Below are positions 1 to 32,000 of a stretch of DNA of 32,000 nucleotides, piece after piece (position 1 is the stretch's first letter; each line of letters starts with the position of its first letter). The stretch comes from Oscillospiraceae bacterium. GTDB lineage: Bacteria; Bacillota; Clostridia; Oscillospirales; Ruminococcaceae. Both the position numbers and the translations under genes were made by a program. The notes beneath the pieces were generated by a model. The model saw only the letters and a program-made list of their open reading frames with translations, ran no database searches and had not been told where the DNA came from. The stretch lies in contig JAZAUD010000018.1 in NCBI GenBank assembly GCA_036373775.1, positions 16,999-48,998 of the forward strand, read 5' to 3'.

Positions 1-31
1 AAGAAAAATAAAAAAGACTGATTTACTTTTT

Positions 32-57
32 GCCCTCTCCATTGTGTGGGGGCTTTT
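32..57 (+). terminator. weak hairpin plus short T-run; possible terminator of an off-window upstream gene
   Basis: GCCCTC (32-37) pairs with GGGGGC (48-53), including one G-U pair, followed by TTTT at 54-57. Short stem, 10-nt loop. Confidence 0.3.
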
Positions 58-78
58 GATTGAAAGGAGATTGCAAAC

Positions 79-735
79 ATGAAAACAAGATTATTTGCTG
101 GAATTTTGGCATTTTCTGCCTTTACTGGTTTATTGACTGGATGTGGCAACACTGCGAATACTTCTTCCGCTACGGAAAATGTGGCAGAAAATAGCGCAGA
201 TTCTGCTGTTGGTAATACCTTCATTATTACCCTTTACCCTGAACAAGCTCCCATTACCTGCGAAAATTTCGAAAAGCTTGTGAATGATGGCTTCTATAAT
301 GGAATCGGTTTCCACCGTGTTGTGGAGAAATTCATGGCACAGGGTGGCGACCCAATGGGAACAGGTACAGGCGGAAGCGGTACTAATATCAAGGGTGAAT
401 TCGAAGCTAATGGCGTTCATAATACCCTTTCTCACAAAAGAGGTATTGTTTCTATGGCTCGTTCCCAAATGTTTGACAGTGCATCCAGTCAATTTTTTAT
501 TTGTTATGATGACAGCTGTTCTTTCCTTGATGGGAATTATGCCGCTTTTGGTGAAGTCACCGAAGGAATGGAAGTTGTTGACAATTTCCTGAAAGTCGAA
601 CGCTCCTATAATGCCAGCGGAGAATTGGCGACTCCTAATACTCCCATTACCATGGAAAATGTTGTCATGATTGACGACGACGAAAATGGAAACCCTCGTG
701 TACAAATTACCATGAACGATTTCCTCAATCCATAA
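79..735 (+). CDS. cyclophilin-type peptidyl-prolyl cis-trans isomerase, lipoprotein
   Basis: 218-aa ORF with GGAG RBS 8 nt upstream. N-terminal signal with lipobox LLTGC. Cyclophilin motifs FHRVVEKFMAQGGDP and SQFFI. Confidence 0.93.
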   Translation: MKTRLFAGILAFSAFTGLLTGCGNTANTSSATENVAENSADSAVGNTFIITLYPEQAPITCENFEKLVNDGFYNGIGFHRVVEKFMAQGGDPMGTGTGGSGTNIKGEFEANGVHNTLSHKRGIVSMARSQMFDSASSQFFICYDDSCSFLDGNYAAFGEVTEGMEVVDNFLKVERSYNASGELATPNTPITMENVVMIDDDENGNPRVQITMNDFLNP

Positions 736-737
736 AT

Positions 738-770
738 CAAAAAGCCCTCCATTTCGGGAGGGCTTTTCTG
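738..770. terminator. bidirectional intrinsic terminator between convergent genes
   Basis: AAAAAGCCCTCC-atttcg-GGAGGGCTTTTCTG: 8-bp GC-rich stem flanked by an A-run and a T-run. Confidence 0.8.
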
Positions 771-771
771 T

Positions 772-1113
772 TTAGAAGTTTCCGCCGTTCCAACCCCAAT
801 CGGGTGTACCGGAATAGCTGACATAAATTCGATTTGTCGGAATATTCAGCGCATCATTTAAAATACCACTGATTTGTCCAGTCAATTTGTCATAGGCAGA
901 GGATGAACCATTTCCGTAAACGCTTACAGAAACCATTGCTGCTGGCGCATCTGTTCCCTGAAAATAGAGAACATATTCCGGCTCAATTCCTACCATGAGC
1001 CATGTTTCAGACTTTCCGGCAAGGGTTGTAATTGCCTTCCCTAATCCGGATTTGATAGCTTCCTGTTTTTCCTTTGGGACAGGCTGATTGGTTTTGATGT
1101 TAATAAATGGCAT
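772..1113 (-). CDS. MIF / tautomerase-superfamily protein (macrophage migration inhibitory factor-like)
   Basis: Starts MPFINIKTN, with Pro after the initiator Met as in tautomerases. Length (~113 aa) and the C-terminal RIYVSYSG..WGWNGGNF parallel eukaryotic MIF ([17 protein letters not shown]). GGAGGTG RBS sits 7 nt upstream of the ATG at 1113. The track ORF start at 1173 has no RBS. Confidence 0.8.
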   Translation of the reverse strand: MPFINIKTNQPVPKEKQEAIKSGLGKAITTLAGKSETWLMVGIEPEYVLYFQGTDAPAAMVSVSVYGNGSSSAYDKLTGQISGILNDALNIPTNRIYVSYSGTPDWGWNGGNF

Positions 1114-1182
1114 TAAAATGCACCTCCATTGTAATATGATTCTATTATAACATACTATTTCAGGGAATGTCAAGTATTTCTT

Positions 1183-2079
1183 TTACTCTTCTGCTTCTAT
1201 TTCGGTGGTTTCATCCTTGACAAGTCCAGCTTTTGACATGGAAATTGTCAAGCCGTCACTGACAGCGGTGATATATCCATCTTGACAAGTGATATAAGTA
1301 TCAATGTTTCGTTCAGAGAGTTCAGAAACGGTTACTTCGGAAAGATTCTCGTCATCTGTGGAGATAACACCAATTTCAGGGGTAACACTGTCAAGGAATT
1401 CGGGAAGATTGGCAATTTCTCTGCCATGGTAGGGGACTTTGAGCAGGTCGCAGTCTCCAAGGTTCATGATTTCGGTCAATCGTTCCTGCATTGCATCCCC
1501 TGTGAAAAGGAGAATGTTTCCGCCGTGGGTAACTTTGGTGACAAGAGAACAATTATTATCAAAACCGTCTTTGTAATCTTTGGCGATATGGGGATAGACG
1601 GTGAATTGTGCATCATCAAAAGTAAATTCCATGGTACTGGTGGGGGTGGTGAAAGAAAGGTCTTGTGTTGCCATTGCTTCCACAAGTTTGGTATATTCCT
1701 TGCTTTCCTCCGTATAATCGGCAGCAATGACCTGTGCAACATGGAAATTATTGAGGACTTTCGCTGCTCCTCCAATGTGGTCTTGGTCGTAGTGGGTGAG
1801 AATCATGCAGTCAATTTCTGTGATGCCTTTTTCGTTGAGGCAATCCACCATTTTAGAGCCGTCTGTTTTTTCTCCACAGTCAATAATAACTGCATGATTT
1901 TCAGTCTGTAATATCATGCCGTCTGCTTTTCCGACTTTGAGAAAAGTCACGGTCATAGGGGAAGCCGGAGTTTTTGCAACGGTTTCTGTGGTGACTTGTG
2001 AGGAAGTTTCACTGGAAGTGGAAGAACATCCACAAAGTAATAAAGTGAAAGCTGTTACAAGGGGAATCAGTCGTTTCAT
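1183..2079 (-). CDS. MBL-fold metallo-hydrolase lipoprotein (ComEC C-terminal-domain-like)
   Basis: 298 aa. Lipobox LLLCGCSS. HxHxDH-type motif THYDQDHIGG and VPYHG near the C-terminus. Confidence 0.85.
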   Translation of the reverse strand: MKRLIPLVTAFTLLLCGCSSTSSETSSQVTTETVAKTPASPMTVTFLKVGKADGMILQTENHAVIIDCGEKTDGSKMVDCLNEKGITEIDCMILTHYDQDHIGGAAKVLNNFHVAQVIAADYTEESKEYTKLVEAMATQDLSFTTPTSTMEFTFDDAQFTVYPHIAKDYKDGFDNNCSLVTKVTHGGNILLFTGDAMQERLTEIMNLGDCDLLKVPYHGREIANLPEFLDSVTPEIGVISTDDENLSEVTVSELSERNIDTYITCQDGYITAVSDGLTISMSKAGLVKDETTEIEAEE

Positions 2080-2244
2080 AAAGTTGTCAGTCCTTTCTGA
2101 TACACGGATACCCCACGGGGGGAATGTGGGGTATGTGCGAAATATCTTTTATTGAGAGGGGATTATCATTCTTTTGTTATCTTGTAACATATTGTAGCAT
2201 GAAAAGCTTAAATGTATCTTAAATTGGGGAGATATTTCAAAAAA

Positions 2245-4638
2245 TTATTCTCTGATATTTGCGCCGAGTTTGGTCAATGCCTTCAATACACGTTTCATAG
2301 CAGAATCAGCCTGTTCAGCTGTCATGGTTTCTTCTGCATTGCGCATGATAATGGAGAAAGAAACAGACTTTTTACCCTGAGCGATTTGTTCACCCTGATA
2401 TACGTCAAAGAGTTCAATCTTTTCAAGAGACTTTCCAACGGCTTCACTGATAGTCTTTTCAAGTTCGCCAACTGGGATAGTTTCATCACAAACAAGAGAA
2501 ATGTCACGGGTCATAGCTGGGAATTTCGGCAATGGCTTGTAAGTGATTTCGTTATTGGCAACAGCGAACAATTCCGGAATCTGGATTTTCGCAACGTATG
2601 CACGGACACCAATTCCGTAAGTTTTCAATACATTGGGGTGAATTTCGCCCATGATACCGAGGTAAGTTTCACCTGCATATACTTCTGCACTGCGATTGGG
2701 ATGGAATGCGTTCTTTTCGTCGGAATTTTCCGGACGGATATAATTTGGATTGGTAACACCGACTTTTTCAAGGATTGTTTCTACCATGCCTTTGAGCAGG
2801 AAGAAATCAGCATCACCGCCATACAAGCCGATTGTCAATACCTGCGGTTCAGTGGGGAGTTTGTCGGGTTCAGTCGGATGGTATTCTTTGGAAACTTCAT
2901 AAAGCCAAGCCTTCGGGTTGCGCTTGCTGTAGTTAGAAGCGAGAATATCCAGCATACTGGGGATAGTGGTGGTTCTCATGACGCTGGTATCTTCTCCGAG
3001 GGGATTTGTGATAGTAGTAGCGTTGCGGAGGGGGGAATTTTCTGGTAAATTGATTCTATCGAATGTTTTTGGGGAGGTGAAAGAATAGGTCAAAATGCCA
3101 TCACAGCCGACACTGACAGCGGTTTCTTCAATGGTACGAGTGAATTTCTGTTCAGGGGTCAATTGTGCCTTTGCAACGCCTATAATGACGGTAGAGGGTA
3201 AATTATTGTAGCCATAAATTCTGGCGACTTCTTCGGCAATGTCCGCCGGACGTGCTAAATCAATACGGAAAGAGGGTGCAATGCATTCGCCGTTTTCTAC
3301 CTTGATGTCAAGGCTTTCCAAATATTTCACCATGTCACTTTCTGGAATCTCAGCCCCAAGGAAAGCGTTAATCCATGCGGAATCAAATGGAATATGGTTA
3401 GGATTGGGATTAGAATAATTTTCGTCAATGGTTGTTCCGACTGGTTCACCTGCGCCAAGTTCCTGAACGAGTTGCAATGCCCTTGACAAAGTGATGGGCA
3501 TAGAGGTTTCGTCAAGTCCCTTTTCATAACGTGCGGAAGCATCTGTTCTCATGCCGAGTTTCTTTGCGGTTTGGCGAACCTGTACCGGCTCAAAGTAGGC
3601 ACTTTCGAAAACAACGTCAACGGTATCTTCCATGATTCCGGAATATTCTCCGCCCATGATTCCAGCGACTGCAATCGGCTTTTCAGCATCTGCGATAATC
3701 AGCATATTGTCATTGAGTTCACGTTCAATCCCGTCAAGGGTAGTAATCTTTTCGCCGTTCTGAGCGTTGCGGATACAAATTTTCCCATCCTTCACAAAAC
3801 GCAAATCAAATGCGTGCATAGGCTGACCATATTCCAGCATGACATAATTGGTAATATCTACCAGATTGTTGATAGGACGAACGCCGGACGCTCTCAATCT
3901 CTCACGCATCCAACGTGGAGATGGTGCAATTTTCACGTTTCTGACCAGTCCGGCACAATAACGAGTGCATTTTTCTTTGTTCTGGATTTCAACAGACAAC
4001 GTTTTTGTGATGTCTTCATCTGTACCAGTGAATTTGGGTTCATTGACAGTCAGCGGTACATTGAAAGTTGCTGATGCTTCTCTGGCAAGCCCGATAACGC
4101 TCAGACAGTCGGGGCGGTTGGATGTAATCTCAAATTCAACTGATACATCATCCACTCCCAATGCAGAGGCTACGTCCTGCCCTGCTTTGCAATCTTCTTG
4201 TAATACGAAAACGCTTTCAGGGTCGGCATAGGGAAAATCATTCTGTGTCAAGCCTAAAGTTTCCAGACCGCAGAACATCCCACGGCTTTCCACACCTCTG
4301 ACCTTTGCAGCCTTGATTTTCATGGACTGATTGCCCTCTGTCACCGTTGTTCCGATAGTGGCAACCGGTACGAAATCGCCTTCCTTGACGTTTTTCGCAT
4401 TGGTAACAATCTGTACAGGCTCTTCACCGCCCATATCCACACTACAAACAAAGAGTGCATCTGCATTCTCGTGTACTCGTTTGCTTAAAATTTTCCCGAC
4501 TACGAACCCTTCTAAGCGTTTTTTCTCTTCTTCAAATGCTTCTACCTTAGAACCGCTCATGGTCATAGCGGAACAGAATTCTTTTGGGGTTGTATCCAGC
4601 TTGACATAATCGCCAAGCCATCTCATAGATAAATTCAT
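2245..4638 (-). CDS. pheT: phenylalanine--tRNA ligase beta subunit
   Basis: 797 aa. N-terminal MRWLGDYV signature, tRNA-binding domain, B3/4 and B5 domains, C-terminal FDX-ACB-like region. AGGAGG RBS. Confidence 0.97.
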
Positions 4639-4653
4639 TGATAAATAACCTCC

Positions 4654-5256
4654 TTAAATACCTTTTTGTTGGTGGAGCTTGTGAGCATACAGCTCCTTGA
4701 TAAAATCAGCATATTTTTCTTCAAAATCCTTTTGATAAGGAATGGCAATGCGAACTTTGTATTTTTGGTCTTGCTCTGTGGTAAATTCAACAATCATGTC
4801 ATAACCCAAAGGGACAAATTTATATCTGACAGGGGTTTTTGTCATGGAAATTTCACGATAATTTTCGAACGGAATCAAAAATTGACATTCTGGACTATAA
4901 ATGAAGTCTTTCAGCACATATAAACAGCCGTAACGCTTCGGGGTTTGTTTGACTTCCTCGTCAAGCTGTAAATAGGTGTTCAGGCTGATTTGGTGCAGTT
5001 CTGTGTACCTTTCTTTTCTTTTGCGGAGGTGCTGGGTTGCGCCTACTACGAAAATGACGGCTATTACTGCACCAATCAGCAGGGAAATGATGCCAAGTGC
5101 TGTGTTATGATTGCTGAAAGTGATGAATGCAAAAATAATGGCATCCACTACCAAAAAAAATACTATGAATGCCAGCATTCCCAACAATAACATTCCTACA
5201 GGACACAAAGAGCAATAGACTTTACTTTGTTGATATTCTTTGTTTGGTGTTTCCAT
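4654..5256 (-). CDS. hypothetical membrane protein (two N-terminal TM helices plus a ~110-aa cytoplasmic domain)
   Basis: 200-aa ORF with GAGGTGGG RBS, packed 15 nt upstream of pheT and 10 nt downstream of the nitroreductase gene. No recognisable family. Confidence 0.75.
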   Translation of the reverse strand: METPNKEYQQSKVYCSLCPVGMLLLGMLAFIVFFLVVDAIIFAFITFSNHNTALGIISLLIGAVIAVIFVVGATQHLRKRKERYTELHQISLNTYLQLDEEVKQTPKRYGCLYVLKDFIYSPECQFLIPFENYREISMTKTPVRYKFVPLGYDMIVEFTTEQDQKYKVRIAIPYQKDFEEKYADFIKELYAHKLHQQKGI

Positions 5257-5266
5257 TTCCCACCTC

Positions 5267-5809
5267 TCAAAGAATGGTCAAAATTTCGTCAAGTTCTTTC
5301 CGTTTGGGAGCGTTGGGAGATTCATCAGCGTAGCCAATGGCAATCAATGCCGAAATGCTTTGCCCTTCTGGGAGTGCAATCAATTCAGCAATTTTCGCTT
5401 CATCATAGATTCCCATAATCAGCGTTCCAAGCCCTTTATCATAAGCAGACAGGCAAACACTTTGGCAAGCGATTCCTGCATCAAATGACTGCCAATGTGA
5501 ACCCTTTGCCGTTGTGGGTATGCCGTCCTTTTCGTAGCCTGCGATTCCGTCAACTGTTGCAAGTACAATTAAGGCAGCTGCACTGCGGATATTATTCGCA
5601 TTTTTGGAAAAGTTCAGTGTACCTTCTTCTGCAATCTTGTCTTTCAATGCCTTGTCGAGAATGACATAATAGCGGACAGTCTGTGAATTCTTCCAAGTGG
5701 GGGAATATTTGGCAGTCTCAATAATTTCCTGAATTTGTTCCGCCGTGACAGGCTTATCCTGATATTTGCGGATACTTCTTCTTTCTGCGAGTGCTTTCAA
5801 AGTTTCCAT
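5267..5809 (-). CDS. nitroreductase-family FMN oxidoreductase
   Basis: 180 aa. N-terminal RRSIRKY motif and SPTWKNSQ typical of the NfnB/NfsA-like fold. AGGAGG RBS. Confidence 0.88.
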   Translation of the reverse strand: METLKALAERRSIRKYQDKPVTAEQIQEIIETAKYSPTWKNSQTVRYYVILDKALKDKIAEEGTLNFSKNANNIRSAAALIVLATVDGIAGYEKDGIPTTAKGSHWQSFDAGIACQSVCLSAYDKGLGTLIMGIYDEAKIAELIALPEGQSISALIAIGYADESPNAPKRKELDEILTIL

Positions 5810-5820
5810 GGTGTTCCTCC

Positions 5821-6843
5821 TTATCTGAACTGTTCCAAGAAACGAACGTCATTTTCAAATAACAAACGCATATCAGAAATCTGGTATCTTCTCATAACAA
5901 TTCTTTCCAGTCCCAAACCGAACGCAAAACCAGAATAGACACTGGAATCAATTCCACTGTTTTCCAACACCCAAGGATGCACCATTCCAGCACCCAATAA
6001 TTCAATATATCCCTCGTTCTTGCACATACGGCAACCAGCACCATGACAATTGAAGCACATCACGTCAACTTCTGCGGAAGGTTCTGTGAAGGGGAAATGA
6101 TGCGGACGGAGACGGATTTTACAATCATCTCCATACAATCTTTGCATGAGTAATTCCAATGTTCCCTTAAGGTCTGCCATGGTAATGCCCTTATCAATCA
6201 CAAGCCCTTCCACCTGATGGAATAAGGGGGAATGGGTTGCATCTACGGCATCAGAACGATACACACGTCCGGGGGAAATCACACGGATAGGCGGTTTCTG
6301 GGTCTCCATGACATGAACCTGTACAGAAGAGGTCTGTGTTCTCAGCAGAATATTATCTGTGATGTAGAACGTATCTTGTGTATCTCTTGCCGGATGGTCA
6401 GGGGGAAGATTCAAAGCTTCGAAATTATAGTAATCATATTCAACTTCTGGTCCGTCAGCAATGGAAAAGCCCATTCCTAAAAAGATTTCACGGATTTCAT
6501 TTTCCACGATTTTGAGCGGATGTAAATGCCCCATTTCGGGCTTTTTTGCCGGCATGGTAATATCAATTGTTTCGGCAGTCAAACGGGCATTTTGTGCGGC
6601 TTCCTGTAAAGCCTTTGTTTTTTCGGAAATCATGGTTTCCAGCTGTGAGCGTACCTGATTTGCGAGTTGTCCCATGGCTGGGCGTTCTTCTGCGGAAAGT
6701 TTGCCCATTTGTTTGAGAATGGCGGTTAATTCGCCTTTCTTGCCAAGCAGTTTTACACGGAGGTCATCCAGTGCTTTCAGGTCAGTGACAGCGGAAATGG
6801 ATTCCCTTGCACGTTCCTCAATGGATTTGAGTTGTTCTTTCAT
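5821..6843 (-). CDS. pheS: phenylalanine--tRNA ligase alpha subunit
   Basis: 340 aa. Coiled N-terminus, class II motifs (HPLxxV, FRxD-like [17 protein letters not shown]). Confidence 0.97.
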
Positions 6844-7137
6844 AGTTTCACCTCATAAAATAATAAAATTTGATTTGTCAGCATCACTGCAACAAAAAAG
6901 CGACTCATCCCAAAGGGACAAGCCACACTTGTTCACCACCCATTTGGTTCAGAAGCCAACACTTCCTTTGCCTTTAATGCAGGCAATACATCACCACTTA
7001 CAATATTTGCATACTTCGGCAGTGCCACTCGTGAGTGAACTTCACAATTTCCGCCAAACAATGCACTTTCAGCAGATGTACATTTCTCTGTAGAATGGGA
7101 ATGGAAAAAGCTACTCTCTCAGTCAACATGTTATCTG
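6844..7137 (-). promoter_or_regulatory. T-box riboswitch leader, Phe-specific (UUC specifier)
   Basis: On the minus strand: AGAGAG box (7114-7120) and GAAG-UUC-A in the specifier-loop position (UUC = complement of 7037-7039). T-box-like AAAUGGGUGGUGAACAAGUG (6926-6945) sits immediately before the terminator, and pheS is downstream. Confidence 0.75.
6894..6924 (-). terminator. T-box leader attenuator (intrinsic terminator)
   Basis: Minus-strand RNA GGCUUGUCCC-UUUG-GGAUGAGUC followed by GCUUUUUUG. Its 5' arm overlaps the T-box sequence, allowing an alternative antiterminator. Confidence 0.75.
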
Positions 7138-7143
7138 TTTACT

Positions 7144-7172
7144 ATTATAACGCATTTCTACTGAAAAAGCAA
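7144..7172 (-). promoter_or_regulatory. sigma-A type promoter of the pheS T-box leader
   Basis: Minus strand TTGCTT, 17-nt spacer, TATAAT. Confidence 0.6.
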
Positions 7173-7202
7173 GTGTTTTTTTGAAAAAATTCTGAAAAGG
7201 TC

Positions 7203-7231
7203 TTGACAAATTCCATAAAATGTGATAGTAT
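7203..7231 (+). promoter_or_regulatory. promoter of candidate antitoxin sRNA, copy 1
   Basis: TTGACA (7203-7208), 17-nt spacer, TGa-TAGTAT extended -10 (7226-7231). Confidence 0.6.
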
Positions 7232-7237
7232 ATAAGT

Positions 7238-7327
7238 AACAGGGGCGCACCGTAAGCGGTTAGCTCCCATTTTGCTAGGTTTGAAAAAACCGTCCGGCTG
7301 TGGAAGAGCTACGGGCGGTTACTTTTT
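7238..7327 (+). ncRNA. candidate antitoxin sRNA, copy 1 (~90 nt, no ORF)
   Basis: Bounded by the promoter above and the intrinsic terminator AACCGTCCG...CGGGCGGTT plus ACTTTTT. Contains no ATG. Carries the anti-SD GCUCCCA (7263-7269). Its 3' ~45 nt are antisense to the 3' end of the convergent peptide mRNA. Confidence 0.55.
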
Positions 7328-7405
7328 GTTGTGACGATTGCAATATGCGCAATAAGCTGTATACAGACTGCTAATAGCAATCAGCATTTGGAAAAATCGT
7401 TCCAT
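7319..7405 (-). CDS. candidate type I toxin peptide, copy 1 (28 aa: MERFFQMLIAISSLYTAYCAYCNRHNKK)
   Basis: My own translation of the minus strand. Hydrophobic core with a basic NKK tail. GGGAG SD (complement of 7421-7425) is held in the hairpin GCUCCC-AGAU-GGGAG. A consensus promoter lies upstream. A paralog sits in copy 2. Confidence 0.5.
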   Translation of the reverse strand: MERFFQMLIAISSLYTAYCAYCNRHNKK

Positions 7406-7479
7406 GTCATATGTATATCACTCCCATCTGGGAGCAGGATTTAACCGCCTACCGTATTGGTGTACCCTTGTTAATATTG

Positions 7480-7508
7480 ATTATAGCATATTCTGACAAT
7501 TTTGTCAA
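7480..7508 (-). promoter_or_regulatory. promoter of candidate toxin mRNA, copy 1
   Basis: Minus strand TTGACA, 17-nt spacer, TATAAT with upstream TGc. Perfect consensus hexamers. Confidence 0.65.
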
Positions 7509-7528
7509 GAAAAAATTCTGGAAAGGTC

Positions 7529-7557
7529 TTGACAAATTCCATAAAATGTGATAGTAT
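7529..7557 (+). promoter_or_regulatory. promoter of candidate antitoxin sRNA, copy 2
   Basis: Identical to the copy 1 promoter: TTGACA, 17-nt spacer, TGa-TAGTAT. Confidence 0.6.
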
Positions 7558-7563
7558 ATAAGT

Positions 7564-7651
7564 AACAAGGGCGCACCGTAAGCGGTTAGCTCCCGTAAGT
7601 TTGAGTCAAAATGACCGCCCTTGGCTTGGAGACTATGGGCGGTTACTTTTT
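7564..7651 (+). ncRNA. candidate antitoxin sRNA, copy 2 (~88 nt, one ATG with no credible ORF)
   Basis: Same 5' 30 nt as copy 1, including the anti-SD GCUCCC (7589-7594). Divergent middle. Terminator ACCGCCC...GGGCGGT plus TACTTTTT. Confidence 0.55.
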
Positions 7652-7741
7652 GTTGTGATGGTTGTTACCATGAAATGCTGCATATACAAGAAGGACATTA
7701 CAAACTGCAATGACCATCTGGAAAAAATCGTTCCATGTCAT
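7643..7741 (-). CDS. candidate type I toxin peptide, copy 2 (32 aa: MTWNDFFQMVIAVCNVLLVYAAFHGNNHHNKK)
   Basis: My own translation. Shares FFQM[VL]IA...HNKK with copy 1. GGGAG SD sits 10 nt upstream of the ATG and is sequestered in the same hairpin. Confidence 0.5.
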   Translation of the reverse strand: MTWNDFFQMVIAVCNVLLVYAAFHGNNHHNKK

Positions 7742-7810
7742 ATGTGTACCACTCCCATCTGGGAGCAGGATTTAACTGCCTACCGTATTGGTGTACCCTT
7801 GTTAATATTG

Positions 7811-7839
7811 ATTATAGCATATTCTAACAATTTTGTCAA
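7811..7839 (-). promoter_or_regulatory. promoter of candidate toxin mRNA, copy 2
   Basis: Minus strand TTGACA, 17-nt spacer, TATAAT. Confidence 0.65.
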
Positions 7840-7844
7840 GAAAA

Positions 7845-7879
7845 ATCCTACCTTTACAATTGAAAAGGCAGGATTTTTT
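7845..7879. terminator. bidirectional hairpin terminator/insulator flanking the repeat
   Basis: AAAAATCCTACCTTT-acaattga-AAAGGCAGGATTTTTT: 11-bp stem with one mismatch, A-run on one side and T-run on the other. Confidence 0.6.
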
Positions 7880-7900
7880 ATGATGCACCTAATTATACAC

Positions 7901-7929
7901 TTGCAATTTGTTCTGTTTTGTGATATACT
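7901..7929 (+). promoter_or_regulatory. likely promoter of the large membrane-protein gene
   Basis: TTGCAA, 17-nt spacer, TGa-TATACT. Lies downstream of the 7845-7879 terminator. Confidence 0.5.
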
Positions 7930-7984
7930 AAGATACAGATATTACAAGAAAGGAGCTGTCCTTATTGGACAGAATCACAAAACA

Positions 7985-10372
7985 ATGCTGATAAATATTT
8001 TATTTCCATTACTATGGGGAGTGATGTTTATTCTGATGGGGAATCTCATCGCAAAGAAGTGGACACTCCCAACTCATTCATTGCATTTTCCTAAATTCTT
8101 CCATACACTGATACCCGAAAATCAGGTTGCAGATGCTAATTTTTTTGTACGGTGTGGGTGTATGCTGGTAGCAGGGGAAGTATTCATTTTAATGTTGTTA
8201 TCGCTGGTGATTTCAATGTTGATGTTTCGGTATGGAAATTTTTTCCATCCGTTAGCGGTTGCAATTAGTACATCGTTACCCTTTTTGTTGGTGATGTTGA
8301 AGTTACTATTCCCAAATCAAAAGCAATTGCATTCTTTTGTGAAATTGCTTGCTTTGTGTGGGGTTGTGGTTTTGACTGCGGAAGTATTGGTGTTTAATGC
8401 AAAGAGTTTCACGCTTGACAGAGAAATTACCACTTTAACCATTGATGATATTACCTTTGAAGAGGGGGATAACCTCAAAAAAGACGGAAATCAGCTCATT
8501 ATCAAGGGAGATTGTGAAATGTTCCTGAATGACCTCCCACAAAATGCAAGGGGTTTCATCTTCCATATGAATCAGGTTGTGGATAAGGATGCAAGAGTAT
8601 TTCATGTATGGATGGATATGGAAGATGATAATTTCCGCTATGCTTATCAGATTGTAGCAGATACCTATACTTTGGGGGGAGATGATGCTTGTGTGATGTC
8701 ATTTTCTCCTTATGGGAATCTGTATTCTATGCGGTTACATTTTGCACAAATTGCGAACCCTGTAACATTGAATGAAATTTTAGCTGTCCCTGCATTGCCT
8801 TATGAATTTTCATTACTGCGGTATCTTTTTTTGATGGGGATTTGTACGGTAGTATTGGCAGTGATTCAATTTCGGCTGTATGCTATCACCTATGATTGGA
8901 GAAAGCCTCCTCATCAGGCAATTGCAATTATCATGGTGGTACTTTGTACCTTTTCAGCGATGCAGTTCTATGATGTGACAGAATATGAAGAACTCACCGA
9001 ATACCACAAAGAAGAACAATATCCATGGACTGACCCTTATACACAGACGTTTCATGCACTCAATAATGGAAGGGTTGCCCTTGAAATTGAAGTCGCTCCA
9101 GAATTGGAAAAACTCGAAAACCCCTATGATAATAGTGCAAGAAGAGAATTTAATACTCCGGCTGCATGGGATTATGCTTATTATCATGGTAACTATTACA
9201 GCTATTTCGGCATTGCACCAGTTTTAACCTATTATGCACCTTATATTCTTTCTCATGGGAAAATACCAACTACTGGAATGGCAAATGATTTCTTTGCAAC
9301 GCTTTCCATTTTCTTCATGGGAATGGCGTTATTATCAGCGGTGCGCTTGATGACAACCAAACCAAACTTTCTGTTATTACTGGCATCTTTCCCCGCATTG
9401 ACAGCGTGTACAGGGGCATATTACTGCATGGAATTTTCTGATAAATATTTTGTTGCAGTTGCATCAGCACAGTGTTACCTTGCTTTAACATTATGGTTAG
9501 GGCTATGGGGTGTGGCAGTCAAAAAGAAATTATGGAGATGTTTGTTATTTGCTGGGTGTGGTCTTGCATTGGCATTGACAGTGGCATCAAGACCAAGCAT
9601 TTGCATTAGTGCAGCAATTTTATTGCCGTTTTTCTTTGGGATTTTATGCAGAAAATCTGAACCCATTGCAAGCCGTATAACACAGGCATTGAGTTTCGCT
9701 TTGCCTTTATTTGTGGGAATTGGCGGAATCATGGTATATAATGCAAAGCGTTTCAGTTCCCCGTTTGATTTTGGTGCAACGTATCAATTGACTGTCAGCA
9801 ATGTCAATGCCAATCATTTGCAGTTATCCTTGTTACCGTCGGCATTTTTGCATTATTTTTTGCAATTGCCTGAAATGCGTGGCACGTTTCCTTATTTCCA
9901 AACAAGCTGTAGCCATCTGAGAAACTACGGGATATATATTTATATGGAAGGGGTATTTAGTGCGTTAATGAATCCTTTTGCAATGCTTGGGGCTTGTCTC
10001 ATGCCGATTGCCTACAAGCGGAAACTTTGCGGATTTCATCAGGGCATTACGAACCGTCAGAGAAATATTGCTCTTGCATTGTGTTTCATTGTACCGGTGA
10101 TTTTGGCATGGATGGATTTCTGCATGGGTGGCTTGAATATTCGCTACATCTGCGATATTACACCATTGTTATTCATTGGGTGTATTGTGGTATTGTTTCG
10201 GACAACCGACATCAAAAACAAGATGTACCGTTATGTGATTACTTTGATTTTGTTGATTTTGAGTGCATTGATAATTTGGGTGATGCTTCTCGGCATTCGT
10301 GACGGATTATTGATGGTGCATAATCCCACTTATTACGACACAATGAAAAATACGCTCATTTTCTGGCATTGA
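7985..10372 (+). CDS. large polytopic membrane protein, possibly a GT-C-fold glycosyltransferase with an N-terminal extension
   Basis: Long ORF with at least 15 hydrophobic segments and a ~130-aa soluble insert. A loop motif NPYD..R..(9)..WDYAYYHGNYYSYFGIAPV precedes a TM helix, resembling GT-C first-loop acidic/aromatic motifs. Start is uncertain. 7985 is the first ATG after the 7901 promoter but has no SD. An in-frame ATT at 7964 sits 8 nt after AGGAG (7951-7955). The ATG at 7880 overlaps the terminator T-run. The track start at 7601 is an artefact. Confidence 0.8.
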   Translation: MLINILFPLLWGVMFILMGNLIAKKWTLPTHSLHFPKFFHTLIPENQVADANFFVRCGCMLVAGEVFILMLLSLVISMLMFRYGNFFHPLAVAISTSLPFLLVMLKLLFPNQKQLHSFVKLLALCGVVVLTAEVLVFNAKSFTLDREITTLTIDDITFEEGDNLKKDGNQLIIKGDCEMFLNDLPQNARGFIFHMNQVVDKDARVFHVWMDMEDDNFRYAYQIVADTYTLGGDDACVMSFSPYGNLYSMRLHFAQIANPVTLNEILAVPALPYEFSLLRYLFLMGICTVVLAVIQFRLYAITYDWRKPPHQAIAIIMVVLCTFSAMQFYDVTEYEELTEYHKEEQYPWTDPYTQTFHALNNGRVALEIEVAPELEKLENPYDNSARREFNTPAAWDYAYYHGNYYSYFGIAPVLTYYAPYILSHGKIPTTGMANDFFATLSIFFMGMALLSAVRLMTTKPNFLLLLASFPALTACTGAYYCMEFSDKYFVAVASAQCYLALTLWLGLWGVAVKKKLWRCLLFAGCGLALALTVASRPSICISAAILLPFFFGILCRKSEPIASRITQALSFALPLFVGIGGIMVYNAKRFSSPFDFGATYQLTVSNVNANHLQLSLLPSAFLHYFLQLPEMRGTFPYFQTSCSHLRNYGIYIYMEGVFSALMNPFAMLGACLMPIAYKRKLCGFHQGITNRQRNIALALCFIVPVILAWMDFCMGGLNIRYICDITPLLFIGCIVVLFRTTDIKNKMYRYVITLILLILSALIIWVMLLGIRDGLLMVHNPTYYDTMKNTLIFWH

Positions 10373-10388
10373 TACCAATAAAATGAAA

Positions 10389-10420
10389 GAAACTGCTGAA
10401 TTTACAGCAGTTTCTTTTGT
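10389..10420. terminator. bidirectional terminator shared by the membrane-protein gene and nifU
   Basis: GAAACTGCTG-aattta-CAGCAGTTTC followed by TTTTGTTTTT on plus and UUUCAUUUU on minus. The nifU stop codon lies in the loop. Confidence 0.75.
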
Positions 10421-10782
10421 TTTTGCTGATAGTTGAACAGGGCGGATTTGACCGCTTTTTCTGCGATAGGAGGACAATGCATTTTTTCAGGTGGTAAGCC
10501 GTCCAAAGCCTGAATAATGTCGGATTCTGTCAAAAGCATTGCTTGTTCAATGGTTTTCCCTTGTAAAAGTTCCGTGGTGACGGATGATACAGCAATTGCC
10601 GCACAACATCCAAATGTCTGGAATTTTGCCTCCGAAATGATACCATCCTGAATGGCAAGGTAAATTTTGGTGATGTCTCCACATTTTTCGCTGCCAGATT
10701 CTCCAAATGCATCAGGATTTTCCATTTCTCCGGAATTTCGGGGATTGACAAAATGGTCAAGGACTTTTGCACTATAATTCAT
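10402..10782 (-). CDS. nifU: Fe-S cluster assembly scaffold, NifU/IscU N-terminal-domain type
   Basis: 126 aa with [21 protein letters not shown] and MHC cysteine motifs. The ATG overlaps the nifS stop (ATGA). Confidence 0.92.
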
Positions 10783-11963
10783 TGTAAACCGCCTTTCTTT
10801 GCGTTCCAGAGGGGGGACATACTTCTCAATTGACTGACAACTTTTGGAACGGTTTCCAAAATGTAAGCAACATCTTTTTCATGAAAATTTTTGTCGAATG
10901 TCAGCCGTAAGGAGCTATGAGCCGATTCTCTGCCTAAACCAATCGCCGTCAGAACGTGAGAAGGTTCTAATGAACCAGCTGAACACGCTGAACCCGAAGA
11001 CGCTTGTATTCCCTGTATATCTAGCATCAGAATCAGGCTTTCCCCTTCAATGCCCTCAATGGAAATATTCACATTTCCGCAGACACGCTGAATTCTGTCA
11101 CCATTCAAATGTGTTCCCTCAATTTGCAGTAACCCATCAATGAGCTGATTCCTTAAAGGGGTTAATGTTTCGACTTTTTCGGAAATATCCCTGACGGCAA
11201 TTTCCAGAGCTTTGGAAATGCCAACAATTCCAGCAATATTTTCTGTTCCGGCACGTTTCCCCATTTCCTGCCCTCCTCCGTGAATGAGTGGCGAAATATT
11301 GACACCGTTCTGGATGTATAATACACCAATCCCCTTTGGAGCGTGGAATTTATGCCCTGAGATTGACAATAAGTCAATATTTTGCTTTTGAACGTCAATT
11401 TCCACATTTCCTACTGCCTGCACTGCATCCGTATGAAATAAAATGCCGTGTTCGTGACAGATTGCACCAATTTCAGAAATGGGCTGAATTGTTCCGATTT
11501 CATTATTGACATACATCACAGAAACAAGGGCGGTATCTTCTCGAATCGCCTTTTTCACGTCCAAAGGGTCAATGATTCCATTGGATGATACTGGTAAATA
11601 GGTCACTTTAAAGCCTTGATTTTCCAGAAATTGACAAGTGTTCAAAACGGCATGATGTTCCATTGCAGTGGTAATGATATGCTTTTTGCCTTGTGATTTC
11701 AAAATGTCTGTTGTTCCCTTAATTGCCCAGTTATCCGATTCTGAACCGCCGGAAGTAAAAAAGATTTCCTTAGGGTTTGCACCTAAACATTGTGCAATGG
11801 TGGTGCGGGCATTCAAAATCGCAGATTCATTTTTTCGTCCCATCTGGTAAATGCTGGACGCATTTCCGAATGATTCTGTCAAATAAGGTAACATTGCCTG
11901 TAATACTTCTTGAGATACTGGAGTTGTGGCGGAAGCATCCGCATAAACAAAATCCTTTTCCAT
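10779..11963 (-). CDS. nifS: cysteine desulfurase (NifS/IscS class)
   Basis: [16 protein letters not shown] (PLP lysine) and SSGSAC active-site loop. Start at 11963 (MEKDFVYAD) is preferred because AGAAAGG lies 8-10 nt upstream. The ORF extends to 11987. Confidence 0.93.
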
Positions 11964-12220
11964 GGTGACAGCCTTTCTTTGCATCAAGTTATTGTTGTAA
12001 GTATACCATATCGATAGGAATAATACAATATTCAGTTAGCCTGTCTAACAAAGTGAAAAATAAAATTTTTTCCCCTGAAAACAATCAAGAAATCATAGGA
12101 AATCTAATAAAGAGAAAAAAGAATGATTTGATTTTTATGCAAACTGCAAAAAAATACTGGTAATATTTAGGTAAACTACACAATGCTTAATAAAAAATCA
12201 TGCAGGATTTCGCAGAATTC

Positions 12221-12250
12221 TTGACAATCCTGTCTAAAAGATGGTATAAT
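12221..12250 (+). promoter_or_regulatory. promoter of the 12332-14723 operon
   Basis: TTGACA, 18-nt spacer, TGg-TATAAT. Confidence 0.55.
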
Positions 12251-12331
12251 AAGAATATATATCGCTGGGCATAAAAAAGAGGAAATTTTCCTCGTTGCAG
12301 AGCCAGCATAATAAGAAAGCGAGGAATCACT

Positions 12332-13252
12332 ATGGATGAGAAGATTAGAGAGTTATCCAGTGAGGAGATACATCTTCTGGAAAAATATACAGAAGCTGTT
12401 ATCACTGAAGAAGGTGCTGTAAATCCTCTGTCTCTGAAAAATGAGGATGTATCCAAGGTTACAGCAATGACACCGCCAGAGCTTGTTAGTTCTATCTATC
12501 ATATGCAGCCGGAAAAGCGTTTATTGATTGTAGCGTGTACAGAAACACAAAGGGAGCTTGCATCAGTTCTTTGTAAGTCATTTCAGGAACATCATCCGGC
12601 AATCTACTATAATGGTCTTTGGGAAGCAGATAGGGCGTTGGCAGAAATGCACGACCTTGAAAACCTTTTGACAGATAAAGACGGAAATGTTTTGAGCCTT
12701 TCAGATGAAATTATTACCGGTGTTTTTATCACAGAGGACGGCAGCCTTGTAGTCAGCAAAGAATCTGACGTTCCTTGTGAAGGTACTTTGCTCCGCAAGA
12801 AAACAGATGATATTGAGTGGGGAATTCTCCTGCCAATGAAAGGGGATATGTTAGCAGGTACTGCAAGCTCAGCCCCCGGAAGTTTCTTTACCAGAACTTT
12901 AGCGGCTGCCAACCTCATGCAGCAGGTCAATGAAAGAAATGACAAGCATGTTCCGGTTGCTGCCAATACTTTGGTATTCCATGATGGAACTTGTCTCACC
13001 ACTGCATGGGCTAAATCTGATAATCTTGAAAATTCTCTCCGTTCCCTGTTCTTCCAACTTTTATTTGGTGCAGAGGATGCTGATAAATTGGGACTGATGC
13101 TGACTGCCCTCCAGAATGCAGAAGGGATTCCGGAAAGCTTTGTCAATGATATGGAGCGTATCTATCTCAATGGCGCAGGATGCAGTACAAGAAGATGGAC
13201 AAATCTTTTTGAGCGTCTTGTTCTGGACTATCAGGAACAAAATTTGATTTAA
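12332..13252 (+). CDS. hypothetical protein (306 aa, soluble, no family recognised)
   Basis: GAGGA RBS. Uninterrupted ORF, 16 nt upstream of the next gene. Confidence 0.8.
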   Translation: MDEKIRELSSEEIHLLEKYTEAVITEEGAVNPLSLKNEDVSKVTAMTPPELVSSIYHMQPEKRLLIVACTETQRELASVLCKSFQEHHPAIYYNGLWEADRALAEMHDLENLLTDKDGNVLSLSDEIITGVFITEDGSLVVSKESDVPCEGTLLRKKTDDIEWGILLPMKGDMLAGTASSAPGSFFTRTLAAANLMQQVNERNDKHVPVAANTLVFHDGTCLTTAWAKSDNLENSLRSLFFQLLFGAEDADKLGLMLTALQNAEGIPESFVNDMERIYLNGAGCSTRRWTNLFERLVLDYQEQNLI

Positions 13253-13268
13253 GGGAGGTAACAGGAAT

Positions 13269-14723
13269 ATGAAAGTTGGAGCTGGATATATGACGAGCAG
13301 AAAGCGTCCAGACGCACCTGCTCCTGAAAGAAAAGTCAGCCTGAATCGGGCTGGTACATATTGTGATGAAGACTTGTCTGTCATTGTTGTGGCTGATGGT
13401 GCAGTTGGTACTAAAAGACCAGCAGCTTGCAGAAGAGCCGCCAAAATCAATGTTGAGACAATGATTGCATTTTTCCAGAATAAATGGACTTGGCGCATCA
13501 CAGATAAAAATGAATTTAAAGATGCTGCACTTCGTGAGTTGATGACAGCTTATGAAGCAGAGGCAAAAAATGGAAAGTATGCGGTAGATGATTTATCAGC
13601 GACTGTTTCCGCAGTTGCCTTGAAATCCAATGGGGAATTTTTAGCCGTTTCCATTGGTAGCGGAACAGTTGCAGCATTGAATCATGAAATGTTACCTTCT
13701 GTGCTGATTCCTCCGAACCCTAACAAGAAACGCTGTGTCAATCATATCGACAGTGCTAAGCGTTCTGTGAAGGCATGGGGCGGTACATTGGAACAGTCGC
13801 CGTTTATCGCATTCGCAGTGTATACCACTGGTGCTGGAGCTTTGGTGATGGAAGATTCCAGTGAAAGTGCGCATTCCCTCCGCACGGCTGCTGCCTGCAC
13901 TTTGTTTGGTTCTGGTGATGAGTACATCTCCAAAATGATGGCTGAAATCATCGAGAATGGTGAAAATAAAGATGCTGCTCTTGCTGTGATGGTTGCTGAA
14001 AGTGACGAGGCTATCAAGGTTGGAAGAGATGTTTTGTTACAGGCGCAGTCTGCACAATCTGCTGCTTTGGAAGAATCCGAAGAAGATGAGGAAGAAACCG
14101 AAGCTACAACAGAAGAAACTGTTGCTGAGGAAGTTGCTCCTGAGGAAACAAAGCAAGAGACTGAAACAGAGGAAAAGCCTTCAACAAAGGAAGAACCCGA
14201 TTTTGCGGTATCTTCTCAAAATGACATTCCTCCTGTTCAAACACTCCATACAGATGCAGTTGTGATTGAAACTGCAACTTCTGTAAAAGCAGAAGATAAC
14301 CCCGAAATTGTAGAGCAAATTCGCACAATTATTCCGGAAGCTACTATTGTGACAGAAGTAGAAACAGAGGTTACTCCTGAACCAGAAGAAATGGAAGAGG
14401 AATCTTCTGAACCGGCAATGACGCTCAAAGAGGAAAATATTACTGCGGTTGTAGCTAAGAATGCAAAGAAGAAGGTTAAGAAAGTCTTTGTGAAATTCTC
14501 TGAACAGGAATTGAACGAAGAAGCAGTGAGAATTCTTGATAGTGTTGAGCCGATGTATCGCCCATTGTTAAGGGCTTTATTGGATGCACCTCGTTCAGCT
14601 GGTGAATTGGTAGAAAGTGGCTATTGCCCTGAAGGACGTATTTTGGAAACGATTCTGCCGTTAATCAGGGAGGGGCATGTTGTATATCAGGATGGCGTTT
14701 TCTCTGCTAGTGAATTTGAATAA
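13269..14723 (+). CDS. PP2C-like (PF13672-type) domain protein with acidic E/T-rich linker and a small C-terminal wHTH-like domain
   Basis: GGGAGG RBS. N-terminal ~200 aa show CDEDLSVIVVADGAVGTK..AA and DDLSATVSAVAL..GSGT, reminiscent of the bacterial PP2C_2 family (cQDa...vaDGaGSa). Residues ~260-370 are low-complexity Glu/Thr-rich. This domain call is from memory and was not searched. Confidence 0.75.
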   Translation: MKVGAGYMTSRKRPDAPAPERKVSLNRAGTYCDEDLSVIVVADGAVGTKRPAACRRAAKINVETMIAFFQNKWTWRITDKNEFKDAALRELMTAYEAEAKNGKYAVDDLSATVSAVALKSNGEFLAVSIGSGTVAALNHEMLPSVLIPPNPNKKRCVNHIDSAKRSVKAWGGTLEQSPFIAFAVYTTGAGALVMEDSSESAHSLRTAAACTLFGSGDEYISKMMAEIIENGENKDAALAVMVAESDEAIKVGRDVLLQAQSAQSAALEESEEDEEETEATTEETVAEEVAPEETKQETETEEKPSTKEEPDFAVSSQNDIPPVQTLHTDAVVIETATSVKAEDNPEIVEQIRTIIPEATIVTEVETEVTPEPEEMEEESSEPAMTLKEENITAVVAKNAKKKVKKVFVKFSEQELNEEAVRILDSVEPMYRPLLRALLDAPRSAGELVESGYCPEGRILETILPLIREGHVVYQDGVFSASEFE

Positions 14724-14747
14724 TCGAAATATCTGTCAGTTGAAAGT

Positions 14748-14778
14748 GTACCGGATTTTTTGTCCGGTACATTTTTTT
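14748..14778 (+). terminator. intrinsic terminator
   Basis: GTACCGGA-ttttttg-TCCGGTAC followed by ATTTTTTT. Confidence 0.85.
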
Positions 14779-14797
14779 CATTTTTTGAAAAAAAGCC

Positions 14798-14826
14798 GTG
14801 ACAATGACACTAAAATATGGTATAAT
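14798..14826 (+). promoter_or_regulatory. promoter of the acyltransferase-ymdB unit
   Basis: GTGACA, 17-nt spacer, TGg-TATAAT. Confidence 0.55.
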
Positions 14827-14861
14827 AAAAGGGTAGCAATTTACTGAATGGAGTGATGCAT

Positions 14862-16526
14862 ATGGACAAGGAAAGAAACCTCGGAATTGATATTTTATGC
14901 TGTATTGGAGTAATGCTTTTATTAGGGTTGCAATATATTCATGCAGCCGGATTTTCAAGTGTACCTGTAGCAGATTGGACAGCGATTCCAACATTGGCTG
15001 CAAGATGTTTCTGTCAATCCGGTGCAATGGTGCTTTCGGCTGGGACAGGCTATATTTTAAGCCGAAAAAAATTTTCTGCTGGATATTTCAAAATTTTTGT
15101 CCGGTTAATTTATATTTATGTGGTGTGTAGTATTTTGGCACTGTTTTTGCGTTCCGCTGTGCTGGATGAATTTCTTTCTCATGCACAGGAAATTCAAGCG
15201 GTGATACAATTCAGTGCAACAGAAACAAGCCGTTTTGCAGCAATGTATTTCGGGCTGTTATTGGCTGCGCCTTTTGTGAATGCTTCTTTGCATGGATTAG
15301 CAAGCCGAAAAGAGCGATTTTGCTTTTTTGGGATTATTGCACTTTGTACCCTTCAACCAATGCTTTATATTTCAGATACCTATTTGCTTTCAGAATGGTG
15401 TAAGGGGCTATTCCCATTAGCGGCATATCTTGGCGGTGCATTGATACAAAAATACAGCAAAAGAAAACATGGTTCGTTGGTGACACTTATCATGGTTGCT
15501 GTATGGATTTGTGAAACATTGATTGTATATGACAGCAGTTTGAAAAGAGGGGAATTATACTGTCCGTGGCTCAATAGCATTGCAGCAATGCCAAATTTAT
15601 GTATTGCTTTGTGTTTATTGGAATTATTCCACAGCGAGAAAACAGGGGACAGCAGTTTACACAGATTTTTTGCTGGTGCAGCTAGTGGAGCATTGGCGGC
15701 ATTGTTATTGGGCGACCCTGTTATCAATATCATGATGCCTTCCTTGCGTGAACGGATTCCCGACTTGATTCCAAGGTTATGGGCTGGTTATCTTGTTGTT
15801 CCAATTGCATTTATTCTTTCCTGTACTGCGGGATTGATTTTACAGATTCCCTATCAGGGAGTGAAAAATTTCCTTCACAATGAAGAGGATGAAGAGGACG
15901 AAGAGGAAGAAGAGCCGATGACTGAACCAGAAAAAGAATCCAATCTTGTATTACCTCCTCCCCCTCAACCAGTTCAAATCATCCCTGAAAAAGTTGCTCC
16001 TAAGAAAAAAAATCCCAAACCAAAAGATTCCCCCCCTACCGAACAACCACGCAAAAAAGCTGTCAGAAAAACCGAAACTGTTAAGCCAAAATCTCCCCAA
16101 AATCCCCCTAAAGATTCCCCACCAAAAGAACAAAAGCCACCTACTAAAAAAGCTCCCACTAAATCAGATGCTCCCGAAAAACCAGCATCCCATAAGAAAC
16201 AATCTTCTACCCCCCATCAGCCTAAATCTTCCCAAAATCAGCCCTCTAAAAAAACTTCTGCTCCTAAAGAAACCAAATCTGCTGAACCCCAAAAGAAACA
16301 CTATGAAATTCACATTGACGAAGAGTCTACTACTGTTCCAAGACGAATCCTCACACAACCAGCAGCTCTTCCTGTTCTCAAACACGCTGGAAAGCCTGTC
16401 GAGAAAAAAGAGGAAGAACCTCAGCCACCACGCAAGACCGCTGATGAAATTGTTGGAATTTATGATACCAGTACCCTCAATGGTTTGATGGAGGCATTAA
16501 AACAAAGAAAGGACGATTCAGAATGA
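14862..16526 (+). CDS. acyltransferase-3-like integral membrane protein with ~215-aa disordered Pro/Lys/Ser-rich C-terminal tail
   Basis: The N-terminus RNLGIDILCCIGVMLLL resembles the acyltransferase_3 RNxxxDxLR start. About 10 TM segments, then an EEDEEDEEEEE patch, then PKDSPP(T/K)EQ repeats. ATG at 14862 sits 8 nt after GGAG. The track start is 14853. Confidence 0.8.
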   Translation: MDKERNLGIDILCCIGVMLLLGLQYIHAAGFSSVPVADWTAIPTLAARCFCQSGAMVLSAGTGYILSRKKFSAGYFKIFVRLIYIYVVCSILALFLRSAVLDEFLSHAQEIQAVIQFSATETSRFAAMYFGLLLAAPFVNASLHGLASRKERFCFFGIIALCTLQPMLYISDTYLLSEWCKGLFPLAAYLGGALIQKYSKRKHGSLVTLIMVAVWICETLIVYDSSLKRGELYCPWLNSIAAMPNLCIALCLLELFHSEKTGDSSLHRFFAGAASGALAALLLGDPVINIMMPSLRERIPDLIPRLWAGYLVVPIAFILSCTAGLILQIPYQGVKNFLHNEEDEEDEEEEEPMTEPEKESNLVLPPPPQPVQIIPEKVAPKKKNPKPKDSPPTEQPRKKAVRKTETVKPKSPQNPPKDSPPKEQKPPTKKAPTKSDAPEKPASHKKQSSTPHQPKSSQNQPSKKTSAPKETKSAEPQKKHYEIHIDEESTTVPRRILTQPAALPVLKHAGKPVEKKEEEPQPPRKTADEIVGIYDTSTLNGLMEALKQRKDDSE

Positions 16527-17287
16527 AATTGCTTTTTATTGGGGATGTTGTCGGAGAAGTCGGCTGTTTGTTCCTTCAAAAACAATTACCCAAATTGAAA
16601 AAGGATTACCAAATTGACATTGCTGTCGTCAATGGCGAAAATTCCGCCAATGGCAATGGCATTACTGCATACTCCTCGAAACAGATTTTCCGTGCTGGTG
16701 CGGATATTATCACCACCGGAAATCATGCTTTTCAACGGCGAACTGACTGGAAAATTTTTGACAATGATTGTATTATCCGCCCTGCCAATTATGGGGATGC
16801 TTGTGTTGGAAAGGGTTACACCATCCTAGACATGGGAAGCTGTCAGATTGCTGTCATCAATGCACAGGGCTTGCTTTTCATGCAGACACTCGAAAATCCA
16901 TTTGATACGGTTGACAATATCCTGAAACAGCTGGAAACCCCCTGTATCTTTGTAGATTTTCACGCAGAGGCAACCTCCGAAAAAAAGGCGATGGGCTTTC
17001 ACCTCGCCGGACGTGTGACCGCTGTCATGGGTACACATACCCATGTCCAGACGGCGGATGCTTGTATTTTAGAAGGGCATACCGGATATATTACTGATGT
17101 TGGAATGACTGGAGTAGAGGATTCTATTCTTGGTGTGCGTAAAGATGTTGCACTTGACAGAATGCGCTTGCACCTTCCGACACGCTTTCAGGAGGCAGAA
17201 GGAGACTGTTTTTTGAATGGGGTCATTGTGGAATTTGAAAAAAAATGTGGTAAATGTACGAAAATGACCCCTCTAATTATTAGATAA
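16523..17287 (+). CDS. ymdB: YmdB-family metallophosphoesterase (2',3'-cyclic-nucleotide 2'-phosphodiesterase, TIGR00282)
   Basis: MKLLFIGDVVG, VVNGENSANGNGIT, TTGNH, DFHAEATSEK and GTHTHVQTAD motifs. The ATG overlaps the upstream stop (ATGA). Confidence 0.93.
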   Translation: MKLLFIGDVVGEVGCLFLQKQLPKLKKDYQIDIAVVNGENSANGNGITAYSSKQIFRAGADIITTGNHAFQRRTDWKIFDNDCIIRPANYGDACVGKGYTILDMGSCQIAVINAQGLLFMQTLENPFDTVDNILKQLETPCIFVDFHAEATSEKKAMGFHLAGRVTAVMGTHTHVQTADACILEGHTGYITDVGMTGVEDSILGVRKDVALDRMRLHLPTRFQEAEGDCFLNGVIVEFEKKCGKCTKMTPLIIR

Positions 17288-17310
17288 TTCACAAAATTTG
17301 TATTACCCTA

Positions 17311-17339
17311 TTGCAATTTTTACAAGAATGTGGTATAAT
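17311..17339 (+). promoter_or_regulatory. spoVS promoter
   Basis: TTGCAA, 17-nt spacer, TGg-TATAAT. Confidence 0.55.
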
Positions 17340-17407
17340 ACAGAGGAATGAGAATAGCTCATTCTTGGCACTATATAAAAACTATCTATTTACTCAAGGA
17401 GGTTCTT

Positions 17408-17668
17408 ATGGAAGTATTGAAAGTTTCTTCCCGTTCAGTCCCCAACTCTGTTGCAGGTGCTATCGCAGGTGTTATCCGTGAAAACAAGAGTGTCGAAATT
17501 CAGGCAGTGGGTGCTGGCGCAGCAAATCAGGCTATCAAGTCCGTAGCAATTGCAAGGGGTTATCTTGCACCGATTGGGATTGACCTTATCTGTATTCCGG
17601 CATTTACCAGCATTCAGATTGACGGTGAAGACCGCACCGCCATTAAGCTCATTTGCGAGCCGAGATAA
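17408..17668 (+). CDS. spoVS: stage V sporulation protein S
   Basis: 86 aa: MEVLKVSSRSVPNSVAGAIAGVIRE...AIKLICEPR, a highly characteristic sequence. AAGGAGG RBS. The track ORF start at 17348 lies upstream of the RBS. Confidence 0.95.
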   Translation: MEVLKVSSRSVPNSVAGAIAGVIRENKSVEIQAVGAGAANQAIKSVAIARGYLAPIGIDLICIPAFTSIQIDGEDRTAIKLICEPR

Positions 17669-17693
17669 ACAACGGACTACAAGCAAACAAATC

Positions 17694-17731
17694 AAAAAAA
17701 GGGACTTGCCTCATGGTAAGCCCTTATTTTT
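17694..17731. terminator. bidirectional terminator (spoVS and the convergent membrane-protein gene)
   Basis: AAAAAAAGGGACTTGCC-tcat-GGTAAGCCCTTATTTTT. Confidence 0.8.
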
Positions 17732-17732
17732 G

Positions 17733-18341
17733 TTATTGATTGTTAAGTAAATAAGGTATCAGCCACGCAAGCAAACCTAATGTGATACCCAAAATTGTAG
17801 CAATGATTCTCAATTTGCGATTCTTCATAATTGCAAGTATCAGCACAATAAATAATACAATGCAAAATACAGCAGAAAAAACATGATGCTGCTTGACATA
17901 GCTAATAACATGATTTGTTAGGTATATCAACACAAAAGAAAGAATCAATGGTGCATATAATTTTTCTTTTCTCGTGTACCATCCCACCCATGCCATGGGG
18001 AACGTAAACAATGTATAGATGAACCAACCGAAATAATAACGTTGAAACAAATCAATTCCGTTTGGTTGTACTAAAAATACTATGGGTTGACTAATCAAAA
18101 AGAAGATAAATGTTTTGATTGCTGATTCTTTGGGCGTTTCGGAATTGCTGATGATGACCATTGCAAAGAAAATCCACCATTCAAAGCCAACCCCAATATC
18201 ACGGATTGAAGTGTCCTCAAATGCAGGAACTGTCAATACCATTCCTGTATATACTCCAATGATAACAGCAAATGGAAGAAGAAATTTCCACGGAATACGA
18301 ATGCCACCAAATAATTTTTGAATAGCTTGTATGACAGCCAT
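17733..18341 (-). CDS. hypothetical integral membrane protein (about 6 TM)
   Basis: 202-aa hydrophobic ORF with GGAGGGGG RBS. No family recognised. Confidence 0.75.
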   Translation of the reverse strand: MAVIQAIQKLFGGIRIPWKFLLPFAVIIGVYTGMVLTVPAFEDTSIRDIGVGFEWWIFFAMVIISNSETPKESAIKTFIFFLISQPIVFLVQPNGIDLFQRYYFGWFIYTLFTFPMAWVGWYTRKEKLYAPLILSFVLIYLTNHVISYVKQHHVFSAVFCIVLFIVLILAIMKNRKLRIIATILGITLGLLAWLIPYLLNNQ

Positions 18342-18403
18342 TTTCCCCCTCCTGTCAATGATTATGATTTCATTTGTAATCCGGTCAATTTTGAAAAAAC
18401 ATC

Positions 18404-19183
18404 CTATTCAAAGACAGGAACAAGCAAGACAAATTCCCCTTTCACGTCCTCAATATTGATGATGTAATATTTACAGAAGATATGTTCATAGCTATTGACT
18501 GTGATTTTGTAGGGCTTGTATAATTTGTCAGTGGGGGGCTTTTCTTTGTGCCATTGAGTGAAAGAAGCCTTTTCTTTGCTTAATGTGGCGGATTTCAGCG
18601 AATCAAGTGGGATTTCCCAAACTTTATCTAACAGACCCAGACAAAGCATATTTTTCTCTGTCCAGACGAAAAATTCCTGATTCAGGTGAGAAGTCAAGTC
18701 AGAATCCACCCTTTTCAATTCGTCACCTTTCATTTTGTAGGCACACATCAATAAATCCATATCAAGGGCATTTTCGGGAATATGTAGCTCTTGTTTGGCT
18801 TGCAAGGTAAGTTTGTCAACATCCTGCATGAAATCGCCGAATTCGTCACTAATGGCAACTTGTTTTTGTTTGTGCCTTTCGAAGATGGTAAGCCCTATAT
18901 GAATTCCCCATAATACAACGATTGCAATGATTTCCCATGTTTGAATATTTCCTTGCAATGCTCCACAGGTAATTGTGACCGCACCTAAAAAATCAAACCA
19001 TTTTGCAATGGAAAGCCAGACAGGAAGGGCGGATTTTTCATCCATTTGGTCTGCCTGTTGTTGAGCTTGTTCGAGTTGCTGTTCTGTTTGTGCAGAAATG
19101 GTTCTCGTGACGAATACGTCACCAAAGAAATCATCTGATTCCTGCCCTGAAAGCATCCCGAAAATATTTTTATTTACAGCCAT
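18404..19183 (-). CDS. hypothetical membrane-anchored protein (Gln-rich N-terminus, TM hairpin, ~150-aa C-terminal domain)
   Basis: 259-aa ORF. Its start overlaps the upstream gene by 10 nt. Confidence 0.7.
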   Translation of the reverse strand: MAVNKNIFGMLSGQESDDFFGDVFVTRTISAQTEQQLEQAQQQADQMDEKSALPVWLSIAKWFDFLGAVTITCGALQGNIQTWEIIAIVVLWGIHIGLTIFERHKQKQVAISDEFGDFMQDVDKLTLQAKQELHIPENALDMDLLMCAYKMKGDELKRVDSDLTSHLNQEFFVWTEKNMLCLGLLDKVWEIPLDSLKSATLSKEKASFTQWHKEKPPTDKLYKPYKITVNSYEHIFCKYYIINIEDVKGEFVLLVPVFE

Positions 19184-19554
19184 TTTTTCACCATTCTGTC
19201 AATGGCATTCGAATTGAGCTGTGTTTTCAGGCGGAGCTGGTCGATTTCGCTGTCCATTTCATCCAGAGCCGCTGCACAACGTCCAAAACGCTTGATGTTC
19301 AATTCTTGTTCTTTTTTCTGTTCATCAATGCATTCTTGCAAGGCGACAAATGTACTTTCCATGAGGGAAAGTCTTGTTTCTATGTCTGCAATTTTTTTCT
19401 TGAGTTCTGCATTTTCTCTCTCTAATGCATCAAGGCGGTGCAGTAATTCTTTATTCAAAGCGTTTTGCTTGTCGCCGAAATTCTGTAAAGCCTGACCGCT
19501 CTTTCCAATTCCGGAAACAGGCTCATAGACAATGGCTTTTGATTTTTTTTTCAT
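19174..19554 (-). CDS. hypothetical coiled-coil protein (126 aa)
   Basis: AGGAGG RBS. Heptad-like LDALERENAELKKKIADIETRL. Follows the rmd-like gene. Confidence 0.7.
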   Translation of the reverse strand: MKKKSKAIVYEPVSGIGKSGQALQNFGDKQNALNKELLHRLDALERENAELKKKIADIETRLSLMESTFVALQECIDEQKKEQELNIKRFGRCAAALDEMDSEIDQLRLKTQLNSNAIDRMVKKWL

Positions 19555-19599
19555 GAGTATTTCCTCCTTTTGTTCTTTTTGTATTGCCTTGGATGATAT

Positions 19600-20547
19600 T
19601 CAAGGCTTTTGGATTTGTTGTCTTTCGTACTCTAACACAGAGTAAAGGGTATCTTTGAGCGAATATAGGGGTTTCCATCCTGTATCATTCTGCAATCTGG
19701 AAATGTCCGCTTCAATCAAGGAAACGTCAACAGGGCGCATTTTTTGGCTGTCCTGTTCTATGGTAACTACAACTTGACTGAAACTTATCAGAATATCAAG
19801 CAATTCCTGAATCGAAACGGCTTGACCACTCCCAACATTGTAAGTTGTTCCGGCTGTTCCATGTTGCATGAGGAGTGTATAAGCCCGCACCACGTCCCGA
19901 ACGTCGGAAAAGTCACGCTTTGCGGAAAGATTGCCTACTTTCATAACTGGCGGTTGCAAGCCTGCTTCCATTTGTGCAATTTGTTTCGCAAAATCCCCAG
20001 CCACAAATACACTTGACTGCCCTGCACCAATATGATTGAATGCCCTTACCATCACAAGATTCATGCCGTAGGCTTTGGCATAGACCGCACCAATCATATT
20101 TTGACAGGCTTTTGTCACAGCATAAATATTGACAGGCTTCAAGGGTTCATCCTCTTTGATAGCTTTGGTGCTGTCAAGGGGAAAACCGTATTCTTCCCCT
20201 GAACCAATCAATAGTATTTTTGGATTGTAATTTTCCACCGTGCGCACTGCATCCAATAAATTCAATGTGCCTTTGATATTGACATCTACTGTTTTTTGGG
20301 GGTCTTTCCATGAAATGGCTACGGAACTTTGAGCAGCTAAATGGTAAATTTTATCTGGGCGGTACGCTTCAAGGTAGGCTTTCACGGAATTGCCGTCTAA
20401 TAAATCAAGGTTGGATATTGCCACATTTTGGATTGACAATGTTTCATGAGGTAATTTCACAGCAAATAGATTCTGTTTTTCTGCTTGCAATTGCTGAATG
20501 AGGTATTTCCCCACAAAACCGCCTGCACCTGTTACCAAGACATTCAA
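19600..20547 (-). CDS. rmd: NAD(P)-dependent SDR, GDP-4-keto-6-deoxy-D-mannose reductase-like (Rmd-like)
   Basis: VLVTGAGGFVGKYL Rossmann motif and YAVTK (YxxxK). Clustered with gmd and manC. Unlike Fcl, there is no GHRGLVGS-type N-terminus. The stereochemistry of the product (D-rhamnose vs 6-deoxy-D-talose) cannot be read from sequence. Confidence 0.65.
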   Translation of the reverse strand: MNVLVTGAGGFVGKYLIQQLQAEKQNLFAVKLPHETLSIQNVAISNLDLLDGNSVKAYLEAYRPDKIYHLAAQSSVAISWKDPQKTVDVNIKGTLNLLDAVRTVENYNPKILLIGSGEEYGFPLDSTKAIKEDEPLKPVNIYAVTKACQNMIGAVYAKAYGMNLVMVRAFNHIGAGQSSVFVAGDFAKQIAQMEAGLQPPVMKVGNLSAKRDFSDVRDVVRAYTLLMQHGTAGTTYNVGSGQAVSIQELLDILISFSQVVVTIEQDSQKMRPVDVSLIEADISRLQNDTGWKPLYSLKDTLYSVLEYERQQIQKP

Positions 20548-20562
20548 TGCTGATTTCTCCTT

Positions 20563-21678
20563 TCAAGGGATTTGAGCAAGTATAGCAATCATTTCTTGCA
20601 TTCGCTTTTTGTAATCATATTCCTGTAAGATTCTTTTTTTGGCATTGTCGCCGTATTGCTTCCGGAGTTCGGGAGAATCTGCTAATTTCTGGATGGCAAT
20701 AGCAAGGGCTTTCACGTCTTTCGGGGGGACGGTGATTCCGGTTTTGCCGTCAATGCTGACAAAAGGGACACCGGTGGAAAGTGCTGTATTGATGACAGGC
20801 TTCCCGAAAATCATTGCTTCTTGCTGGACGATACCAAACGCTTCCGAATTTTCTACGGAAGGTAAAATCAAAATATCACAGTCGGAAAATGCCGATTTCA
20901 AGGCTTTATCATTCAATTTCCCAAGAAAATGCACATTTAATCCGTGGGCTTGTTGGCGGAGTTCCGTTTCCAGCTTGCCTGTCCCACAGAGAAATAATTC
21001 ACAATGTTTCACCCTGCGGAATGCTTTCAATAAAAATTCGACACCTTTATAATAGACCAATCTCCCTACAAATAACAATTTGACAGAATCTGAATGTTTC
21101 AGCCTTCTTGTGAGGATGGGCGAACAATTCGCTTTCAGATAGGGTTCAGGGTCAAAGGGATAGGGGATTACATGGCATTTTTCCCGAAATTCCGGTAAAA
21201 ATGCTGAACCGTCAATGTGTCCTTGTGTGGCGGTGATGATGGCATCAGCCCTTTTCAAGAATCCATGCAGTAAAGGCTGATACAATTTCAATAGCTTTTT
21301 CTGCCGGATGACATCGCTGTGCCAAGCGATAACTACCCTTTTTTGGGTTTGTGACAGCAAACAAGCCATATCTCCCAAGGGGAACGGCGTATGAATCTCG
21401 ATAACGTCCGCCCAATTTGCCATTTCCCGAAACTTCCGGAAAAACGCAAATGAAAGCGGACAGGAAAAATAAGTCCCCATACTTCCGCAACGTGTGACGG
21501 AAACTCCCTTGACAGTTTCCTGAATGCCCTTGCCTTGTTCCTGACAGACTAATACCTTTACTTCAATATCCGGCTGACTGCTGAAATATTCCGCTCTTTG
21601 CATGATGAGCGTTTCAATTCCGCCGATATGTGGCGGATAAAATTTGTTGACTTCTAAAATTCTGAGCGGTTTCTTCAT
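20563..21678 (-). CDS. GT4-family glycosyltransferase
   Basis: 371 aa. N-terminal ILEVNKFYPPHIGGIE and C-terminal EAFGIVQQEAM (E-x7-E region). Confidence 0.88.
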   Translation of the reverse strand: MKKPLRILEVNKFYPPHIGGIETLIMQRAEYFSSQPDIEVKVLVCQEQGKGIQETVKGVSVTRCGSMGTYFSCPLSFAFFRKFREMANWADVIEIHTPFPLGDMACLLSQTQKRVVIAWHSDVIRQKKLLKLYQPLLHGFLKRADAIITATQGHIDGSAFLPEFREKCHVIPYPFDPEPYLKANCSPILTRRLKHSDSVKLLFVGRLVYYKGVEFLLKAFRRVKHCELFLCGTGKLETELRQQAHGLNVHFLGKLNDKALKSAFSDCDILILPSVENSEAFGIVQQEAMIFGKPVINTALSTGVPFVSIDGKTGITVPPKDVKALAIAIQKLADSPELRKQYGDNAKKRILQEYDYKKRMQEMIAILAQIP

Positions 21679-21691
21679 AAATTCAGCCCTT

Positions 21692-22837
21692 TCAGGTCAA
21701 AATTTCCTGATATACCTTGTATAATTCATTTGCACTGTGTTCCCACGAAAATTTTTTGGCACGTTCTAAGCCTTCATGGTGTAAGCGTTCCCTTAAATGG
21801 GAATCATCATGCATTTGATGCAAGCCCTCCTGAATCGATTGCACGGAATCTGCCTTGACAATGACGGCACTTTCTCCGACCACTTCCGGCAATGAGGCAC
21901 TGCTTGAAACAAGAACAGGTGTTCCGCATGACATTGCCTCCAATGGGGGCATTCCAAAGCCTTCATACAATGACGGAAATGTGAAAGCCATTGCCCCACT
22001 CATCAGGGCGCACAAGTCCGCTTCATCAATATATTGTGTGAAAATAACATGATTCTGCAATTGTAAGGATTGCACTTTTTCAAAAATGCCTTCATACATC
22101 CAGCCTTTTCCACCTGCCAACACCAAGGAAGCCGGATTATCATATTCTTTCACAAATGCAAAATAGGCTTGAATCAATCGTTCCAGATTTTTCCGTGGTT
22201 CAATTGTTCCCAAATAAAGGAAATACTTTTCAGGGATATGGTATTTTTCACGGACTTTTGCAATTTTTTCAAAGTCCGTGACAGGATGAAATTTTTCAGT
22301 ATTTACCCCACAATATACCACTCTGATTTTATCTTGAAATTCTGGATAATACTTGATAATCTCCGATTTTGAAAAATCAGAATCCGTGATAATTCTATCA
22401 GCTCTTTTCATGGATGGAATCAAGCCCCAGTCAAGCATTTGTTTGGTGCGACCTCTGACCGTTTCCGGAAATGCCTTGTATACCATGTCATGAATGGTGA
22501 CAACTGTTTTCCCTTCAACGTGTGGCGGTACGATATAATTGAAGAAATGGGTCAAATCGTTCTGCTTGCCGAAAAACAGCGAATACGGTACAGGAACGAA
22601 AGTCGAAATTGCCCGATACCCATAAGCAGAACAAAAGCTGTGTCTTGCGGTAACATTTGGTTTCAGGTAGGGTTTGAGACTTTTGGCACATTCCTGTAAG
22701 TGACGGATTGCAAAATAGTTGAGTGTATATTCATGTTCGGGGTGCATTGCAGTGAGGGCTTGAATTTGTCCGGCTTCACAATGTCCGATACCTGTCATTC
22801 TCCCTAATAGGGGGAGCGCATCAAATGCAATCTTCAT
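21692..22837 (-). CDS. GT4-family glycosyltransferase
   Basis: 381 aa. PSLYEGFGMPPLEAMSCGTPV motif. Confidence 0.88.
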   Translation of the reverse strand: MKIAFDALPLLGRMTGIGHCEAGQIQALTAMHPEHEYTLNYFAIRHLQECAKSLKPYLKPNVTARHSFCSAYGYRAISTFVPVPYSLFFGKQNDLTHFFNYIVPPHVEGKTVVTIHDMVYKAFPETVRGRTKQMLDWGLIPSMKRADRIITDSDFSKSEIIKYYPEFQDKIRVVYCGVNTEKFHPVTDFEKIAKVREKYHIPEKYFLYLGTIEPRKNLERLIQAYFAFVKEYDNPASLVLAGGKGWMYEGIFEKVQSLQLQNHVIFTQYIDEADLCALMSGAMAFTFPSLYEGFGMPPLEAMSCGTPVLVSSSASLPEVVGESAVIVKADSVQSIQEGLHQMHDDSHLRERLHHEGLERAKKFSWEHSANELYKVYQEILT

Positions 22838-22840
22838 GTA

Positions 22841-23194
22841 TTACTTGAAATTTCTCAGCAAATTTTCTTTATGCTGAATATCGTCCTGCAATTCCGCCAT
22901 TCTCCCCATCATTTCTTTGACATAGTTCAAAACCTCTTGTTTCTTGACACCTTTTCCAAATAAAGGAGATTTCAAGACCCCTTTTGGAACATTCCGGTAA
23001 TTATTGGTAGAACGTGTACTTGCATGAGGGATTTTCTTGCTGTCAAGTTGTTTATCTAATTCTTTGGCTTCATCCTCTAATGCTTCGATTTGGTCAGCCA
23101 TTTTGGAAAAAAGCTCTAAAACAGGCTCTTTTTCATAAGCGTTTCCTGCCTTTGTTTCAATTAACAATGTATCAATATCTTCTTTAATGCCCAT
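22841..23194 (-). CDS. hypothetical small coiled-coil protein (117 aa) embedded in the glycan operon
   Basis: GGGAGGAGG RBS, 3-nt gap to the downstream GT4 gene. Two helical/acidic segments flank a basic linker. Confidence 0.7.
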   Translation of the reverse strand: MGIKEDIDTLLIETKAGNAYEKEPVLELFSKMADQIEALEDEAKELDKQLDSKKIPHASTRSTNNYRNVPKGVLKSPLFGKGVKKQEVLNYVKEMMGRMAELQDDIQHKENLLRNFK

Positions 23195-23210
23195 AAATAT
23201 CCTCCTCCCA

Positions 23211-24230
23211 TCAATCAGTTACTGTATCCAGTAAGGCAAGGTCATTTTGTACCATTCTCTTGACAAGTTCCTGAAAACTAATTTCACGTTTCCAGCCGAG
23301 AATGGTTTCTGCTTTTGCCGGATTCCCAAGCAATACTTCCACATCTGCCGGACGGAAAAAATCAGGATTGATTTTAACGACAACGTTTCCATTTGCTTGA
23401 TTGATACCGGTTTCATTCAAACCCGTTCCCTGCCAAAGAATGTCAATTCCAGCTTCTTTGAAAGCAATTTCTGCAAATTCTCTGACAGTTCTTGTTTCAT
23501 TGGTAGCAATGACGAAATCATCCGGCTTTTCCTGCTGTAACATGAGCCACATTGCATACACATAATCTTTGGAATGTCCCCAGTCTCTTTTTGCATCAAG
23601 GTTGCCTAATTCTACAAATTCCTGTTTTCCTCTGCTTATCATTGCAGCTGCATGAGAAATTTTTCTGGTTACAAATTCTAACCCTCTGCGTTCTGATTCA
23701 TGATTGAACAAAATCCCTGAACAAGTGAACATTCCATAACTTTCACGGTAATTTTTTGTAATCCAGTGACCGTATAATTTCGCTACTCCATAAGGGCTTC
23801 TGGGGTAGAAGGGGGTTTTTTCTGTCTGTGGCATTTCCTGAACGAGTCCAAACATCTCCGAGGTGGATGCCTGATAAAATCTTGCATCTGGTTTAACAAG
23901 GCGAATGGCTTCCAGTAAATTTGTCACACCAACTGCGTTGATTTCAGCCGTACTTAATGGGGTATTCCAACTCACTGCTACAAAGGACTGTGCAGCTAAA
24001 TTATAGACTTCATCAGCCTGTGAAATCTTCATTGCTGAAATCAGGGAAACAGGGTCTGTCATATCTGCATAAATCAAGTGTACCTTATCACGCAAATGTG
24101 CAATGTTTCCATAATCAATTGTGGCTTTTCTTCTCCAGATTCCATAAACCTCATACCCTTTTTCAAGCAGTAATTCCGCAAGATATGAACCATCCTGACC
24201 GGTGATACCGGTAATCAATGCACGTTTCAA
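23211..24230 (-). CDS. gmd: GDP-mannose 4,6-dehydratase
   Basis: ALITGITGQDGSYLAELLLEKGYEV, STSEMFG, YGVAKLY and LFNHESERRG motifs. Confidence 0.96.
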   Translation of the reverse strand: MKRALITGITGQDGSYLAELLLEKGYEVYGIWRRKATIDYGNIAHLRDKVHLIYADMTDPVSLISAMKISQADEVYNLAAQSFVAVSWNTPLSTAEINAVGVTNLLEAIRLVKPDARFYQASTSEMFGLVQEMPQTEKTPFYPRSPYGVAKLYGHWITKNYRESYGMFTCSGILFNHESERRGLEFVTRKISHAAAMISRGKQEFVELGNLDAKRDWGHSKDYVYAMWLMLQQEKPDDFVIATNETRTVREFAEIAFKEAGIDILWQGTGLNETGINQANGNVVVKINPDFFRPADVEVLLGNPAKAETILGWKREISFQELVKRMVQNDLALLDTVTD

Positions 24231-24254
24231 TGGATAATCCTCCTCTTTTCCTAT

Positions 24255-25325
24255 TTAAAGTAAGTCAATGCGGTTTTCTGTCCGCAGTTCTGTCAAAATT
24301 TTCCTGATGTCCTGCGTGTTATTTTTATGACAAATGAGCAGGGCATCCGGTGTATCAACAATCACAATATCACGAATACCTAGTAATGCAATCAGCTTCG
24401 AGTCACCAGAAACCGTACAGCGTTTGGTATCTACTCCAATGACATCACCGGAAAAAAAGTTTCCGTTTTCATCTTTGGAATTGATTCTTTCTACAGAAAG
24501 CCAACTCCCTACATCATCCCAGCCGAAACTTGCAGGAATTGTATAAATATGGTCTGCTTTTTCCATAATTCCATAGTCAATGGATTCAGCGGGCAATTCA
24601 GGGAATTTTTCATTTAATATGGTGGAAAATTTCTTTGTTCCATAGTATTTGAAAATTTTCTGAATTCCTTGATACAATTCCGGCATGAATTGTTCAAAAT
24701 TCCAGAGAATACTTGATACTTTCCAGATAAACATTCCACTATTCCATAAATAACAATGTTCCTGAAGGTATCGTTTCGCTGTTGCAAGGTTGGGCTTTTC
24801 TGCAAATTCAGCCGTTTGATAAACACCATTTGTTCCACTTCCTGTCACATAACGGATATAACCATAACCAGTTTCCGGATAAGTCGGGGTGATGCCAATG
24901 GTAACAAGGTTTCTTTCGGTTTCGGCAACAGTGACGGCTTTCCGGAGGATGTCAAGATATAATTCATTTGCATGAATTAAATGGTCAGAGGGTAATACCA
25001 TCATGACAGCATCCCCATATTTTTTTTGAATCATAGAAGCTGCAAATGCAATGCAGGGGGCTGTATTTCTGGGGCAAGGTTCACCAATGGCATTTTTTAT
25101 CGGTAAATCTGGGATTTGTTGTATGATAAAATGCAAATATTCTTGATTGGTGATGATATAAATATCTTCCATGGGAAGCAACGGACGCAGACGGTCAACT
25201 GTTTTTTGAAGCATGGTTTTCCCGTCGGAAGTCAGGGATAAAAATTGTTTCGGGTGAGAAGTTCGGCTTTTGGGCCAGAAGCGTTCCCCTTTTCCACCAG
25301 CCATAATCACGGCAGTTATTTTCAT
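24255..25325 (-). CDS. manC: mannose-1-phosphate guanylyltransferase
   Basis: VIMAGGKGERFWP..SR...PKQF N-terminus, 356 aa. The start overlaps the upstream stop by 4 nt. Confidence 0.92.
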   Translation of the reverse strand: MKITAVIMAGGKGERFWPKSRTSHPKQFLSLTSDGKTMLQKTVDRLRPLLPMEDIYIITNQEYLHFIIQQIPDLPIKNAIGEPCPRNTAPCIAFAASMIQKKYGDAVMMVLPSDHLIHANELYLDILRKAVTVAETERNLVTIGITPTYPETGYGYIRYVTGSGTNGVYQTAEFAEKPNLATAKRYLQEHCYLWNSGMFIWKVSSILWNFEQFMPELYQGIQKIFKYYGTKKFSTILNEKFPELPAESIDYGIMEKADHIYTIPASFGWDDVGSWLSVERINSKDENGNFFSGDVIGVDTKRCTVSGDSKLIALLGIRDIVIVDTPDALLICHKNNTQDIRKILTELRTENRIDLL

Positions 25326-26725
25326 GATGTTTTTTCCTCCTGTGAATCATCAATATCATTGAATTTCTTTGTAAAATCCTCTGGATTGGCAGGGGATGGG
25401 AATAACATGGTTTTGACAGTCATTAAAATAATCTGCATATCTTTCAATAACGAATAGTTTTCGATATACATTAAATCCATGCGCAGTTTGTCATAAGGTG
25501 ACGTATGATACCCCCCTGTGACTTGTGCATAGCCTGTCAAGCCTGCCTTGACAGATAGACGGAACTCAAATTCTGGGAATTTTTCTTGATACTTCCTTGT
25601 CAATTCTGGACGCTCCGGACGTGGCCCTACAACTGACATTTCTCCTTTCAGGATATTGAAAAGCTGGGGCAATTCATCCAGCCGAAACCGCCTTAAAATG
25701 CGCCCGACTGGTGTAATTCGTGTATCGTACTCGGAGGCTAATTGAACTCCATGCTCTTCCGCATTGGGTATCATGCTCCGAAATTTACAGCAGTCAAATT
25801 CCCTTCCGCCTTCTGTCAAACGCTTTTGCTTGTAGAAAATTTTTCCGCCATCACAACATTTTACCGCCAATGCACAAATCAGCATCAAAGGCGAAAGAAT
25901 CAACAATGCTATTACGCTGAATATAATGTCAAACAGGCGTTTCAGCAGTCTCTGTTCTAATGTCAAGCCCTGATTCCTACATAATAACAGGGGAGTATCA
26001 AATAAACGGAGAGTATCTGCACCACTTAATATAATATCTGATACTTTTGGAACAATATACGCTCTTAGTTGGTTTTGAAAGCAAAATTTAATCAGTGCAT
26101 TTCGGATATCTGCGGATATATCATGAATGATAACACCGTCATATTGTCGGATTTTTTCGGTAATCCGTTCGTAGCCTTCTGAAACACTGACGGATTCACA
26201 TATCATATATTTTTCTACTCGTTCACTCATTTTCAAAACAAGTGCTGCTGCAAAGGGGCTGTCATAGACAATAATCAATTTTCGTGGCGGATATAAGGCA
26301 AAATAAATACGCTGCATCAATGAAGTCCAACAAATTACCACAATCATTTCTTTGATTGTCAAGAGTAACATCGGTTCAGGATTGGCGAAATTTCTTGCAA
26401 TTAAGCTTATTTGCAGATAATTGAGAACATTTGTACCCAGTACAGCAAGCAATTGTGAGAATACAATATCTGTTTTCCGCAGATAACCAACCTTGAAACC
26501 ATTGTACACCTTGAAAAATAAAAACAGTACAGTTGCATAAATTGCAATCATAACCCAATTCCCTCGCCGATAAAACGGCAAGATAATATTATTAGAGTAG
26601 AAATCTTGCCAAACATCTGCAAACTGTACTGTTAAGAAACACATAAGAAGCAATGCCCCTAAAAATGAAAGGATATGCCGGAACTGTTCATGAACAAATG
26701 CTTTTCGATTCTGCATTTCAGGCAT
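25322..26725 (-). CDS. polyprenyl-phosphate hexose-1-phosphate transferase (WbaP/WcaJ-type initiating sugar transferase)
   Basis: Four or five N-terminal TM segments, a central nucleotide-binding-like domain, and the C-terminal bacterial sugar transferase domain (KFRSM, DELPQLFNILKGEMSVVGPRP). ATG at 26725 sits 5 nt after AAGGAG. GTG at 26728 is the track start. Confidence 0.9.
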   Translation of the reverse strand: MPEMQNRKAFVHEQFRHILSFLGALLLMCFLTVQFADVWQDFYSNNIILPFYRRGNWVMIAIYATVLFLFFKVYNGFKVGYLRKTDIVFSQLLAVLGTNVLNYLQISLIARNFANPEPMLLLTIKEMIVVICWTSLMQRIYFALYPPRKLIIVYDSPFAAALVLKMSERVEKYMICESVSVSEGYERITEKIRQYDGVIIHDISADIRNALIKFCFQNQLRAYIVPKVSDIILSGADTLRLFDTPLLLCRNQGLTLEQRLLKRLFDIIFSVIALLILSPLMLICALAVKCCDGGKIFYKQKRLTEGGREFDCCKFRSMIPNAEEHGVQLASEYDTRITPVGRILRRFRLDELPQLFNILKGEMSVVGPRPERPELTRKYQEKFPEFEFRLSVKAGLTGYAQVTGGYHTSPYDKLRMDLMYIENYSLLKDMQIILMTVKTMLFPSPANPEDFTKKFNDIDDSQEEKTS

Positions 26726-26770
26726 CACCGCTCCTTATTTATGGTAACGAAAAATCCCGTCTTCTCAAGA

Positions 26771-28723
26771 TTATCGTAACTTTGCACCGCAGGGGTAACG
26801 GTCATCGGCAAACTGTACAATGACGCTACCATCCGGCAAATCAGCCGCACAAATCATCCCATTGCTTTCCACTCCGCAGAGTTTCGCAGGCTTCAAATTT
26901 GCTACAATGATAACTTTCTTTCCCACAAGGTCTTCCGGCTTGTACCATTGTGCAATACCAGATACCACCTGACGACCGCCCATGCCGTCATCCAACTGCA
27001 AACAAAGCAGTTTCTTGGACTTTTTGACTTTTTCCGCAGAAATGACCTTTGCAACACGCAAATCTACTTTTGCGAAATCGTCAATGGTAATCTGTTCCGC
27101 CAATTCTGCTGGAGTATATTCCGGTTCTTCGGATTTCGGCTGATTACTGCGGATAATGGTATTCAGTTCCTCAATTTCCTTTTCTACGTCAATGCGAGGG
27201 AATAACATTTCGCCCTTATGGACAGTGACATTTTCTGGTAATACATTGAACTTACCAGCATTTTCATAGGTGACATCATTTTCAGATGCTCCAATCTGTT
27301 CCCATACCTTCGGCATCGTTGTTGGCATGAAGGGGCTTAACATCGTGGAAATGATACGAATGCTTTCCAGCAGGTTGTACAATACAGAAGCCAGTCTTGC
27401 TTTTTTGGTTTCGTCCTTGCCTAAAACCCATGGAGTGGTTTCATCAATATATTTGTTGGCTCTGTCAACGAGGGTGAAAATTTCCTCTAAGGCGTTCTTA
27501 ATCTGGGTTTTGTCAATCAGGTCATCCACCTTTCCACGAATGGAAACGGCTAATTCTTTGAGCTGGTTGTCAATGGGTTCTTCCTGACGTTCAGAGGGGA
27601 TTGTTCCACCAAAATACTTGTCCACCATTGCCACGGTACGAGAAACCAAATTTCCTAAGCCGTTGGCTAAATCGGTATTGATACGATTGATGAGAATTTC
27701 ATTGGAAAAGTCACTGTCTGCGCCGAGTGCCATTTCTCTTAAAATATGGTAACGGATTGCATCAGGGCTGTAGCGTTCCCCTAAAATGAAGGGGTCGACA
27801 ACATTGCCAATGGATTTGGACATTTTCGCACCGTTGAACGTAATCCAGCCGTGTACTGCTAAATGATTCGGAAGGGGCAAATCCAATGCCATTAAAATGG
27901 CGGGCCAGATAATCGCATGGAAACGCTGAATATCTTTTGCTACCATGTGCAGGACAGTGCTGTCATGATTTTCATTCCAGAATGTTTCAAAGTCGTTGTA
28001 CTTGTCATTGTCATACCCTAAAGCCGTGATATAGTTGGAAAGTGCATCAATCCATACATAAATAACATGCTTTTCGTCAAATGTGACTGGAATTCCCCAT
28101 GTAAAGGAAGTTCGTGATACACATAAATCTTCTAACCCCGGTTTGATGAAGTTATTGACCAATTCTGTCGCACGGGTACGAGGCTGGAGATAATCTGTAT
28201 TCAAAAGCAGGTCTTCAATTCTGTCTGCAAAAGGTGACATTTTAAAGAAATAGGCCTCTTCCTCTGCATCAATGACATCACGTCCGCATTCCGGACACTT
28301 TCCATCTTTCAATTGGCTGGGAGTCCAGAAACTTTCACAAGGGGTACAATATTTACCAGTGTATTTCCCCTTATAAATATACCCTCTGTCGTACAAATCT
28401 TTGAAAATCTGCTGTACACCAGTAACATGGTAATCATCAGTGGTACGGATATAGCGGTCATATTTGATATTCATATAAGACCAGAGATTCTTAAAAATTT
28501 TCACGATTCCGTCAACATATTCCTTTGGGGAGATACCAGCCTCTTGGGCTTTCTGTTCAATTTTCAGACCGTGTTCATCTGTACCAGTCAAAAACATGAC
28601 ATGATGTCCCTGCATTCTGCGGTATCTTGCAATCGAATCACAGGCAACTGTCGTATAACAGTGACCGATATGCGGATTACCGGAGGGGTAATAGATGGGC
28701 GTGGTAATAAAATAATTTGACAT
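26771..28723 (-). CDS. metG: methionine--tRNA ligase with C-terminal tRNA-binding (EMAP-like) domain
   Basis: PSGNPHIGH (HIGH), KMSKS, a CPECG zinc knuckle, and the C-terminal DLRVAKV...ESNGM domain. Confidence 0.97.
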   Translation of the reverse strand: MSNYFITTPIYYPSGNPHIGHCYTTVACDSIARYRRMQGHHVMFLTGTDEHGLKIEQKAQEAGISPKEYVDGIVKIFKNLWSYMNIKYDRYIRTTDDYHVTGVQQIFKDLYDRGYIYKGKYTGKYCTPCESFWTPSQLKDGKCPECGRDVIDAEEEAYFFKMSPFADRIEDLLLNTDYLQPRTRATELVNNFIKPGLEDLCVSRTSFTWGIPVTFDEKHVIYVWIDALSNYITALGYDNDKYNDFETFWNENHDSTVLHMVAKDIQRFHAIIWPAILMALDLPLPNHLAVHGWITFNGAKMSKSIGNVVDPFILGERYSPDAIRYHILREMALGADSDFSNEILINRINTDLANGLGNLVSRTVAMVDKYFGGTIPSERQEEPIDNQLKELAVSIRGKVDDLIDKTQIKNALEEIFTLVDRANKYIDETTPWVLGKDETKKARLASVLYNLLESIRIISTMLSPFMPTTMPKVWEQIGASENDVTYENAGKFNVLPENVTVHKGEMLFPRIDVEKEIEELNTIIRSNQPKSEEPEYTPAELAEQITIDDFAKVDLRVAKVISAEKVKKSKKLLCLQLDDGMGGRQVVSGIAQWYKPEDLVGKKVIIVANLKPAKLCGVESNGMICAADLPDGSVIVQFADDRYPCGAKLR

Positions 28724-28771
28724 TCAAAATTCCTCCTTTGGATTTTTGCCGGACTTCCGGCACATAACTTT

Positions 28772-28800
28772 ATTATAACACATTTTTCCGGACTTGTAAA
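28772..28800 (-). promoter_or_regulatory. proximal metG promoter
   Basis: Minus strand TTTACA, 17-nt spacer, TGt-TATAAT, about 45 nt upstream of the metG ATG. Confidence 0.55.
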
Positions 28801-28832
28801 TGATTTCAGAAATTTTTTTACGAAATCTCTCC

Positions 28833-28954
28833 AAAAAAAGAAGCCGGAAAAATCCGGCTCATCAAAAAACAAATCAAAACAATTTTTTTGTGTAGAACAA
28901 AAGAAAGGAGACAACAAAACGAGTGTTAATCATACGTTATCCGTATATAACACT
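28833..28954 (-). ncRNA. candidate small transcript (~120 nt) upstream of metG
   Basis: Bounded by a near-consensus promoter (28961-28989) and the intrinsic terminator AGCCGGA-uuuuu-UCCGGCU plus UCUUUUUUU (28833-28859). Has a 5' hairpin, a CUCCUUUCUUUU tract and a possible 19-codon ORF. Confidence 0.4.
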
Positions 28955-28960
28955 GTAACC

Positions 28961-28989
28961 ATTATACCCGAAAAGTTACTATTCGTCAA
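28961..28989 (-). promoter_or_regulatory. promoter of the candidate small transcript
   Basis: Minus strand TTGACG, 17-nt spacer, TATAAT. Confidence 0.55.
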
Positions 28990-29159
28990 TAGAAATTTGC
29001 AAAAAAGTGACTAAATCAGGTAATCTTTGTTTAAAACATCCAATTTGTGAATTGAAAAACAGTGAATTTGAACAAAACAAAAATATTCACACTTTGGCAC
29101 AGTATAAAATTATTGTGAAAATTGTTCAAAAATTACCGTAAAATTTTACAAAAAAACTA

Positions 29160-29188
29160 TTTACAAATTCATTGTTTTGTGCTATTAT
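29160..29188 (+). promoter_or_regulatory. PFOR promoter
   Basis: TTTACA, 17-nt spacer, TGc-TATTAT, about 70 nt upstream of the start codon. Confidence 0.55.
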
Positions 29189-29261
29189 ATATAGTAGAGG
29201 CATTTCATTATATGCCGAACAAAACATTTTAATCAATATTATATTTCAGGAGGTTAAACTC

Positions 29262-32000
29262 ATGGCAAGAAAAAAGAAGACAATGGACGGCAATAACGCT
29301 GCCGCTTGGGCATCCTATCCGTTCACAGACTTGTCCGCTATCTATCCTATCACTCCTTCTTCCGTAATGGCAGAAGTCACAGACCAGTGGGCTTCCAAGG
29401 ATAAGAAGAATCTTTTCGGCGACCCTGTTACCGTCGTTGAAATGCAGTCAGAAGCTGGTGCAGCTGGTACTGTACATGGTTCACTTTCCGCAGGTGCATT
29501 GACAACGACTTACACAGCATCTCAGGGCTTATTGCTGATGATTCCGAACATGTATAAAATCGCAGGCGAATTGCTTCCGAACGTTATCCATGTTTCGGCT
29601 CGTTGCGTATCTTCTCACGCTCTGAACATCTTCGGCGACCATTCCGATGTTTATGCCTGTCGTCAGACCGGATATGCAATGCTCTGCTCTTCCAATCCTC
29701 AGGAAGTTATGGATTTGGGTGCAGTTGCACATCTGGCTACTATTGAAGGCAGAGTTCCTTTCCTGCACTTCTTTGACGGTTTCCGTACTTCTCACGAAAT
29801 CCAGAAAATTGAAGTTTGGGACGATGCAGACCTCGCAGAAATGCTCAACTGGGAAGCAGCTCAGAATTTCCGTGATAACGCTCTGAACCCGAATCATCCT
29901 GTTCTCCGTGGTTCTGCTCAGAATCCTGACATTTTCTTCCAAGCTCGTGAAGCGTGCAACAAGTACTATGATGCACTTCCGGCTGTTGTTGAAAAGTACA
30001 TGGATAAGGTCAACGCTAAGATTGGTACAGATTACAAGCTGTTCAATTACTATGGCGCACCAGATGCAGAGCATGTTATCATTGCAATGGGTTCTGTAAT
30101 GGATACTGTAGAAGAAACTATTGATTACCTGAACGCTAATGGCGGTAAGTATGGTATGGTTCGTGTACGTCTGTACAGACCTTTCGTTGCTGAAAAGCTC
30201 GTGGAAGCTCTGCCTGATACTGTAAAGCAGATTTCCGTACTCGACAGAACAAAAGAACCCGGTTCTTTGGGCGAGCCTCTGTATCTGGATGTTGTTGCAG
30301 CTCTCAAGGATACTAAGTTTGACGGCGTTAAGATTTACAGCGGTCGTTATGGTCTCGGCTCTAAGGATACAACTCCGAATCAGATTATTGCAGTCTTCAA
30401 GAACACCGAAAAGAAGCGTTTCACTCTGGGTATTGTCGATGACGTAACAAATCTGTCACTTGATGACAGCTTTAACCCTGATACCGCTCCTGCTGGTACG
30501 ATTTCCTGCAAGTTCTGGGGTCTCGGTTCTGATGGTACTGTTGGTGCAAACAAGAACTCCATTAAGATTATCGGCGACCATACCGATATGTACGCACAGG
30601 CTTACTTTGCATATGACTCTAAGAAGTCCGGCGGTGTAACCGTTTCTCACCTGCGTTTTGGTAAGACTCCGATTAAGTCTACTTACCTCATTAACAAGGC
30701 TGATTTTGTTGCTTGCCATAACCAGAGCTACATTGATAAGTATGATATGGTATCCGACATCAAGCCGGGTGGTACATTCCTGCTGAATACTATCTGGGAT
30801 GCAGAAGGTCTTGAAAAGCACCTCCCCGGACAGGTGAAGCGTTATATCGCTCAGAATAATATCAAGTTCTACACTGTAAACGGTGTTAAGCTCGGTCAGG
30901 AAACCGGCATGGGTACAAGAATCAATACTATCTTGCAGTCTGCTTTCTTCAAGCTGGCAGAAGTTATTCCTTTCGAGGATGCATTGAAGTATATGAAGGA
31001 TGCTGCTCAAATGTCCTATGGTAAGAAGGGTCAGGACGTTGTCGAAAAGAACTGGAACGCAATTGACGCAGGTTATCAGGGTATTGTAGAAGTACAAATT
31101 CCGGAAGCTTGGAAGACAGCAGAAGATACTCCTATGGGTATGGCTAAGGTAACTGCTGAGAATAAGGATTTGGAATTCTTTGTAAATGAAATTCAGATTC
31201 CTTGCAATGCTCAGGAAGGTAACAAGCTCCCTGTTTCTACTTTCGTGAAATTGGCTGATGGTACTTCTCCTTCTGGTTCTGCCGCATTCGAAAAGCGTGG
31301 TATCGCTGTCAATGTTCCGCAGTGGAATCCTGATACATGTATCCAGTGTAACCAATGTGCTTATGTATGTCCTCATGCAGTGCTCCGTCCTGTAACTCTG
31401 AACGCAGAAGAGGCCGCTGCTGCTCCGGAATCCATGAAACTGGCTGCTATGAAGCCGGCAATTGGCGACCTGAAATTCGGCATGACAGTTTCCGTTCTCG
31501 ACTGCACAGGCTGTGGCGTTTGCGCTAATATCTGTCCTGCTAACAAGAAGGCTGACACTCTCGTGATGAAGCCTCTCGAATCTCAGCTTGACCAGCAGGA
31601 AGGCTTCAATTATGGTCTGACTAAGGAAATCAAGCCGGAAGTTACTGCTAAGTTCAAGGATTCTACTGTAAAGGGCTCTCAGTTCAAACAGCCGTTGTTG
31701 GAATTCTCCGGTGCTTGTGCTGGCTGTGGCGAAACTCCTTATGCAAAGCTCATTACTCAGTTGTTCGGCGACAGAATGTATATCGCTAATGCAACAGGTT
31801 GCTCTTCTATCTGGGGTAACTCTGCACCTTCTACACCTTACACTGTCAACAAGAAGGGGTATGGTCCTGCATGGTCTAACTCCCTGTTCGAAGATAACGC
31901 AGAATTTGGCTATGGTATGTTCCTCGGTCAGGAGACTTTGAGAAAGCGTGTTATCGCTAAGGTAGAAGACCTCGTGGCAAATGCAAAGCGTGAGGATGTC
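29262..32000 (+). CDS. nifJ: pyruvate:ferredoxin (flavodoxin) oxidoreductase, 5' partial (913 codons, runs off the window)
   Basis: Absent from the ORF track because there is no stop in the window. My translation from ATG 29262 (CAGGAGG RBS) gives MARKKKTMDGNNAAAWASYPFTDLSAIYPITPSS. Further downstream are CIQCNQCAYVCPHA and CTGCGVCANICP ferredoxin motifs and GCSSIWG. Confidence 0.95.
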   Translation, partial: MARKKKTMDGNNAAAWASYPFTDLSAIYPITPSSVMAEVTDQWASKDKKNLFGDPVTVVEMQSEAGAAGTVHGSLSAGALTTTYTASQGLLLMIPNMYKIAGELLPNVIHVSARCVSSHALNIFGDHSDVYACRQTGYAMLCSSNPQEVMDLGAVAHLATIEGRVPFLHFFDGFRTSHEIQKIEVWDDADLAEMLNWEAAQNFRDNALNPNHPVLRGSAQNPDIFFQAREACNKYYDALPAVVEKYMDKVNAKIGTDYKLFNYYGAPDAEHVIIAMGSVMDTVEETIDYLNANGGKYGMVRVRLYRPFVAEKLVEALPDTVKQISVLDRTKEPGSLGEPLYLDVVAALKDTKFDGVKIYSGRYGLGSKDTTPNQIIAVFKNTEKKRFTLGIVDDVTNLSLDDSFNPDTAPAGTISCKFWGLGSDGTVGANKNSIKIIGDHTDMYAQAYFAYDSKKSGGVTVSHLRFGKTPIKSTYLINKADFVACHNQSYIDKYDMVSDIKPGGTFLLNTIWDAEGLEKHLPGQVKRYIAQNNIKFYTVNGVKLGQETGMGTRINTILQSAFFKLAEVIPFEDALKYMKDAAQMSYGKKGQDVVEKNWNAIDAGYQGIVEVQIPEAWKTAEDTPMGMAKVTAENKDLEFFVNEIQIPCNAQEGNKLPVSTFVKLADGTSPSGSAAFEKRGIAVNVPQWNPDTCIQCNQCAYVCPHAVLRPVTLNAEEAAAAPESMKLAAMKPAIGDLKFGMTVSVLDCTGCGVCANICPANKKADTLVMKPLESQLDQQEGFNYGLTKEIKPEVTAKFKDSTVKGSQFKQPLLEFSGACAGCGETPYAKLITQLFGDRMYIANATGCSSIWGNSAPSTPYTVNKKGYGPAWSNSLFEDNAEFGYGMFLGQETLRKRVIAKVEDLVANAKREDV

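Follow-up and report, generated by a model that had tools for sequence, protein, structure and literature searches.

Positions 7183-7880 of the window (the whole stretch of DNA analysed, 32,000 nucleotides) probably hold two tandem copies of an undescribed type I toxin-antitoxin (TA)-like module of Ruminococcus-type Clostridia, as judged from sequence features and their conservation. In each unit, a plus-strand promoter is predicted to drive an sRNA of ~94 nt, the putative antitoxin, and a minus-strand promoter an mRNA of ~195 nt that encodes a tiny hydrophobic peptide, the putative toxin. The preliminary description had treated these structural elements as one module, and they are indeed kept together (both promoters, leader, SD hairpin, stop codon fused to the terminator, and sRNA) at over 50 loci of other genomes. 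By sequence comparison this is a new family that resembles par in its architecture only, and its predicted toxin is neither Fst nor Hol_Tox.

Tandem Units, Promoters and Shared Terminators

The two units are direct repeats of ~330 bp each within window positions 7183-7845, with a start-to-start spacing of 326-331 bp, in agreement with the two tandem ~328-bp copies first proposed. Their outer parts are 97-98% identical (7183-7268 versus 7509-7594, and 7392-7514 versus 7723-7845), whereas the middle, comprising the coding sequence and terminator, is far more diverged. Because a covariance model trained on 40 related sRNAs matches only two places in the 32-kb window, one per unit, the units are not a chance arrangement. 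The features of both copies are collected in Table 1. The inverted repeat that follows the second copy probably insulates the module from the adjacent membrane-protein gene, and similar hairpins also flank modules at loci L087 and L012/L013.

Table 1. Features of the two tandem units. Coordinates are window positions; The ends of all RNAs are predictions based on the consensus of promoters and terminators.
Feature	Position	Strand	Description and basis
sRNA-1 promoter	7203..7231	+	TTGACA, 17 nt, TG-n-TAGTAT; 10/12 consensus, promoter scan
sRNA-1 (putative antitoxin)	7238..7333	+	~94 nt; covariance model R1 49.6 bits, E=1.1e-8, full length 1-94
Toxin-1 mRNA (putative)	7282..7473	-	~192 nt; leader holds GGUAGGCGGUUAA and anti-SD/SD hairpin
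Two-way terminator 1	7288..7320	both	arms AACCGTCCG / CGGGCGGTT; U-runs on both strands; folds
Toxin-1 ORF (putative)	7319..7410	-	30-aa ancestral form starts at AUG 7410..7408; frameshifted in this strain
Toxin-1 mRNA promoter	7480..7508	-	TTGACA, 17 nt, TG-n-TATAAT; 12/12 consensus
sRNA-2 promoter	7529..7557	+	TTGACA, 17 nt, TAGTAT with upstream TG; 10/12 consensus
sRNA-2 (putative antitoxin)	7564..7657	+	~94 nt; covariance model R1 58.1 bits, E=1.8e-10; fold
Toxin-2 mRNA (putative)	7606..7804	-	~199 nt; 63-nt leader and anti-SD/SD hairpin
Two-way terminator 2	7612..7645	both	arms TGACCGCCC / GGGCGGTTA; U-runs on both strands; UUGG in sRNA-strand loop
Toxin-2 ORF (putative)	7643..7741	-	32 aa, MTWNDFFQMVIAVCNVLLVYAAFHGNNHHNKK; fits family consensus; UAA stop inside terminator stem
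Toxin-2 mRNA promoter	7811..7839	-	TTGACA, 17 nt, TATAAT, TG-extended; 12/12 consensus
Flanking hairpin	7841..7880	both	AAAAATCCTaCCTTTaCAATTGaAAAGGcAGGATTTTTT; inverted repeat with U-runs on both strands

The four module promoters are the best-scoring sites in a 1.5-kb scan, and both promoter types named in the preliminary description, TTGACA-17-TG/TAGTAT on the plus strand and perfect-consensus TTGACA-17-TATAAT on the minus strand, occur in each unit. A TTGACA-17-TAnnnT promoter lies in the same position in all 40 related sRNA loci, and the toxin promoter lies 62-82 nt 5' of the AUG in 29 related loci. In the window, the toxin promoter is closer to consensus than the antitoxin promoter (12/12 versus 10/12), an order of strengths that is unusual among chromosomal type I systems and counts against the TA reading.

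Since both RNAs would end at a single terminator that starts at the toxin stop codon, their 3' ~45-50 nt would be exactly complementary, close to the ~45 nt suggested earlier; the predicted overlap takes in the stop codon of the toxin ORF as well as its last ~4 codons, within which the U-run of the sRNA falls. The terminator is asymmetric, with the hairpin more stable on the sRNA strand than on the toxin strand both in copy 1 (-17.7 versus -10.8 kcal/mol, from the identical copy-1 sRNA on sister contig L001) and in copy 2 (-18.1 versus -13.4 kcal/mol), as well as in 38 of 39 loci overall (-14.3 versus -10.6 kcal/mol; p=6e-8). In addition, the sRNA terminator loop carries UUGG in 18 of 33 cases, compared with 3.0 expected by shuffling.

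Peptide Genes and Strain Variation

Peptides of the family are 25-37 aa long; a polar stretch at the N-terminus (M-x-W-N-D) is followed by a single hydrophobic helix and then by a tail of Lys/Arg, with a consensus that can be summarized as M-x-WNDFFQ-x-IIA...KRK. AlphaFold2 predicts one helix (residues 3-25, mean pLDDT 82), and the Lys/Arg tail is present in 51/51 intact ORFs, which upholds the initial view of a tiny peptide with one hydrophobic helix and a basic tail. Two peptides, of 28 and 32 aa, had been read from the window. The 32-aa product of copy 2 stands; the 28-aa product of copy 1, MERFFQMLIAISSLYTAYCAYCNRHNKK (read from 7405..7319 on the minus strand), does not stand as a native form, as it results from the loss of one nucleotide at 7391, which leaves U5 rather than U6 on the minus strand and shifts the frame. 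In the frameshifted copy, the first AUG leaves a 9-aa stub, and the 28-aa MERFFQ... reading starts at AUG 7405..7403 with poor SD spacing. Contigs L001-L003, which are 99.4% identical, carry U6, and in them the upstream AUG opens a reading frame for the 30-aa MTWNDFFQMLIAISSLYTAYCAYCNRHNKK; the 28-aa peptide was thus rejected as a second natural isoform in favor of a strain-specific frameshift.

Among near-identical strains, six of eight differences lie inside the module, four of these six at toxin coding or leader positions, and they include the frameshift, an F6S change and leader mutations. This strain also departs from conserved positions twice in the toxin-2 leader, where GGCAGU replaces GGCGGU at 7777 and GUGG replaces GUGA at 7749. 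Together with the toxin-1 frameshift, these two changes suggest that both toxins may be attenuated in this strain.

The peptide ORF carries a clear coding signature in sequence comparisons. Its entropy at the three codon positions is 0.57/0.33/1.15 (0.84/0.47/1.48 outside the search pattern), and 40% of codon differences are synonymous in the ORF frame, versus 5-7% in other frames of the same strand. An intact, hydrophobic ORF of 25-37 aa with SD and basic tail faces the sRNA in 51/54 copies, even where the peptide sequence differs completely. These observations bear on whether the units could instead be a non-coding intergenic repeat, such as a mobile palindromic element, in which the small ORFs are incidental. 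Although such a repeat would fit an element that is tandemly repeated, rich in inverted repeats and more diverged in its center than in its flanks, it is very improbable in view of the third-position variation, the excess of synonymous differences, the intact ORFs, the fixed distances of the promoters, and the lack of terminal repeats or target duplications at the units.

The sRNA and the Sequestered SD Motif

The plus-strand RNA had been put at ~90 nt with no credible ORF. At the sequence level this description holds: the sRNA is ~94 nt long, contains no conserved ORF and is matched by its covariance model in more than 50 loci. In related loci the model gives 57 strong matches (52-94 bits), 15 unrelated control loci yield no match, and the consensus promoter and terminator are kept in 40 loci. 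In the sRNA-1 fold, a 5' hairpin (GGGGC..GCUCC(C)) is joined by an AU-rich linker to the terminator; the covariation term of the consensus fold is only -1.1 kcal/mol. Loss of the peptide ORF with retention of the sRNA had been named as a finding that would speak against a TA module. Two orphan sRNAs were seen, each beside a 5'-truncated toxin gene, and no toxin gene without an sRNA was present among the related loci examined. At gathering score, Rfam yields only a pheS T-box in the window and no antitoxin family matching the sRNA, and a permissive scan of 7000-8100 gives only sub-threshold, unrelated matches; by a 2021 count, Rfam held 13 type I antitoxin RNA families (PMC8594479).

On the mRNA side, the SD motif GGGAG had been described as locked in a local hairpin, and both mRNA folds sequester it by an anti-SD CUCCC 4 nt upstream: CUCCC(7434..7430)-AGAU-GGGAG(7425..7421) in copy 1 and CUCCC(7765..7761)-AGAU-GGGAG(7756..7752) in copy 2. 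The SD pairing probability is 0.96-0.99 in the window copies (0.99 in copy 1) and averages 0.94 over 27 toxin mRNAs. In terms of covariation, the hairpin is preserved (87% of cells paired), but statistical support from double changes is lacking: just two pairs show changes in both partners, and by most measures the hairpin does no better than shuffled controls. The same applies to the alternative 5'-end/anti-SD helix and the leader-terminator pairing, for which, as for the SD hairpin, there are too few double changes among 87-95% paired cells. The weak covariation is explained by the high conservation of the RNAs. A linked change occurs in L025 and L071, where an SD of GGGGG is accompanied by CCCC in the anti-SD, GCCCC in the sRNA and GGC in the 5' arm.

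Overlap with a Membrane-Protein Gene

The second copy is covered by an ORF at 7601-10372 whose 5' extension had been called false. Homologs of the membrane protein are 778-808 aa long, compared with 923 aa for this ORF and 876 aa for the public gene call, so that, on sequence evidence, the 5' end of the 923-aa ORF is spurious. That the region 7601-7984 is the true N-terminus of the membrane protein, with the copy-2 module a coincidence, has a negligible probability: the frame is open from 7601 and the public gene call begins at 7742, but the homologs (35-75% identity) cover a 795-aa query starting at 7985, the extension contains the terminator hairpin 7841-7880, a promoter (7901-7929) and GGAG (7952-7955) before the likely start, and the same DNA forms a conserved module in unrelated contexts. 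Automated annotation had been expected to miss the locus entirely; related small ORFs are in fact sometimes called, and without a name.

Family Distribution and Genomic Context

When 1.84 billion proteins were searched with a profile of the two window peptides, six representative clusters were retrieved (E=7e-9 to 5e-4), and a wider peptide search retrieved 21 clusters that share the consensus M[ST]WNDFFQx[IL]IAxSNVLL...K[KR]K. Scanning one genome per species with a DNA pattern gave ~36 true loci, all in genomes labeled in GenBank as Ruminococcus, Oscillospiraceae, Acutalibacteraceae, Porcipelethomonas, 'Clostridium' or unclassified 'Clostridia', with Pseudoruminococcus massiliensis Marseille-P3876 (locus L092) as a cultured carrier. 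The same architecture is also found on many metagenome contigs.

Units occur in tandem arrays of 2-5, with eight units on one 22-kb contig. Some loci lie beside a phage integrase and AntA or in an integrative element with topoisomerase and resolvase genes, and many in chromosomal intergenic regions between housekeeping genes. The peptide DNA pattern gave one true viral match, contig L098. Viral contigs returned nothing for the exact leader pattern or for the peptide alignment; neither did phage and plasmid collections for the 697-bp region (blastn), nor plasmids for the peptide (tblastn). Tandem arrays, mobile-element locations, orphan sRNAs and strain polymorphism, as read from these sequences, are typical of TA systems.

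The same data can be set against the view that the module is an antisense-regulated gene for a small membrane protein, a peptide that is regulatory or accessory rather than toxic and whose level is tuned by the sRNA. Conservation by itself shows only selection on peptide and sRNA, many loci lie between housekeeping genes, and the peptides have no homology to any validated toxin. This explanation is fairly unlikely, however, given arrays of up to five divergent units that each have their own sRNA, the placement of some loci inside a prophage or integrative element or on a viral contig, orphan sRNAs that stand beside truncated peptide genes and never the reverse, the strong sequestration of the SD motif, and the frameshift, F6S and leader mutations that separate near-identical strains.

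Proposed Mode of Action

The proposed mode of action is modeled on txpA/RatA, bsrG/SR4, bsrE/SR5 and par. The sRNA of the TA-like module would meet the toxin mRNA through the complementary terminator loops, with the conserved UUGG of the sRNA loop serving as a YUNR-type motif for contact. This contact would then zip into the 3' duplex and mark the mRNA for nuclease decay, while the cis-acting anti-SD hairpin would keep free mRNA poorly translated. The peptide, once made, would enter the membrane and do harm, again by analogy with these systems.

Other features point to more speculative additions. The 5' hairpin of the sRNA repeats, in the same sense, the 5' leader of its cognate mRNA including CUCCC, and the similarity between the 5' domains is higher for cognate than for non-cognate pairs (10.2 versus 7.7, p<1e-4). 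This hairpin could be a second, trans-acting anti-SD site, or the same protective 5' structure on both RNAs. With shuffled sRNAs as the reference, contact between the sRNA CUCCC and the mRNA SD gave RNAduplex z values of -2.7 to +0.7; clear covariation was not seen, and in the window the mRNA's own anti-SD pairs with the SD better than the sRNA CUCCC does; a second contact at the SD was not convincing on these z values and was kept as a hypothesis. Likewise, the invariant GGCGGU of the leader may pair with ACCGCC in the terminator 5' arm at the mRNA 3' end, as an alternative to the weaker toxin-strand terminator hairpin. RNAalifold picked this as a consensus pairing, and its probability is 0.81 in copy 1; the family mean is 0.2, over 6-8 bp and with no compensatory change.

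These features could be combined in one scheme. The antitoxin would have arisen by inverted duplication of the toxin promoter and 5' leader and would act as a 'leader mimic', its 5' hairpin sharing 5' arm and anti-SD with the cognate mRNA and co-evolving with it; arm-swapping between the sRNA and the mRNA leader and SD would create a second, paralog-specific contact that stops cross-talk among up to five tandem modules; and the asymmetric terminator together with GGCGGU would act as a 5'-3' switch between inert and translatable mRNA. Taken jointly, the inverted-duplication origin, the paralog-specific contact and the switch form a tentative proposal that we consider doubtful as a whole. No description of mirrored 5' domains or of a systematically asymmetric two-way terminator was found in the literature on other families.

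Significance

Most known type I TA systems come from Enterobacteria, Bacilli, Helicobacter and Clostridioides difficile. Ruminococcus and its relatives are dominant fiber degraders in the rumen and human gut, and no paper found in the literature describes type I TA systems in them or ties such systems to them; the motif string WNDFFQ appeared in no paper. The family supplies peptides of ~30 aa and a compact antisense RNA of ~94 nt whose consensus is clear. It also comes with a covariance model that can be put to use and with a carrier in culture. If the predicted toxicity is true, a new toxin and antitoxin family would be added to the catalog, and mis-annotated 5' extensions as well as 'hypothetical' 30-aa genes in many metagenome-assembled genomes would be explained. 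The modules would then also offer small orthogonal RNA parts and counter-selection markers for gut anaerobes that are hard to engineer, and a natural series of up to five co-resident paralogs for the study of antisense specificity.

Comparison with Known Toxin-Antitoxin Systems

Sequence searches of Pfam, NCBIfam and PDB with 26 family peptides returned nothing above cutoff, and Fst in Pfam and NCBIfam gave no match at E<=10. Weak matches to Hol_Tox, DUF6486 and 'smalltalk' were rejected as sub-threshold. For Hol_Tox (PF16935), with a gathering score of 23.3 bits, the best scores were 9-10 bits (E=0.92 and 1.6, two variant peptides), and one of 16 core members reached E=0.066; hhalign against an SprG/PepG1 alignment gave a probability of 6%. 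Across these searches there is no detectable homology to any validated toxin; for BsrE/BsrH and the C. difficile toxins the comparison covered NCBIfam and Pfam models, none of which matched. The C. difficile toxins are 34-59 aa long, and a review reports no homology to other families (PMC6563280). That the peptides had not been recognized as Fst, TxpA, BsrG or a Clostridioides toxin is in line with these searches (Pfam, NCBIfam, PDB and hhalign), in which no known family was matched.

A distant branch, rather than a new family, would be the appropriate description if the toxin were a very diverged member of Hol_Tox (TxpA/BsrG/SprG) or BsrE/BsrH. By eye, MSTLELL.../MSWNDFF... resemble TxpA, whose N-terminus reads MSTYESL..., the size of 25-37 aa and the basic tail are alike, a few weak Hol_Tox matches exist, and the layout agrees, with an antisense RNA on the 3' side over the ORF end (PMC8594479). 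Such membership is nevertheless unlikely, since all Hol_Tox scores fall far under the cutoff, the SprG/PepG1 profile-profile probability is low, and no NCBIfam toxin model or Rfam antitoxin family was matched.

The label par/fst-like, used in the preliminary description, applies to the architecture and not to the toxin signature, the DRa/DRb repeats or the ORF-free overlap. As in par of E. faecalis pAD1 (Fst mRNA RNA I / RNA II), the family has convergent promoters and a shared two-way terminator. The YUNR motif has a role in the par interaction, and a YUNR-like loop motif sits in the terminator here too. A single-helix peptide of ~30 aa and a 5' stem-loop hiding the ribosome binding site are further common features (PMC7472228). 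Toxins with the Fst/Ldr signature carry a P/D/S/TxxxG(C) motif and a conserved Trp that lies after the transmembrane helix and before the charged C-terminus (PMC7472228). The alignment of the present family shows neither a Pro nor a Gly motif, Trp is conserved solely at residue 3, and the tail is basic where that of Fst is acidic. Moreover, DRa/DRb direct repeats in par make the 5' regions complementary around the start codon (PMC7472228, PMC8594479), and Fst/RNAII interact outside an overlap that does not include the ORF (PMC8594479). No DRa/DRb-type repeats are present here and the overlap takes in the last codons; the 5'-region repeats are inverted in the DNA, so the two RNAs share same-sense rather than complementary 5' sequence.

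The B. subtilis systems txpA/RatA, bsrG/SR4, bsrE/SR5 and bsrH/as-bsrH have an antisense RNA 3' of the toxin that overlaps the ORF end, as here. The Bacillus peptides have 28-60 aa, a single transmembrane helix and a charged C-terminus, and their genes often lie in prophage-like elements (PMC6563280, PMC8594479, PMC2965217); for SR4, a 3' duplex, decay and a structural effect on the SD are established (PMC3834814). In contrast to these systems, the overlap of ~45-50 nt is essentially the terminator, compared with ~100 nt there (PMC2965217), and the ~94-nt sRNA has two hairpins where those antitoxins have four helices. The S. aureus pairs SprA1/SprA1AS and SprG/SprF (PepA1, PepG1) are likewise 3'-overlapping antisense pairs with membrane peptides of ~30-44 aa. 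Functional pairing of SprA1/SprA1AS lies outside the overlap (PMC8594479), which provides a precedent for a sRNA 5' hairpin (CUCCC) that would target the SD. Finally, in hok/sok the 5' leader of the toxin mRNA can pair over a long range with the 3' end, as GGCGGU can with ACCGCC here, and such pairing keeps the hok mRNA inactive (PMC7472228); hok/sok is set apart by its antisense geometry, in which Sok overlaps the 5' region, by an unrelated toxin and by its Gram-negative hosts.

Organization of the tandem modules

The two tandem modules at window 7183-7880 are members of a type I toxin-antitoxin-like family that is real and conserved and has so far not been described. Within 7183-7845, two units of ~330 bp follow each other as direct repeats (326-331 bp start-to-start); their outer thirds are 97-98% identical between copies, and the middle is far more diverged. 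In each unit, two promoters face one another, with the putative antitoxin sRNA on the plus strand and a small peptide ORF, here called toxin-1 or toxin-2, on the minus strand. In RNA folds, the ribosome-binding sequence (SD) GGGAG upstream of both small ORFs pairs with a CUCCC (anti-SD) located 4 nt 5', and neither ~94-nt plus-strand RNA contains a credible ORF. Since the repeat, facing promoters, two-way hairpins and small ORFs all lie where the preliminary description had placed them, its observation of two tandem facing-promoter units is correct.

Features of the modules and their surroundings (window coordinates)
Feature	Position	Strand	Remarks
pheS	5821-6843	-	One side of module, with pheT
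Terminator-like hairpin upstream of pheS	6926-6900	-	With T-box leader
T-box leader of pheS	7135..7000	-	Rfam permissive scan; 38.5 bits, E=9e-7, match clipped by edge of searched stretch
sRNA promoters, sigma-70-type	7203-7231, 7529-7557	+	TTGACA-17-TAGTAT with upstream TG
G+C-rich hairpins between paired promoters	7288-7320, 7612-7645	both	U-runs on either strand; sequence and folds
Toxin-1 small ORF, 28 aa	7405..7319	-	ORF scan
Toxin-2 small ORF, 32 aa	7741..7643	-	ORF scan
Toxin promoters, sigma-70-type	7508-7480, 7839-7811	-	Perfect TTGACA-17-TATAAT, TG-extended
Large membrane-protein gene, then nifU-like and nifS-like genes			Other side of module

The context is chromosomal, and the locus is 99.4% identical in three metagenome contigs. 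The pheS T-box leader directly adjoins the sRNA-1 promoter region; scanning the entire window at gathering score did not report it. Between the toxin-2 promoter and the membrane-protein gene lies a perfect-looking hairpin with U-runs on both strands (7841-7880), which is probably an insulator against read-through, as similar hairpins flank modules in the related loci L087 and L012/L013.

The preliminary description had also regarded the 5' extension of ORF 7601-10372 as false, and this extension is indeed spurious. Membrane-protein homologues (35-75% identity) are 778-808 aa long and cover the 795-aa product from AUG 7985, the 876-aa gene call occurs only in near-identical metagenome sequence, and the supposed extension contains that terminator-like hairpin, a promoter (7901-7929) and a GGAG (7952-7955). 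The gene start is ambiguous (7949-7991): an in-frame AUU (7964) lies 8 nt after the GGAG, and an out-of-frame UUG (7965) opens an 8-codon mini-ORF ending at 7991 that overlaps the first in-frame AUG, which leaves room for translational coupling or for initiation at the AUU.

Peptide family and distribution

When a two-peptide profile was searched against 1.84 billion representative proteins, six matches were obtained (E=7e-9 to 5e-4), all with M-x-WNDFFQ-x-(I/L)IA...(K/R) tails; a broader search yielded 21 clusters, none bearing a name or Pfam domain. Three longer, mis-called matches have upstream translations such as 'LTNNDNADIM', which are read-through of the conserved TTGACA-17-TATAAT promoter. 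In a mis-called protein of 128 aa (P0019), family promoter/leader read-through (…LVLTKYDVYAIM…GWRRILSSRKGVIL) is followed by a different peptide, MGNVASYVTWDQLIDSGIMLATLATLIYAIYRDHKRK; unrelated toxins have apparently been combined with the same RNA scaffold.

One genome of each species was scanned with a degenerate DNA pattern for M-x-W-N-D-F-F-Q; of the 67 loci detected, ~36 have an intact 25-37-aa family ORF. All of these ~36 bear one of the labels Ruminococcus, Oscillospiraceae, Acutalibacteraceae, Porcipelethomonas, 'Clostridium' or 'Clostridia', and they include a cultured carrier, Pseudoruminococcus massiliensis. The remaining loci, in other phyla, were rejected as chance matches or other proteins.

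The composition of the small ORF indicates that it is coding. Entropy per codon position is 0.57/0.33/1.15 in a set of 35 distinct coding sequences. The search pattern does not cover codons 9-21, where the values are 0.84/0.47/1.48 and the synonymous share of codon differences is 40% in the peptide frame versus 5-7% in the other two frames. AlphaFold2 with the family alignment predicted a single helix spanning residues 3-25, at a mean pLDDT of 82, with the basic tail disordered.

Of 54 covariance-model matches to the sRNA used as anchors, 51 lie opposite an intact small ORF that has both an SD and a Lys/Arg tail, including partner peptides that do not match WNDFFQ (MNNYVTWTDLFQFGILIITYTAFLYGIFHDNKKK, MSTLELLTLINVVLNIIALVNNNKKK and MELFYIILAIVLLVALDNVIKNIKK). 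The other three comprise one case of masked sequence and two sRNAs whose neighbouring toxin genes are truncated at the 5' end. These orphan sRNA genes (locus L030, 1442-1541; locus L073, 3839-3938) face toxin genes retaining C-terminal codons only (…AYLAYLTHNKRK and …NILLVYHAFFRDNEK), the 5' part being swapped for unrelated sequence; no orphan toxin occurs among the related loci. For one partner peptide (MENVVTWSDLFQFIIAIATVGTLIVSIVDSHNKRK, L027 1509-1603), two models gave weak scores below their cutoffs: Pfam DUF6486 (17.3 bits against 22.7, E=0.0036) and the NCBIfam 'smalltalk protein' (15.6 bits against 24.7, E=0.01). A distant relationship with other very small membrane peptides is possible.

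Modules occur in arrays of two to five, and a single 22-kb contig carries eight in all. Their locations include core intergenic regions, an IMG/VR viral contig, an element that also encodes topoisomerase and resolvase, and a site beside a phage integrase and AntA. The eight-module contig, JAMPFN010000040.1 (L038 899-2287 and L087 7047-7775; spacing ~320 bp), carries a five-module array with four peptide types (MNNYVTWTDLFQ..., MDNTVTWNELLQ..., MTWNDFFQ..., MDNYITWNDIIAI...) and a second array of three near-identical modules.

Conserved RNA architecture

As judged from the alignments, conservation covers the whole architecture and not the ORF alone. On the toxin strand, every locus has a consensus promoter, a ~60-nt leader (AAGAGCAUACC-N5-ACGGUAGGCGGUYAAUCC-n-GCUCCC-GGAA-GGGAGUGA-N5-AUG), the ORF and a UAA stop fused to the stem CCGCCC...GGGCGG. 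Opposite, a TTGACA-17-(TG)TATAAT promoter precedes the sRNA, with the consensus AAGAGCAUACCGAUAGACGGUCGCUCCC, an AU-rich linker of 15-25 nt, and AAUAACCGUCC-loop-GGGCGGUUAUUUCCUUUU. A covariance model built from 40 sRNAs of related loci matched the window at the two expected places only (58.1 and 49.6 bits) and gave 57 strong matches in related loci and none in 15 unrelated control loci. Structured inserts of 40-70 nt occur in the toxin leaders of L012, L013, L027, L092, L040, L062 and L068, between ACGGUA and GGCGGU or ahead of the SD; L012 and L092 use another SD hairpin (AUCCCUGCUUUC...GAAAGGAGGGAU), with the 5' end and sRNA unchanged.

In 27 full-length toxin mRNAs, the SD is predicted to be occluded, with a mean pairing probability of 0.94. 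The anti-SD GCUC can alternatively pair with the 5'-terminal GAGC, and both helices fit the alignment (SD/anti-SD, 87% of cells paired; 5'-end/anti-SD, 95%). Their statistical covariation is weak because the sequences vary little; in L025 and L071 the SD, anti-SD, 5' arm and sRNA copy are altered together. The 5' ends of sRNA and cognate mRNA are alike in sense, and those of one locus resemble each other more than do those taken from different loci (10.16 vs 7.74, permutation p<1e-4). A second sRNA-SD contact (6-13 bp) is possible, without statistical support. A pairing is possible between GGCGGU, an invariant element of the leader, and ACCGCC of the terminator 5' arm. It is the one chosen in RNAalifold's consensus, shows no compensatory change in the alignment and has a mean probability of 0.2; the value is 0.81 for window copy 1 and 0 for copy 2, where GGCAGU stands instead.

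In 38 of 39 loci, the common terminator folds more stably on the sRNA strand than on the toxin strand (-14.3 vs -10.6 kcal/mol, p=6e-8), since G-U pairs of the former become C-A mismatches on the latter. The sRNA-strand loop of this terminator contains UUGG in 18 of 33 cases (3.0 expected), which fits the YUNR loop motif, a feature of fast-pairing antisense RNAs. The stem sequence (UAACCGCCC/GGGCGGUUA) is conserved across related loci, which is unusual for an intrinsic terminator.

Strain differences

Between the window and its three sister contigs (L001-L003) there are 8 differing sites over 1.26 kb (6844-8100). Six of these fall in the module, among them 7391, 7700, 7725, 7749 and 7777, and one change is synonymous. 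A 1-nt deletion at 7391 frameshifts toxin-1, which is a 30-aa peptide in the sister contigs (MTWNDFFQMLIAISSLYTAYCAYCNRHNKK); the 28-aa peptide originally reported is thus present as an ORF but represents a damaged form, although a homopolymer sequencing error is possible. The toxin-2 leader is altered at two conserved positions, 7777 (GGCGGU to GGCAGU) and 7749 (GUGA to GUGG). The difference at 7725 affects the sister contigs, whose toxin-2 has F6S at a residue that is invariant in the family; the window retains Phe. This pattern suggests ongoing attenuation of toxins in near-identical strains.

Proposed mechanism and comparison with known systems

By their sequences, the two RNAs appear to be antisense partners, the construction of the unit making their 3' ~45-50 nt complementary. 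By analogy with txpA/RatA, bsrG/SR4, bsrE/SR5 and par, whose behaviour is established (PMC3834814, PMC6563280, PMC7472228), loop-loop contact between the terminators would lead to a 3' duplex and toxin mRNA decay, the cis hairpin would limit translation of free toxin mRNA, and the peptide, if made, would damage the membrane. Arrays, mobile, viral and core locations, orphan antitoxins without orphan toxins, and strain polymorphism concentrated in toxin determinants are traits typical of toxin-antitoxin systems and support this mechanism. The predicted architecture and antisense control are held with high confidence, and the putative toxicity of the peptide with moderate confidence.

The sRNA matches no Rfam family, and neither the motif nor a type I system in this bacterial group was found in the literature searched. 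Hol_Tox membership was rejected (9-10 bits vs a 23.3-bit cutoff; hhalign probability 6%). The initial label 'par/fst-like' holds in part: par is the closest architecture, with convergent RNAs and a common terminator in both, but the family peptides lack the Fst signature and the module lacks par-type DRa/DRb logic, its same-sense 5'-end likeness being the opposite of par's DRa/DRb repeats. Mirrored 5' domains and a strand-asymmetric terminator are two notable design features of the family, which in 3'-overlap geometry and peptide size is similar to TxpA, BsrG, BsrE and SprG.
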